Shown here one piece after another: positions 1-64,000 of a DNA stretch of 64,000 bases. Origin of the DNA: Candidatus Anstonellales archaeon (lineage in GTDB: Archaea > Micrarchaeota > Micrarchaeia > Anstonellales > J096); NCBI GenBank assembly GCA_038740615.1, contig JAVYLQ010000001.1, forward strand, positions 19,157 through 83,156. Direction: 5' to 3'. The first letter of the stretch is position 1; each line of letters begins with the position of its first letter. A program made the position numbers and the translations under genes. A model generated the notes under the pieces. It made no database searches and had not been told where the DNA came from. It saw only the letters and a list, made by a program, of their open reading frames with translations.

Positions 1-1070
1 ACTTTGCTCACACTTATCCTATCATACCCATTATCTCTTAAGACGTTCACTATTTTCTGGACATACTCTTGTGTAGTGAATATGATTGGATTTGGCCCGG
101 CATCAAAAGAATAAGCTGCTATATTTCTCCCATGATTCTGGTTGAGTTCAATTATCAACTCCGCTACTCTATGGCTAGCATCATTCATATATACTATTCT
201 TGGATAACTCCTAAGCATCGATGAGTGTAGTCCATCAGATGCTTTCATAGTCAATTCCCAAACTCTAGGATAATCTTTACTTCTCATAGCACTGATTAGA
301 TGAGGTAATAGAATATATTCCTCGTATTTAACCCAATCCCAATACAGAGGATCTGTCCTGGTAGTTATCTCCATCCCCTCTCTACTACTAATATTTTTCT
401 TAGCTGAATTAACAGTAACGATTATTATTCTTAGATCATCCAGTTCTTCAGCCGGTATTAATGATTCTGCATAGCTACTTTTCAGTATCACATCACGATC
501 AAATCCCAACTGAGAGTAGTTTCTGAGTTGGTACATATCAAATCCTCTATACCAAACCACGAATCCTCCTGATGATGGAATGCTTCTAGATGCAGAACCA
601 GATAGCTGTGCAGCATATATAGATAGAGTTCTCTCATCTAAATTTTGAAACTCTGGAATTACTTTATAGAATGCATATGCTAGCGCAGAGAATCCAGAGG
701 CAGATGATGCTAATCCTGCTCCTGTAGGGAAGTCATTCGCAGATCGTATTTTATAATTATATTTATACAAACTACTCAAACCAGATACAATTGCTAGATT
801 TCTAATAAACTCTTCCACATTACTCCATTCCTTAGAATTTTGGCTAATCTTCTCCCCATCTAGATAGAATTCAAGTAATTTTCCACTACCATTAGGAATT
901 ATGGTAAGCTCAGTAATAGTTTTGTAGCTATCAGCTATAAGAGATGCTGAAGATTTTGTAGGGTATCTGGGAATATCTAGATCCCCTATTATCTCCTTTG
1001 GCATAACTCCCCAATACTTAACCAGAGCTAGATTGGGATGAGATAATACATAAACGGTCTTCTCAGTCAT
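1..1070 (-). CDS. mvaD: Diphosphomevalonate decarboxylase (3' end runs off the window)
   Basis: Hand translation from ATG at 1070: PNLALVKYWG, DFPTGAGLASSASG (GHMP motif), SGSASRS, KKNISSREGM, YSFDAGPN. Not in the ORF track because it is open-ended. Confidence 0.9.
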   Translation of the reverse strand, partial: MTEKTVYVLSHPNLALVKYWGVMPKEIIGDLDIPRYPTKSSASLIADSYKTITELTIIPNGSGKLLEFYLDGEKISQNSKEWSNVEEFIRNLAIVSGLSSLYKYNYKIRSANDFPTGAGLASSASGFSALAYAFYKVIPEFQNLDERTLSIYAAQLSGSASRSIPSSGGFVVWYRGFDMYQLRNYSQLGFDRDVILKSSYAESLIPAEELDDLRIIIVTVNSAKKNISSREGMEITTRTDPLYWDWVKYEEYILLPHLISAMRSKDYPRVWELTMKASDGLHSSMLRSYPRIVYMNDASHRVAELIIELNQNHGRNIAAYSFDAGPNPIIFTTQEYVQKIVNVLRDNGYDRISVSK

Positions 1071-1113
1071 GTGTTAGTATTCTATAAATAAGATTATAAA
1101 GAGCTATGTTATA

Positions 1114-1201
1114 TCCCGTCGGAGGGATTTGAACCCCCAACCTCCCGGTAACAACGATTTCCTCACTACAGCCGGGCGCTCTACCGTTGAGCTACGACGG
1201 G
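1114..1201 (-). tRNA. tRNA-Tyr(GTA) with 16-nt intron at position 37/38 (intron 1150-1165)
   Basis: Reverse complement folds as a cloverleaf: CCCGTCG/CGACGGG acceptor stem, C1-G72 and A73 (archaeal Tyr identity), CCCGG-CTGTAG-[intron]-A-CCGGG, TTCAAAT T-loop. No encoded CCA. Confidence 0.93.
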
Positions 1202-1209
1202 TCTGTTTG

Positions 1210-1235
1210 TTTTATAAGTACATGTTTTTTAAAAT
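1210..1235. promoter_or_regulatory. TATA-like boxes between divergent tRNA-Tyr and mscS
   Basis: TTTATAA at 1211-1217 and TTTAAA at 1228-1233; the latter is about 24-26 nt from both starts. Confidence 0.55.
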
Positions 1236-1257
1236 CTAACTCTGGATAGATAAACTC

Positions 1258-2340
1258 ATGTTGACTGAGATATATTCAATACTTAAGATAGAAATATTTG
1301 GCAATACTGTTGAACAATATCTCCTATTTTTTATAAGTCTATTTGTCCTGACTACTATATTCAGAATATTCAAAGAGGTGATATTAGTATCTCTAAGGAA
1401 AATAGCTGAAAGATCAACAACGAAATATGATAACTATCTTATAGATGCAATCTCAGAGCTAAAATGGCCATTTTATACTTGGATATCATTACATCTCTCG
1501 CTTCAGGTTCTTACTCTACCCAAATCATTCAGTATTTTCTTAGATATTCTAGCTATTATAATGATAGCTTACTATATATCAAAAGCTCTATTGAAATTCA
1601 TAGAATTAGTAATTAAAGATTGGAATTCCAGAGCAGATCCTGAAGATAGAGTTGAGGATAATGTTATAGATCTTGTTGTAAATGTGGTTAGGATTGTTAT
1701 AATAGTATTTGCCATAGTAACAGTACTAACGAATCTGGGGATAGATACAACTGCATTAATAACAGGATTGGGAATTGGGGGTCTTGCAGTTGCATTTGCA
1801 TTTCAGCGTATAATGGAGGATATCTTTGCCTTTTTCATGATACATATAGATAAACCTATAAAGAAAGGGGAATTTATAGTTGTGGGGAATTATGCAGGTA
1901 CTGTTGAGAGAATTGGACTCAAATCTACCAGATTGAGATCTAGAAGTGGAGAAGAGATTGTAGTATCAAACAAAGATCTATTGAATTCTTGGATCAATAA
2001 TTTTGGTAGGATGAGTGAGAGAAGGTATCTACTTAGAATAGGTGTTACGTATGACACTCCTGCCGATAAGTTGGAGAGAATTCCTAAAATACTAGAAGAG
2101 GAAATAATCCGAGCTAGCAACGAACTGAAGATCAATCGAATTCACTTTGTATCATATGGGGATTTCAGTTTGATATTTGAAGCTTATATTTCAATATATA
2201 AGGTTGATTATGTAGAATATTTGAATGTAGTTCAACAGATCAATCTGAATATAAAAAGGAGATTTGATCAGGAAGGAATATCATTCGCATTCCCTAGTCA
2301 ATCTATATATATAGAGAAGATGCCTAAGGAAAAGATTTAA
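1258..2340 (+). CDS. mscS: Small-conductance mechanosensitive channel (MscS family)
   Basis: TM helices, GLGIGGLAVAFAFQ pore helix, GTVERIGLKST, GISFAFP motifs. Confidence 0.9.
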   Translation: MLTEIYSILKIEIFGNTVEQYLLFFISLFVLTTIFRIFKEVILVSLRKIAERSTTKYDNYLIDAISELKWPFYTWISLHLSLQVLTLPKSFSIFLDILAIIMIAYYISKALLKFIELVIKDWNSRADPEDRVEDNVIDLVVNVVRIVIIVFAIVTVLTNLGIDTTALITGLGIGGLAVAFAFQRIMEDIFAFFMIHIDKPIKKGEFIVVGNYAGTVERIGLKSTRLRSRSGEEIVVSNKDLLNSWINNFGRMSERRYLLRIGVTYDTPADKLERIPKILEEEIIRASNELKINRIHFVSYGDFSLIFEAYISIYKVDYVEYLNVVQQINLNIKRRFDQEGISFAFPSQSIYIEKMPKEKI

Positions 2341-2366
2341 AAATATTTTGTATAAATAGAACAACA

Positions 2367-2479
<113 letters not shown>

Positions 2480-2509
2480 CTTTTTAAGATTATTCTATAT
2501 AGAACTATT

Positions 2510-3724
2510 ATGTTAGGAACTTCTGGAATCAGAGGTAAATACGGGGAAAAGATCACTCCTAGTCTGATCTATAGAGTTTCCAACCAGTTTGCTCAAGATC
2601 ACAAGAGAATCTATATAGGACATGATATAAGAGATAGTTCACCAGCTCTATACTATTCTGCTGTTTCCGGAGCTTTAGCTAGTGGGGCAGAAGTATATAT
2701 GATTGATACCGTGCCAACTGGAATAATGGGATTCAGTTATCCTGGAATTATGATAACTGCTTCACACAATCCCGAAGAGGATAATGGGATCAAGTTTTTC
2801 AGAGATGGAAGAGAAATTACAAAGGAAGAAGGGGAGTTTTTAAACAGAGAGATTATAGAGAGCAAACATGGGATAATTGTTCAGGATTATCAGAACATCA
2901 TTTATGAGAGATATCTTGCTGCTCTCGAGGAGAGTTTTGAATTTGATTTCAGCATAGAACCTATAGATCTTAACTCTTCTGCGTATACTTTTTTCAACTA
3001 CTACATCCAAAGAACCAGAATAAGATTAAGATTGATAGATAATGTTCCATACTTTTTGAGGAAGAGTGAACCAATTCAACAGAATGTGAAAATCGATAGA
3101 GGCTTCATGCTAGATGGGGATGGTGATAGAGTAGTTCTAGTTAGAAATGGAAATATAGTTGATGGAGATCGAATGTTTGCAGGTATGGCAAAATATATGA
3201 ACGAAACTAGAGGCACAGATGTGTTAGCAGTTACTGTTGAATGTCCTATAGCCATCAAAAATTTCCTAAGCGAATATTACAAAATACACGTTACACCAGT
3301 AGGATCTAATTATATCTCTAGTATCCTAATGAATTATAAGGATAGAGGATTTGGAGGGGAGCCAAATGGCCATTATATCATACCAAAATTCAATTTGGTT
3401 AGTGATGGAATTGGTGGAATGGCCCTTATCACTGAGATGTTGAAAAGAGAATATCCATTACCAGATATATCCTATAGAGTGATAAGAAAGAAGTATCCTG
3501 TATCTGATAAAATAGAGACTATGAAAAGAATAAAATCTAAGCTAAACGGTGAATATCTGGAGATTGACGGGATTCTGATAGAAACAGAGGATATTAAAAT
3601 ATTGATTCGACCTAGTGGTACAGAGAGCATTTTAAGATTAACTGTAGAAGCTCCTCCTGATAAGATAGATGAGATTTTGGATAAATATGAGAGTATAATT
3701 CTAGAAAGTATTAAAAATCCATAG
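2510..3724 (+). CDS. Phosphoglucosamine mutase / phosphohexomutase family
   Basis: GTSGIRG, ITASHNP, DGDGDR, GGEPNGH, IRPSGTE. Start moved to ATG 2510 because the track start lies inside the 5S rRNA. Confidence 0.9.
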   Translation: MLGTSGIRGKYGEKITPSLIYRVSNQFAQDHKRIYIGHDIRDSSPALYYSAVSGALASGAEVYMIDTVPTGIMGFSYPGIMITASHNPEEDNGIKFFRDGREITKEEGEFLNREIIESKHGIIVQDYQNIIYERYLAALEESFEFDFSIEPIDLNSSAYTFFNYYIQRTRIRLRLIDNVPYFLRKSEPIQQNVKIDRGFMLDGDGDRVVLVRNGNIVDGDRMFAGMAKYMNETRGTDVLAVTVECPIAIKNFLSEYYKIHVTPVGSNYISSILMNYKDRGFGGEPNGHYIIPKFNLVSDGIGGMALITEMLKREYPLPDISYRVIRKKYPVSDKIETMKRIKSKLNGEYLEIDGILIETEDIKILIRPSGTESILRLTVEAPPDKIDEILDKYESIILESIKNP

Positions 3725-3737
3725 CTGATATTAAAAC

Positions 3738-5561
3738 ATGCGTCTCCTACTACTGCATTCTGAGCATATAGAAGTAATTCCAAAGGAGAAGGCTGTTGAA
3801 ATTTTTGATGAACCAGAGAGAGTAGATTTAGATAATGTTCTAGTTGTTTTTGTATCTGTGGAAAGAGGAGATCTAGAAGAATATTTGGATAGAGCAGTTG
3901 ATGATATTCTATCACATCTGAAAGCTATTGATGCTAAAAACATTCTCATATATCCATATGTACATCTGACGAATGATCCAGAGAGTCCAGTCAGAGCTAG
4001 AGAACTAACAAACAGATTGTATGAGCTATTAAAAGGGTATGTGGAAAATATATATAGAGCCCCATTTGGATGGTATAAAGAATTCAAGATTCATGTTTAT
4101 GGACACCCATTATCTGAACTGAGCAAGACTTATAGGAAAGATACTGAATATATATCAAAATCTCTTAAACAAGAATCAAATATCAAATCTAGATTTGTGA
4201 TACTCTGGAGAGATAGAATCTACGAAATATCTGAATTTGATTTCCAAAAATTCCCTAATTTCAAGAAGCTAGTTGATTATGAAACAAAGAAAGTGAGAAC
4301 CTATGAATCTGAACCAGTACACATAGAATTAATGCAAAGACTCAAGTTAGCTAGCCATGAACCAGCAAGTGATGCTGGTAATATGAGATATTATCCTAGA
4401 GGAAGATTGATAAAGAAGATTCTAGAGAGAATGGTTAGTGAATATTGTATAAACGACGGTGCTCATGAGGTTGAAACTCCTATAATGTATGATTACAACC
4501 ATCCAAGTCTAGAGAAATATTTGAATAGATTCCCAGCTAGACAGTACACTGTATTATCTGATCAGAAGAGATATTTTCTGAGATTTGCAGCATGCTTTGG
4601 GCAGTTTCTCATAGCCCATGATACTCATATAAGCTACAAACAACTACCTCTGAAGCTATATGAATTAACTAGATACTCATTCAGAAGAGAACAGAGTGGA
4701 GAAGTTACAGGTCTGAAGAGATTAAGGGCATTCACCATGCCAGATATGCATACTTTAGTGAGTGATATGGATATGGCTAAGAGTGAATTTCTGCACCAGC
4801 TAGAATTATCCAAAAGATTGATGCAAGAATTGGATTTATATGATCACATAGAAATTGCATTCAGAGCTCAAGAAGAGTTCTTCAACCAGAATAGAGATTT
4901 CTATAGATCTGTGCAGGAGATTGTTGGAGACCGACCAATATTGCTAGAATTGTTCGATCAGAGATATGCATACTTTATAACAAAATTTGAGTTTAATTTT
5001 ATTGATAGTAAGGATAAAGCTGCATCACTATCCACAGTTCAGATCGATATTGAAAATGCAGAGACTTATGATATAAGGTATGTAGATAGTGATGGTAATT
5101 ATAAAAAACCTATTATATTACATGCGAGCCTATCTGGGGCAATAGAGAGAGTGATATTTGCAATACTGGAGAGAGAAGGTATGAAAATTGCTAAGGGCGG
5201 AAAAGGCGAATTTCCCATGTTTCTAGCACCTATTCAAGTTAGGATAATACCTGTTAGTAAGGATTATTTGGATTATGCTATTAAAATACATAATGAGATC
5301 TCACATATATTCAGAACTGATGTAGATGATCGGGAGGAGAGTGTAGCTAAGAAAATAAGAGAGGCTCAAATGGAATGGATACCAGTTATAATTGTTGTTG
5401 GTAAAGAAGAGATGGAGAGTGGAATGATAAGCGTTAGTACACGAGATGGGAAGAGATTCCATACAACTGTAAACGAGTTTATAAAAACCTATTCTAAGAA
5501 TCTGAAATACACAGAGAGTCTAAATATGCCATATCTGATAAGTAAGAGGGGTGATCTATGA
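3738..5561 (+). CDS. thrS: Threonine-tRNA ligase, archaeal type with N-terminal editing domain
   Basis: IYPYVHL, APFGWYKEF, GHPLSELS editing domain; RFAACFG, FRREQSGE, FTMPDMH catalytic motifs. Confidence 0.96.
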   Translation: MRLLLLHSEHIEVIPKEKAVEIFDEPERVDLDNVLVVFVSVERGDLEEYLDRAVDDILSHLKAIDAKNILIYPYVHLTNDPESPVRARELTNRLYELLKGYVENIYRAPFGWYKEFKIHVYGHPLSELSKTYRKDTEYISKSLKQESNIKSRFVILWRDRIYEISEFDFQKFPNFKKLVDYETKKVRTYESEPVHIELMQRLKLASHEPASDAGNMRYYPRGRLIKKILERMVSEYCINDGAHEVETPIMYDYNHPSLEKYLNRFPARQYTVLSDQKRYFLRFAACFGQFLIAHDTHISYKQLPLKLYELTRYSFRREQSGEVTGLKRLRAFTMPDMHTLVSDMDMAKSEFLHQLELSKRLMQELDLYDHIEIAFRAQEEFFNQNRDFYRSVQEIVGDRPILLELFDQRYAYFITKFEFNFIDSKDKAASLSTVQIDIENAETYDIRYVDSDGNYKKPIILHASLSGAIERVIFAILEREGMKIAKGGKGEFPMFLAPIQVRIIPVSKDYLDYAIKIHNEISHIFRTDVDDREESVAKKIREAQMEWIPVIIVVGKEEMESGMISVSTRDGKRFHTTVNEFIKTYSKNLKYTESLNMPYLISKRGDL

Positions 5562-6091
5562 AGATAATTTTGATTACTGGAAAGAGAGGAGCTGGTAAAA
5601 GCGAATTAGCTAAATTACTATCATCTAGAATACCTGTATATGAAATGTCCGATTATGTATACAGAGAGATGCGAAAAGCTGGTATAGATAGATTTGATGC
5701 AATTACAGTAGGAGAATTTGCTAAGAGATTGAGAATTGAGAGGGGAAATGATATTGTGGCAAAATTGTTGTGGGAGGATATTAGAGGATTGGATATAGTG
5801 GTTATATCTGGAGCACGTTCACCAGAAGAGGTTGAATTTTTTAGGAAGAATGCCGATGTTCTGGTTATAAAAGTGGATGCTCTTCCAGAAATTAGATATC
5901 ACAGAATATTACAGAGAGCTAGACCTGGTGATGTGAAAAGTTTTGATGATTTTATTAAAAAGGAGAGGTTAGATGAAGAACTTGGAGTGGGAACTATACT
6001 AGAGGATATCATAATAGATAATAATCACGACCTAGGTGTGTTCAGATTGAAAGTAGAGAATCTGCTAAAATTCATTCTAGATCGTTCCTGA
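5558..6091 (+). CDS. P-loop nucleotide kinase-like protein (UPF0200 / dephospho-CoA kinase-like)
   Basis: GKRGAGKS Walker A, ISGARSPEEVEFFR, RxRxGD lid; ATGA overlap with thrS and a GGTGA SD. Confidence 0.7.
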   Translation: MKIILITGKRGAGKSELAKLLSSRIPVYEMSDYVYREMRKAGIDRFDAITVGEFAKRLRIERGNDIVAKLLWEDIRGLDIVVISGARSPEEVEFFRKNADVLVIKVDALPEIRYHRILQRARPGDVKSFDDFIKKERLDEELGVGTILEDIIIDNNHDLGVFRLKVENLLKFILDRS

Positions 6092-6881
6092 AGCATACTT
6101 CTACAGAAGCATTACATCTGAAGGGAGAATTGATAGTTATCTGAAAAGGTAATGATATCTTTCCGATCATATTACGTTGATCCACAGGGATGAGAGTGTG
6201 ATTAGAGATAATATTAATATTCACAATACTGCAATCTCCATCTAATATCTTTATATGAACAGTGGGATCCTGAGGAACAGTATAATTCGTTTTCCCTATA
6301 TCATATGTAAATACATACCCTTCAATTAGTTCTGTGTTTATATTTTGGCATGTGGCTGAGACTAACATAGTGACATAAAGCATATTGTCCTTACAGAACA
6401 CGCCTATACCCACATTCTCCATAATATCGTTGAGTATTAATCTCCTGTGTCCTACACTAGTTAGCCAACCCGTAACTACTCTCCTAGAATTCTGCAGATA
6501 ATCACTATTACAATTAATATTCTCCAAATAGATTATATTCTCTCCAGCTGAGAAAAACATATATCTATTATCTAGTAATCTCATAGCTACATCTCTACCT
6601 TCCTTATCAATATGACCAAAAAAGTTTTCATAGTACATCCTCTTAGCATACAATCTGGCGATATATCCTAATCTGTTATCGTATTTATATGGACTTAGAT
6701 TGGATTCCAATCTAACTCTATTTATATGTTGAAATATAATATACTCAAATTCAGTAGGAGGTGGGTAATCCAATTTTCTAAAAATACTATCTGATTTCTG
6801 ATCCTGGATTTTACCTATACAACCCGAAAGAAAGAGTAAAAAACTAATCAGTAGAAATCTCAAAAGGTGGGCGAGTCTCAT
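6072..6881 (-). CDS. CAP/SCP-domain secreted (lipo)protein
   Basis: Hydrophobic N-terminus ending LSGC; INRVR, FFGH, AGENI, GWLTSVGHRRLIL, VGIGV. Start uncertain. Confidence 0.8.
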   Translation of the reverse strand: MRLAHLLRFLLISFLLFLSGCIGKIQDQKSDSIFRKLDYPPPTEFEYIIFQHINRVRLESNLSPYKYDNRLGYIARLYAKRMYYENFFGHIDKEGRDVAMRLLDNRYMFFSAGENIIYLENINCNSDYLQNSRRVVTGWLTSVGHRRLILNDIMENVGIGVFCKDNMLYVTMLVSATCQNINTELIEGYVFTYDIGKTNYTVPQDPTVHIKILDGDCSIVNINIISNHTLIPVDQRNMIGKISLPFQITINSPFRCNASVEVCFRNDLE

Positions 6882-6996
6882 CTGGCAACTTATACCATAT
6901 TCGGTATACATCGAATTTTAACTGTTCAACATTATCAACATCTTCTATTTTCTTTCTCTCAAGCCTAAAATCCTTAAGAGGAGAGTATTTCATCAT
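6844..6996 (-). CDS. Putative divergent RNA polymerase subunit Rpo12 (P), 50 aa, no Cys
   Basis: Hand-found ORF MMKYSPLKDFRLERKKIEDVDNVEQLKFDVYRIWYKLPDETRPPFEISTD; ATGA-coupled to rpl37ae at the usual rpoP position; YRIWYK...ISTD resembles the Rpo12 C-terminus. Confidence 0.55.
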   Translation of the reverse strand: MMKYSPLKDFRLERKKIEDVDNVEQLKFDVYRIWYKLPDETRPPFEISTD

Positions 6997-7220
6997 CTCT
7001 CACCCAACATCTTTAGAACAAATTCTCCTATCTCCGTGTATGGTGTATAAGCACCTCCTGCCATTTTAAATCCACATTTCTTACATTCCCATATACTAAA
7101 TGAGACCCTACGTAATGTTTTTGAATGACATTTTGGACATTCATACTTAGCTCTTTGCTTAACTATGATCTCATTATAGAGTGTTCTTATTTTTTTACCA
7201 TATCTATTTGTCTTTAACAT
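6993..7220 (-). CDS. rpl37ae: 50S ribosomal protein L37ae (eL43)
   Basis: RYGKKIR, CPKC...WECKKCG...AGGAY; GGTGAG SD before ATG 7220. Confidence 0.95.
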   Translation of the reverse strand: MLKTNRYGKKIRTLYNEIIVKQRAKYECPKCHSKTLRRVSFSIWECKKCGFKMAGGAYTPYTEIGEFVLKMLGER

Positions 7221-7992
7221 CTTTCTCACCCAACACTCTATTTAATATCTTAGGTCTATTTTTTAAAGCTATTTCTATCATTTCGTCCAATTCATCTCTA
7301 TTCAAACTTCCATTTCCCATTTTCTGGATCCCAACTATATTGTCATCTCTATCTATTGCTATACTCACTAGCACATCTGCCAATTCAGATTCCATATGTG
7401 TGGGATCTAGTAATATAACATCTTCTATTTTTGCAAATGTGCTTGATATAACATGATTCTGAATGAAATTGTCCTGAACAAATTCATCTCTATTCAGCTT
7501 ATCATTTTCGATCTTTGGGATTCTTATGTTGCTGAGTGCAGCCATACCAGCCAAATAACTAGCATCAATAGCATTACCATCATAATCTATAACATACATA
7601 TCTAGAAATACAGTATAACCCTTTTTAGCCTCCAGAGCTAATTTACCCAGATTCAACACTTCTGCACTTCTGAAACCTCTATCGACAATTCTAGATAACT
7701 CAATACCTCTCTCATCAGGAGGACCACTAACAAAACTCTCATGGGCTATAGGGGATAAATCTACATTCACTATAAAATTTCCTTTATTATCTTCGAATAG
7801 ATCGCCGTATTCTATTTTTATTCCGGCTACGACCAGAGTATCCCCCAGTCTTGCTATCGCTGATCCTTCTGCAGTTTTTATTACATCATGTTTTATAGCA
7901 ATCTCTCTATACTGATCAGCTTTTCTCCCATCAATCCTCTTTCTATAATTCTTATAGTACTCTAAAAATGTCTCTCTTGAATAATGAATCAT
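7204..7992 (-). CDS. rrp42: Exosome subunit Rrp42
   Basis: RIDGR, AEGSA, GPPDE, DYDGNAIDA, DPT; follows rrp41. Confidence 0.93.
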   Translation of the reverse strand: MIHYSRETFLEYYKNYRKRIDGRKADQYREIAIKHDVIKTAEGSAIARLGDTLVVAGIKIEYGDLFEDNKGNFIVNVDLSPIAHESFVSGPPDERGIELSRIVDRGFRSAEVLNLGKLALEAKKGYTVFLDMYVIDYDGNAIDASYLAGMAALSNIRIPKIENDKLNRDEFVQDNFIQNHVISSTFAKIEDVILLDPTHMESELADVLVSIAIDRDDNIVGIQKMGNGSLNRDELDEMIEIALKNRPKILNRVLGEKDVKDK

Positions 7993-8693
7993 ATATATCT
8001 CACCAGATCATTGCTCAGCTCTTTAGAATATCTTCTTGTAAAAGCATCTCTGATTAGATTTTCGAAAAACTCTCTTTTCGATCGAACCATTTCAATAGCG
8101 CTCTTCAATTCTTCATAACTTATCTTCCCATCAAGTTGTAGTAATAATATATCGCCTTTCCTAGTAATGCATATAGGTATATCTCCTTGACCTAGATTAT
8201 CTTCCTCCTTGGATAGATCCAACACGATCTCATTATTCACCTTACCTGCAGATATTCCATAACCTATATCTCTAAGAGCTATACCCGCATCTATTAATGC
8301 TGCAACCGCAGCTACAAAAGATGCTACTCTTGTACCTCCTTCAGCCTGTAAAACTAGTATCTGTACTTCTATCAGACCACCAGGATATCTATCTACTAGT
8401 ATCAAATTAGATAGAGCTTCCCTTAAAACTTTTGAAATCTCCACAGCTCTCCTATTTGGAACGTATTTGCCATGCTCCTCCAGAGAACAGAATGTCGCCA
8501 TTCTGTATTCTACCTTAATAATAGCTCTCTCAAGATTCTCTATAGCCGGAGGTGCCTCCTCAGGGCCATATACACCTACAAGTATCTTATTCATTCCCCA
8601 TTCGATATATGCAGATCCCTTAGCATTTCTTAAAATCCCAACTTCCAACTTAATATTCCTCAATTCATCTTTCTGTCTACCATCAGATCTCAT
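7989..8693 (-). CDS. rrp41: Exosome catalytic subunit Rrp41
   Basis: RSDGR..ELR, AKGSA, VYGP, RRAVEIS, EGGTR, LDLSKEED. Confidence 0.94.
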   Translation of the reverse strand: MRSDGRQKDELRNIKLEVGILRNAKGSAYIEWGMNKILVGVYGPEEAPPAIENLERAIIKVEYRMATFCSLEEHGKYVPNRRAVEISKVLREALSNLILVDRYPGGLIEVQILVLQAEGGTRVASFVAAVAALIDAGIALRDIGYGISAGKVNNEIVLDLSKEEDNLGQGDIPICITRKGDILLLQLDGKISYEELKSAIEMVRSKREFFENLIRDAFTRRYSKELSNDLVRYI

Positions 8694-9214
8694 CTACCAT
8701 CACCAAAATTCTTCATGATATAATCTGTAAGCCCTCTTATATGAGCTCTCTTAACAATAGTGTTTATTATATCAATAGCACGACTAAAATCACCTCTTCC
8801 TATCCAGATGATCCCATTCCTACCTACTTCTAGCTTGCTGTTGGATAATTTTTCTATAAGCTTAAGCATTTCCCCTTTTGATCCTACAATCCTACCAACT
8901 TTGGATTCTGGAACTCTATAGATAACACCATTACGCAATAATCTAACATTCTCTAGAGTCTCTCCAGTTTGGGATACAACTCCTATAACATAATCTCCTA
9001 TGTTTAATCTTATCTCCAAACCTCTGATCATAATACTCATAGCATAGAATGAAGAGATATCTACAATATATGCTACATTCTTCTTCTCAGCAATTATTTT
9101 ACCTATAACCACATCCTTAGGTTTAGGGATATATACAGTTTCTATAGCCGCATCTATGCCCTCTAAGTGTAAGTTATATATATTCTCCATATCTCCTGGT
9201 AGAATTACTCTCAT
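8690..9214 (-). CDS. rrp4: Exosome RNA-binding subunit Rrp4 (short N-terminal domain)
   Basis: YIPKPKDVVIG S1 domain start, KVGRIVGSKG KH domain, GRNGIIW, AHIRGLTD. Confidence 0.88.
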   Translation of the reverse strand: MRVILPGDMENIYNLHLEGIDAAIETVYIPKPKDVVIGKIIAEKKNVAYIVDISSFYAMSIMIRGLEIRLNIGDYVIGVVSQTGETLENVRLLRNGVIYRVPESKVGRIVGSKGEMLKLIEKLSNSKLEVGRNGIIWIGRGDFSRAIDIINTIVKRAHIRGLTDYIMKNFGDGR

Positions 9215-9913
9215 CTAATCTTTCACCTTTAGCAGTTTGCTCTCCACTTTACCTCCAGATAATTTGTTTAATCTATCGTAAAACTCTCCCTGGAGGCCAG
9301 CTAGTAGCTCTATATGAGCTACAATTGATCCATCGTTTGATTCCTCTAATTTAAGGGGGTTTAGAGATTTGATATAACCGTATACTTTGTAAGCGACATC
9401 TGCGGGAACTCTAATCTCGATAATTACTGATGCCATTTTGATAGGTAGTATTTTTCTTAATTGCTCTAGAATCTCCTTGGCTTGCTGCTCAACTGGTTTG
9501 AACGGATCTATGTTATATTTTATATTATTCATTGCATTCTCTATTCTAAGAGGTGGTATGGGCAGATTTGTCTGTCCATCAATACAGTTCTTGGCTAGAA
9601 AATCTATTATTTGCTTCCTTTTCTTCTCAACCATCTTTCTTCTCTGTTCAGTAGTTAACTGTACTTCCCCTTTCTCCAAGATTGTCTTAAGTATTATCTG
9701 TATATCATCTGTACCAAATGCCTTCTTTATATTACTAGGTGATTGACGCTCACCCTTTTTGAAATTCTTATAAACTTCCTCTACTACCAATATATTATTT
9801 AGATCTTTTTTTGTACCTTCTAGGTAGGCATATGTCTTATCAGGATCTAGCAATACCTCAAAGTGTTCTCCCCCTATTACAATTCTTCCTATAATGGCTT
9901 TATTAAGATCCAT
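9215..9913 (-). CDS. Ribosome maturation factor SBDS
   Basis: GEHFEVL, AFGTDD, GEVQLTTEQRR, PIPPLRIENAM. Confidence 0.95.
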   Translation of the reverse strand: MDLNKAIIGRIVIGGEHFEVLLDPDKTYAYLEGTKKDLNNILVVEEVYKNFKKGERQSPSNIKKAFGTDDIQIILKTILEKGEVQLTTEQRRKMVEKKRKQIIDFLAKNCIDGQTNLPIPPLRIENAMNNIKYNIDPFKPVEQQAKEILEQLRKILPIKMASVIIEIRVPADVAYKVYGYIKSLNPLKLEESNDGSIVAHIELLAGLQGEFYDRLNKLSGGKVESKLLKVKD

Positions 9914-10337
9914 TATCCCCACCCTGCATAGTAATATCCTTTTTTAATACTACATTATCAAGGTTAAATAGCTCTTTGAATATCTTTCTAGCAGCTCTCA
10001 ATTTGGAATTGTTATTACCAAATGCAAACTTTACATCTTTTGGTTCTATAAATAGGATTAACGTTTTCTCCATATTAACATTCATCACATCATATTTATT
10101 TATTTTAGAATTATTGAAGAACAATTTTACGAATTCCTCTAGTTTATCACTATATTTAAGAATAATAATTTTCTTATTGAAAGATTCAGACAATATCTTC
10201 AGTCTCTTCAGGCCCAATTCAGGATTCTTAACTATAAAATATAGATAATTATCATCTTGATAAACTGCCTCTGGAAATTCTCCTATCAATCTATTGTATT
10301 CATTAATATAATAGATATCTTTATCAGAGATTTCCAT
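9903..10337 (-). CDS. nusA: Archaeal NusA (two KH domains), divergent
   Basis: Position after rpl30e, 144 aa, YSDKLEEFVK and a degenerate second GxxG (AFGNNNSKL). Confidence 0.75.
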   Translation of the reverse strand: MEISDKDIYYINEYNRLIGEFPEAVYQDDNYLYFIVKNPELGLKRLKILSESFNKKIIILKYSDKLEEFVKLFFNNSKINKYDVMNVNMEKTLILFIEPKDVKFAFGNNNSKLRAARKIFKELFNLDNVVLKKDITMQGGDNGS

Positions 10338-10339
10338 CT

Positions 10340-10675
10340 TTAGAATTTTGCCTCTCCTTTCTCTAGAACCGCTACTGCTGATACTAAAAATGGCTTTCCT
10401 ATAGTCTGTCCAATCTCCAGAGAAGTATTGATGTAGATAGGAATGAGATTCTTCTCTTTACATCTCTCTTCCAAACTTTTTAACACATCATCTCTTGCGT
10501 TTTTTGCTATGAATACAGCGATTGGTTTAGAGTTCTTTAGAGTATCAATTACCTCTTTATAACCATAAACCACTTTACCTGTTTCAGCAGCCAATCTTAA
10601 ATTTTCCAGGTTCGGATCCAGAGAGATTCTTTTAGATCTCTTTCTAACCAATATCTTTTCGCGTTTCTCTTCCAT
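10340..10675 (-). CDS. rpl30e: 50S ribosomal protein L30e
   Basis: TGKVVYG, EIGQTIGKPFLVSAVAV; position after rpoA2. Confidence 0.9.
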   Translation of the reverse strand: MEEKREKILVRKRSKRISLDPNLENLRLAAETGKVVYGYKEVIDTLKNSKPIAVFIAKNARDDVLKSLEERCKEKNLIPIYINTSLEIGQTIGKPFLVSAVAVLEKGEAKF

Positions 10676-10686
10676 ATCAATCACAT

Positions 10687-14268
<3,582 letters not shown>

Positions 14269-14288
<20 letters not shown>

Positions 14289-17200
14289 CCAGATCACCTT
14301 TTTTCCTTATGAAGAGTTTTGGATAAATATGCATAGATATAATTTCGTTGAGCAGCAATTTGAAGGCATATGGAATTTCTATATGTCCTACGTTATTACT
14401 TCCACACACAGGACATACGTATTCTTCAGAAGGTTCGTCATAATATGCGAAACTGCCACAGTCTAAACACACATGTTCTACATGTTTATCACTATTCTCT
14501 AACAATCTATCTATCACTGTAGCTGCTGCTCCATATCCTAGTAGAGTATCTCTTTCCATCTCTCCAAATCTCAACCCTCCCTCTCTACTTCTTCCCTCAG
14601 TAGGTTGAGAGGTTAATAATTGCACTGGTCCTTTGGTTCTACTATGCATTTTATTTGATACTAGATGATGTAATCTCTGATAATATATAACCCCTATAAA
14701 TATTTTAACCTTTATTTTCTCTCCAGTAACACCATCGTACATCTCCTCCTCTCCCCATTCATCAAATCCTAGGGATTTTAACTCTTCGACAAACTTCTCT
14801 AGTTTATCACCGGAGAAAGGAGTGGCATCTACATATTTACCAGTTATACATGCTGCCTTGCATCCTAACATTTCTAATAGATGACCTGCAGTCATTCTAC
14901 TAGGTATTGCATGTGGATTTATTATCAGATCAGGAACGATTCCACTTTTTGTGAATGGTAAATCCTTCTGATCAACTAACATTCCTATTACTCCTTTCTG
15001 TCCATGTCTAGAACTGAATTTATCACCTATTTCTGGAATCTTATTCAATCTGAATCTAACCTTTATCACTACCTCCCCGTCCTGATTCTCTGTTATCATA
15101 ACTCGATCAACTCTACCCTCTTCCCCTTCCTTAACCTTTATAGAACTATCTTTGTATTTCTCTTCTGTTGCTCTAGTAAAATCCAAATCCTCTAAGAATC
15201 TAGGTGGTGATAGCTTTCCTATAATAACATCATTTTCCACATATTTTTCCTCCAATCTAGGTAAGCCATCATCATCTAACTTCTCATAAGAAACATTGTG
15301 TTTAACATTTATAATCATGGAACCTGGCTTTGTGATTTTATCTCTGAATTGGGCATAATACTCAACAATCTCGGTGGAATACGTTTTGAACATTATTGAT
15401 CTACCAAATCCCCTATCTACAGCGGACTTGTTTATAACAATTGCATCAGTCATGTTCCATCCTCTGTAACTCATCACTGCAACCACAAGATTGTACCCAG
15501 CTGCTCTCTTGGCTAATCCTAAGTAATCATATGTTCTAGTGGTTGCTATTGGACGTTCATTATAGTAATTAATATATGCCTTAGTGTCATATCTGAAATT
15601 GAATGCAGAATTATATATCCCTAAACTCTGTTTTAGCATACCGCTAGCCATAGTGAGTCTAGGTGAAGAGTTGTATTCAGGGAATGGTAGAAGAGCTGCG
15701 GCTATTCCAAATAGTGTTGATGGATCAATCTCCATATGAGTATACCTCTCATCTCCAAGATCATTCATAGATTTTGCTATAAATGCATTTTCCTCTTCTT
15801 CCGCATCTAAATACTCTATATATCCCATCTTAACCAATTGTTCCCAAGAATACTTACCTGATTTAACCTCATCCCATATCCTCAAAATCTTCAGCTCACC
15901 TCTCTCTATAACTAGATAAGGTCTTCTCAATCTACCTGGGGAAGTATTGATATAAAATTCATTAAACTCTTCTCTAAAATAGAAGTTTACAGAAGAGCTA
16001 ATTTCACCCGCTCTTCTTGCACTAACAAGAGCAATAAATAGTTCCTTACCATTTTTAACTTCTCCTACGTAATCCCCATCTAGATATACTTGAACATTGT
16101 GTTCTGATCTTGAATCTGTTAAGTATGGATTTAGAATAGCAAGTATAGGGGTGACATCAACTTTTTCCGTGGTTATTTCTGCCATTATAGCCATATTCTT
16201 TAGCAATGATGTTGATGCACCTTCTGGGGTCTCAGAAGGACATATCTTTCCATACCAGGTCCCATGCAGATCTCTTGCCTTAAAGTGTGGATGTGATTTG
16301 TCCAAAGGAGAGAGAATTCTTCTTCTGTGACTCAGAGATGATACAAAACTAACCCTATCCATAACCTGTGATACTCCTGTCTGACCAGCTATCCAGTTAC
16401 CCGTAGCCATAGCGTACATTACTTTTGTTGTGAATACATTTGGACGGATTAGAGTACTGAATTTTATAACTCTTCTACCCCTTATTATGCTCTTATTTAT
16501 CTGGTTTTTAGTATCAGCAATCAACTGATCAAAAGCATATCCAAATAACTCAGCTATCAAATCTCCAGCTAGCTTAATCCTCTTATTACCATAATGGTCT
16601 CTATCATCTTCCTTTATCTTATTATAAGCTAATAGAGATGCTTTCATACACATTCTAAGCAAGTATTTAGCCTTCTTCTTATTAATCTCTGGATTCACAT
16701 CAGTTCCCAAGTGAGGCAATACAAAATTAGACATCAATTTGTTGAAATGATTCAGCTGAACTTCCCATTCATTGTTTGGTTTTAATCTCTTTATCAGATA
16801 AACAAGAGGATCAGCAACAAAATCCTCCTTCTTTTCAATTTCCTGTTTGTTTAGCATATAGTCAAAATATGCTTCTGGATACTGTTTTAGAGCATTCTGT
16901 ATTTCCTCATCACTCATACCAAGAGCTCTTATTACTACAAATACATTCAACTGAGGAACAGAGTGGGGGAAATCTATATAGAACAGACCTTCATCAGTTC
17001 TCCTTATTGTTAATTTAGCTCTGTATATTCCTCTAGTAGAGAACACTTTTGCTATAACATCTTCCTTGTTCTCCTTGACAACCAGAATCTTATTAGGTAC
17101 TAAATCCTCTATACCTATAAGAGTTCGTTCAGTGCCGTTTATAATAAAATATCCTCCAGGATCCATTGGATCAGTTCCCTTATAGATTCTTTCCTGATTG

Positions 17201-17685
17201 CTTCTGAGAGCTCTATTAAGATTGCACACTACTGAATTTACCATTACAGGGAGATCTCCTATATGGATGTTCTCTTCTTTTCCATCAAACTCATCAACAT
17301 AATTCCCATTGGCATCATATTTCCTTATGTATCTCTCTACATCGATTAGAACTCTTCCTGAATATGTTAGATCTCTCATCAGAGCCTCTGCTGGGAATAG
17401 TATAAAGGTATTACCAGATTGTTCACTCTTCATAGGAGGTTCTAGCTTGATATTTACTATTTTGTATACTATTTTATTTCGATTATCCTCATTGGCCATG
17501 AAATTTCTATTACCTAGTTCCACCTCTATCTCATTTTCCCTATTTTTCATCTTGTTTTCTAAATACTCTCTCATTCCTTCCTGAACAAACCTATTATAGG
17601 AATCTATCTGCTGTTTTACTAGATTGTTGTATTCAAAATATTTTTTCAACAAAATTTTAGATATATCATTCATTTGGTAATTCAT
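14269..17685 (-). CDS. rpoB: RNA polymerase subunit Rpo2 (B), unsplit
   Basis: GGYFIING, CPSETPEG, GDKFSSRHGQKG, GGLRFGEMERD, C-terminal Zn ribbon. Confidence 0.98.
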
Positions 17686-17947
17686 ATTTCTCACCAATTA
17701 CTATCCTATAGTAAGTATATTTTATGCCGTAATCATCTCTCTGAAATTCAAGAACATCATTTTCCTTAGCTCCTAGTGCAATCACAACTGGATCAGATTT
17801 CATAATCTTAGGCAATTTCTCCTGCTCGATCCCATATTTTCTTAGCAGTTCCTCCTTCTCACTATCACTCAATATCCTCACATTACCTATCAAGAAATGT
17901 CCTATAGGGTTCAATTTAATCTTAGAAACTTTGCTCTTGTCCACCAT
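17666..17947 (-). CDS. rpoH: RNA polymerase subunit Rpo5 (H)
   Basis: LPKIMKSDPV, YYRIV; first gene of the RNAP run. Confidence 0.92.
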   Translation of the reverse strand: MVDKSKVSKIKLNPIGHFLIGNVRILSDSEKEELLRKYGIEQEKLPKIMKSDPVVIALGAKENDVLEFQRDDYGIKYTYYRIVIGEKYELPNE

Positions 17948-18007
17948 ATCAGCTCAATATTTATAGACCAAAAGCTTTTTAAAATTTAATGTTTGAATAA
18001 AACTAAA

Positions 18008-19159
18008 TCATTTTCTAAGCTTCCTAGCTCTAACAATCCTATCTGCAGCTTCTCTAATAGCATTCTCTCTCATATGTTTAGGATCTTTGCTAAAGAGTTT
18101 CAAGAACTTGTTTAAGATTCTATCTCGGGTTTTCTGTTTCATAGTCTCCTCATCTAGATAATTACCAGTGATATTGTAAACCCACTCCATATAACTACCT
18201 ATCACACCTCCTGAATTAGCTAATATATCTGGTACAATTATACTGTTTAATCGATCATCGACATTCCAATCTACTGGATTATTTGCCATCTCAACTATCC
18301 ATTTAGCCTTTATATAATTGTAATTATGCTCACCTATTTGCATCTCCAAAGCTGCAGGAACCAACACATCAACATCCAACTCTAAGATCTCCTTATTATC
18401 GATACTATTCCCTCTGTAACCTTCAAAGCTACCATGTTGCTGTTTGTAGGCTAGCAAATCTGCTATATTCAACCCATTCTCATTATAAACACCCCCTTTA
18501 CTATCCGATATGGCAATCACTTTATATCCAGCTTCATCCAACATTCTAGCCAGATTTCCCCCAACATTTCCAGCACCTTGAATAGCTATTTTTAGATTTC
18601 TCCTCTCAATATTCTTAGCTATATAATCTATAATTACAAATCCCCCATACGATGTAGATATTTCTCTAAATGCTATCCCACCTAACTCAACTGGTTTTGA
18701 TGTGAACATCCCCATATCTCTGGTACCAACAGCATTCTGATATGCATCCAACATCCAAGCAATTATCTGACTATTAGTATTAACATCCGGTGCAGGAATA
18801 TCTTTCCAAGTTCCTATAATATCTCTAAAGGCATTTGCATAATTTCTGGATAGTTCCCTCAATTCTTCTCTACTTAACCTCTTTGGATCGACTACCACTC
18901 CCCCTTTAGCTCCACCATAAGGTAACTCCATAAGGGAATTCTTAAGGCTCATAAGTAATGAAAGCATCTTCAGCTCTTCTTCAGTCACATTTGGATGGAA
19001 CCTTATTCCACCTTTAGAAGGGCCTAAAGAGGAATCATGAATTACTCTATAAGCATCGTAGAGTTTATCCCCGGCTCTAATCTTGCTATGATATATTCCC
19101 TCCCAATCTATCAATTCCTGATAGCCTAACTCCGAGAGTCTGTGAATCATCCTATTCAT
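18008..19159 (-). CDS. gdhA: Glutamate dehydrogenase (Glu/Leu/Phe/Val family)
   Basis: GPSKGGIRFHP, LPYGGAKGG, DIPAPDV, QGAGNVG, PDILANSGGV. Confidence 0.92.
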   Translation of the reverse strand: MNRMIHRLSELGYQELIDWEGIYHSKIRAGDKLYDAYRVIHDSSLGPSKGGIRFHPNVTEEELKMLSLLMSLKNSLMELPYGGAKGGVVVDPKRLSREELRELSRNYANAFRDIIGTWKDIPAPDVNTNSQIIAWMLDAYQNAVGTRDMGMFTSKPVELGGIAFREISTSYGGFVIIDYIAKNIERRNLKIAIQGAGNVGGNLARMLDEAGYKVIAISDSKGGVYNENGLNIADLLAYKQQHGSFEGYRGNSIDNKEILELDVDVLVPAALEMQIGEHNYNYIKAKWIVEMANNPVDWNVDDRLNSIIVPDILANSGGVIGSYMEWVYNITGNYLDEETMKQKTRDRILNKFLKLFSKDPKHMRENAIREAADRIVRARKLRK

Positions 19160-19212
19160 AGTCTATTTAGAAATAAACATCGGTTTTAAAAAATAATCAC
19201 ATATAGTTAATT

Positions 19213-20889
19213 GTGGACGAATTTGAAGAAATCCTGATATCAACCCCTATAGACAAGCTCATAGAGATAATTAAAAATGAGCAAGAGGTCACTAGCTCAT
19301 ATTTAGCTCTAAAAACAAAATACGATCAGGCTACGATAGAAGAGTGGGTGAGATATTTAGAAAGAGAGGGGATTGTTGAGATTAAATACCAACTTAATGA
19401 GATGCATATATCTTGGAACTCTCCTAAAAAAGAAGAATTTGATACGAGAAAGGAGAAATTTAAGAAACGGGCAGATACAGTAGAGAAGCAGATAGAACAG
19501 CTCAAAGAGGACGTAAATATAGAAATAAGAATAGTATATGAGTTATTAGACCAGATCAATAGTAAGATTGATGAAATGAAGTTAGATAGGGAAAAATTGA
19601 TGACATTTACTACTCAATTTACCAAATTCAGAGAAGAATTGAATAAAGATTTGGAGATAATATCGAGAGATATTGCTAGAATTTCGCAAAATGTTGATGA
19701 GAAATACAGGCAAGTATCTTCTCTTGCCACCCTCATATCGGAAGTGTCAGTAGCTGATGTTCAGGAGCTTGAACAGAACATACGCAAATCTCTAGATGAG
19801 AAGCTTAAAATGATAGATACGAGAATTCAGGATTTGGATATATACGTCTCCAAACTTCAGAACATATCAGAGGAGGACATAAATAAAATATACAGTAGAT
19901 TAGAAGAACTAGAACAGATGAAAGAGATTATCAGAGGTTCTGAATCTATAGAAGGAGGATTGAGGGATCTGATAAGGAAATATGAATATATTCTAGAAGT
20001 ATTAGCAGAGAGAGAAAAACTCCTGAAGGAATTGGATGAATTAGAGCAGAGAAATATTGAATTGCAGAGATCTCTGAATAATCTTAGTGGAAACATATTT
20101 GAGATTAGTGAAAAATTGCAGAAACTAGCGCAGGAATACTATGATATTCAAGGAAAATCTGCAGAACTAGCCACTCAGATTAAATCAAACCAAGATATTC
20201 TTAGGAACATTCAGGTGGAAGATACTAGTATAATTGATCAGGCAAAACAGATGCTAGAGACTCTAAGAAGTTTTAAGGATGATGTGAAATCTTTTGAGAA
20301 ATTGTCTAAGGAGACACATGAGATCTTAGAGAGAATACAGGATATAGGTAAGGTAAGAATGAATCTAGAGAGGTATAAGAGAGAATATTTGCTTGAAGTT
20401 GCCAAGTATGCTGAAATGGTTAATGAAGATCTAAAGACTTTGGAAACATTATTGGATATAAAGAAAAGAATGATTTCGGAATTGTCAACATATAAAGATA
20501 CTCTACTTGGATACGAAGAGGAGTTTAAGAAATATGTAAAATTATTCATAGAGCAAAAGGAATCATTTGAATCTATGCGAAAGACTCTGAATCAGATGAT
20601 TCAAGAGGGAGAATTTGCGGAAGCTCTGAATAGGATTAATTCTACTCTAGGGTCTTTGCAACAGGTAGAACAGAAACTAGAGGAAGCGAGAAGATTGCTA
20701 GTACAATTAGAGGAGATAAAAATAAATATAAATGTTCTGACTAAAGAGTTAAATCTATTAAAACTTAGAACTCCTGAAAATGAGAGGGAAATACAGCAGA
20801 AAATAGAACATCAGGAAAAGAGTCTGAAAGAACAGGAGATAAAGCGAAGGAGTTTAGAGGAATGGATCAGAAGTTTTACAAAGAAATAA
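19213..20889 (+). CDS. Hypothetical protein: N-terminal winged-helix-like segment plus long coiled coil
   Basis: TPIDKL...IEEWVRYLEREGIVEI followed by about 480 aa of E/K/L/Q heptad sequence; no Walker motifs. Confidence 0.6.
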   Translation: MDEFEEILISTPIDKLIEIIKNEQEVTSSYLALKTKYDQATIEEWVRYLEREGIVEIKYQLNEMHISWNSPKKEEFDTRKEKFKKRADTVEKQIEQLKEDVNIEIRIVYELLDQINSKIDEMKLDREKLMTFTTQFTKFREELNKDLEIISRDIARISQNVDEKYRQVSSLATLISEVSVADVQELEQNIRKSLDEKLKMIDTRIQDLDIYVSKLQNISEEDINKIYSRLEELEQMKEIIRGSESIEGGLRDLIRKYEYILEVLAEREKLLKELDELEQRNIELQRSLNNLSGNIFEISEKLQKLAQEYYDIQGKSAELATQIKSNQDILRNIQVEDTSIIDQAKQMLETLRSFKDDVKSFEKLSKETHEILERIQDIGKVRMNLERYKREYLLEVAKYAEMVNEDLKTLETLLDIKKRMISELSTYKDTLLGYEEEFKKYVKLFIEQKESFESMRKTLNQMIQEGEFAEALNRINSTLGSLQQVEQKLEEARRLLVQLEEIKININVLTKELNLLKLRTPENEREIQQKIEHQEKSLKEQEIKRRSLEEWIRSFTKK

Positions 20890-20914
20890 AAACACTTATC
20901 ATTAAATATAAGTC

Positions 20915-23593
20915 ATGATTAAAATATTTATAATAAGTACAATTCTTCTCTTATCTGGGTGTATTGATCAACTCAGAATACAATTAACTAAATCTGCTAC
21001 AGATTACTATAGACTAGCAGAGAGTGAAAATATATCGGTAAGTTTTGATAAGAACAAGATTGAAGATTTTATGAAAAGGGTAAATGAAGAGTATGATAAG
21101 AGAGATAATGCAACCCTATATGCATTTGTGTGTAATTACACTCAATTAAAAAAGGTTGGTTTTGACAAATTCAAAGCCTATTGGAAATATCTATTCACCA
21201 AAGATTCTAAAGTGATGTTTGATGAATCTCTAATAGGAGGCAAGTGTTGGATTCAGAATGTGTCCCATTTTCCAAGTATAGAAGCGATAATATTCTCCGT
21301 GTTTTTAGAACCTGAAGAGATCAGAAACAACACTGCATTTTACAAAACTTATCTGGATAAAGATGGAAATGTTGTGGTTGAGGAGCCACCATCGGATCTC
21401 GATGAAATAAGGAGACTCTACAAGATATTTGATAGACATGTATTCTTTGGTTTAGCATCGGGTCCATCCTTTGGAGATTTCAATGAACTCAATCCATTCT
21501 GTAATAACAGCCTTAGATATCCTGTAAAATTCATCACTGGGACAGAGAACCAGTATTTGATTCCTGCAACTCCAGAAATAAGAGCTGCATGTTACTTAGA
21601 TCTTGGTTATATACCTATATACGTATTCTATGCTAGAAATGGTATTCCAGAAGTAGATAATTCATACATACTGGTTTCAAGATTAGTAGATATGAATTCT
21701 CCGGATAGGGAAGCAATAGGACCAGTCTTCTTATTCTCGGAGGGTTCATTAACACCCTCACAGCTGCTCAAAGGATTGGAAGAATATACTCCTGGTGCAG
21801 ATAGATACACCGGTAGAGTTAGAGCTCAGATAGTAGGATGGAAAACTCTGTGTCCAGATTGTATCGTAGGATTAACAGTGCCTTTTGATATCAGCCCTAA
21901 TGAGTTGAAAGAGCTTAGGGATATGATTAGAAATGATCCTTGGTTGTATTCAAATATATCTATAATAGGATTTGGTATAGATGCAGATCGATTAAATAAT
22001 AGATCAAACTTCCATGAAATGATTCAGAGAATAGAGATGATTGTAAAATTCGCTAGGGATCTTGGTAAACCTTCTGCAGCTCTGTATATGTATATTCCTC
22101 AGAGCTGGACAGAGAGGAAGATCAGAGCTGATGGATTTGAATACAGTGGATTAGATTACATCATGAAAAATTTCTATTCAATAGATGCAGTAGCTAGTTC
22201 GAATGTATTTAATCTGGCTGGGAGAGGTTTGATAATGATGCCCACCCTCCCTCTAATACCAGAATCCATGCAGATATTATTAGGCAAATCCTCTGCAGTA
22301 TCGGTTCTAGATACTGCAATGAACCCTTATGAAGATGCATTCTCGTATACATTAAGCTATTGTAAGGATTATTTTAAAGTAGGCATAAACTCCCCTCTAA
22401 TATTCTCCTCATCTGGTGTTGATCTAAAAAACATACAACTAACTCAGAAATCTGAGTTTTACCAGGATCAACCACAATACAGAGAACCCAGATTTACTCC
22501 TGATAAGAGATTTACTATAAACGACAAGGATGATACTATTTTCAAGTGTGTAGGATGTTTCTTGATCCTGAATAGTACTCAGGTAGGAAATTTCAAATCA
22601 ATATTCAATCTAGATACATATAAACATAAATGTGAAGAACCGTCTCCTCAGATTATTAATAAGATTAAACTCTACTCAGATATAGTTGATCTAGATCCAC
22701 CTTTCTTAAGAGCATTGATTGAACAGTTTAGCAATTATGACAAGTGCCACGTATCATTTGTAGATTCAAAAGCTGAACAGTTAGAGAGATGCGGACACAA
22801 CCTGGAGTTCTCTGATATACAATCCGATCTAGCTAAAGCAGGATGCTCTGTAAGCAAGAAATCTGATTATGTTTGTGGATTTGGGGTGATGGATGTTAAA
22901 ATAGATATTACTAAGGAGATATTAGAACCTTGTATCCCATCTAAAGGATACATTAGAGACATGATCTTTGACGAATCTATTAATCTATGCAAGGGCGCAA
23001 TTATGTTAGCAAACGCATCAGATGGTGCTGAAAAGATTATAAATGAATATCCCAAGTATATGTTAGACACTAAATATATCGAAGAGAGGTATTTATTATA
23101 TAGAATGATTTTAACATCTTTGGTGTATGATCAAGGATATAATTTCAGTAAAGCAACAGTAAGATTCTTTGAGGGGCTTGTAGATGAACTGAAAATAGTT
23201 GGGCTTACTGGTGATAAGAAAAAAGATAACCAACTATGTCTGGATTATATGGCACTCCCACACTTCAATAATTATTGTTGCATTATCATATCAAGTAGCG
23301 AAGCGGAGATGGTTAATCCATATTGTGTTAAAATAACTAACACAGAGGCATACTGGGATTTCCTATTAGGAATGAAGCTTGCACCGGGAATGATGATAAC
23401 TTCCGATCCTCCATATTCAATAGGATTTAACAAAGCTTATGAAAAAGTTGAACCAACACTAAAAGTGATGTCAAAATATTTTGATGTATACCAGAAATGC
23501 AAGGATTGTGCAGATGAGAAATGGGCTGATAATGTAATAAAGAAGAAAAAGCAAATATGTGCAAACCTACCAGATTTACCGATATGTAAATAG
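20915..23593 (+). CDS. Large secreted Cys-rich (lipo)protein with a degenerate lytic-transglycosylase-like domain
   Basis: Signal/lipobox-like LLLSGC; many Cys; DPPFLRALIEQFS...GVMDV...INLCKGAIML pattern. Confidence 0.5.
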   Translation: MIKIFIISTILLLSGCIDQLRIQLTKSATDYYRLAESENISVSFDKNKIEDFMKRVNEEYDKRDNATLYAFVCNYTQLKKVGFDKFKAYWKYLFTKDSKVMFDESLIGGKCWIQNVSHFPSIEAIIFSVFLEPEEIRNNTAFYKTYLDKDGNVVVEEPPSDLDEIRRLYKIFDRHVFFGLASGPSFGDFNELNPFCNNSLRYPVKFITGTENQYLIPATPEIRAACYLDLGYIPIYVFYARNGIPEVDNSYILVSRLVDMNSPDREAIGPVFLFSEGSLTPSQLLKGLEEYTPGADRYTGRVRAQIVGWKTLCPDCIVGLTVPFDISPNELKELRDMIRNDPWLYSNISIIGFGIDADRLNNRSNFHEMIQRIEMIVKFARDLGKPSAALYMYIPQSWTERKIRADGFEYSGLDYIMKNFYSIDAVASSNVFNLAGRGLIMMPTLPLIPESMQILLGKSSAVSVLDTAMNPYEDAFSYTLSYCKDYFKVGINSPLIFSSSGVDLKNIQLTQKSEFYQDQPQYREPRFTPDKRFTINDKDDTIFKCVGCFLILNSTQVGNFKSIFNLDTYKHKCEEPSPQIINKIKLYSDIVDLDPPFLRALIEQFSNYDKCHVSFVDSKAEQLERCGHNLEFSDIQSDLAKAGCSVSKKSDYVCGFGVMDVKIDITKEILEPCIPSKGYIRDMIFDESINLCKGAIMLANASDGAEKIINEYPKYMLDTKYIEERYLLYRMILTSLVYDQGYNFSKATVRFFEGLVDELKIVGLTGDKKKDNQLCLDYMALPHFNNYCCIIISSSEAEMVNPYCVKITNTEAYWDFLLGMKLAPGMMITSDPPYSIGFNKAYEKVEPTLKVMSKYFDVYQKCKDCADEKWADNVIKKKKQICANLPDLPICK

Positions 23594-23597
23594 AACG

Positions 23598-24239
23598 ATG
23601 TTGAAACTGGGTTACAACCAATTCCCTAGTTCTCAAATGGATACAGTAAGGTTTAAGTTGTCAAATTATACAATTGAATTACGTAGATGCTGTAGAAATT
23701 ACTCTGATATAATGCACTATCACATTCAATCTCCAGAAACGATCTATATTATCTCTGGGAGTGGCAAGTTAATATATAATATAAATAATAGAACGAATGA
23801 ATTGAATTTTAGTGAAGGAGAGTATATAAGAGTATACGCAAAAACACCACATTCTATATATGTCGATACAGATAGTATAATACTTACTATTCAAGAAAAT
23901 ATAGATAGAATCGATCATAATGGAGATTATTTGGCTCGAGGTCTATTTCCATTTAAAAGTAATATCAAAAACCCAATTTCGTTTAGAGATCCTAAGATCA
24001 AATTATCAATATATCGAATACAAGATTATGAGCTGCAAAAACAATCTCCCGATCTCAAAAATTACTATCTCATAATAGTAGGCATGAGCAAATTCAAATA
24101 TGGTGGTAAATGGTATGATAGAGGAATTCTGGTAATAAACAGAGATAATATGGAAGATTTGGAGAATTTACCTGATCATGGGGCTATATTGAAGATATCA
24201 TCAAAACTTCTTAATCGAATATTCCTGGACCCATCATAG
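23598..24239 (+). CDS. Cupin-domain protein
   Basis: MHYHIQSPETIYIISGSG and EGEYIRVYAKTPHSI cupin motifs. Confidence 0.75.
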   Translation: MLKLGYNQFPSSQMDTVRFKLSNYTIELRRCCRNYSDIMHYHIQSPETIYIISGSGKLIYNINNRTNELNFSEGEYIRVYAKTPHSIYVDTDSIILTIQENIDRIDHNGDYLARGLFPFKSNIKNPISFRDPKIKLSIYRIQDYELQKQSPDLKNYYLIIVGMSKFKYGGKWYDRGILVINRDNMEDLENLPDHGAILKISSKLLNRIFLDPS

Positions 24240-25507
24240 TAAGTATAACCTATTAAGTCTTTGATAAGGATATTATTTACCCCGATAGATCTTGCCCTCT
24301 CAATTTTCTTTATAGCCTCTCCTTTCCAATCCATGTACAGAACGTCAAATCTCTCTATCAATTTTTGATAATCAGCAAATCCTTCAACATTACCCAAAGT
24401 TATGAACAGCATGTCATAAGGTCGAGTGTATCTATTGAATTCAAATCTGTCCCCTCTAAAACTCTGTTCTAGGATCACATAGAACAATCTCTCTAGACCC
24501 AGAGAGGCTTCTACTACATGTGGTGTAGGAAAAGATCCTTTTGAGAACTGTTTGTGTCTGGATAGATCATAATCAGTTCTATATGCATTACCTGCTATCT
24601 CCACAACTCCATAATCAGTAATCACCTCTACATCAAAATTACCTTTTGAGTAGTGCGGAACTTCGCTAGATTCTAATTCTCGAATCCACATCCTATTTGG
24701 ATCTAACCCTAGCTTCATGTAGAATTCCCATTCCATAGCTAAGAATGCTGCCATTATTTGATTGTCCATAACCTCTTCCATGAATTTCTCCACAGTGATT
24801 CTTTCAACTCTATCACTTCCCCTTCTACGTATATTAAACTCTCTCCCAGCATATATCTCAAAGTTCTTAAAAGAAGGGTTTTTGGGGTCGAAGAAGTACT
24901 CAACTTCCATCTGATTAAATTCTCTCAATCTCAACAACCCCTGTCTTGGACTAATCTCATTTCTAAAGCTCTTACCAACTTGAGCTATAGCCATGGGTAA
25001 TCTAGAATTATATTTATAGAATCGAGGGAAATCTACGAACATACCCTGAGCTGTCTCAGGTCTAAGGAAAGCAATCTGGTCACTGTTATAACCTATCTCT
25101 GTTCTAAACATTAGATTCACATACATAACCTCTGAAAACTCTCCTCCGTGCTCTGAGCGTAAATCTTTCAGGAGCTCATTGGCTCGATTCGGATCCCAAA
25201 CTCTACCTGCAGCTTCTACAATCTTATCCGCTCTATACACCATCCCAGTCTTTTTGCATCTAACTAACGGATCTGTAAAATTATCATAGTGGCCTGATGC
25301 CTTAAGTACTATCTCTGGCGTAATTAGAGCAGTATCTATCTCCATGAAGTTATGCCTTCTCACAAATATGTTCCTCCATAGATTGATAATTTTATTCTTG
25401 ATTCTCAAACCAACCTCTCCGTAGTTATAGAACCCTGCAGGATAGTTATAGATTTCATTTGATGGATAGATTATATTATGAGATTGGGCAAACTCTAACG
25501 CGTTCAT
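24176..25507 (-). CDS. glyS: Glycine-tRNA ligase (alpha2 type)
   Basis: ASGH, LRPETAQG, GKSFRNEISPRQGLLRLREF, HYS, RTDYDL. Confidence 0.96.
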   Translation of the reverse strand: MNALEFAQSHNIIYPSNEIYNYPAGFYNYGEVGLRIKNKIINLWRNIFVRRHNFMEIDTALITPEIVLKASGHYDNFTDPLVRCKKTGMVYRADKIVEAAGRVWDPNRANELLKDLRSEHGGEFSEVMYVNLMFRTEIGYNSDQIAFLRPETAQGMFVDFPRFYKYNSRLPMAIAQVGKSFRNEISPRQGLLRLREFNQMEVEYFFDPKNPSFKNFEIYAGREFNIRRRGSDRVERITVEKFMEEVMDNQIMAAFLAMEWEFYMKLGLDPNRMWIRELESSEVPHYSKGNFDVEVITDYGVVEIAGNAYRTDYDLSRHKQFSKGSFPTPHVVEASLGLERLFYVILEQSFRGDRFEFNRYTRPYDMLFITLGNVEGFADYQKLIERFDVLYMDWKGEAIKKIERARSIGVNNILIKDLIGYTYYDGSRNIRLRSFDDIFNIAP

Positions 25508-25543
25508 AGTGTTTTTAAATTGTAACAACATTTAAAATAGCCT

Positions 25544-25933
25544 ATGTTCAGAAAGATAGATAAGGATCCTAAGATATTAGAACTGAATATTGGTATTGAG
25601 ATGGATGATTATATTTTGGTCTCGGATTATGATTTGAGATTACTGTATGATTATGGTTTGTATTCAGAAAAACCGGATGTTGATGAAAATATATACAGAA
25701 CATACAGAGAGCTATATGAGAAGGCATACAACCCAGAGATATTTGTTTACGATAATTATACTTACATAAAAATAACCAAGCAGAAATATCTTCGACACAA
25801 ACCTAGGTATGAATACATAATTGCGTTTGATCTAGATCTGAACAGACATTTTAGAGCTGCAGTAGCTTCAAAACTCAAACTAATAGTATTGCACGATGGT
25901 AGATATTATATAATAACACCTTCATCTCTATAG
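25544..25933 (+). CDS. Putative non-catalytic (beta-type) tRNA-splicing endonuclease subunit
   Basis: IYRTYRELYEKAY and RAAVASKLKLIVL...YYII follow the EndA fold pattern; catalytic Tyr/His/Lys context not evident. Confidence 0.5.
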   Translation: MFRKIDKDPKILELNIGIEMDDYILVSDYDLRLLYDYGLYSEKPDVDENIYRTYRELYEKAYNPEIFVYDNYTYIKITKQKYLRHKPRYEYIIAFDLDLNRHFRAAVASKLKLIVLHDGRYYIITPSSL

Positions 25934-26533
25934 GAACAGCAATGCCGTCAGAGCACCCACAGAGGATCCAATCAGATTACTAGTTCCCTTGGTTCCTATT
26001 CCTCGCTCCTCAAAATGACCAGCAATTGAATCCGCAATATTACCCATAATACCTGCTAGAAATATGAATATAGATTGGTCGAGAGTTAGATTAAATGCTA
26101 ATATACCAAATAGAGCTATTATCATAGATCCAAACATTCCAGCTACAGTACCGTAGAGACTAATTGCACCACTCTTGCCAGGTATAGTCTTTTTGAACCC
26201 AATTATAGTATAAACCCTATTATCAAACACCCCTAATTCTGAAGAGAATTTATCAGAAGTTATTGCAGCTAATCCACCAAGATAACCCACAGGATTGTTT
26301 AATATAGCAAATACAGCTGGAACTAGACCATTAGATATAACATTAGATAATCCTCTAGTTCTCTCAAAGCTTCTGAGCTTTATCTTTTTAATAGCATTGA
26401 ATAGAGTTATATAATTACTTACTGTTAGAAACAGAACGAATCCTAAAATGTATTCCAAACGGTTTGTAAAATAATATATAAGAGAGGCTAGAACAATCGC
26501 AGCTACTATTCCTTTGGAATCAAGACCTACCAT
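25928..26533 (-). CDS. DUF92 family membrane protein
   Basis: RGLSNVISNG, SDKFSSELG, PGKSGAISLYG, DSIAG. Confidence 0.85.
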   Translation of the reverse strand: MVGLDSKGIVAAIVLASLIYYFTNRLEYILGFVLFLTVSNYITLFNAIKKIKLRSFERTRGLSNVISNGLVPAVFAILNNPVGYLGGLAAITSDKFSSELGVFDNRVYTIIGFKKTIPGKSGAISLYGTVAGMFGSMIIALFGILAFNLTLDQSIFIFLAGIMGNIADSIAGHFEERGIGTKGTSNLIGSSVGALTALLFL

Positions 26534-26548
26534 GTAACATTTTGTAAT

Positions 26549-27142
26549 CTATCTAGCTGATTGTGCAACTCTCTCTATTTCATCTTTCTTCTTAAGTGCA
26601 TAGCTATTTGTAAGATCATTCTTTGCAGCTAATATTATCTCATCAGCCAGTACTTCATGAATTGGTCTTTTATTACTCCAGTGCTTGAGTATAGATGCAA
26701 GAACGATATTTCTTAGAGCCACATCTACTCTTCTTATAGATGAGATATCTACAGCTACCTGATACCTAACTCCAGCAATCTCCACTTTTGTTATATCTTC
26801 TCTTGGTGCAGCATTTTCTATAGCTCTTACTAAAACCTCTACTGGATTAGTCTTTTCTCTCTTCTCTATCTCCTCCAATGCTCTGTAGATTATATTCAGA
26901 ACTGTGTACTTCTTACCTTGCAATCTACCATGAGTCCTGATCACCTTACCGCTCACTTTCTCTCCAGTCCCTCCTCTCATGAGCTTGTTTGCCAATCTCT
27001 CTATGATATTGACCTTTATCTTTCCCATGTATCTATTTGCATGTTTACCATGGGTATGTGGGAATACATCTCTAAGATCTATAACATCTTTTAAGCTCCT
27101 ATCTCTAACTTCCACATCTAAACTCCATCTACCAAATAGCAT
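26549..27142 (-). CDS. rps7: 30S ribosomal protein S7
   Basis: PHTHG, IIERLANKLM, AIENAAPRE, ERVAQSAR. Confidence 0.97.
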   Translation of the reverse strand: MLFGRWSLDVEVRDRSLKDVIDLRDVFPHTHGKHANRYMGKIKVNIIERLANKLMRGGTGEKVSGKVIRTHGRLQGKKYTVLNIIYRALEEIEKREKTNPVEVLVRAIENAAPREDITKVEIAGVRYQVAVDISSIRRVDVALRNIVLASILKHWSNKRPIHEVLADEIILAAKNDLTNSYALKKKDEIERVAQSAR

Positions 27143-27571
27143 TTACCTCTTCACCTTCCCCTTTCTCAACATCTGCAAATCCAAACCAGCTACAGCAACA
27201 ATCTTATATTTAATACCAGGTATAGATCCTATAGGTCCTCCCTGTGATCCCCCTATACCTGCTACCAGAACTTCATCGTGCTCTTTAATAAATGTAATTG
27301 CCTTGTCTCTAGGTGCATGTGCTGTAATCACCTTTCCATTTTTCTTGAGCTGAACTTTCACTGCTTTTATCAGACCTGAGTGTGGCTGCCTCTGCTCTAC
27401 TACTACTTTCTGCAATACAATACCCGAAGCCATAGGAGCTTTACCAAGAGGATCATGCTTCTCCTTAAGCCTCAATACTCTCCTCACATATTTAGGATCC
27501 AACCATCTATATTTTTTCCTTTTCTTCAGTAGATTTCTACCTGCAAATTCACCATTTGCTCCTTTACCCAT
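27143..27571 (-). CDS. rps12: 30S ribosomal protein S12
   Basis: [29 protein letters not shown]. Confidence 0.97.
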
Positions 27572-27695
27572 ATGATTATCACCTTCAAATTCTATATATG
27601 AGATACATTTAAATATTTAATATGTTCCTAATCAGGTCATAATATAAACACTGATTTGATAGCGTATTAGAACGGGGGCAGATAGTAAACAGTAA

Positions 27696-28583
27696 CTATT
27701 TACTCACAGAATCAGAACTATCATAATCGATATATGGTACGAAACACTTTATAGCCTGTTTGAATTCTGTGAGTTCCAATCCATAGGATAGAGCTTTAGT
27801 GATGTTAAAAGATCTGGAGAGAGTTATTGGATATATCTCCTCTTTTCTAGAATAGATATATTCCATTGTATAGCCGAGAATAGTAGAAATTATTGGAACT
27901 TTTAATCTAGCTCTAAATAATTCTCTAACGGGCCTAGGGTTCATTTGAATGCCTAACACCTCTGATACATCTCTAATAATCTGCATAAACTCTATTCCTG
28001 GAGAGGTTAGATTGATCACATCAGAATTATTAAATTCTAGATTTTTAGAGATAAATTTGGCTACGTCTCTTGCATAGATAAATGGAACAGTATTCTTCCC
28101 ATCTCCAAAATAGAAAGGTCCGTGCCTCTTCCAAGCTCTTAACATATCCAAATACTGCTCATAATATTCCCCGAAAACAGTCCCAATTCTTAATATCTTT
28201 GCTCTTTTAGATGATTGTATCACTATTCTCTCAGCAGCTAATTTTGAAGCCCCGTAAGCGTCATTAGGCCGTGTTGGACTAGATTCATCAAATCCACTAA
28301 AATTTCTACGTCCGTATACTGCAATTGATGATAGGAATATTATTCTATCGCTGTTCAATCCTTGTAATATCTCATCTACAATCTTATAATTTACTCTCCA
28401 AATATCATCAGCACTGCCTTTAGTTATACCGATCGCAATTATCACAACATCATATCCCTTTACCTTATTTGCTATGCTTTCCCTATCATAATTTATATTC
28501 TGTCTGGAGTAGGGATCATATGGGATGAATTCAGATATATATCTTGCAATTCTAGAGTTGGCACCTATAAGAGCTATTTTCAT
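27696..28583 (-). CDS. NAD-dependent epimerase/dehydratase (extended SDR)
   Basis: IGANSRIA, SSIAVYG, YGASK. Confidence 0.85.
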   Translation of the reverse strand: MKIALIGANSRIARYISEFIPYDPYSRQNINYDRESIANKVKGYDVVIIAIGITKGSADDIWRVNYKIVDEILQGLNSDRIIFLSSIAVYGRRNFSGFDESSPTRPNDAYGASKLAAERIVIQSSKRAKILRIGTVFGEYYEQYLDMLRAWKRHGPFYFGDGKNTVPFIYARDVAKFISKNLEFNNSDVINLTSPGIEFMQIIRDVSEVLGIQMNPRPVRELFRARLKVPIISTILGYTMEYIYSRKEEIYPITLSRSFNITKALSYGLELTEFKQAIKCFVPYIDYDSSDSVSK

Positions 28584-28637
28584 ACATCTCTTCTATTAGA
28601 ATCTGTAGAATATTTAAAATTATCCATGTAAATAGTT

Positions 28638-30245
28638 ATGATGAAATCGAAATTAAAGTATGGCAAGAGCAGCAATCTGAGTAGAGCAATAAGAATTGAT
28701 TATGATAGTACCCAAGACATCTGTGATTATTCTGATAGCCAAGGGATCAGAGAGAGATTAATTAGAAAATTTCTGGAGAGATTCAAGAAAGACTTGGAGA
28801 GAGGTAAATACGAACGGGTCATATCGAATTGGCCTCTACCAATACAAATAGAACCGAACAAACATAACGCAAGAGAGATTTTAGATTTAATATACAGCGA
28901 TATAACTCGAATTTATGAGTCTTTATCTTCATTAGAGCAAATACATACGATCAGGAAGATTAAGACAAGTTCAGATAGATTGAGTAAGCTAATAGAGATC
29001 CTTAGAGCTACTAAATACGATAAACTAACTGAGTATTCTGTACTATTGATAGAAGGTTTGAAAGTAGTCAGTAAAGAACGTTTTGGGGAGCAGATGGCAA
29101 ATATTCTTAATCATATTATATATGATAGTGATAGTAGTTGGGATAGAGCGGATTATAAGTTGAGTAATGATAAATTAAGATATGTTAAAGCTGCCCTCTC
29201 AATAGCTGGGATTGTGTTTGCTCTAGAGTATTCTAAGAGAAAAAATGAGTCTAGGAAAAAGTGGGATAATGTTGCTAGATTCTTCATTGAATTCTATAAG
29301 GAGCTCGAGTACGATGGTGTTGTGGATGTTATCGAAGAAGTATACTTTATGGATAGAGAGCAATTTAACAGAATTTATGAAGAATTAAAATGTAAAAAGT
29401 TCCAAGAGATACGAGATGTGTTAAAAAATTTAGAGAATGTAGAGGGAGTAGAATCTAGATTGAAAAGTAAATACAGTACCTATATGAAGCTTAAGAATAA
29501 GTATAAATTAGATCCGGATAATCAGAAACTGGATCTAAATACTGTAAAGGAGAAATTAAATGATGTGAATGGATTCAGAATCATACTGAAAGATCCTAAT
29601 AATTTCACAAAAACTCTAGCTCTTCTACTACATAAGATATCGGAGGTAATAAGAGATATTAAGATGATAGAGTTGGAGTTCTATAATTGTGAAGACCGAT
29701 TGGAGCAGATGAAACGGGATTTAAAAAAACCCCCCAATAGTCTTATAGAGGAGCTAAACGAACATATAAAAAATAATAATACTAAGATGGAATCCAGGAA
29801 GAAAGATAATAACTATAGGGCAATTCATGTACTGTTTGCTACCCCAGAAAATGTTAAAATAGAAGTACATGTGATTGAAAGCAGAGAAATCTATGAGAGA
29901 AACAAATACTCTCAATCATCCGCACATATTATTTACAAGAACAGAGATTTGCAAGATGTGGTTGACAAACTTAGATCCACTTTACTACAGCTATTATCTC
30001 TAAATCAAATTATGCTAAAAGATGGAAATGAGGAAATAGAGTTGTCACCGGCTGATATCAAATCTTATGGTGATAAGCAGATCATATGGCAGAGTGGTGC
30101 AAATGATCGTGTGATATTGCTATTTGGAGATAGTCTAAGTTATATGAAAGTCCTAAGTCCTAAAGTAGAAACGCCAATATCCATAAATGTTAAAATAGAC
30201 AAATATACTAATAAGATGGTGGCTAAAGTTGAATCAGATAATTGA
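28638..30245 (+). CDS. RelA/SpoT-like protein (degenerate HD domain, nucleotide pyrophosphokinase domain, possible TGS remnant)
   Basis: SRLKSKYSTYMKL, NDVNGFRII, KDNNYRAIH, KIEVHV, AHIIYK in RSH synthetase order. Confidence 0.72.
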   Translation: MMKSKLKYGKSSNLSRAIRIDYDSTQDICDYSDSQGIRERLIRKFLERFKKDLERGKYERVISNWPLPIQIEPNKHNAREILDLIYSDITRIYESLSSLEQIHTIRKIKTSSDRLSKLIEILRATKYDKLTEYSVLLIEGLKVVSKERFGEQMANILNHIIYDSDSSWDRADYKLSNDKLRYVKAALSIAGIVFALEYSKRKNESRKKWDNVARFFIEFYKELEYDGVVDVIEEVYFMDREQFNRIYEELKCKKFQEIRDVLKNLENVEGVESRLKSKYSTYMKLKNKYKLDPDNQKLDLNTVKEKLNDVNGFRIILKDPNNFTKTLALLLHKISEVIRDIKMIELEFYNCEDRLEQMKRDLKKPPNSLIEELNEHIKNNNTKMESRKKDNNYRAIHVLFATPENVKIEVHVIESREIYERNKYSQSSAHIIYKNRDLQDVVDKLRSTLLQLLSLNQIMLKDGNEEIELSPADIKSYGDKQIIWQSGANDRVILLFGDSLSYMKVLSPKVETPISINVKIDKYTNKMVAKVESDN

Positions 30246-30921
30246 TTATATTGCTAGTGTTGGTATAGATGGAGCCAGATGGATAGAGGAGAATGTTGAT
30301 AAACAATACCAGTCATTACTAGAACTATCAGAATATCTACCCACTGATAGATTCCTTACGTTGATTGTAAAAAATGCACTGATTGCATTCCAACTCACTT
30401 CTAAAGGTGAACACTATTGGCAGGAGTTTAGCGAATACTTCATAAGTAATCCTGATAAAGATATAGTAGATTTTTTGAGAACGAGTAAGGGAAATAGATT
30501 GTATCACAATATGAAAATTAATAGATTGAAAAGAATAGAGAATTCTGTTTTTGGAATAGAGTACTACTGGGATATGAATAAACTAAGAAGAGAACTGGAA
30601 TTAAAGTTGAATAGTACTGGTAAGACAATATTCTTTGCTGTGAAAATGTACGGATATGGAGCTAGAATAGTTTCAAAACAATTCATACCGTATCCAACAT
30701 CCATCCCCATACCTGTTGATTCTAGAGTAAGGAAAATAACAGAAAGGATTGGAGGATCCGACCCAGAGAAGTTCTGGCAAGAGGTATCTCACCAAACAGG
30801 AGTACCACCACTACACATAGATTCTATAATCTGGCCTTTACTATCCGGAGATAGGGAAATACTAGATAGGTATAGATCTAGATTTAGTATACCTAAGTTT
30901 TTATCCTCTTTAATAGATTGA
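30229..30921 (+). CDS. N-glycosylase/DNA lyase (AGOG family 8-oxoG glycosylase)
   Basis: FQLTSKGEHYW, KTIFFAVKM, IPIPVDSR, PPLHIDSIIW. Confidence 0.9.
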   Translation: MNQIIDYIASVGIDGARWIEENVDKQYQSLLELSEYLPTDRFLTLIVKNALIAFQLTSKGEHYWQEFSEYFISNPDKDIVDFLRTSKGNRLYHNMKINRLKRIENSVFGIEYYWDMNKLRRELELKLNSTGKTIFFAVKMYGYGARIVSKQFIPYPTSIPIPVDSRVRKITERIGGSDPEKFWQEVSHQTGVPPLHIDSIIWPLLSGDREILDRYRSRFSIPKFLSSLID

Positions 30922-32080
30922 TAATACTCTTATCATTCTTTATTTTATTAAATGCTCTCTTTGCTTCAAAGAACTTGTTCAACATATTTCTTACCTCTAA
31001 TTCGTTAAGACCCGCTCCCTTAGCGATTCTTCTAATTCTGGAATCAGATGATTTTATTATTTCAGGTTTTCTACGCTCTTCTGGAGTCATAGAATCTATC
31101 ATAGCCCTAAACTTTCTCATCATATCCTGCATTTTCATTGATTGTTCTACATTTACATTTATTCCGAATCCGCTCAATATATCCTCTATATTCCTACCTC
31201 GCATTTGCTCTAGCTGCTTCAAATAAGTCTCGAAATTAAATTCCAAAGATTCGTCCAAATCATCTAAAACCTCTTTCAACTGGCTAGGATTTATAAATCC
31301 CAACATCTTTGTTAGTAGATCATCCGGATTGTAAGGGCTTATGTTATCTATTTTCTCCCCGTGTCCTACAAATACTATTGGAATTTTCAGATTTCTAACA
31401 GCAATAAATGCTCCCCCTGCCTTACCTGATCCATCTATCTTAGTGATTATAGCCCCGGTTATTCCCAATTCCTTGAAGCTCTCTGCCAATTTCTCCGCAT
31501 ATTTACCTGTATCCGCACCTATAACCAACCACACATCATCAGGTGAAACCCTTTCCCTTATAGATTTTAGCTTATCTATATATCTCTGTTCTTCACCAGA
31601 TTTGCCAGGAGTATCGATGATCCACATTTCGTTTGGTTTTGGATTGTAGACTTCAGAATAATCTCTAACTAGCTGTTTCAATTGTTCTTTACCAGCTGGT
31701 CGCTCATCATCAAAAGATACAACTCTGGTAGGAAGCCCTCTAGTAGAGAAATATTTCCAGAGCTTTGCGGCAGTAGTAGTCTTCCCCGATCCATACAATC
31801 CAACCAACATTATTTTCCTAGGTCTAAAATCTGGTTGATAAGGTTCACCTAATACTTCCTTTAGAATATTATAAAGAGAGCGGATTATATATTGCTTGCT
31901 TGGAAACTTATCCTTAGAGATATCTGATTTAAGTCTGTTTGTAATTTCAAAGACCACTTTTGGAGGGATATCTGCTAGCAACATTGATTTCTGTATCTCT
32001 AGAATAAATTCTCCTATTGCCGTTTGATCTAAAATGGGCTTTCCTAGGAATTTCTCTATAATGGGTCTTAGTGATATCAT
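30893..32080 (-). CDS. srp54: Signal recognition particle protein SRP54 (divergent)
   Basis: GLYGSGKTTT, TKIDGSGKAGG, M domain with IDSMTPEER and SRIRRIAKGAG. Confidence 0.9.
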   Translation of the reverse strand: MISLRPIIEKFLGKPILDQTAIGEFILEIQKSMLLADIPPKVVFEITNRLKSDISKDKFPSKQYIIRSLYNILKEVLGEPYQPDFRPRKIMLVGLYGSGKTTTAAKLWKYFSTRGLPTRVVSFDDERPAGKEQLKQLVRDYSEVYNPKPNEMWIIDTPGKSGEEQRYIDKLKSIRERVSPDDVWLVIGADTGKYAEKLAESFKELGITGAIITKIDGSGKAGGAFIAVRNLKIPIVFVGHGEKIDNISPYNPDDLLTKMLGFINPSQLKEVLDDLDESLEFNFETYLKQLEQMRGRNIEDILSGFGINVNVEQSMKMQDMMRKFRAMIDSMTPEERRKPEIIKSSDSRIRRIAKGAGLNELEVRNMLNKFFEAKRAFNKIKNDKSIINLLKRIKT

Positions 32081-33024
32081 CCTTCGTCTCCTAACAATTG
32101 AGGGGATTTAACACCTACAGAAAACATTATTACCTGAATCGTGTCTTTTAGGTCCTCTTTAATCCTAACCCCCATCTTAACCTCGCCCATCTCCACAATT
32201 CCTCGAGTCAGACTATTTGCCACCTCACTAACCTCACCTAGTTGTACATCTGGGGAGATAGTTAGGTGTATTATAGCACCTTTAGCACCTTCATAGTCTA
32301 TATTTAGTAATGGATGAGATAATGTTGATTCTATTGCCTTTTTAACTCTATCAGTACCAGAACCCTGACCAATAGATATCATTATTAATCCTCCTTTAGA
32401 GAGTAAGGCTCGCATATCTGCTAAATCTACATTTATTAGAGATACCTCAGATAATACACTTACCAATCCATCTACAGCATTTATCACAACGTTATCTACC
32501 ATTTCAAAAGCCTTACTTATAGATAGATTAGGGAAGTATTCCATAAGTTTGTTATTGTCTATCAATACTAATGTATTAACGTATTGCATAAATCTCTGTA
32601 TCCCTTCTGATGCTGTTTTCAGCCTAGCTCTTTCAAATCTGAATGGATAGGTTGCTACACCTATTATAACTGCATATGGCATATTATCCCTTAATAGTTT
32701 TGCTAATGCTGGCGCTCCTCCTGTACCAGTACCACCCCCCATACCAGCTACTATGAATATGAAATCTGGATCTTGGATTAGATCTAAGATCTTATCCTTA
32801 GCCAGTAATATAGCTCTCTCGCCTATCTCAGGCCTACCTCCTGAACCATGGCCTAACATAGGAGTCTGAAGCAGTATTTTATGATCAGCTAGTGCACCAA
32901 CCAAGCTGTTATATGTAGATCCAAGAACGATAGTTTTGACAACATTAGAATTAATCCCTCTGAGTTTCATTCTTGAGATTATATTTAAACCCGCATCACC
33001 AATTCCAATAACATATATTCTCAT
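32077..33024 (-). CDS. ftsZ: Cell division protein FtsZ
   Basis: AGMGGGTGTG signature, PFRFE, IDNNKL, INVDLAD T7 loop. Confidence 0.93.
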   Translation of the reverse strand: MRIYVIGIGDAGLNIISRMKLRGINSNVVKTIVLGSTYNSLVGALADHKILLQTPMLGHGSGGRPEIGERAILLAKDKILDLIQDPDFIFIVAGMGGGTGTGGAPALAKLLRDNMPYAVIIGVATYPFRFERARLKTASEGIQRFMQYVNTLVLIDNNKLMEYFPNLSISKAFEMVDNVVINAVDGLVSVLSEVSLINVDLADMRALLSKGGLIMISIGQGSGTDRVKKAIESTLSHPLLNIDYEGAKGAIIHLTISPDVQLGEVSEVANSLTRGIVEMGEVKMGVRIKEDLKDTIQVIMFSVGVKSPQLLGDEG

Positions 33025-33078
33025 AGCACTTTATATTAGCTGAACATCATATTTAAATTTATCTATCAAATCTAAAAC

Positions 33079-34785
33079 ATGATTTTAAGATCACCTATAA
33101 TAAGTGTATTGGGTCATGTTGATCATGGTAAAACCAGTCTATTGGATAGAATAAGACAATCAAATATAGCTAGAAAAGAAGCTGGAGGGATAACTCAAAT
33201 GATAGGTGCAAGCTATCTATCTAAGGATTCAATAATTGCTCTATCTGGAGATTTTCTAAAGAGATGGAATTTTGAATTATTGATTCCAGGGTTATTATTC
33301 ATAGATACACCTGGCCATGAGGCATTTACATTATTGAGAGAACAAGGAGGGAGTATAGCTGACTTAGCTATACTTGTTATAGATATAAAACAGGGTATCC
33401 AACCTCAAACAGTAGAGAGTATAAACATACTCAGGAACTATAAGACTCCTTTTGTAGTTGCACTAACCAAAATAGATCTGATCAGTGGGTGGAAAAACTT
33501 AAGCGATAATATAATTAGTAACATAGAATTGCAGAATAGTATAACTAGGAAGGAATTTGAAGAATTAGTCTGGAGAAGAATTGGCGAATTAGCAGAACAG
33601 GGAATAAATGCAGATCTGTTTTTCAACATAAGAGACTTCACCAGAACCGCTGCAATTGTACCTGTATCATCAGTAACTGGGGAAGGATTCTCCGAATTGA
33701 TCGGATTGATATGTGGATTATCTCAGAGATTTCTCAGAAACTCACTACAGATAGAGTTAGATGAACCTACAGAGGGCACTATAATAGATTTGAAAAGAGA
33801 TTCTGGGGGGAATTATATTGATGTGATTATATATAAGGGCAAGTTAAGGAAAGGGGATACTATATACTCAATAGATCTATCAGGTAATATAAAGACAATA
33901 AAGGTCAGAGGTTTATTTATCCCAAATGTATCTTCAAATGATCCTAGAGATAGATATAAATCAATAGATCAGATAGCTGCTGCAGCCGGGGTTAGAATAG
34001 TAACTAATTCAATCGACGGATTGATGATAGGATTACCGATATCTAGTAAGACTAAGATAGATAACTATAACATAAATAGGATCTTAAAAGTGGACGACCA
34101 GGGTATAGTAGTGAAAACAGATTCTATTGGTAGCGCTGATGCATTCAGAAGACTTGTTGAGAAAGAAGGGATAAAAATAAGGAAAATAGGGGTTGGAAAC
34201 ATAAACAAAGATGATATAGAAATGGCATCAGCCATGAATGAATTAAACCCAGATTATGGTTTTGTAATAGGATTTAATGTGAACATATCCAGAGAGGATC
34301 TGGAATTTGCAGAGTCACATGGGGTTAAGATAATAATAGGAGATGTAATATACAGATTGATTGAATCCTACAAGGAGAGAGTTAGAGAGAAGCGCGAGAG
34401 GTTACTCCAGGAATTGATGCAGAAGGCCACTCCTCCAGCAAAGCTGTTTGTAATGAAAGATTACATATTCAGAATTAGTAAGCCTGCAATATTTGGTATT
34501 AGAGTTATTGAAGGGGAAATTAGGACGAATATGAGATTAATAAATAACCAAGGAGAGATTATCGGAGAGGTTGTAGGGATACAAAAGAATAAGATTCAGA
34601 TAAATTCTGCAAAGGCAGGAGAGGAAGTTGCAATAGCTGTAAATGGTGGTGAAATAGGAGATAATATACTACCAGATAGTTTTCTATGGAGTGATGTGAG
34701 TGATATTGATAAGTGGAGAGATATGATATCTCAAGAATTATATGAGGAATACAGAAGAATATTATTACTTAGAAAAATAAGATAG
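33079..34785 (+). CDS. infB: Translation initiation factor aIF5B (IF2)
   Basis: GHVDHGKT, EAGGITQ, DTPGHEAF, TKID. Confidence 0.96.
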   Translation: MILRSPIISVLGHVDHGKTSLLDRIRQSNIARKEAGGITQMIGASYLSKDSIIALSGDFLKRWNFELLIPGLLFIDTPGHEAFTLLREQGGSIADLAILVIDIKQGIQPQTVESINILRNYKTPFVVALTKIDLISGWKNLSDNIISNIELQNSITRKEFEELVWRRIGELAEQGINADLFFNIRDFTRTAAIVPVSSVTGEGFSELIGLICGLSQRFLRNSLQIELDEPTEGTIIDLKRDSGGNYIDVIIYKGKLRKGDTIYSIDLSGNIKTIKVRGLFIPNVSSNDPRDRYKSIDQIAAAAGVRIVTNSIDGLMIGLPISSKTKIDNYNINRILKVDDQGIVVKTDSIGSADAFRRLVEKEGIKIRKIGVGNINKDDIEMASAMNELNPDYGFVIGFNVNISREDLEFAESHGVKIIIGDVIYRLIESYKERVREKRERLLQELMQKATPPAKLFVMKDYIFRISKPAIFGIRVIEGEIRTNMRLINNQGEIIGEVVGIQKNKIQINSAKAGEEVAIAVNGGEIGDNILPDSFLWSDVSDIDKWRDMISQELYEEYRRILLLRKIR

Positions 34786-35271
34786 ATAGGGCTGAATTAG
34801 TTTCTGAAACACGCTGTAACGATTTATCTTTATGATAATCCATCTGCCCTGTTTAAGAACTATCTCAGGATACATACCTAGATTATTCAACAACCAAAAA
34901 TCCTGTGCATCCCCTAAGATTTCATTATCTTGTAGTTCTATCTTCTTAAGATTAGCTAGTTCTCTGGAAGCCTCATATAGACCTGCCAGATATGCTCCAG
35001 AGAATTCATTTAAGAATCTGAATTTTCTAATTCTTTCCCTCTCAATTCTCTTTATCATCCCCCTCCCTTTAGTTGTTCCTCTAATAATATAGCCATTTCC
35101 TAATTTGATGACTTCATATTTATCATGTGCTAGAAAAAACTTAACATACCAATCAATAAATTCTTTTGAATGAGTGCCTCTAATGCCTATCCCACCTTTA
35201 CCATATTTTAATAGATGCCACCATCCTACCATATAAGCGATATGAGGTTGAAACTTAACGCTTGAGGACAT
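34765..35271 (-). CDS. Hypothetical protein with degenerate double LAGLIDADG-like helices
   Basis: IAYMVGWW and AYLAGLYEAS helices, LLNNLG, F..LIQPYL ending. Confidence 0.5.
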   Translation of the reverse strand: MSSSVKFQPHIAYMVGWWHLLKYGKGGIGIRGTHSKEFIDWYVKFFLAHDKYEVIKLGNGYIIRGTTKGRGMIKRIERERIRKFRFLNEFSGAYLAGLYEASRELANLKKIELQDNEILGDAQDFWLLNNLGMYPEIVLKQGRWIIIKINRYSVFQKLIQPYLSYFSK

Positions 35272-35764
35272 TTTCCTCTTTCTTCTCTTGGGTCTGTTGC
35301 TGTTGAGTGGATACAGAAGTTTTCTGTGGTTGAGATAATCTCATTTTCAACTCAGTAGTATTAGCCAGTATCCTCTCACCTAATAACTGATCAAAGTTAG
35401 CAATAAATCTATCTGCTGTCTTATTACCATCCAAACCAATTGAATTAAACACATCCACCAATTCCTTACGCTCTGCCTCTGTAAATGGCTGTTGATTGCT
35501 CTCTATATTCTGTATAGCTCTACTGAATATTCTTTCGATCTTATCTAAATTCTGATTTAATTTCTCTCTATCTAATAATTTAGTCTGAGGATCTTTGGAT
35601 GAAATAATGAATGCTGATATAAGAGCGATACTTGAGATCTCTATCTGCTTTATTCTCTGTGATAAGATACTATTTATTATAGATATATCTTTCTTAGATG
35701 CACCTCCTTTTTGCAGAGCTGATAGGATTCTGTTTTTAAATTCATTCAAATTCATGCTGATCAA
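35255..35764 (-). CDS. Hypothetical helical protein with Q-rich tail
   Basis: 169-aa ORF tightly packed between the ACT and LAGLIDADG-like genes. Confidence 0.6.
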   Translation of the reverse strand: MISMNLNEFKNRILSALQKGGASKKDISIINSILSQRIKQIEISSIALISAFIISSKDPQTKLLDREKLNQNLDKIERIFSRAIQNIESNQQPFTEAERKELVDVFNSIGLDGNKTADRFIANFDQLLGERILANTTELKMRLSQPQKTSVSTQQQQTQEKKEENVLKR

Positions 35765-35766
35765 TA

Positions 35767-36186
35767 TTATTTTAGATTATTTTTTAAAAGGTTCAGTAAT
35801 GCATCTGCACTAATCTCAGAAGGCTGCAATGCTACATCAGTATACTTTCCATCTCGGTATATAATATAAGTAGTTTCAATATCAACATTCAATCTCCTTA
35901 ATCTTTCCATTAGATTTGCCAGACTACCAGGTTTATCCTCCATCCTAATAACCACTATCTCTTTAGAATCAATACTCTTAATATATGGGATTTTTATCAG
36001 CTCTCTCCTAGCAGTATCATGATCTGTGGTTACTAATCTAAACACCGCCTCCCAATCGGAAACATAAGCGAATATAGAATCTATATTAATACCTGCTTTT
36101 GATAATCTATAGGAAATCTCATGTAATACTCCAACTTTGTTCTCACTAACAACCACAAGCTCTTTCTCTTTCCTCACTTTATCCAT
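35767..36186 (-). CDS. Tandem ACT-domain protein
   Basis: ENKVGVL...AGINI and EDKPGSL...NVDI repeats. Confidence 0.85.
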   Translation of the reverse strand: MDKVRKEKELVVVSENKVGVLHEISYRLSKAGINIDSIFAYVSDWEAVFRLVTTDHDTARRELIKIPYIKSIDSKEIVVIRMEDKPGSLANLMERLRRLNVDIETTYIIYRDGKYTDVALQPSEISADALLNLLKNNLK

Positions 36187-36238
36187 GATTTATAATTGTT
36201 AGTTCATATTTTTAAAGCATACTATAATATAGAATATA

Positions 36239-36994
36239 ATGCTACTCATACTAGGTCTATTAGCACTATTACTAAGCTCCTATAGCTTGGATGCCGAGTT
36301 GTTATCATTAGAGGTTAATGTATATCTAAATCCGGATCTTACACTCCAGGTAACAGAACAATACAGGATAATTGTTTATAATATAGAAAAATACGTGGAA
36401 TTGTCTAGTAGTAAAAATGCTACCATATCAGATTGGAGGGATTTTATAAATGATCCTAGATTCGGTTTCCATATATCTGGTGATGGGATATTCCGAGAAA
36501 ATCTACAGATAGATACATCTCAGATATATCTGAAGAATTATAGATCTGGTTTTGCAGATATAACTATAAAATATAATATGAAGGGGTTTAATAGAGATTA
36601 TGGAGTATTCTATGTGAAAAACACTTCTCCAAGATATGAGATCATCGAGTTGAATCCAAACTATTTAACATTCACCAGAACAGGTAATAGATATATTCTA
36701 CTCAGTAGTAGTGAAGCAATAAGATTTAGATTTCATCCTAGCTTTTCAATAATAGAGATACAACCAGCACCCATATCGGAAGGAGATACGCATACGTGGA
36801 CAAATACAGTTCTGAATAATCCAAGAATAATTCTAAGGAGATCTATATCGTATGATCAATTAGTGATTGAAGGAATATTAGAGATATATTCTAAAGCCCT
36901 AACAATATTATCTTCAACTGTATCGATAACATATATAATTATAACATTGATATTTATGATATTAACTGTTAAGGTGGTTCGAGATGATAAATAG
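36239..36994 (+). CDS. Hypothetical surface protein (signal peptide plus C-terminal TM anchor)
   Basis: Hydrophobic N- and C-termini around a beta-rich middle. Confidence 0.6.
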   Translation: MLLILGLLALLLSSYSLDAELLSLEVNVYLNPDLTLQVTEQYRIIVYNIEKYVELSSSKNATISDWRDFINDPRFGFHISGDGIFRENLQIDTSQIYLKNYRSGFADITIKYNMKGFNRDYGVFYVKNTSPRYEIIELNPNYLTFTRTGNRYILLSSSEAIRFRFHPSFSIIEIQPAPISEGDTHTWTNTVLNNPRIILRRSISYDQLVIEGILEIYSKALTILSSTVSITYIIITLIFMILTVKVVRDDK

Positions 36995-38210
36995 ATCAGA
37001 ATATAATTTTCTGCTAAAGATCAGTAATGGTCAGTGGTGGAAAGATAGTGATATTGATAGCAATTTAGATTTCGTTAGAAGAACCGGATATTTCCTGAGT
37101 AGAAAGGGATTAGTTGAAATGCAAGAGCACATTTCTCAAAAAGTAGAATTAGATAGGAGAGGTTTGGAGGCAAAACAGATTATATTAGGATTAGAAGATG
37201 GAACAGATATACAAAATATACCAAGTTACATTATAGGAATTCTTAAAGAGAGTGGTATGTTAGAGGGTAGAAAGTTCAGAAAAATAGATACTAATTTAGA
37301 CCAGGTACTCCTGAGAAGATTTGGTAAAGTTATAGATGAAAAATATTATAGCTATAGGATAACAGATCTTGGCAAGAAGATGATCGATAATTGGAAAGAG
37401 AGTGAGTATATAATAAGTATAGACTCTCTAAAGAGCCAGAACATACAAATACCTTATATAGATGTGAACACTATAGAAACTATAAATATATCAAGAACAC
37501 ATATCATAACACGATGGAAAAGAAAGATTGCTAAGATATTCTATGAACTTGGATTCAAGGAGATGAGCGGAGATTATATACAGATGTCCTTGTGGAATTT
37601 TGATGCACTATTTCAACCTCAAGACCATCCATCCAGAGAACTGGCAGATACATTCTATTTGAGTAGAAAGAGAAGGGCAGATATTGATACATCAATTATA
37701 CAGAAGGAGCATCAAGAATATTGGAGATATGAATGGGATATATCTGAAGCAGAGAAATTGGTGCTCAGAACTCATACAACAACGCTATCTGCCATTACAT
37801 TATATAAAAACAAACATGGTAAATACTTCTCCATAGGCAAGGTTTTTAGAAATGAGGCAATTGATTACAAACATCTAGCAGAATTTCATCAAATAGAGGG
37901 AATAATCGCAGATACTAGCATGAATTTCAACTATCTTCTAGGTTTTCTTGAAGAGTTCTATAAGAGATTAGGTTTAGAAAGAATTAGATTCAGACCGAGC
38001 TATTTCCCTTATACAGAACCCAGTCTAGAGATCGAAGCCTACTTTCCTCAGAAAGATGCATGGATAGAGGTTGGTGGTGCTGGTATATTCAGAGAACAAG
38101 TATCAAAGATACTAGGATGCGTTTATCCTGTAGGAGCATTTGGTCTAAGTCTAGAGAGAACCATAATGCTGTTTGAGGGTATCGAAGATATTAGATTATT
38201 ATATGATTAA
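36984..38210 (+). CDS. pheS: Phenylalanine-tRNA ligase alpha subunit
   Basis: WNFDALFQPQDHP, LRTHTT, FRNEAID, EFHQIEG, FPYTEPS. Confidence 0.96.
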   Translation: MINRSEYNFLLKISNGQWWKDSDIDSNLDFVRRTGYFLSRKGLVEMQEHISQKVELDRRGLEAKQIILGLEDGTDIQNIPSYIIGILKESGMLEGRKFRKIDTNLDQVLLRRFGKVIDEKYYSYRITDLGKKMIDNWKESEYIISIDSLKSQNIQIPYIDVNTIETINISRTHIITRWKRKIAKIFYELGFKEMSGDYIQMSLWNFDALFQPQDHPSRELADTFYLSRKRRADIDTSIIQKEHQEYWRYEWDISEAEKLVLRTHTTTLSAITLYKNKHGKYFSIGKVFRNEAIDYKHLAEFHQIEGIIADTSMNFNYLLGFLEEFYKRLGLERIRFRPSYFPYTEPSLEIEAYFPQKDAWIEVGGAGIFREQVSKILGCVYPVGAFGLSLERTIMLFEGIEDIRLLYD

Positions 38211-38989
38211 ACATCCATAACAATTCTCAACATATTCCTTGTACCTACTCCTAATCCTAAAATTGCAGCAATACTCAATATGATTCTCCTATCATCATCA
38301 TTTAGACCCACTCTCTGATAGTATCGATCAATTACAAATACAAGAGCTAGTTTAAGAACATAGAACACTAAATATGATAAATTATCCCCTATTAATCCAG
38401 ATAGCACATGTTTTTCTGCATATTTCCCCACTAGCTCAATTCCTATAAAAGTAGATCCACCATCCAAACCTTGCCCAAAATATGCATAGAATTGCAATCC
38501 TGTATTCGATAATAGAACAGCTGGAATATATGCCATTACTATAGCTAGAAAACCCGCAAGATTGTGAATGTTCGGCAATACTAAGAATACGTGAAATGCT
38601 AACAAACTATATCCTATAACTGATGTAAGCTTCTTAAGATTATATCTCAATTCTAGATAGTAGATAAAAATAAACAGACTTGCCATCACAAGATATATCC
38701 CAGGGGTTACATTCCAGAATGAATATTGATATAAACTATATATCCCATCTGCTCTTTTACCACTATCTACCAGATCCACTATAGCTCTTATAACCCCGCC
38801 AGTAATAGCATATGGAATGGCAGAATTAAACATGTCATTATCTAGCATCTTTATTCCTCTCCTCTGAAAATACTGTGATAGTAAATAGAGGGCAACTATT
38901 GCAATAATCGCATATACAATAGTATTGTATATATTATAACTTTCTCTCATTAATATAGGAGATATAAAATACTTATCTATAAAGTCCAT
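38207..38989 (-). CDS. DUF63 family membrane protein
   Basis: YNIYNTIVY, VTPGIY, LDGGSTF, YAEKHV, LGLGVGTRNMLR. Confidence 0.8.
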   Translation of the reverse strand: MDFIDKYFISPILMRESYNIYNTIVYAIIAIVALYLLSQYFQRRGIKMLDNDMFNSAIPYAITGGVIRAIVDLVDSGKRADGIYSLYQYSFWNVTPGIYLVMASLFIFIYYLELRYNLKKLTSVIGYSLLAFHVFLVLPNIHNLAGFLAIVMAYIPAVLLSNTGLQFYAYFGQGLDGGSTFIGIELVGKYAEKHVLSGLIGDNLSYLVFYVLKLALVFVIDRYYQRVGLNDDDRRIILSIAAILGLGVGTRNMLRIVMDV

Positions 38990-38991
38990 GT

Positions 38992-39969
38992 TTAAATTCC
39001 AGATATCATTTTTAAATATACTAAAACTACCAACCATGCAGATGTTATAAGTATCTGAGCAAAGATAATTACAAATACCAGATTCTGCTCTGTTATACCT
39101 CCCGCTAATTTCATTATCATCTGAGGTAAACTTATAGGTCGGTCTGGACTGTACAATTTTCCATCAACATATTTCCCCCACCAACCCTTGGATGGAAGCC
39201 CATTTAGAATCTTTATTATTCCATCTAATCCATATAGCATGAATATAGGTATAGTCAGAGATTCAAAGTTATCTAATATTAATGCTGTAACTATCAATCC
39301 CCCTATAATCAGAGTTCCCGTGTCTCCTGGAAATACTTTGGAAGGATATCTATTAAATATCAGAAATGCTGTAGACGCACCTAACAGAACTAGACCTGAT
39401 ATAATGATTAGATCCTTACCATATATAAATCCCACTACAATAAGAAAGATTGAATTTACTATTGCTAATGAATACTCTAGACCATTGAAACCGGCTAAGA
39501 TATTCGTTAGATTTGCTGCGCCAGTATACATAATTGGCAATACAAAAAATACATATAAAAATCCCAGATCTATTGTCCCTATCCCCGGAATTGTGATATT
39601 AGTATCTATTAAAGAACTATAGATTATTAGAGGAATTGCCCCAATTATCGGCAATATAAACTTTACCCATTTGGGGATATCCAGTAGATCATCTATAATC
39701 CCTACCAACCCTACCAGAAGGACAGAATATATTAGCACAATAATTCTTATATCAAATCCATTGAATACACTATAAATTGCTGCTAAGATAGATAAAGCCA
39801 GAGTTATCCCTAACAATACTCCCAATCCCCCCATCTCAGCTACCTCTGGTTGATCTGGTTTATTCACATCTCTCCCCACTATCCCTTCAGCCTTAAGTCT
39901 TGGTATGGCCCATTTTAGAAACAGATAGGTAATAACAAATGATATAGGTGCCACCAGATACAATATCAT
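38992..39969 (-). CDS. UDP-GlcNAc:dolichol-phosphate GlcNAc-1-P transferase (AglH / MraY-GPT family)
   Basis: GRDVNK, VAEMGG, GIIDD, NILAGFNGLE, PSKVFPGDTG. Confidence 0.9.
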   Translation of the reverse strand: MILYLVAPISFVITYLFLKWAIPRLKAEGIVGRDVNKPDQPEVAEMGGLGVLLGITLALSILAAIYSVFNGFDIRIIVLIYSVLLVGLVGIIDDLLDIPKWVKFILPIIGAIPLIIYSSLIDTNITIPGIGTIDLGFLYVFFVLPIMYTGAANLTNILAGFNGLEYSLAIVNSIFLIVVGFIYGKDLIIISGLVLLGASTAFLIFNRYPSKVFPGDTGTLIIGGLIVTALILDNFESLTIPIFMLYGLDGIIKILNGLPSKGWWGKYVDGKLYSPDRPISLPQMIMKLAGGITEQNLVFVIIFAQILITSAWLVVLVYLKMISGI

Positions 39970-41183
39970 CTGATTTCCCTCAATAATTCTTTAGCATATT
40001 CATATGAAAATCTATTATTCTTCACCATTTCATTAACTATTCTATCTATCTCCTCTCCCTTAGCACCTACCGAGATAGCTATATTCCTAGCATGCAATTT
40101 CATGTGTCCTCTTTGAATACCTTCTATAGCCAGATGATAGTTAGCTCCAAAATTGTTAGCTAATCCTACTGCAGCCATTAATATAGCAAGATCTCCAGAA
40201 TTCTTCACATTAGATAATTCCAGCAAAGTTCTAGCATGATTTAGTGATTTGATACTACCGCCAACAGTACCTACAGCTATAGGAACCTCTATCTTCCCAT
40301 GTAATTTTCCATCTTCATACCAGAAATTCGTCAGAGACAGTTGGAAATAATTCGAATATGTGTGTATCGCTGCTTCTATTGCCCTCCAATCCTGACCATA
40401 AGCAAGAGCCGCTGCAGATATTCCATTCATTATACCCTTATTATAGGTAGTTTTCCTGTAGATATCTGATTGAGCTAGAGATATGACATCTAAGATATCA
40501 CTAATTGCCTGTTGGTAATCTATTCCTTTACTCTCTATATCAGCTCTCAGCTTATCCCCCCAACTGGCTCTAACAATAGCTCTTCTATAGATGGATAGAT
40601 TGGACAGGATTTTGAGAGTTGCTCTTCTTCCAGTGATATTCTGTATATCATCGGCGATTTCTTCAAGAAAGGAGTTTACTATGTTTGCGCCCATTGCATC
40701 TCCAACGTTTATTCTAAACTCTAATCTAGTGAATTCACCTCTTGTATTAGCTAGATCATCTACTTTCAAGTCCACAAAACCCCCTCCATACTTCTCCAAT
40801 CTACGCAATTTCTCTCTCGCCAATTTTTCTATATCTACTAGATGATCTCTAATTATCTTTGCAATTGATGGATTAGATTTTATGTACACATGACCTAACA
40901 TAATAGAACCAGTATATTCTCCAAAGAAGCCATCGGATAGTTTGAATGCTTTATTAGCTGCAGCTACTACTGATGGTTCCTCTACACTTAAGAAGATGAT
41001 TCTATCTTGGTTATTTACACTTCCAAAAACAACTCCTAAAGGTAGAGTAATTCTACCCACGACATTCTCAATCATACTATTCATAGTTTCCAGATCTGTT
41101 TCCAGTTCTCCAAACTGTTTACCTACTAAACTCTCCAGATATTCCCTCCTCTCCTGAATTGACATATCTCTAAACTTTTTCAT
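39966..41183 (-). CDS. mvaA: HMG-CoA reductase, class II
   Basis: IENVVG, EEPSVVAAA, DAMGAN, ILSN, NKGIMNGI, GQDWRA, GIQRGHMKLHA. Confidence 0.93.
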   Translation of the reverse strand: MKKFRDMSIQERREYLESLVGKQFGELETDLETMNSMIENVVGRITLPLGVVFGSVNNQDRIIFLSVEEPSVVAAANKAFKLSDGFFGEYTGSIMLGHVYIKSNPSIAKIIRDHLVDIEKLAREKLRRLEKYGGGFVDLKVDDLANTRGEFTRLEFRINVGDAMGANIVNSFLEEIADDIQNITGRRATLKILSNLSIYRRAIVRASWGDKLRADIESKGIDYQQAISDILDVISLAQSDIYRKTTYNKGIMNGISAAALAYGQDWRAIEAAIHTYSNYFQLSLTNFWYEDGKLHGKIEVPIAVGTVGGSIKSLNHARTLLELSNVKNSGDLAILMAAVGLANNFGANYHLAIEGIQRGHMKLHARNIAISVGAKGEEIDRIVNEMVKNNRFSYEYAKELLREIR

Positions 41184-41704
41184 CTTTCCAGATACACCTC
41201 AGTATTATAATCGATAGATAGAGTATTAGAGTTATACACAGCATTTTTGATTATAATCTCTCTATTTATATATCTAGATAGAGTATCTAACCATCCGTCA
41301 GATATCTTCAGATTTATCTCTCGCTTTCTAGTCTTAAGTTTCATTATTCCATTATCGATTATAAGCTTTCCCTTTAGTATTGGAATAATTCCGTCGCTAA
41401 TCTTTATCTTCATAGGTTTCCTATCAATCATAAGTTCGCCCCTAACAATCAGAGTATTATTTTTCTTGTAGAAATTCCTAAACCATATTATATCTCCTTC
41501 AAGAATATGTAACGATATCCCTTGGATCTTACATAAAAACCCGTCCCCAAAAACCATAATGTAATCTGGCTTTTCAATAATTTTCTCAACCTTAATATGA
41601 GTGTAAACTCTGTACTTTGCATCAGGAAAATTGATCAGAGTAGCCGGGGAGATAACCTTGGGAGCCAGTCGCATCATGTCAAAATAGCTATCAATATCCA
41701 TCAT
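41180..41704 (-). CDS. Hypothetical protein, possibly two OB folds (RPA/SSB-like)
   Basis: Two beta-rich repeats ending GDIIWFRNFY..NNTL and EIIIKNAVY.SNTL. Confidence 0.4.
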   Translation of the reverse strand: MMDIDSYFDMMRLAPKVISPATLINFPDAKYRVYTHIKVEKIIEKPDYIMVFGDGFLCKIQGISLHILEGDIIWFRNFYKKNNTLIVRGELMIDRKPMKIKISDGIIPILKGKLIIDNGIMKLKTRKREINLKISDGWLDTLSRYINREIIIKNAVYNSNTLSIDYNTEVYLER

Positions 41705-41755
41705 TAACTTAACAGATTCAAAAAGCTATTTAAAAATATTTGATTAGAATTAGCT

Positions 41756-42661
41756 ATGGATAGAAAAATCACAAACTACGTACCTTTTCAGACGCCAATA
41801 GCAAGGCTAAAATCCATCCAGAGACAATCAATAATGAAAAGATACAATAAACTTGAGGATTTTCAGATATCTATATTTGATCTGAGAGATATGATTGAGA
41901 GGTTGATAAGAGATGTTAGAATTGAATATCCTTCGAATATAAATAATAGAAAAATAGCATTCTTTTTCTATATCGCTAAAATAAGAAATTTTCTGAAGAG
42001 CGAGAGTTTTTTACCCGATCTAACTATGCTAACGTTTCTTGAATCACTATCCAGATCTGCTAAGAATGGTAATAAATTTGTAATAATTGTGGAAAATGAA
42101 TTTTTTGATCCGAATGTTCTAAACATCTCTTACAATACCTACTCTCAATCAATGAAATGGATTGACCTATTCAGAGAATTTGATTTCTTCAAGAACCTAG
42201 AATTCATATCGATGGCGGAATTAAATGAGGATATAGAAGATTTTGAAATAGTATTCGAAGAGACCAAATCAGAGATATCTGTAAATAGAGATGATGAAGT
42301 TTATAGAGTACTAAGAGATTCTGTGAGTTTTAAAAGTCTAGATCATGCTCTGAAGTATTACTCTAAGGAGAGTACTCTAACTAGAGTTGATAAAATATAT
42401 ATAAACTATATGTCTTTCATTGAAGCTAGAGCCAAAGTGGATTATTGGAATAGATTAATTTCTAAATATAAGTGGGTTAGAGCTACTGTTAGTAAAAAAC
42501 AGGGAATAGTGTATATAGAACCTACTGTCTTCAATATTCCTGCTGCACATTCCATATTTAATGCAAGGGTTCTAAGAGATAGTTACCTGATTGATGAACT
42601 CTACTATAAAAAAATAAACTACAGGGTAAAAGTTGATAATAATGTAATGTATTATTTCTGA
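41756..42661 (+). CDS. Hypothetical protein, PvcA/Dit1 (isonitrile synthase)-like
   Basis: KIAFFF..K..N..K...LPDL, FVIIVENEFF, VRATVSKK, PAAHSI in PvcA-like order. Confidence 0.5.
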   Translation: MDRKITNYVPFQTPIARLKSIQRQSIMKRYNKLEDFQISIFDLRDMIERLIRDVRIEYPSNINNRKIAFFFYIAKIRNFLKSESFLPDLTMLTFLESLSRSAKNGNKFVIIVENEFFDPNVLNISYNTYSQSMKWIDLFREFDFFKNLEFISMAELNEDIEDFEIVFEETKSEISVNRDDEVYRVLRDSVSFKSLDHALKYYSKESTLTRVDKIYINYMSFIEARAKVDYWNRLISKYKWVRATVSKKQGIVYIEPTVFNIPAAHSIFNARVLRDSYLIDELYYKKINYRVKVDNNVMYYF

Positions 42662-43728
42662 GACTGTTTATCAATGGTGGTCTTCTTGAAAATGTGCTCA
42701 AATAATGAGATTGTATCTAGATCCTCTGTAAATGTAAATACACCAACTTTTACATTTCCATCACTCATAATATGATGGTAAACTCTCATACCCTTTTCTT
42801 TTATAGATGTAAACAGATCGATGAGGGGAACTACATATAGAGAACTATTCTTGAATACTGCTACACCATAATTAGGATTCCTATCCCCAGGTGTCTTGAG
42901 TTCATATCTATCGTGCTCTCTCTTACCAGTAATAGTTATGTGCAATAGTTCTTTAGGTATCTCTCTAAGTTCTCCAAGTACAAGAGACTGAGCAGCTATT
43001 AGGTATCTTGTTATAGTATCGGCTAATTCTGGATCATCTACCCATCTATTAACTCGTTCTCTTATTATATTATAATTTTGATGACTCTGGTCTATCTGCC
43101 TGAACCTATTTAATATCTTATCCTCAACATTTGTCTCATCTTTTAGCCATTTGATATTATCACAATACATTACTTCATATTTTTCAGTATGTTCAATATT
43201 ATATTTGGATTTAAGTTCCTTTACGTCCTTATCATCTACAGGAGATCTGAGTATTGGATATCTATGTTGATTTTCATTCCAATCCTTCAAGATATATCTG
43301 CTCTCATCAGCTACAATCAATCTCTTTCCTGCCAATTGTGCAAACAGGGCAAACTTGGTGTAGAGTAAATAATCTAACACAGACATTATACCTAACAGAT
43401 CATAAGTTGAAACATGTGGGGCAACAGCTTTGGAGTAATAGAATAGAATAAATCCTTCCCTATCCAGATCTTCGTCTTTTATCTCCCCAGAATCTTTCAT
43501 CTTACCCCAGTTTAGAAATCTGGCCTTCTTATGTTTAATCTGCTTTTCACTAATCGGTTGATATTGATTGAGAGCATGAATTATTATGCCTTTTAGTACA
43601 GAACTGGGGGAAATATCTTGCTCTATAGTAATTATTCTTCCCTCCTTAACCAGCTTGCAATACTGTTCTTTGATCTGCTCTTTCTTCTCGCTTAAATAAC
43701 TCTGATACTTTTCTAAAATTTCTTTCAT
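42652..43728 (-). CDS. Hypothetical protein, distant PvcA/Dit1-like
   Basis: ILFYYSK, LIVADES, LHITITGK, PNYGVAVF. Confidence 0.4.
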   Translation of the reverse strand: MKEILEKYQSYLSEKKEQIKEQYCKLVKEGRIITIEQDISPSSVLKGIIIHALNQYQPISEKQIKHKKARFLNWGKMKDSGEIKDEDLDREGFILFYYSKAVAPHVSTYDLLGIMSVLDYLLYTKFALFAQLAGKRLIVADESRYILKDWNENQHRYPILRSPVDDKDVKELKSKYNIEHTEKYEVMYCDNIKWLKDETNVEDKILNRFRQIDQSHQNYNIIRERVNRWVDDPELADTITRYLIAAQSLVLGELREIPKELLHITITGKREHDRYELKTPGDRNPNYGVAVFKNSSLYVVPLIDLFTSIKEKGMRVYHHIMSDGNVKVGVFTFTEDLDTISLFEHIFKKTTIDKQSQK

Positions 43729-43750
43729 ATTTATATTTACATAGATATGT

Positions 43751-44338
43751 TTAAAAATTATTAAGTTTATTGTTTTTGAGAGTTCTATAAGTAGACCATT
43801 TCTTCCGTATGTATCTTTCCAAATCTCTGAAATTCTGAGGATCTTTCAGGAACTCAATTGTTCTTGGGTCGGAAGGATACCCACTACCGAAATCACCGTA
43901 TCTTGCATGCAATTCATCAATATATCTATCTCGATATACTTTAGCAACTATACTAGCAGCACTCACTATGGGGTATTTAGAATCTGCTTTGTAGTCAGCA
44001 ATCACATATCTACCTAGTTTTTTTAGAGATAATGGGTCCATAAATGCATCTATATATATCCCATCATACTCTCCCCGATCTTGCAACCATTCTTGGATCT
44101 TCCTATACTCTAATCGATTTATATTTTCCCTATCAATCTCCCAGGGTTCTATCTTTATATGATCTACAAGATCGGCCTGCTCTACAATCTCTTGAAACAG
44201 ATTCTCTCTTTGCTGTCTACTAAGCTCTTTAGAATCACGAACAGCAGAACGTAGAGGGGAGGATATCTCAACCAATCCAATAACCAGAGGACCTATTAGT
44301 GCCCCTCTACCAGCCTCATCTATTCCAAGCAATCTCAA
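43751..44338 (-). CDS. rnhB: Ribonuclease HII
   Basis: GIDEAGRG, DSK, VSAASIVAKV, GSGYPSDP. Confidence 0.96.
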   Translation of the reverse strand: MRLLGIDEAGRGALIGPLVIGLVEISSPLRSAVRDSKELSRQQRENLFQEIVEQADLVDHIKIEPWEIDRENINRLEYRKIQEWLQDRGEYDGIYIDAFMDPLSLKKLGRYVIADYKADSKYPIVSAASIVAKVYRDRYIDELHARYGDFGSGYPSDPRTIEFLKDPQNFRDLERYIRKKWSTYRTLKNNKLNNF

Positions 44339-44340
44339 AT

Positions 44341-44619
44341 CTATTTCTGCCCTGTGATCAAGAATCTCTGATCTACAATAACGTAATCTCTTGCAGCTAA
44401 TACTGCATCAAAAGGCAATTTGATTTTACCATCCTCAACTTTTATCTTATTTTCATTCTTGTAAAGGAAATTCTCATTTGGATCAACAATTATATATAGC
44501 AATTTTCCAGTCTTGGTATCAAATTCTATATCTAACAGATTCCCCACCTCTTCTCCATTAGTAGCAACAATCTTCTTACCTGGAAGATTTTTTGCAGTTA
44601 TTATTCCCATTAAGCTCAC
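44341..44619 (-). CDS. PRC-barrel protein (CdpB-like)
   Basis: GKKIVATNGEEVG..D...D..TG, LPFDAV.A.RDYVIV. Alternative start at ATG 44610. Confidence 0.8.
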   Translation of the reverse strand: MSLMGIITAKNLPGKKIVATNGEEVGNLLDIEFDTKTGKLLYIIVDPNENFLYKNENKIKVEDGKIKLPFDAVLAARDYVIVDQRFLITGQK

Positions 44620-44672
44620 CTATATTAAGATTTAACTAACTATTTTTAAATTTATTTATACTTAATCAAATC

Positions 44673-46136
44673 ATGGCGAATGTAAGAGTAAAGTATCTAT
44701 CAAGAGATGATATGGAACTATTGAATAATCTTGGATTTCCATCCGAAGATGGTATTGTAGAGGTCACTCCAAATAGACCAGATATGTTAAGCGAAGTGGG
44801 GATAAGAAGGGTAATCGATCTGTACAGAGGCAAGAAAATATCTCAGTATAGATCTAAAAGATTAGAGATCGATATTAATATTGAACATGTTCCAAGTAGG
44901 CCTTATATTGAAATAGCTACTCTAGAGCTGAGTTCTAAGATCGAACTAGATGATCTCATAGAGTTCCAAGAGAAACTCCATGAGACTTATGGGAGAAAGA
45001 GAAAAAGAGTGGCGATAGGTATTCATGATTTGGATTATATAACTCCTCCAATAACCTATAGAGCAGTATACGATGAGACATTTATCCCTCTTAACTCAAA
45101 CCAGAGAATGAATATAGAACAGATACTAAAGTCTTTAGATAAGGGTAAAGAATATGGGCATTTAGTCAGTCCACCATATCCTATGTTATATGATAGCACT
45201 GGGGTTATATCTTTTCCACCAATCATAAATAGCGATCGTACCAAACTAAGAGAGGAGACTAGAAAAATACTGATTGATGTAACCGGTATAAACCAACATT
45301 ATGTCAAAGATACGATGAAAATACTATTATGTTATTTTATAGATCTAGGTGCTAAGAATGTAGAATCCACAACTCAACTAGATTACAAAACTATTACAGC
45401 CCCAGCAAGCAGGATTAGAGAGTTAATAAATATAGATGTTGATTATAGAGAAATGCTTATGAAATCTGGAATTGAATACGATGGTAATGTAGCGATAATT
45501 CCTCCATACAGAGTGGATTTTATGGACTGGACAGATGTTGCCGAAGAAATAGCTATTAATTATGGGTATAATCATATTCCTAGAGATTTCCCAAAAATAT
45601 ACCAATCTGCTGAGATCGGTGAAGATCCTATTAGAGATATAATGGATCGAATGGGATTTAGCGAAGTCTATACCTCATTCTTAGTGAAGTACGATGATGC
45701 CAAAGAATACTTTGAACTAGAGAAATTACAGAATTCTGTATCTGAAGATTACAATGCTATTCGACCATCATTAGAATTATCATTGTTAAGAGTGATTCAT
45801 AAGAACAGAAATGCTAAACTCCCATATAAAATCTATGAGATAGGACGAGTATATGACCCTAGATTAGATAGAGAATACGATCAGATAGGATTTGCAATAA
45901 TGCAGAATGAATTTAGAGTAGAGGATTATTTAGGTATAATAAAAACATTAGCCATGGCTATGAATGCCCAACTACATTTGGACAGAGGAAGTGGTAGTAA
46001 AATATTATTAGATACTACGTCATTCAAAGGAAAAATTAATGATTATGAATTCTACGTGGGTGCTGTTAGATACGAGATCCTGGAGAGATTCGAAATCGAT
46101 AGACCAGTAGTTATAGGTATTATATTTAAAAAATAA
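44673..46136 (+). CDS. pheT: Phenylalanine-tRNA ligase beta subunit
   Basis: EVTPNRPD, QEKLH..GRKR..VAIGIHD, SFPPIINS, PPYRVD, DVAEE. Confidence 0.95.
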   Translation: MANVRVKYLSRDDMELLNNLGFPSEDGIVEVTPNRPDMLSEVGIRRVIDLYRGKKISQYRSKRLEIDINIEHVPSRPYIEIATLELSSKIELDDLIEFQEKLHETYGRKRKRVAIGIHDLDYITPPITYRAVYDETFIPLNSNQRMNIEQILKSLDKGKEYGHLVSPPYPMLYDSTGVISFPPIINSDRTKLREETRKILIDVTGINQHYVKDTMKILLCYFIDLGAKNVESTTQLDYKTITAPASRIRELINIDVDYREMLMKSGIEYDGNVAIIPPYRVDFMDWTDVAEEIAINYGYNHIPRDFPKIYQSAEIGEDPIRDIMDRMGFSEVYTSFLVKYDDAKEYFELEKLQNSVSEDYNAIRPSLELSLLRVIHKNRNAKLPYKIYEIGRVYDPRLDREYDQIGFAIMQNEFRVEDYLGIIKTLAMAMNAQLHLDRGSGSKILLDTTSFKGKINDYEFYVGAVRYEILERFEIDRPVVIGIIFKK

Positions 46137-46153
46137 TACCTAACATAATTAGT

Positions 46154-46531
46154 ATGACGCTTAATAGGTTGATAAAGCGTAATGTCTTGTATGTTGACAT
46201 CAACTCTGAAGTTGGAGAGGTTGCAAAGAAAATGAAAGAGAAGAGAAGTGGGTATGCTATAATAGTTGATAAGAATAGAGCTGAGGGGATAGTAACCAGA
46301 ACAGATCTAGTCTATAGAGTTCTAGCTGAACAGAAACCATATAGTACTAAGATCAGAGAGGTTATGAGTTATCCCCTCATAGTTCTGTTTCCAGAGATGA
46401 CAATAGATGATGCTATTAATGCATTCAATCAGCACCCCATCCAGAGGATTGTTATAGTTGATAAGAACACATCTGAATTAATAGGGGTTATAGATAAAGA
46501 TGATGTTTTTAAGATGTTATCAAATAAATAA
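46154..46531 (+). CDS. CBS-domain pair protein
   Basis: GIVTRTDL, IREVMSYP, LIGVIDKDD. Confidence 0.88.
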   Translation: MTLNRLIKRNVLYVDINSEVGEVAKKMKEKRSGYAIIVDKNRAEGIVTRTDLVYRVLAEQKPYSTKIREVMSYPLIVLFPEMTIDDAINAFNQHPIQRIVIVDKNTSELIGVIDKDDVFKMLSNK

Positions 46532-46534
46532 TTC

Positions 46535-46597
46535 GCCGAGCAGGGATGGCCGATCGGAGGTGGGTGATGAATCCGGTCAACACTGCTCGGTAGTATA
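46535..46597 (+). ncRNA. Putative structured small RNA or leader with terminal K-loop (H/ACA-like hairpin)
   Basis: GC-rich island: GCCGAGCAG/CTGCTCGGT stem, TGGCCG/CGGTCA stem, CGGA...GTGATGA apical motif; TTTTTAAG at 46506-46513 upstream. Confidence 0.55.
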
Positions 46598-46612
46598 GAG
46601 GTTATATTTACG

Positions 46613-46618
46613 AGGTGA
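46613..46618 (+). promoter_or_regulatory. Shine-Dalgarno site of dnaG
   Basis: AGGTGA 6 nt before ATG 46625. Confidence 0.7.
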
Positions 46619-46624
46619 AAGATT

Positions 46625-47899
46625 ATGGCAAAAACATATATGGATAACCAGAAGTATATGATAAGAGTATTGGTAGAGGTTAAAGGAAAAGCTAGTAAAG
46701 ATGACATCATAGGAGCAGTATTTGGTCAGACTGAAGGACTGCTAGGTAAGGATATGGATCTCAGAAACCTACAGGAACACGCTAAGATAGGTAGATTGGA
46801 ACCAGAGGGTCAGATCACCTATTCTCCAGTTAACAACACCACTACAGCTATCTTCAATTTACCTTCTAGCTTGGATATAGAAAAAACTGTTATAATAGCA
46901 GCAGCTCTGGAAACTATAGATAAAGTAGGGCCTCATTCAGCTGTCTTTACTGTGGAGAAAATATCTGATACTAGACAGGAGAAACGTGCTAAAATCAAGA
47001 ACAGAGCTAAAGAATTATTGCAGAAATTCTTAGAGGAGAAACAGATTGATGTTGGTGAGATAGAGAAGGAGCTTAGAGAGCATATAGCAAAGAAGAATAT
47101 AATACAATTGGTTCCAGGGAATGATAAAATAGTAGCTCATAAAGAATATGATCTTCAGGATAGTGTAATATTTGTAGAGGGCAAAGCTGATGTACAGAAT
47201 CTAGTATACTATGGTATTAAGAATGTAGTATCTGTAGGAGGAGTATCCGATGTAATTCCTGATAAGATCAAGGAGATAGCTAATAAAAAAGAGGTAATAT
47301 TGTTCCTGGATGGAGATAATGGTGCTAAGAAAGTAGCTGAGAATCTAATAAGCAGAGGTGTGAAAATCGATTACATTGCTCAGGCTCCTGCTGGCAAGGA
47401 AGTTGAGGAACTAGTTGGTAAGGAGATCCATACAGCTCTGAGAAAGAAAAGATATGTTGGATCGATAGACTTCAGTAACAGAGATAATTTATATCAATTG
47501 ATAGATTCAATACTCAAGGAGAGTGAACAAAATGAGCCAGAGGATACTGAAGACAAGCCAGAGCAGATTGCTGAACAGACTGCAGACACGGCAAAACCCC
47601 AGATCAACCATGCATCTTATCTATCGAGTATAATCGGTAAGAAACAGGCTCTAATTCTATACCGAGATAATAATACAGAAATTACAGATATGAAAAATAT
47701 AATTCCTAAACTTAAGGAGAAAGCTCAGGAGATTATGGCAATTTACATAGATGGATTAATACCTGATAGTGTGATATCTACTATTGCATCCACAAATGCA
47801 GAATACTTAGGAATAACTAATCCTAATGCAAAGTATACTATAAAATCCAAGCTGGGTAAGAATAATAAGAACATCAGGGTAGTGTCTCTAGATGATTGA
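46625..47899 (+). CDS. dnaG: Archaeal DnaG (TOPRIM; exosome-associated)
   Basis: DIIGAVFGQTEGLLG, IGR, AAALETIDKVGP, VEGKADV, DGD, GKEVEEL. Confidence 0.95.
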   Translation: MAKTYMDNQKYMIRVLVEVKGKASKDDIIGAVFGQTEGLLGKDMDLRNLQEHAKIGRLEPEGQITYSPVNNTTTAIFNLPSSLDIEKTVIIAAALETIDKVGPHSAVFTVEKISDTRQEKRAKIKNRAKELLQKFLEEKQIDVGEIEKELREHIAKKNIIQLVPGNDKIVAHKEYDLQDSVIFVEGKADVQNLVYYGIKNVVSVGGVSDVIPDKIKEIANKKEVILFLDGDNGAKKVAENLISRGVKIDYIAQAPAGKEVEELVGKEIHTALRKKRYVGSIDFSNRDNLYQLIDSILKESEQNEPEDTEDKPEQIAEQTADTAKPQINHASYLSSIIGKKQALILYRDNNTEITDMKNIIPKLKEKAQEIMAIYIDGLIPDSVISTIASTNAEYLGITNPNAKYTIKSKLGKNNKNIRVVSLDD

Positions 47900-48788
47900 A
47901 ATACAATTCTTAGGAACCTCATCTGGAATCCCATCTCTTACTAGAAACTTCCCATCAATCAGCATAAAAGATCTAAGATCTGGAGATATAAATCTGTTTG
48001 ATGTGGGTGAGGGAACACAGAGACAGATTCTCAGATACGGTCTAGGCTTGGGTAAGATCCGTAGAATATTCATAAGCCACTTACACATAGATCACTTTCT
48101 AGGTTTATATGGATTAGTAGAAACGTATAAAGTTTATGGTATAGAATTACCTGAGATATATCTTCCAGATAGAATACCTTATATAGCTAGTGAATTCCCA
48201 TTTAAATTCATCAGAGCCAAGACTCTCGTTGATTCAGAAAACTACAGGATAGATGCATTCAGAGTAAAACACATGAAAAATTCTTATGGGTTTGTGTTTG
48301 AGAGTAAGGGTATTAGGAAGTTTATACCCGAGAGAATAAAGGGACTAAATGACAGGGATTTTATCAATCTGAAGAGTAAGGGATACACAATAAAAGGTGA
48401 GAACATAGTAAAAATAGATGAGATCACTTATATACAGGCCGGGATTAGAATTCTATACACAGGCGATAGTATGTTCTATCCCGATCTAGTGAATATTATA
48501 GAGCATGCTGATGTAGTTATACACGACAGTACTTTCTTAGATGAGGATAGAGAGGCTAGAGATAAGAAACACTCTACTGCATTACAAGCTAGTGAGATGG
48601 CTAGATTGCTAGGAGCCAAACTTCTCATTCTAACCCATATCAGTAACAAATATGAATCTTGGAGAGATGAGGATATAATATCTAAAGTAGGTAATAGTGA
48701 CATTCCTATTGTAGTTGCAAGAGATGGTATGAAAATTACTCTAAAAAGAACGGATTCTGGAGATATAGAATATAATATAAAGATATAA
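47892..48788 (+). CDS. rnz: Ribonuclease Z
   Basis: LGTSSGIP, DVGEGTQ, SHLHIDH, YTGD, HDSTF, HST, LTHIS. Confidence 0.93.
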   Translation: MIEIQFLGTSSGIPSLTRNFPSISIKDLRSGDINLFDVGEGTQRQILRYGLGLGKIRRIFISHLHIDHFLGLYGLVETYKVYGIELPEIYLPDRIPYIASEFPFKFIRAKTLVDSENYRIDAFRVKHMKNSYGFVFESKGIRKFIPERIKGLNDRDFINLKSKGYTIKGENIVKIDEITYIQAGIRILYTGDSMFYPDLVNIIEHADVVIHDSTFLDEDREARDKKHSTALQASEMARLLGAKLLILTHISNKYESWRDEDIISKVGNSDIPIVVARDGMKITLKRTDSGDIEYNIKI

Positions 48789-48824
48789 AAAGATTTCTAT
48801 GTTATAATAAAAGCAGGTGAGACT

Positions 48825-49112
48825 ATGCCTGAGAACAAACCAGAAAATGATAATGTAGTTCTAATCGGAAAGAAGCCTACAATAGGATATGTGTTAGCAG
48901 TACTAACACAGCTCAGCCAGGGTGCAAAAGAGGTAATAATAAGAGCAAGAGGAAAGCAGATAGCAAGAGCAGTAACTGTTCTAGAGTTGCTAAAGAGAAA
49001 ATACAGACCAGATATAAAAACAAAGTCTATAACTACATCTACAGAAGATGTACCAAAAGAAGATGGAAAAGTGACAAAAGTCTCTGCTATAGAGATTATA
49101 GTAGAGGCTTAA
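48825..49112 (+). CDS. albA: Chromatin/RNA-binding protein Alba
   Basis: IGKKP..YVLA, IRARG, VSAIEI. Confidence 0.95.
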   Translation: MPENKPENDNVVLIGKKPTIGYVLAVLTQLSQGAKEVIIRARGKQIARAVTVLELLKRKYRPDIKTKSITTSTEDVPKEDGKVTKVSAIEIIVEA

Positions 49113-49118
49113 TCCTTT

Positions 49119-49808
49119 CTATTTTTTCCCTTCCTTTTCCAATTCTTCATATCTCTTTCTGATCTTGTTGTATAATTCCTCTTTTATATCTCTACCAGCC
49201 ATATCTGCTTTCATAGCTATAGAAAGTTTGGATGCAAGTGTTCTGGCCATTTTACCTCTAAGTCGTTTTGGTAATCTATTAACCCAAGGCGATAGATATA
49301 ATATACCATGTTTGGGTGGTTTTATTTTACCTTTGGATCGAATATGTTTAAAGAGTGCCTTTTCTGCACCGATAACCTGTATAGTTGATGCTGGCGCATT
49401 CACCAATTTATCATAACTACCCATTTTCTCTAACATCATAGCTACTATAAAAGGACCTACTAAATAGCTCGAATTAGGAAATCTACTCTGAATAAGTTGC
49501 TCTATCTTCTGCCTGATCTGCCGTTCCTCACGTCGTATGACATCGTATATATCGACAAATTCTCTGTAAACACTCTCATCAAATCCGTGTTTTCTAATTG
49601 ATTCATATATCTGTGGGTCCTTAGGATCTTTCACATCTAGATACATAGAATTTTTAATCCACTCTTGTAATCTCTCTTCAAAGAGATTCTGAGTATCCTT
49701 TAGATCATAATATGCTCTAATCAGATTAACTATATACTGATCCTCTGAAGGTTCCTGTAACTCTCTCTCCAATTTTTTCAAGAATTTCTTCTTTAAATCA
49801 TCTCTCAT
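49119..49808 (-). CDS. nop5: Nop5-like C/D RNP protein (Nop domain; short)
   Basis: PASTIQVIGAEKALF, PPKHG, RGKMARTLASK. Confidence 0.88.
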   Translation of the reverse strand: MRDDLKKKFLKKLERELQEPSEDQYIVNLIRAYYDLKDTQNLFEERLQEWIKNSMYLDVKDPKDPQIYESIRKHGFDESVYREFVDIYDVIRREERQIRQKIEQLIQSRFPNSSYLVGPFIVAMMLEKMGSYDKLVNAPASTIQVIGAEKALFKHIRSKGKIKPPKHGILYLSPWVNRLPKRLRGKMARTLASKLSIAMKADMAGRDIKEELYNKIRKRYEELEKEGKK

Positions 49809-51055
49809 AGAAATAGATTCTTAATTAGGAATATTGGATCAGTAAGCTGTTTCTTATACTTAAGAGTATCCTCGGATACTATTGTGGAAGTGATCAATTC
49901 TTTTAATTCTCTCTTATGATTCACTCTGTTGAAGAAATGATTCAACAACCATCTAATGGAACCAAGTCTCTGAATCCTATACATTGTTTGGAGTTCTGGA
50001 TCTAATTTCTCCTTTAATAGATCATCGTACATTTTCAATACTTTCTCTGAAAAGTCCCCTAATTCAAAAGCTTTTTTTATTGTTTGAGCTGCTAATTTAG
50101 ATGATAGTAGTGCATTCCCTATACCCTCTCCTGTCAGAGGATCTATTAGAGCTGCAGCATCACCAACTAGGAGTAACCCATTGAAATATGGTTTTCTTCT
50201 CTTAGAACCCAAAGGTAATGTCCAACCTATTATATTAGTTAATCTCTTAGCATTCTTAAATCTATCTTTAAATTTAGGGTGTTCATTTATCAATTTTTCC
50301 ATGAGTTGGGTTAAATTAATCTTCTTGTTTCTCATGTCTCTATCCAACATTCCAATACCAACGTTAGCTTTCTTACCTTCTAGAGGGAATATCCAGAAGT
50401 ATCCAGGTAATGCCTCTTCTACAAAATGTATTTCTATTACCTCTCTCATTCCCTCCACTCCATCGTAATATGCTCTTACAGCAGAAACATAATGATCTGG
50501 ATCTCTGAATGCAACTCCTGCCTTGTTAGCTACTACTGAAGCAGCACCATCCGCCCCAACTATTATTTTTGCTCTAAACTCATGTATATTTCCAGAATTA
50601 TCTTTAGCCAATACACCTACGTAATTATCATTCTCTTTTATCAGATCAAACACAGTCATTTGCTCATAGGCGTCCAAACCCTCTATTTTCTTAGCATTTT
50701 GATATAGAAAATTATCGAAATCAATTCTTCTAACAACAGCTCCATGAGGCTTGGCATCAGGTTTTTCCTGTCTAGAATCTACTATAAGATCGACGCCATT
50801 AGGTCCACTCATCCACACACCATATCCTGGTCCATGTGGTAATTTGAATAACTCATCAAACAGACCTAGTTCCTTAAGAATTGTAGAAGATTTACCACTT
50901 ACTCCATCACCACACACCTTATCTCTAGGAAACTTTTGCTTATCCAATAGAGCGATCTTCAATCCACTATCTCTAAGATGAAGAGCTGTTCCAGACCCAC
51001 CAGGACCCGCCCCAACTATAACTACATCATATTCATGTAGTATGTTCTGACTCAT
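49805..51055 (-). CDS. Geranylgeranyl reductase family FAD oxidoreductase
   Basis: VGAGPGG, FPRDKVCG, GADG, PGYFWIFP, VGDAA..IDPLTGEGI. Confidence 0.88.
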   Translation of the reverse strand: MSQNILHEYDVVIVGAGPGGSGTALHLRDSGLKIALLDKQKFPRDKVCGDGVSGKSSTILKELGLFDELFKLPHGPGYGVWMSGPNGVDLIVDSRQEKPDAKPHGAVVRRIDFDNFLYQNAKKIEGLDAYEQMTVFDLIKENDNYVGVLAKDNSGNIHEFRAKIIVGADGAASVVANKAGVAFRDPDHYVSAVRAYYDGVEGMREVIEIHFVEEALPGYFWIFPLEGKKANVGIGMLDRDMRNKKINLTQLMEKLINEHPKFKDRFKNAKRLTNIIGWTLPLGSKRRKPYFNGLLLVGDAAALIDPLTGEGIGNALLSSKLAAQTIKKAFELGDFSEKVLKMYDDLLKEKLDPELQTMYRIQRLGSIRWLLNHFFNRVNHKRELKELITSTIVSEDTLKYKKQLTDPIFLIKNLFL

Positions 51056-51105
51056 GAGTTTATTAAGAAAAATAGCTATTTAAAGATATCGAATATGCTA
51101 TATAT

Positions 51106-51852
51106 ATGCTGCTTAAGTTCTCATTTTTAGGTTCAGAATATGATTTCGATGAAGCTAAGTATATAATAATACCTGTTATCTATGGAAAACCCTTATCAAG
51201 AGAGGCAGCGATAGGGATTATTCGCCAATCATTAAATCTTCCAGGTTACAACAATAGATATGGAATACGATATAACGATATTCCGGTTTATACATTTGAT
51301 CTTGTCATCCCTTCTATAGATCCTTCCAAAGCTATGCGCGAATTACATAATATTTTAGATTATATTCTGTCCAAAAACAAAATTCCAATAATGATTGGTG
51401 GGGATCACTCGATCACAATATCTACTGTAGGTTTATTTAACAGATATATTCTTGTAGATGCTCATCTGGATTTATATTCTGAGTATGAAGGTAGTGAATA
51501 CAGTCATGCATGTGTTGGTAGAAGATTGATCGAATATTCGGAGGAAATCTATTACTATGGGGTGAGGGTTGTAGAGCCCGAAGAATTAGATATTGCATAT
51601 AAAACTCTAGATAGATTAGAAATAGATAGATTCTATCTATCTGTGGATCTTGATGTGTTGGATCCTATTTATGTAGATACAAATGTCCCAAGTTATGGAG
51701 GCAAATCATATGGAGAATTGTTAGAATTTATAGAAGGAATAACTGGTAAGATGGTGTTAGGTATGGATTTCGTAGAAACAGTAGATAATCCAAAAAGCAC
51801 CTATCTCACCGCCGATTTGATCGCAAATACTTTAGCTATTCTAGAGAGTTAA
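51106..51852 (+). CDS. Agmatinase/arginase family ureohydrolase
   Basis: GGDHSIT, DAHLD, SHAC, SVDLDVLDP. Confidence 0.88.
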   Translation: MLLKFSFLGSEYDFDEAKYIIIPVIYGKPLSREAAIGIIRQSLNLPGYNNRYGIRYNDIPVYTFDLVIPSIDPSKAMRELHNILDYILSKNKIPIMIGGDHSITISTVGLFNRYILVDAHLDLYSEYEGSEYSHACVGRRLIEYSEEIYYYGVRVVEPEELDIAYKTLDRLEIDRFYLSVDLDVLDPIYVDTNVPSYGGKSYGELLEFIEGITGKMVLGMDFVETVDNPKSTYLTADLIANTLAILES

Positions 51853-52933
51853 TTATATCTCTCCATCTACTCGCAATAACCTCTGGACTGAATTTCTCTC
51901 TTACATACCTCTCTCCAGGAACCCTATCATACTCTTCCAATAACATAGGTAAACTCTCTACCCAGACCTGTCCCTCTCTAGAGTTAACATCTGTTGCCAC
52001 AGGCAATAGAGCACCTAACTCAGTTCTGTAAGGGTATTCTGGTCGGAATTCAAAATCATATATTCCTAATGCCTCTCTAGATCCATATTTATAATCAGAA
52101 GTAAATACAGGTATATTCAGGGACAATGCCTCTAATAGCACAATACCAAACCCTTCCATTACTGAAGTATGTATATATGCCTTTGCACCTTTAAGATAAA
52201 CATACGGATTATTGGTCTTGAATATATAAACATCTGCCTCCTCATCTGGAGACCTACCCACTCTGAATCCACGGGATTTTGCCAAATTTATCAATTCATT
52301 CTCCAAAGGCCCATATCCTAAGATCAGAAGTTTTAGATCATTCCTATTCCTAATCTTACTATAAACGTCTATTAGAAACTTCTGATTTTTAAGATCCACG
52401 TATCTTCCGATGTTTATGATATATCCCTCATCTAAATATTTACCACGTGTTGCCTGATCTTTAATATAATCTAAATCAATAGGATTATGAATTGTTATCG
52501 TATTTGGGTTCTCATATCTACGGATAGCGTCAACCCTCATATGTTCTGACACACATACAATCCTATCCGCTGACTTGAATACTTGTTTCTCGAATGGGAT
52601 TTTTCGATTTAAGTTTAAATGATGTATCACCATTATCGCTTTGGTTCCAAGAGAGTTCTTCATAATAAAATTTAAAAAATTGGATTGATTGAGATGTGAA
52701 ATTATTACATCATTCACTGCAAAAAATTTTCTAGCCTTTAAGAGAAAAACAGGCATATACAGATAAGTTAAGATACCGCTCATTCTCTTAGTTCTAATCA
52801 ATGGTGTGTATTTGACATCTAATTGCATAGAGTTATCATATAGTGTAAATATTTCCATATCCAAATATTTCGATAGAGTAATCAGTGATCTCTCTGCACC
52901 TCCTAGTTCTAGAGAATTTATTAGCATTTTCAT
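51836..52933 (-). CDS. Glycosyltransferase, GT4 family
   Basis: GGAER, IHNPID, IGR..LKN, EGFGIVLLEA. Confidence 0.9.
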   Translation of the reverse strand: MKMLINSLELGGAERSLITLSKYLDMEIFTLYDNSMQLDVKYTPLIRTKRMSGILTYLYMPVFLLKARKFFAVNDVIISHLNQSNFLNFIMKNSLGTKAIMVIHHLNLNRKIPFEKQVFKSADRIVCVSEHMRVDAIRRYENPNTITIHNPIDLDYIKDQATRGKYLDEGYIINIGRYVDLKNQKFLIDVYSKIRNRNDLKLLILGYGPLENELINLAKSRGFRVGRSPDEEADVYIFKTNNPYVYLKGAKAYIHTSVMEGFGIVLLEALSLNIPVFTSDYKYGSREALGIYDFEFRPEYPYRTELGALLPVATDVNSREGQVWVESLPMLLEEYDRVPGERYVREKFSPEVIASRWRDIINSLE

Positions 52934-54531
52934 TCTACAGTCACCGCTTTAGCTAAAAATCTTGGTTTGTCAGGATCTCTCCCCAAACCAACAGCCATAT
53001 TATATGCTAATCTTTGCAAATATACTATCGCAGCAATATGGAAATAGTTTGGAGTTAAAAAATTCGGATCTATAAGAAATACTTTACTGCCTCTAGCAAC
53101 AATCTCCTTGTAGTTATTAATAGCACTCTGATAACTCTCATCATTCCCATGGATAAATACTGTTTGTGAGTTCTCATCAAAAAGACTTAGTGGTCCATGC
53201 TTCATCTCCCCTGCTGCAAATGCCTCAGCATGTACATAACTTATCTCTTTCAGTTTTAGAGCCCCTTCCATAGCAATTGGATAATTTATACCTTTACCAA
53301 CAAAGAAGGTTTTTTTCGTTGGATCTAGCTGGATAAGATCTTTTCTAAGAGCTATATCAATTGCCTGTTTTATTTCATTAAGATCAAATCTACCAATAAG
53401 CTTATAACCAAATAGAACCTGAGTTAAGAATGTTTTAGTAGCAGCCACCCCAATTTCTATTCCAGCATTCATGGGGATTACATAATCAGAGATTGCAGCT
53501 AATGTTGAACCTAAATAGTTGGTTAAAGATAACACTTTAGCCCCTTTGGATTTTGCATAATTAACTGAATTAATAGTATCTATAGTTTCTCCACTCTGAC
53601 TGATAGTGAAAATATATTTTGAAGGTTTAGTGACCAGATATGGGTACTCAGATGAAATGTAAGGGATTATATTGAACTTTGTCAGATACTTTATGAATAA
53701 TATAGCATGATAGCTACTACCTGCAGCTATTCCATCAACTCGGTTTTTTCTGAGTATTTCCCTAATGCTCTTCAGATCTCCAGGTAGTATTGATTCAACA
53801 ATATCTCTCTGCTCATGTATTTCCTTTAGCATGAAATGCGGATATTCCCCTTTTATAGCTGATTCAAAATTGCCCTCAAATACTCTAACTGGTCTCTCTA
53901 TTACGATACCATTATTAAATATCTTATACCCTCCCTGCTCTATATAACCATAATCACCGTCTTCTAATCTTATATATTCTCTTGTATATTTTATGAATGC
54001 TGCTATATCCGAAGCTAAAAACATTTCCCCATATCCCACACCAATTATTAGAGGAGTTCCTCTTTTTGCAAAATATACTCTACTGTTATCGTTTTCAAGT
54101 ATGATTGCCAAACTATACACCCCATCTAGAGAATTGGATAATCTATATAAAGCCCTCAAAATATCTTTTTCCTCCTCCAGGTATAAATTGAGAAGTGCTG
54201 CAATCCTCTCTGTATCGGTATCTGATTTTAAATCTGGAAATTCAGGTAGATCTACGGTTCCGTTATGAACTAATACTATTTTACCATATTTATGGGGGTG
54301 AGCATTCCTCTCCTCTATACCCCCATGTGTTGCCCATCTAGTATGAGCAATAACCGGTGATCTCAACGTTTCTGGAATCTTTGGTATAAATTCATCAACT
54401 TTACCAACTGATCTTATTAATCTACCATCGTACAATCCTACAGAATCATATCCTCTATATTCTATTGCTTTCAGACCATATAATATAAATTCTTTTGGTC
54501 TGTTACCAACATATCCTAGTATCCCGCACAT
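52930..54531 (-). CDS. glmS: Glutamine-fructose-6-phosphate transaminase
   Basis: MCGI, EYRGYDS, HTRWATHG, SQSGET, GEMKHGP, LAKAVTVE. Confidence 0.96.
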   Translation of the reverse strand: MCGILGYVGNRPKEFILYGLKAIEYRGYDSVGLYDGRLIRSVGKVDEFIPKIPETLRSPVIAHTRWATHGGIEERNAHPHKYGKIVLVHNGTVDLPEFPDLKSDTDTERIAALLNLYLEEEKDILRALYRLSNSLDGVYSLAIILENDNSRVYFAKRGTPLIIGVGYGEMFLASDIAAFIKYTREYIRLEDGDYGYIEQGGYKIFNNGIVIERPVRVFEGNFESAIKGEYPHFMLKEIHEQRDIVESILPGDLKSIREILRKNRVDGIAAGSSYHAILFIKYLTKFNIIPYISSEYPYLVTKPSKYIFTISQSGETIDTINSVNYAKSKGAKVLSLTNYLGSTLAAISDYVIPMNAGIEIGVAATKTFLTQVLFGYKLIGRFDLNEIKQAIDIALRKDLIQLDPTKKTFFVGKGINYPIAMEGALKLKEISYVHAEAFAAGEMKHGPLSLFDENSQTVFIHGNDESYQSAINNYKEIVARGSKVFLIDPNFLTPNYFHIAAIVYLQRLAYNMAVGLGRDPDKPRFLAKAVTVE

Positions 54532-54567
54532 TGATTTAAAATAGATGTTTTGAATTAAAAAGTTTAT

Positions 54568-55410
54568 ATGTACATTGGTTATCCATGTGTGAATTATACT
54601 ATCAAAAGATCTACAAATAATACGTTTAAACTTAGTTCATACAGTCATCAGAAAGTAAGAGAGACTGTGCAAAAGAATATAGATCATTTCTGGGACATTC
54701 TGAAGTTTAATCTTAGATATGATATTAAATTTTTTAGATTGGGTTCTCAGTTCATCCCGTTCGCAAGCCATGATATTTTTGATTTTAATTGGCAGGATGA
54801 ATTTAGAGATCAACTAGAGGAACTTGGCGAATTTATAAGAGAACACGAATTTTTCATTACCATGCATCCTGGACAATATGTGGTTCTCAACTCCAAAAAT
54901 CAGGATGTAATTCGGAGAAGCATAAGGGAATTAGAGTGGCACGCAGATCTATTGGATTTAATGAAAATAGATGGTTTGATACAGATACATATCGGAGGAA
55001 TTTTCGATAACAAACCTGAAGCTATAAATAGATTTCTAAATTCTTATAATAGCTTACCCTATAAAGTAAGAAGGAGATTGGCTATTGAGAATGATGATAG
55101 ATTATATAATTTTGAAGATGTTCTAATGATAGCGAGATCTACAGGAGCGCATATTGTATTTGATGTATACCATGATAGGATAAATCCATCAAATTACTCA
55201 TTACAGGAGATTTTAGATATTCTAAAAGATAATCTGATTATAGACTATAGTTCTGGTGATGATAGAGGGAAACATGCCGACACACTAGATGCCTATGATT
55301 TTCTTCAGTTCTATAGAACTGTAGAAGGATATAATCCAAAAATAATGTTTGAGATCAAGGACAAGGAAAAAAGTGTGCTAACGGCTAAAGATCTAATAAA
55401 AACAAAATAG
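54568..55410 (+). CDS. uvsE: UV DNA damage endonuclease
   Basis: IGYPC, TMHPGQY, IHIGG, AIENDD, FDVYHD, HAD, EIKDKE. Confidence 0.93.
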   Translation: MYIGYPCVNYTIKRSTNNTFKLSSYSHQKVRETVQKNIDHFWDILKFNLRYDIKFFRLGSQFIPFASHDIFDFNWQDEFRDQLEELGEFIREHEFFITMHPGQYVVLNSKNQDVIRRSIRELEWHADLLDLMKIDGLIQIHIGGIFDNKPEAINRFLNSYNSLPYKVRRRLAIENDDRLYNFEDVLMIARSTGAHIVFDVYHDRINPSNYSLQEILDILKDNLIIDYSSGDDRGKHADTLDAYDFLQFYRTVEGYNPKIMFEIKDKEKSVLTAKDLIKTK

Positions 55411-55428
55411 GTTATGAATACAGCAATG

Positions 55429-55514
55429 TGCAGGGGGTGGGATTTGAACCCACGAACCCACAACGGGACCAGGTCTTAAGCCTGGCGCCTTTGACCAGAC
55501 TTGGCTACCCCTGC
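55429..55514 (-). tRNA. tRNA-Leu(TAA)
   Basis: GCAGGGG/CCCCTGC acceptor stem, CCAGG-CTTAAGA-CCTGG anticodon arm, long variable arm, TTCAAAT; no encoded CCA. Confidence 0.95.
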
Positions 55515-55568
55515 TCAATTTATTTTTCAGATCTGTATTTTAAAAAATATCACAATAAATATTCATAT

Positions 55569-55973
55569 ATGAAATATTTAAAAATCCCTATCAAACCCAT
55601 ATATCCAGATGCTAGTAGGATAAATTCGATAGAAGATATATCTAATCTTCTAGTAGACATATTAGGCCTAGGTCGTAGTAAAGTGGTTAGATACATAATC
55701 AGAAGACTGATAGAGGCAAAACTATCAAGAACACATGTTACAATAGATCAATTATACATAGAATCCAGATTGAATAGAAAATCTCTGTATTACCATATGA
55801 AAAGATTACAGAGGTTAGGTATAGTAAATAGAGAGAATAAAGCTTACTTCTTAGGAGAAACTGTAGACCAGCCCTTGAAATCATTTCTGGAAAATCTATA
55901 TAAGAGCAAATTAGATCGGATGGTAGAGACAATCTCCCAGATACTAGCTATTGCTTCAAATCGTTTCGGATAA
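55569..55973 (+). CDS. Winged-helix (ArsR-like) DNA-binding protein
   Basis: TIDQL...LNRKSLYYHMKRLQRLGIV; start moved to ATG 55569 because the track start is antisense to tRNA-Leu. Confidence 0.7.
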   Translation: MKYLKIPIKPIYPDASRINSIEDISNLLVDILGLGRSKVVRYIIRRLIEAKLSRTHVTIDQLYIESRLNRKSLYYHMKRLQRLGIVNRENKAYFLGETVDQPLKSFLENLYKSKLDRMVETISQILAIASNRFG

Positions 55974-56469
55974 CTCTCTTCCCATTTTCAGAAGGAATTA
56001 TAATTAGTTTGGGATTCTTAAACTCTGCTCTCTTACCTAAAATGTGTAACATAATCCCCAAAGCTGCTACTTCACTGTGAGGTTGATTACCTATGGCAAT
56101 ATTATAATCAGAAATCGAATAGATTTCTCTGGGAACTCTACTACCACCTATTATTATAACCATCTTGTCTAAAGATCTTAGAGTCTGGATTTTCTCCTCT
56201 ACAGGTATTCCATACATAGTTAAATGAATAAGAACATACCCAGATTCCTTGTAATTTCTGAGAGTTTTCATGATGTCATCAGAATACTCTATCTCCATCG
56301 CCTGCCCCCACCTGGATTCCACATTCCTGATACTATTTTCAAGGGCTGTATCCCTGTCTCCAGAATAAATAAATTTTGATGCTCCAAATGCTCTTGCAAC
56401 CAGAGCACAGTGTGAAGTTATTCTCTGATCTCTAACTATCCTATGCCCTAATCTTACGATAACAATCAT
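55948..56469 (-). CDS. trm56: tRNA (cytidine56-2'-O)-methyltransferase
   Basis: RLGHR..RD.RITSH, HLTMYG, GNQPHSEVAAL. Confidence 0.95.
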   Translation of the reverse strand: MIVIVRLGHRIVRDQRITSHCALVARAFGASKFIYSGDRDTALENSIRNVESRWGQAMEIEYSDDIMKTLRNYKESGYVLIHLTMYGIPVEEKIQTLRSLDKMVIIIGGSRVPREIYSISDYNIAIGNQPHSEVAALGIMLHILGKRAEFKNPKLIIIPSENGKRVIRNDLKQ

Positions 56470-56497
56470 ATTTTTTAATGATTCTATTCCTATTTAA

Positions 56498-57178
56498 ATG
56501 ATGCATGTTGCTGTAATCCCAGATGGTAATAGAAGATGGGCTAGAAGTAGAGGACTGAGTCTAGAAGAGGGCTATGAGGCTGGAATAAAGAAGTTTGCAG
56601 AGTTCGTCAAGTGGTCTATAGAATTGGGAATCACCGAGATAACTGGGTGGGGAATGAGTTATGATAATTATAGGAACAGGGATAGAGAGGTTCTAGATAG
56701 TATAAAAAGAATTGTTAATAGGTATTACGAGGAGAATAAGAATAGGAAAGATGAGATTATGACAACTTACCCTATATTAAAAGATATAAATCTGAAGGTT
56801 TATGGATATTTTGAAGAGTTAACAGATGAGGAAAGAGAGTATATAGAGTTGATAAACAACCAATTGAATGGTGAAAAATATAAGGTAAATATTTTGCTAT
56901 TTTACAATGGTAGAATTGAGATACTAAGTGCTGTTCGTAAGTTAGTTAATTCAGAAAAAATAGATCTAGATAGTCTGGAAAAGAACCTTATGCTGAAATC
57001 CAAGCCTGATATAATAATAAGGACCGGGGGTAGGATAAGAACCTCGGGCTTTCTACCAATACAATCTGAGTATTCAGAATGGTTCTTCCTGGAGAAATTA
57101 TGGCCAGATTTTACCAGAGAGGATTATATTAAGATATTAAATGAATTTCAAACCAGAGAGAGAAATTTTGGAAGATGA
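56498..57178 (+). CDS. uppS: cis-prenyltransferase (undecaprenyl/dolichol diphosphate synthase)
   Basis: IPDGNRRWA, IIRTGG..RTSGF, LWPDF, RERNFG. Confidence 0.95.
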   Translation: MMHVAVIPDGNRRWARSRGLSLEEGYEAGIKKFAEFVKWSIELGITEITGWGMSYDNYRNRDREVLDSIKRIVNRYYEENKNRKDEIMTTYPILKDINLKVYGYFEELTDEEREYIELINNQLNGEKYKVNILLFYNGRIEILSAVRKLVNSEKIDLDSLEKNLMLKSKPDIIIRTGGRIRTSGFLPIQSEYSEWFFLEKLWPDFTREDYIKILNEFQTRERNFGR

Positions 57179-57948
57179 AAATAGAACTAGATACAGAATT
57201 GAATGCATATCAGAATGCTGTCAGATATTTCGAACTAGCTAAGGAATTAAGAAAGAAGCTGGATGGAATGAGAGCTGCTCTACAGGAAATTGATAGGAAG
57301 ATTGCCGAGGAGAAGAGAAGGTTGGAGGAGCAGGCCAGAGAGATTGAGAGCCAGAAGAAAGTGATTGTAGAGAAGGAATGGTATGAGAGATTCAATTGGA
57401 GTCTAACATCATCTGGTAAGTTAGTGCTAATAGGCAAAGATGAACGGCAGAACGAATTCCTGGTTCGTAACTATCTGAAGGATAACGATCTGTTCTTTCA
57501 TGCTGATATTAAAGGATCTGCAGCTGTTATCCTGCTGAATGGCATTCAATCAGATTTAGATGAGAGGTTGGAGGTAGCACAGCTTGCTGCTAGCTATAGT
57601 AGAGCCTGGAAGGAGGGGATAGGTTATGTAAATGTGTATTGTGTAAAAGCTGATCAAGTAACTAAGAGTAGTATGGAAGGTTATCTAGGTACAGGCGGTT
57701 TTTTGATAAAGGGTGAAAGAGAATGGTATAAGAATACACCTCTATCGCTCAAACTTGGTATCAGTAATGGTAAATTGCTTATAGTTTCAGAGTATTATAA
57801 ATCTCCTCTGGATAAACAGATCATTCTTATGCCTGGAACAAAATTTTCTAAAGGAGAACTAGCTAAGAGATTAGCTAAATACTATAACATCCATCCAGAT
57901 GAGTTTCTAAGCAGATTGCCCGCTGGAGAATATATTATTAGATCCTGA
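57175..57948 (+). CDS. Short NFACT protein (coiled coil plus NFACT-R/DUF814)
   Basis: QNAVRYF, WYERF.W, GKD..QNE, FFHADIKGS, YSRAW, GGFLIKGER. Confidence 0.85.
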   Translation: MKIELDTELNAYQNAVRYFELAKELRKKLDGMRAALQEIDRKIAEEKRRLEEQAREIESQKKVIVEKEWYERFNWSLTSSGKLVLIGKDERQNEFLVRNYLKDNDLFFHADIKGSAAVILLNGIQSDLDERLEVAQLAASYSRAWKEGIGYVNVYCVKADQVTKSSMEGYLGTGGFLIKGEREWYKNTPLSLKLGISNGKLLIVSEYYKSPLDKQIILMPGTKFSKGELAKRLAKYYNIHPDEFLSRLPAGEYIIRS

Positions 57949-59122
57949 GTAACATCTTCTCCCTCCAATATTCCACTTCTAACATATCCCTAAACTCAGG
58001 TAAATCGTATCCTACTTTTATGATAGAGAATCCTTTTAGATTGTAATTAGATATAAATTTCTCTGTTAGATTGTTTATATCATTTATAAAATATCTTGGA
58101 ATATAAAATCTTTCATCTTTCAAATATCCTGTTTCCAATCTTTCAAAGATATCCACAGATGGTCCGGGGATTAGTTCTGCATACTCTATCTTAGACATAA
58201 TTGGGATTCCTCCTAGATATGCATATTTGTCTCTAACCAAAACATGAAGATACTCTATGAATATCTTATTCTTCTCAAGATAATCCCTCCATGCCTTACC
58301 AATTCTCCGTAACATACCATATGATTTATCCTCTAATTCGTACGGATTACTCAAGAGTATCCCAAATTCACCAGATCTATTCTCCCTACCTATATGGAAA
58401 TACTGCTCAGAAGGAGATTTGATAAATCCTCTAGAATACACAATGAATCTAGATAGTGTTGATAGGGATACAGCTGCTCCAGCATTTCTATTAGCATCTG
58501 TTGGGTCTATCACAATCAGAGGATCAGAAAATTCCTTCTCAGATTTCGTCTCCAGCTCAATTCTAACCGGAATTTTCCATTTGCTCGCAGATTCCAATAC
58601 TGATAGAAAACTCCCATATTTAATTATCAGTAATTCACATAAGTATCCGGAGAAACCATTCACTCGATTATCAGCCCCATATAACCCTAAAGTCTTCATA
58701 AACCTCTTTAACAACCTAACTTCATCTCTCTTATTGTCATCTAATTTTGATATTACATATCTATAATGAAGTGGAGTTCTATCCACAGCACTACGATGGT
58801 TAGATGATATGGGTACTAGATCAATATTATATCCCATATACCTTACCTTTACGTATGGATGTTCAGAATATTTTATCATATAATCCAAACCTTTGAGCTT
58901 TACGGCATTCAGAATCTCTTCAAATCCCTTATGTTTATCACCATCGGTTTCGTAGAACATATCCAGATCATAATCTCCTCTAAGATTAGTTCCTTTTGCC
59001 ACAGATCCATACAACTTCAGATCAAGTCCTAGAAGGCTCTTTATACTCTGAGCTACTTTTAGAGCCTCCTCCGTATCTGGTTTTAGCTCGTTCTTTAATC
59101 GATCTAAGAACTCTAACCCCAT
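57938..59122 (-). CDS. cca: Archaeal CCA-adding enzyme (class I)
   Basis: GSVAKGT...DLD, SEHPY, SAVDRTPLH, GFSGYLCEL, DPTD..RN. Confidence 0.94.
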   Translation of the reverse strand: MGLEFLDRLKNELKPDTEEALKVAQSIKSLLGLDLKLYGSVAKGTNLRGDYDLDMFYETDGDKHKGFEEILNAVKLKGLDYMIKYSEHPYVKVRYMGYNIDLVPISSNHRSAVDRTPLHYRYVISKLDDNKRDEVRLLKRFMKTLGLYGADNRVNGFSGYLCELLIIKYGSFLSVLESASKWKIPVRIELETKSEKEFSDPLIVIDPTDANRNAGAAVSLSTLSRFIVYSRGFIKSPSEQYFHIGRENRSGEFGILLSNPYELEDKSYGMLRRIGKAWRDYLEKNKIFIEYLHVLVRDKYAYLGGIPIMSKIEYAELIPGPSVDIFERLETGYLKDERFYIPRYFINDINNLTEKFISNYNLKGFSIIKVGYDLPEFRDMLEVEYWREKMLLRI

Positions 59123-59733
59123 GTTTCTACGAATACTCTTCTGGGTTTTAGCTCTCTAACTATATTCATAATGAACTCCCTATTGCCACATAAATACATA
59201 TCTATTTCTTTGTATTCTCTAAAATCTTCTATATTAAATCTACTATCTCCTTCACCAGTATATCTTATATCTATATTCAATCCAAGCCTAGACATCAATC
59301 TAAGCTCAGATTCATATAAATTCTCTTCCCTAAACCTAAAGCTCGAGAATAAATAAAAATCTCCTTCTAGCTCAGATGAGTAGATATGTCTAAGGATGCT
59401 CATAATTGGAGCGATCCCCGATCCTGTAGAAATGAAAACCGCACTTTTCTGATTATGATATGTGAATCTACCATATGGTCCTTTTACTATAACTTCTTTT
59501 CCATAGAGTTCATCTAGCTTAGAAGTAAAGGCTCCGCCGATGTTTGTAATGAACAGTTCTAAATATGGATAGCTAGGGTGAGATGCTATAGAATAGGATC
59601 TTTCCAAATTAGAATACAAAATATTTATAAACTGTCCAGGGAGATACTCAAGCCCTCTCTGAATAGGGTATAGTCTTAGAAGATAGTTTCTTCCTCCTCT
59701 GTTTATTGCTCCAACTCTATAAAGGTATTCCAT
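59113..59733 (-). CDS. FNR-like FAD/NAD(P)-binding oxidoreductase
   Basis: PGQF, RSYSIAS, GPYGRF, GSGIAP, YLCG. Confidence 0.88.
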   Translation of the reverse strand: MEYLYRVGAINRGGRNYLLRLYPIQRGLEYLPGQFINILYSNLERSYSIASHPSYPYLELFITNIGGAFTSKLDELYGKEVIVKGPYGRFTYHNQKSAVFISTGSGIAPIMSILRHIYSSELEGDFYLFSSFRFREENLYESELRLMSRLGLNIDIRYTGEGDSRFNIEDFREYKEIDMYLCGNREFIMNIVRELKPRRVFVETWG

Positions 59734-59761
59734 GAATTGAATATCCGAATAATGTTTAAAA

Positions 59762-60271
59762 TCATTTCATATATTCTTCTTTAAGCTTGTGAACGATTTC
59801 AGGTGTCAGTGGTTCTAATTTGGATCCACAATTTGGACATTTAAATTTATAAGCCAAAGCATCATCGTAGCTGAAGTACAGAGGACTCTCTTTGGAACAG
59901 GAAGGGCAATAATATAGCTCTACCCCTTCTTCCAACTGAATAATGAGCTCATCGAATACACCAAAGACATTCTTCTCCAGATATTCCAGAAGACCATTCT
60001 CATCAAGAGACCATAAATATGTTATATATCCTTTATCATCAACGAGTTTCTTACAATCTACCACGTTCTTATCTTGCATTTTGAGTAAACTCTTCTGAAC
60101 AGATTTCTCCGGTATACCTGTGTCTTGGATGATGTTAGCATCACTAATCTCTAATCTGTCACGCATATATCTTATGAGCTGGATAGCATCCTCTCCAAAG
60201 TCATCTACAATTCTCTTTCGAACAATATTTAACTCAAGGAGTTCGTCTAATCTCGCATTTCTACTTATCAT
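59762..60271 (-). CDS. Transcription factor E alpha paralog 2
   Basis: Winged helix with GYITYLW wing, then YYCPSC...FKCPNCG Zn ribbon. Confidence 0.8.
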   Translation of the reverse strand: MISRNARLDELLELNIVRKRIVDDFGEDAIQLIRYMRDRLEISDANIIQDTGIPEKSVQKSLLKMQDKNVVDCKKLVDDKGYITYLWSLDENGLLEYLEKNVFGVFDELIIQLEEGVELYYCPSCSKESPLYFSYDDALAYKFKCPNCGSKLEPLTPEIVHKLKEEYMK

Positions 60272-60794
60272 CTTCACCAGATCTCTCGTAATTTATCACA
60301 ATATCCTCATCCAGTAGCATAAGATTACCATTGCATACTTCACATCTATAGTGCAAATTCATAGCCTTTTCAAAATCATATATCTTCAAATCAAATCTAC
60401 TAGAGCAATTTTTACAATAATATAATTCCTCTCCTAATGCCAGTCTATTTTTCAAAGTTTCCAATTTATCATAAGTGTTCTTCCTTATCCATATTATCAA
60501 CTCCTGAAGATCAGGCTTCCAATAGAATTCATACCAACCGGGTCGAACATCACTGTGCTTCTCATACATAGTAATCCCGTAATTGTACATTTGATTTAAC
60601 ACCTCTCTAACCTCCTTCACAGGCATATTAAGATCTCTAGCTATTTGATCGTCTGTGAACGCCTTATCGACAGGAGAGTTCATAAAATATTGAATTATCT
60701 GTAATGATCCTTCCCCCAACTCATCAACCAAAATTTTTCTCACATCATTTTCATCAAGTAATTTTCTCAATTCTAAAATTAAATCATTTTCCAT
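60261..60794 (-). CDS. tfe: Transcription factor E alpha
   Basis: TDDQIA, VREVLNQMY, GWYEFYW, YYCKNC...FEKAM...CEVC. Confidence 0.88.
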   Translation of the reverse strand: MENDLILELRKLLDENDVRKILVDELGEGSLQIIQYFMNSPVDKAFTDDQIARDLNMPVKEVREVLNQMYNYGITMYEKHSDVRPGWYEFYWKPDLQELIIWIRKNTYDKLETLKNRLALGEELYYCKNCSSRFDLKIYDFEKAMNLHYRCEVCNGNLMLLDEDIVINYERSGEDDK

Positions 60795-60847
60795 GTTATA
60801 TATATACACGAAACTATTTAAAAATACGATTTATAATAATATTTGTT

Positions 60848-61246
60848 ATGCGAGAACTTAAGATAATTGAACATTACAGACCTTTCCTATTGTTAGAAGT
60901 AGCGTCAGCTATGGCTGATAACAACATCAACATAGCTAGTATAAGAACATACAATGTTGGAGAGGTAATGATAATATCCCTGCTATTGGAGGATAAGGAT
61001 TTTGATAAGGCCAAAGAGATTGCTACCACCAAATGGAACGTTGTACAGAGTGATTCTATAATAGTGGAGTTGGATGATAAGCCAGGACAATTGGCAAAAA
61101 TGGTTAGAATGTTGGTGGATAACAATATAGAGATAAGATCTTCTAATGTTATAGACAGAATTGGTGGGAAAACGTATCTGATGGTAGACACTAATGATAA
61201 TCAGAAGGCAAGTAAGATATTGAGAGAAGAATTCAATATCTCATGA
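60848..61246 (+). CDS. Tandem ACT-domain protein
   Basis: NNINI and DDKPGQLA...NNIEI; start moved to ATG 60848. Confidence 0.8.
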   Translation: MRELKIIEHYRPFLLLEVASAMADNNINIASIRTYNVGEVMIISLLLEDKDFDKAKEIATTKWNVVQSDSIIVELDDKPGQLAKMVRMLVDNNIEIRSSNVIDRIGGKTYLMVDTNDNQKASKILREEFNIS

Positions 61247-62529
61247 ACTCTAGTTGGAGGGTTCTAGAAGGAGGGGATATAAAGTTAGATACAGTACAAT
61301 TATCCAAAGATGAATATCTCTTTATTCAAGAATTTCTACAGGATTTAATCGTTAGAGAGAATATAGACCATGGTAGGATAGGTGTGCTACTGGATGATTT
61401 TGCGGCCAAAAATAGAGTAATGCTCAAACCAGTTCAACGCGATAGGATGATTAGATATATAGATAAGTTTTACCTTGGGTTGGGATATTTAGAGGATATT
61501 CTAAAAATGAGTAATGTGGAGGAAATAGCAGTTATAGGATTGAATAAACCAATATATATTTATCAAGACGGATGGAAATCTACTAATGTAGCTATATCTT
61601 CTAGAGAATATTTTATAGATCTTGTGAATAGATTAGCTCATAAATCAAATAGAAGAATAACCCTTAGAAACCCTAGACTAAACGCAAGTCTTGACAACTA
61701 TAGAATCCATGCATCAATAGATCCTGTTTCTGAATGTGAAATGACTATAAGAATCCTACGAAAGGACAGGTTAAGCTATCTGGATTTTATAGATAGATCC
61801 GTATATCCAAAAGAATTGATAGCCTATCTAGCACTCATCATGTTAACAGACTCATCGGTAATAATAGCGGGTAATACCGGATCTGGTAAGACTAGTTTTC
61901 TGAATTCTCTATTATCTTTTATACCGTATGGAGATCGAATTGTAATTGTAGAGGAAACTCCAGAGATAAGGATTGATCATCCTCAGCAAGTTAGATTAGT
62001 AGAGAATACGGATCTGGGGATATCTTTTAGAGATTTAGTATATGATACACTTAGAATGCGAAGTGATAGAACAATAGTAGGGGAGGTTCGTAAACCGGAT
62101 GAAGTTAAGGCTTTTATAGATGTAGTCCTATCAGGACAGGCAAGAGGAACGTATGCAACATTTCACGCACACTCTAGTAGAGAATTGGTAAGTAGAATGC
62201 TAAGTTACGGGGTATCTAAAAGTGATATAGAGGCAATAGATTTTATAATCATACAAAAAAGATTGTTAAGAGAAGTTGATAACAGATTGGTGGAATTAAG
62301 AAGAGGTATTGAAATGATATATGTTCCTGAAAATAGAGTGCTGTTCAAATTAGATAGTGGAATAGATCATGAAGGGATAATCCAAATCCTTAAGGAGAAA
62401 CTATACATAGACCAAACATGGATAGAATACAAGTATAACAGAATTCTAGATTTTATTTCAAATAGAAGAGGAGATTTCTCAAAGCTATTTTTAGAATATC
62501 AGAGAGAGATACTGGGTTATGATATCTAA
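61243..62529 (+). CDS. Type II/IV secretion / pilus assembly ATPase (CpaF/TadA/VirB11-like)
   Basis: GNTGSGKTS, IVEETPEI, LRMRSDRTIVGEVR, ATFHA. Confidence 0.92.
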   Translation: MNSSWRVLEGGDIKLDTVQLSKDEYLFIQEFLQDLIVRENIDHGRIGVLLDDFAAKNRVMLKPVQRDRMIRYIDKFYLGLGYLEDILKMSNVEEIAVIGLNKPIYIYQDGWKSTNVAISSREYFIDLVNRLAHKSNRRITLRNPRLNASLDNYRIHASIDPVSECEMTIRILRKDRLSYLDFIDRSVYPKELIAYLALIMLTDSSVIIAGNTGSGKTSFLNSLLSFIPYGDRIVIVEETPEIRIDHPQQVRLVENTDLGISFRDLVYDTLRMRSDRTIVGEVRKPDEVKAFIDVVLSGQARGTYATFHAHSSRELVSRMLSYGVSKSDIEAIDFIIIQKRLLREVDNRLVELRRGIEMIYVPENRVLFKLDSGIDHEGIIQILKEKLYIDQTWIEYKYNRILDFISNRRGDFSKLFLEYQREILGYDI

Positions 62530-64000
62530 GCTTATAGATCAGTTTCCTCCAATATTATATTCTGAATACTATGATAGGTTGTTTGTTGTTTTAAATATAC
62601 CGGTATCAAGTGCAAAGTACTTAACAGCTCTTGCGGCAATTATACTTCTCGCACTGGTTTTATCATTCATTTCTGAATATTTCTTATTATTAGGGTTATT
62701 AGTGACTATTGCTGGATTACTCTACCCAATATTTCTATATAGGAAAACCATACATGAGATTCGTTCAGAATTGCCTAAATTCATCTTGGATATTGGTTCG
62801 GGAATGTTATTGGGGCTTAATTTATTAGAATCTATTAGATTGGCCATGAATGATACCAATTCCATAGCTAAGTATTTCAAACCATACATGAATAGATTAG
62901 AGATAGGAAAGGAGAGTATTAACGAAGTGTTCATATCATTTGCTAATAGATTTAGAGATAGAAAAATACAGATAGCTGTATTTCAGCTCATAAACTCCAT
63001 ATCAGCAGGATCACCTAAGGAGCTGAAACATCTTGGAATGCAATTATTGCGAGAACAGATGTTAGATATGAAAGAATTCAGTAATAAGTTACAGATACTG
63101 TCACAATTCTATATGGTGATATTATTACTATTTCCTGTATATACCATTCTAGTCACAATAATGAGTTTGGCATCCGAACAACCTATACCAAATATAATAC
63201 CTATATTTACAGTTCTCTTACCCATGATTCTGCTTATATTTATTTATATCATCTCTTTGATATTCCCTAGCAATTATTTAATACAGCAGAGTTCAGATCC
63301 CTCTCCCCTCCTTCTGAATTGGTTTGTTATGATAATAGCTTTCTATTTTCAAATTGAAATCCTATGGCTAGCATTATTATATACATTAGTATCTATAATC
63401 TATGTATATTATAATTTCCATAATATCCAGAATATGGAGCTTCAAAAAGAATTAGAGAGAGATCTTTTAGAAGTTTCATTGATATTATCATCGTTACCTA
63501 GATTCGACATGCACATGTTCCTAAAGAGAGTTAAAGATGCGGGTTTAGGTAAGTGGAGTGATATTTCATCTAGGGCTCTGAAAATGTTAAACTCTGGAGT
63601 ATCTATTAGAGAGATATTTGATTATCTATATAAATTACCATCTGGATATGTTAAAGTTTTTATCAAAAATCTTGAGTACATATACTATTCAGGCATCTCA
63701 TCTCATGATAGAATGAATGAGTGGTTGGATATGTTTGTAAATATGTTGAATCTTAGAAAGGAGATGGAAGCTGAACTATCTACTTTTAAATACACTATTA
63801 TCATATCATTCATAATTCTACCTATAATATATTCTTCTCTATATAATTTTGCAAAAGAGATGGTCGGTATAGAATTAGAGATACTTATGTATCTTCCAGT
63901 GATAGTAGTTGGTAGTGGTATTGCTATGCTGTCCAACATATATAGATCACCCTATTGGATAATTCAGTTGTCCCTATATACCATGGTATCACTGATCATA
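62519..64000 (+). CDS. Type II secretion F / TadB-TadC-like membrane platform protein (runs off the window)
   Basis: Frame from ATG 62519 (MISKLIDQFPP...) overlaps the ATPase stop and appears open to the window edge; multiple TM stretches and EIRSELPKF motif. Confidence 0.72.
   Translation, partial: MISKLIDQFPPILYSEYYDRLFVVLNIPVSSAKYLTALAAIILLALVLSFISEYFLLLGLLVTIAGLLYPIFLYRKTIHEIRSELPKFILDIGSGMLLGLNLLESIRLAMNDTNSIAKYFKPYMNRLEIGKESINEVFISFANRFRDRKIQIAVFQLINSISAGSPKELKHLGMQLLREQMLDMKEFSNKLQILSQFYMVILLLFPVYTILVTIMSLASEQPIPNIIPIFTVLLPMILLIFIYIISLIFPSNYLIQQSSDPSPLLLNWFVMIIAFYFQIEILWLALLYTLVSIIYVYYNFHNIQNMELQKELERDLLEVSLILSSLPRFDMHMFLKRVKDAGLGKWSDISSRALKMLNSGVSIREIFDYLYKLPSGYVKVFIKNLEYIYYSGISSHDRMNEWLDMFVNMLNLRKEMEAELSTFKYTIIISFIILPIIYSSLYNFAKEMVGIELEILMYLPVIVVGSGIAMLSNIYRSPYWIIQLSLYTMVSLII

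Follow-up and report, generated by a model that had tools for sequence, protein, structure and literature searches.

Genomic locus and gene neighborhood

The window, a 64,000-nt stretch of contig JAVYLQ010000001.1 (Candidatus Anstonellales archaeon, assembly GCA_038740615.1), carried a gene for a RelA/SpoT homolog (RSH) at 28638..30245 on the forward strand, exactly where the original prediction had placed it. The 535-aa product was divided into a putative pseudo-hydrolase, a linker, a synthetase, a core helix and a beta-rich C-terminus. The source genome (G000) was 542 kb in size and 83% complete. The divergent neighbor was an NAD-dependent epimerase-like gene (27696..28583, reverse strand; PF01370), which was found at the same position in G151, G152 and G153. 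The 54-nt gap between the two genes contained a TATA-box-like sequence, TTTAAAA (28613..28619, forward strand), 25 nt 5' of the RSH start codon; judging from its sequence, it may serve as the RSH promoter.

Downstream, an 8-oxoguanine glycosylase (AGOG) gene (30229..30921, forward strand; PF09171, E 1e-55; NF009785) overlapped the 3' end of the RSH gene by 17 nt, bearing out the predicted overlap. The AGOG gene started with TTG, was preceded by GGTGG (30218-30222), and is probably co-transcribed with the RSH gene. The RSH-AGOG order was present in G152 and G153 and absent in G149 and G150; the linkage was kept in three of the five genus genomes with a visible downstream gene, indicating local synteny. 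A functional tie to 8-oxoguanine repair (e.g., capping of oxidized GTP) was considered and dropped because the coupling was absent in G149, G150 and all other families examined.

The gene was indeed embedded among core genes, as had been predicted, with those for GlyRS, uS7, uS12, SRP54, FtsZ, aIF5B/IF-2 and the PheRS alpha subunit nearby. It was a single-copy gene in housekeeping surroundings in all six genomes of the genus; the identity of its neighbors differed among the six, and all of them were housekeeping genes. The GC and GC3 contents of the RSH gene were those of its neighbors. A 45.9-kb contig covered the whole locus with six differences; it is near-identical and may itself be the source of the studied DNA. 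Where their sequence covered the gene, two further strains were free of indels. The 19 listed runs were all DNA, and 18 of them were hot-spring metagenomes. A 92%-identical protein carried the label Candidatus Anstonellales archaeon, and a relative at class level mapped to records of Micrarchaeia. Recent transfer or a chimeric assembly was rejected, given the neighbor-like GC3, the synteny and the independent contigs.

Identification of the RSH protein

Pfam, profile-profile and fold searches concurred that the 535-aa ORF is a real RelA/SpoT homolog. The synthetase motifs quoted in the original prediction were all present and in order (RLKSKYSTYMK at residue 274, DVNGFRII at 309, KDNNYRAIH at 389, EVHV at 409 and AHIIYK at 429), and the N-terminal segments quoted with them were located at residues 121-237. 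The proposed HMM check gave a match of PF04607 to residues 273-436 (E 6.4e-6) at the cut-off, with 26.9 bits against 27, and a match above it in the six-frame search (30.5 bits). When the protein was used as a single sequence, the PDB search found no RSH. When a 12-row profile of the closest relatives was used, RelSeq ranked first (E 2.2e-16), and the best 21 of the 27 matches were all RSH. Profile-profile comparison (hhalign) with 19 Rel-type sequences gave 99.4% (E 2e-21) over residues 207-439.

An AlphaFold2 model was built from a 57-row alignment and had a mean pLDDT of 77.6, being poor at residues 1-32 and beyond approximately residue 458. Foldseek returned eight matches at E <= 0.001, all of them long-RSH catalytic regions. 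In the VIA fold search, the top 27 rows were all RSH (Z 13.1-8.1) and the next family was PolX (Z 6.9). The best match was RelQ (5ded; Z 13.1, rmsd 2.5 Å, 139 residues aligned); RelTt (6s2u) aligned over 262 residues (Z 12.3, rmsd 4.7) with a model whose input alignment held HD-bearing RSHs, and Tas1 was among the lowest-ranking RSH matches (Z 8.2). A match to another nucleotidyltransferase family, the outcome named as speaking against the original prediction, was thus not obtained. The Pfam score at the cut-off and the single-sequence PDB search would fit some other Pol-beta-type nucleotidyltransferase. However, that assignment is effectively refuted by the Z scores of 8-13 for RSH rows against at most 6.9 for others, and by the profile E values of 2e-21 to Rel-type sequences and 2.2e-16 to RelSeq.

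Homolog searches of large protein sets recovered only three to six relatives. The metagenome scan recovered one locus, the viral scan found no relative, and neither PHROG nor PADLOC gave a match to the protein. A search with L002, an intact-motif RSH of the same clade, returned only L002 itself and one 74% relative, so a bacterial donor was not found. As a lead only, look-alikes in the Atlas included Saccharimonadota and phage clusters (0.93-0.94).

N-terminal domain and linker

Residues 33-200 (28734..29237, forward strand) were modeled as an all-helical domain at the position of the RSH HD domain, without an HD motif. The pLDDT in this region was mostly 73-93 in blocks of ten residues and 59-66 around residues 161-180. 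In VIA, the model matched the N-terminal domains of long RSHs over approximately 260 residues, starting at residue 28-33; the alignment behind the model had included HD-bearing RSHs. Residues 33-200 had no sequence-profile match to HD (0.1% against Rel HD domains), whereas control profiles of the same region reached 97.7% at class level and 26.7% for family f3. Placed by position and predicted fold, the domain is a candidate counterpart of the HD domain. The original prediction, in which this segment tracked the RSH HD domain, was borne out in part; sequence homology to long RSHs extended back only to about residue 205.

The active RSH hydrolase site, H...HD...D with Mn2+, was missing from the protein. 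FGEQ at residues 149-152 lined up by eye with the FGEQ of a canonical archaeal Rel (L052), which places LLIEG (136-140) at the HD position. The first 220 residues contained no HD dipeptide, PF13328 was absent, and no His or Asp of the N-terminal region was invariant across six genus-level lineages. These observations support the claim of a dead hydrolase in which HD is replaced by IE, and residues 33-200 would thus form a catalytically dead pseudo-hydrolase.

The linker helices (residues 201-262; 29238..29423, forward strand) were homologous to the HD-SYNTH linker of long RSHs, with hhalign values of 97.9-99.4% and alignments starting at residues 205-207. The profile-profile match over 207-439 showed that long-RSH linker helices are present, and the protein derives from the long RSH form, as had been proposed. 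The linker was also the most conserved stretch between close strains, with no nonsynonymous and five synonymous changes relative to G152.

Synthetase domain and active site

The synthetase domain (residues 263-435; 29424..29942, forward strand) was supported by Pfam, profiles and VIA. An insertion of approximately 39 aa (residues 350-388; 29685..29801, forward strand) was modeled as two helices directly before the guanine-binding loop; it evolved rapidly, and relatives had a shorter version. The pI of the N-terminal and synthetase domains was approximately 9.2-9.3. When mapped on RelSeq, the residues R274, K276, S280, K284, D309, R314, K389, N391, Y393, H397, E409, H430 and K434 were kept. The Gln of the canonical EIQIRT was changed to H411, and the Arg two residues on was changed to I413, giving EVHV. 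According to PMC7983052, D264/E323 coordinate Mg2+, R241/R269 sandwich the adenine and Y308/N306 lie at the guanosine; in the studied protein, the Mg2+ ligands D309/E409, the adenine-stacking R274/R314 and the acceptor Y393 were all present.

The replacement of EIQIRT by EVHV, listed among the synthetase motifs in the original prediction, was real, and its weight had been overlooked: the Gln (Q347), together with D272 of RelTt, is called catalytic in a section of PMC9974481. The same section reports that the dead synthetase of Acinetobacter baumannii SpoT has lost R249, R277, Y329, D272 and Q347 (RelTt numbering). Four of these five residues were kept in the studied RSH, the exception being the Gln. 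In a literature search for Q325/R327 mutants, PMC9974481 was the only paper found. At the Gln position, the studied protein and its three closest relatives had His and G149 had Lys; Gln itself was found in G150, G151, G153 and P0005.

Synthetase regions (132) were aligned from the fetched loci, which represent part of the hits. Among the 67 sequences of family f3 that were counted, two of them partial and scored as misses, K276 was kept in 67, K284 in 66, D309 in 67, Y393 in 64, H397 in 64 and E409 in 65; conservation was lower for the Gln (37), R274 (21) and R314 (27). The change from Gln to His recurred in three f3 sequences and one other. Across six genus-level lineages of or near the genus (19-35% identity), 19 of 269 columns were invariant, comprising eight synthetase residues, nine residues in helices 187-232, G312 and E347. 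Four of the six lineages had R314 replaced, and the guanine-loop K-x-N varied within the genus, indicating that the site is drifting. In G154 and G148, which had no hydrolase match, the R, K, D, R, Y, H, E and Q residues were all kept.

C-terminal region

The helix following AHxxYK (residues 436-455; 29943..30002, forward strand) matched the start of the long-RSH Core region. It was followed by an acidic, beta-rich domain (residues 456-535; 30003..30242, forward strand) that was common to the genus, G154 and G162 and was not recognizable as TGS. TGS had no Pfam match and hhalign gave 0.6-1.3%, compared with 94-98% in control clades. The C-terminal 80 residues matched nothing in Pfam, the PDB or the Atlas (best 0.76). 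A fold search with this domain gave a best Z of 3.2 with no TGS structure among the 50 rows listed, a result too poor to exclude TGS given the model pLDDT of 50. The predicted TGS remnant was unsupported.

There was no Pfam match to ACT, and no Cys in the 100 residues after the synthetase, so a three-Cys ZFD was absent. A passage of PMC6606846 includes the ZFD (three Cys) and ACT/RRM in the definition of long RSHs, and the protein, with only 100 cysteine-free residues after the synthetase and without ACT, is not the "long" RSH in the full sense that had been announced. According to the same passage, bacterial-style sensing of deacylated tRNA requires TGS, ZFD and ACT. With no recognizable TGS and no ZFD or ACT, such sensing appears unlikely for the studied RSH.

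Rate of evolution

The dN/dS ratio was calculated by the Nei-Gojobori method for one pair, the studied gene and its G152 ortholog. The ratio was 0.22 for the whole RSH gene, 0 for the linker, 0.15 and 0.10 for the two synthetase halves, 0.27 for the N-terminal domain, 0.24 for the C-terminal domain and 0.74 for the insertion at 350-388. Thirteen of 14 neighboring genes had ratios of 0-0.15; the cupin gene had 0.55. The identity of the RSH to its orthologs in G151 and G153 was only 28-32%, compared with 47-97% for neighbors. The RSH gene is functional but fast-evolving, with its synthetase under purifying selection.

Distribution in the order and class

The original prediction started from the premise that such a protein is an exception among archaea. 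This premise did not hold, as PF04607 matches were present in about half of the order, in 93 of 176 genomes (86 above the cut-off), and a passage of PMC8407392 reported RelA/SpoT in 2021 in four other DPANN groups (Diapherotrites 69.0%, Woesearchaeota 41.7%, Pacearchaeota 21.3%, Nanoarchaeota 19.0%). The gene is not an isolated oddity but part of a lineage-wide set of RSH genes. All five other genus genomes had a match; the family as a whole had 10 of 18, f3 had 79 of 99 and f2 had 2 of 42. A sample of 401 genomes across the class yielded matches in 124. Most matching proteins were 440-670 aa long; a minority were small and SAS-like. Family f14 had canonical Rel with HD, TGS and ACT in eight of nine cases, and its member L052 contained HD_4, SYNTH, TGS and ACT and passed TIGR00691. 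Other families had eroded HD domains and TGS-like tails. Forms across the class thus ranged from canonical Rel to eroded proteins, often with separate small hydrolases. In 36 of the 59 f3 loci examined, the RSH gene was next to either type 2 IPP isomerase or an AsnC/Lrp regulator together with glutamine synthetase.

All 14 family-f1 rows, including the unassigned P0005 and P0008, formed one clade (0.92) in a FastTree phylogeny of 115 rows, from which 17 SAS-like, partial or duplicate rows were left out. A quick IQ-TREE phylogeny of 68 rows split the f1 rows into 11 and 3 (87, 98) and, of the 57 shortened forms, grouped 56 together to one side of canonical Rel (99). Branches were very long, and the rows included only eight from bacteria and none from Patescibacteria or other DPANN phyla. 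Inheritance within genera and families is likely; the trees do not establish a single origin.

PMC8407392 was the sole relevant paper found on RSH in DPANN or Woesearchaeota; its passage on RelA/SpoT does not list Micrarchaeota and contains no domain or active-site analysis. The literature search found no paper joining RSH, Micrarchaeota and ppGpp, or Anstonellales and RelA; such proteins may be listed in subscription papers or in supplementary material of 10.1101/575399 and PMC8407392 (Fig. S34). Only scattered small RSHs were found in archaea according to a section of PMC3153485, and a passage of a 2026 paper (PMC13728122) describes the (p)ppGpp system as absent in archaea. Long RSHs have been classified into 13 subfamilies, as stated in part of 10.1101/575399.

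Search for a hydrolase partner

In the order, PF13328 matched 63 of 176 genomes (43 above the cut-off); in f3 it matched 44 of 99. The proteins at the 20 best loci, 19 of them intact and one split in two, resembled stand-alone RSH-type hydrolases. With a custom profile, small hydrolases were detected intact in G146, G147, G155 and G162, G145 gave a weak match (5 of 19 genomes in total), and the genus, G148 and G154 gave none. Small hydrolases in four genomes of the same family are consistent with an alarmone cycle having existed in its ancestors. The separate small hydrolase for which the original prediction had suggested a search was not detected in any of the six genus genomes, each 77-88% complete, with either PF13328 or the custom profile. 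Chance absence from all six is unlikely; a very divergent gene could be missed. When three profiles were run over the six-frame translation of G000, the best E values for a hidden hydrolase were 0.21, 0.41 and 0.46. A PF01966 match in G000 was rejected as an RSH hydrolase, being a 390-aa HD protein of another type.

G000 contained one Nudix protein (L167:1441-1905), and turnover by Nudix enzymes has a precedent in Thermus, according to a passage of PMC3153485. No PRTase and no Ppx/GppA match were found in G000 and the IMPDH match was sub-threshold only, indicating that some classic targets and turnover routes were not seen in this genome.

Comparison with known RSH systems

The N-terminal catalytic fragment of E. 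coli RelA, RelA[hS] (5iqr, 5kpv), resembled the studied RSH in its order of dead HD domain, linker and synthetase (Z 9.7, 263 residues aligned, rmsd 7.3). The position of E-F-D-D in RelA (the EXDD motif) was occupied by an acidic E-L-E-F. However, the studied RSH, with approximately 17% identity to RelA, lacked a recognizable TGS, the helical domain, ZFD and ACT, had a new 80-aa C-terminal domain, the 39-aa insertion and the Gln-to-His change, and had no SpoT-like partner in the genus. Bifunctional Rel proteins (RelSeq 1vj7, RelTt 6s2u, S. aureus 7oiw and L052 of f14) gave the best profile (E 2.2e-16) and Foldseek matches and shared the catalytic residues except for those changed, whereas the studied RSH has lost the hydrolase motif and is without the regulatory half.

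RelQ and RelP (5ded, 6fgx) were the best local fold match of the synthetase, and synthesis by the studied RSH may likewise be ribosome-independent. Unlike them, it is a multi-domain protein of 535 aa with approximately 260 residues before and 100 after SYNTH and a long-RSH linker, indicating a reduced long RSH and not a SAS. The toxSAS enzymes (FaRel, FaRel2, PhRel, CapRel) and Tas1 shared the synthetase fold and the divergence around the acceptor site. Those enzymes have a single domain and act as toxins with antitoxins or as effectors that are secreted, whereas the studied RSH is multi-domain and has a core-gene setting; no toxSAS-type bicistron with an antitoxin was conserved among the six genus genomes. 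The DPANN RelA/SpoT proteins, for which the passage in PMC8407392 proposes a bacterial origin, are also RSHs of reduced-genome archaea. The studied RSH probably works like the RelA catalytic fragment, with a synthetase that is altered but probably active, and falls short of the full long-RSH definition.

Proposed function and alternatives

On balance, we lean slightly toward reading the studied RSH as a ribosome-independent, synthesis-only enzyme of the (p)ppGpp type. It would be a chromosomal, lineage-inherited RSH limited to synthesis. ATP would be bound with R274/R314 on the adenine, K276/K284 on the phosphates and D309/E409 on Mg2+, and the guanine nucleotide by stacking on Y393 with K389, N391 and H397. 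Pyrophosphate would then be transferred to the 3'-OH, giving (p)ppGpp, probably at a low rate; both the catalysis and the guanine specificity are predicted from the conserved residues. Control would come from the pseudo-hydrolase, the linker and the new C-terminal domain and not from stalled ribosomes, and the product may be removed by the single Nudix enzyme or by dilution. Targets may be the GTPases of translation and secretion, so that the alarmone could slow growth, for instance in cells separated from their host. The protein represents the eroded end of a class series running from canonical Rel, through HD-dead forms with a TGS remnant and a small hydrolase, to the studied form. The RSH fold, the long-RSH linker, the retention of four of the five pseudo-synthetase-defining residues and of the Mg2+ ligands, and purifying selection speak for synthesis. 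The change of Gln to His and of the following Arg to Ile, the drifting site, the lack of a hydrolase in the genus and a gene that changes much faster than most neighbors speak against it, as do passages of PMC8646023 and PMC10249747 stating that (p)ppGpp was never detected in the archaea tested.

Several of these observations could also mean that the synthetase decayed after the hydrolase was lost, leaving a nucleotide-binding sensor or scaffold that would bind ATP or GTP and engage a partner protein through the linker helices. Q411H, R413I and the missing hydrolase fit such a pseudo-enzyme, as do the nine of 19 invariant columns in the non-catalytic helices 187-232 and the linker as the most constrained part; a section of PMC9974481 provides a precedent in the Moraxellaceae SpoT, whose dead synthetase domain has a regulatory role. 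However, very divergent orthologs all retained both metal ligands, the stacking tyrosine and the lysines that bind phosphate, and G154 and G148, equally without a hydrolase match, kept their full set of R, K, D, R, Y, H, E and Q. We consider decay unlikely, though a serious contender. The pattern of a fixed ATP/Mg2+ side combined with variation in the genus of the K-x-N, the Gln, the next Arg and the hairpin inserted by the guanine loop would instead suit an active pyrophosphotransferase with a changed acceptor. It would convert ATP/ADP to (p)ppApp, or modify a different nucleotide or the 3' terminus of tRNA or another RNA, acting as a reversible brake on translation. The basic N-terminal and synthetase domains are consistent with this, and tRNA-modifying RSHs lack a clear sequence signature according to part of 10.1101/2021.04.30.441581. 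Yet K389, N391, Y393 and H397 were kept as in guanine-specific Rel, Tas1 ranked near the bottom of the RSH rows, and the known enzymes that make (p)ppApp or target tRNA are toxins with cognate antitoxins, whereas no neighbor was conserved as an antitoxin. A changed acceptor is therefore rather improbable.

DPANN lineages are presumed to be host-dependent. A host-directed effector, delivered to poison the host cell or arrest its growth, had been raised in the original prediction, and the tiny genome, the presumed dependence on a host, the fast evolution and the lack of a self-hydrolase are compatible with it. The claim was nevertheless unsupported and is very improbable: hydropathy gave no signal peptide or membrane segment, the gene was single-copy among housekeeping genes in all six genus genomes with neighbor-like GC and GC3, no neighbor was conserved as an immunity gene, and no viral relative and no PHROG or PADLOC match were found. 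A more speculative and fairly doubtful idea is that the RSH of the genus, having gained a new sensor domain, now serves as a housekeeping pyrophosphotransferase that is non-toxic, needs no hydrolase and uses a new acceptor, either the 3' ends of tRNA or RNA or a nucleotide other than guanine. The enzyme could then be an archaeal dormancy switch derived from a lineage-wide Micrarchaeota alarmone system.

Significance

The order-wide RSH synthetases (93 of 176 genomes), the many intact small hydrolases and the canonical full-length Rel of one family supply specific proteins for asking whether alarmones are made in archaea. To demonstrate archaeal (p)ppGpp synthesis for the first time, the canonical Rel L052 or L002, with its intact motif in the same clade, would be better suited than the studied gene. 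The class series shows the stripping-down of a ribosome-sensing enzyme in reduced genomes. The studied gene stands at the far end of this series, and it raises the question of whether a synthetase with His in place of Gln, without TGS and without a hydrolase, works, and on what.

Genes and putative promoter around the RSH gene

The RSH gene and its divergent neighbor were separated by a 54-nt gap (28584-28637) containing one TTTAAAA element, which from its sequence could act as a TATA box for both directions; the RSH transcript is possibly leaderless. A Cys-rich lipoprotein-like gene (892 aa, 20915-23593) was located 5 kb upstream of the RSH gene in the window, and in two other genomes of the genus (G149 and G150) it lay immediately upstream in the same direction. 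The cupin-domain gene at 23559-24239 had a dN/dS of 0.55 against the congeneric genome G152, the highest among the 15 genes compared. No significant Pfam match was found for two small genes at 34765-35271 and 25544-25933, which were conserved in G152 at 95 and 100%, respectively; the former (168 aa) was also present in G153 (47%).

In family f3 of the same order, the RSH gene was flanked by a type 2 IPP isomerase gene on one side and by genes for an AsnC/Lrp regulator and glutamine synthetase on the other (e.g., L015, L016, L021, L043 and L044), with at least one of the three beside it in 36 of the 59 short f3 loci, hinting that RSH in this family is tied to nitrogen status. Diverged RSH paralogues were paired in tandem in genus g15 (L014, L018, L029, L031, L042, L045 and L131-L133). 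Both copies had a dead HD, and the two differed in active-site changes, one copy carrying ExIxR and its partner often ExQxK.

Candidate turnover enzymes and other alarmone-related families

The only Nudix protein found in the window's genome (L167:1441-1905, contig C13) is a candidate for turning over the RSH product. Just outside the window, L081 (C1:16979-18148) codes for an HD-domain protein of 390 aa that carries the motif HSLG...LLHD and resembles dNTP triphosphohydrolases; it could conceivably be a non-RSH alarmone hydrolase.

Elsewhere, RSH-type HD hydrolases of 360-480 aa retained an intact motif and carried a fused, conserved C-terminal region (L090, L093 and L095-L103) that was not a synthetase by profile. 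In G108, a small alarmone hydrolase gene (L092:1444-2160) was broken into two by a stop or frameshift. In a separate SAS-like family of ~355-385 aa (L003-L006, L067, L070 and L078), the synthetase motif was intact and the protein was extended at its C-terminus; because its members were sporadic and scattered over unrelated families, it is probably mobile.

In the class-level sample, a full-length, bifunctional canonical Rel was present in 8 of the 9 genomes of family f14 (L052-L059 in G182, G177, G202, G197, G187, G222, G217 and G212), with HD, SYNTH, TGS, the Cys-containing region and ACT all intact; this Rel is the leading candidate for a genuine archaeal stringent factor.
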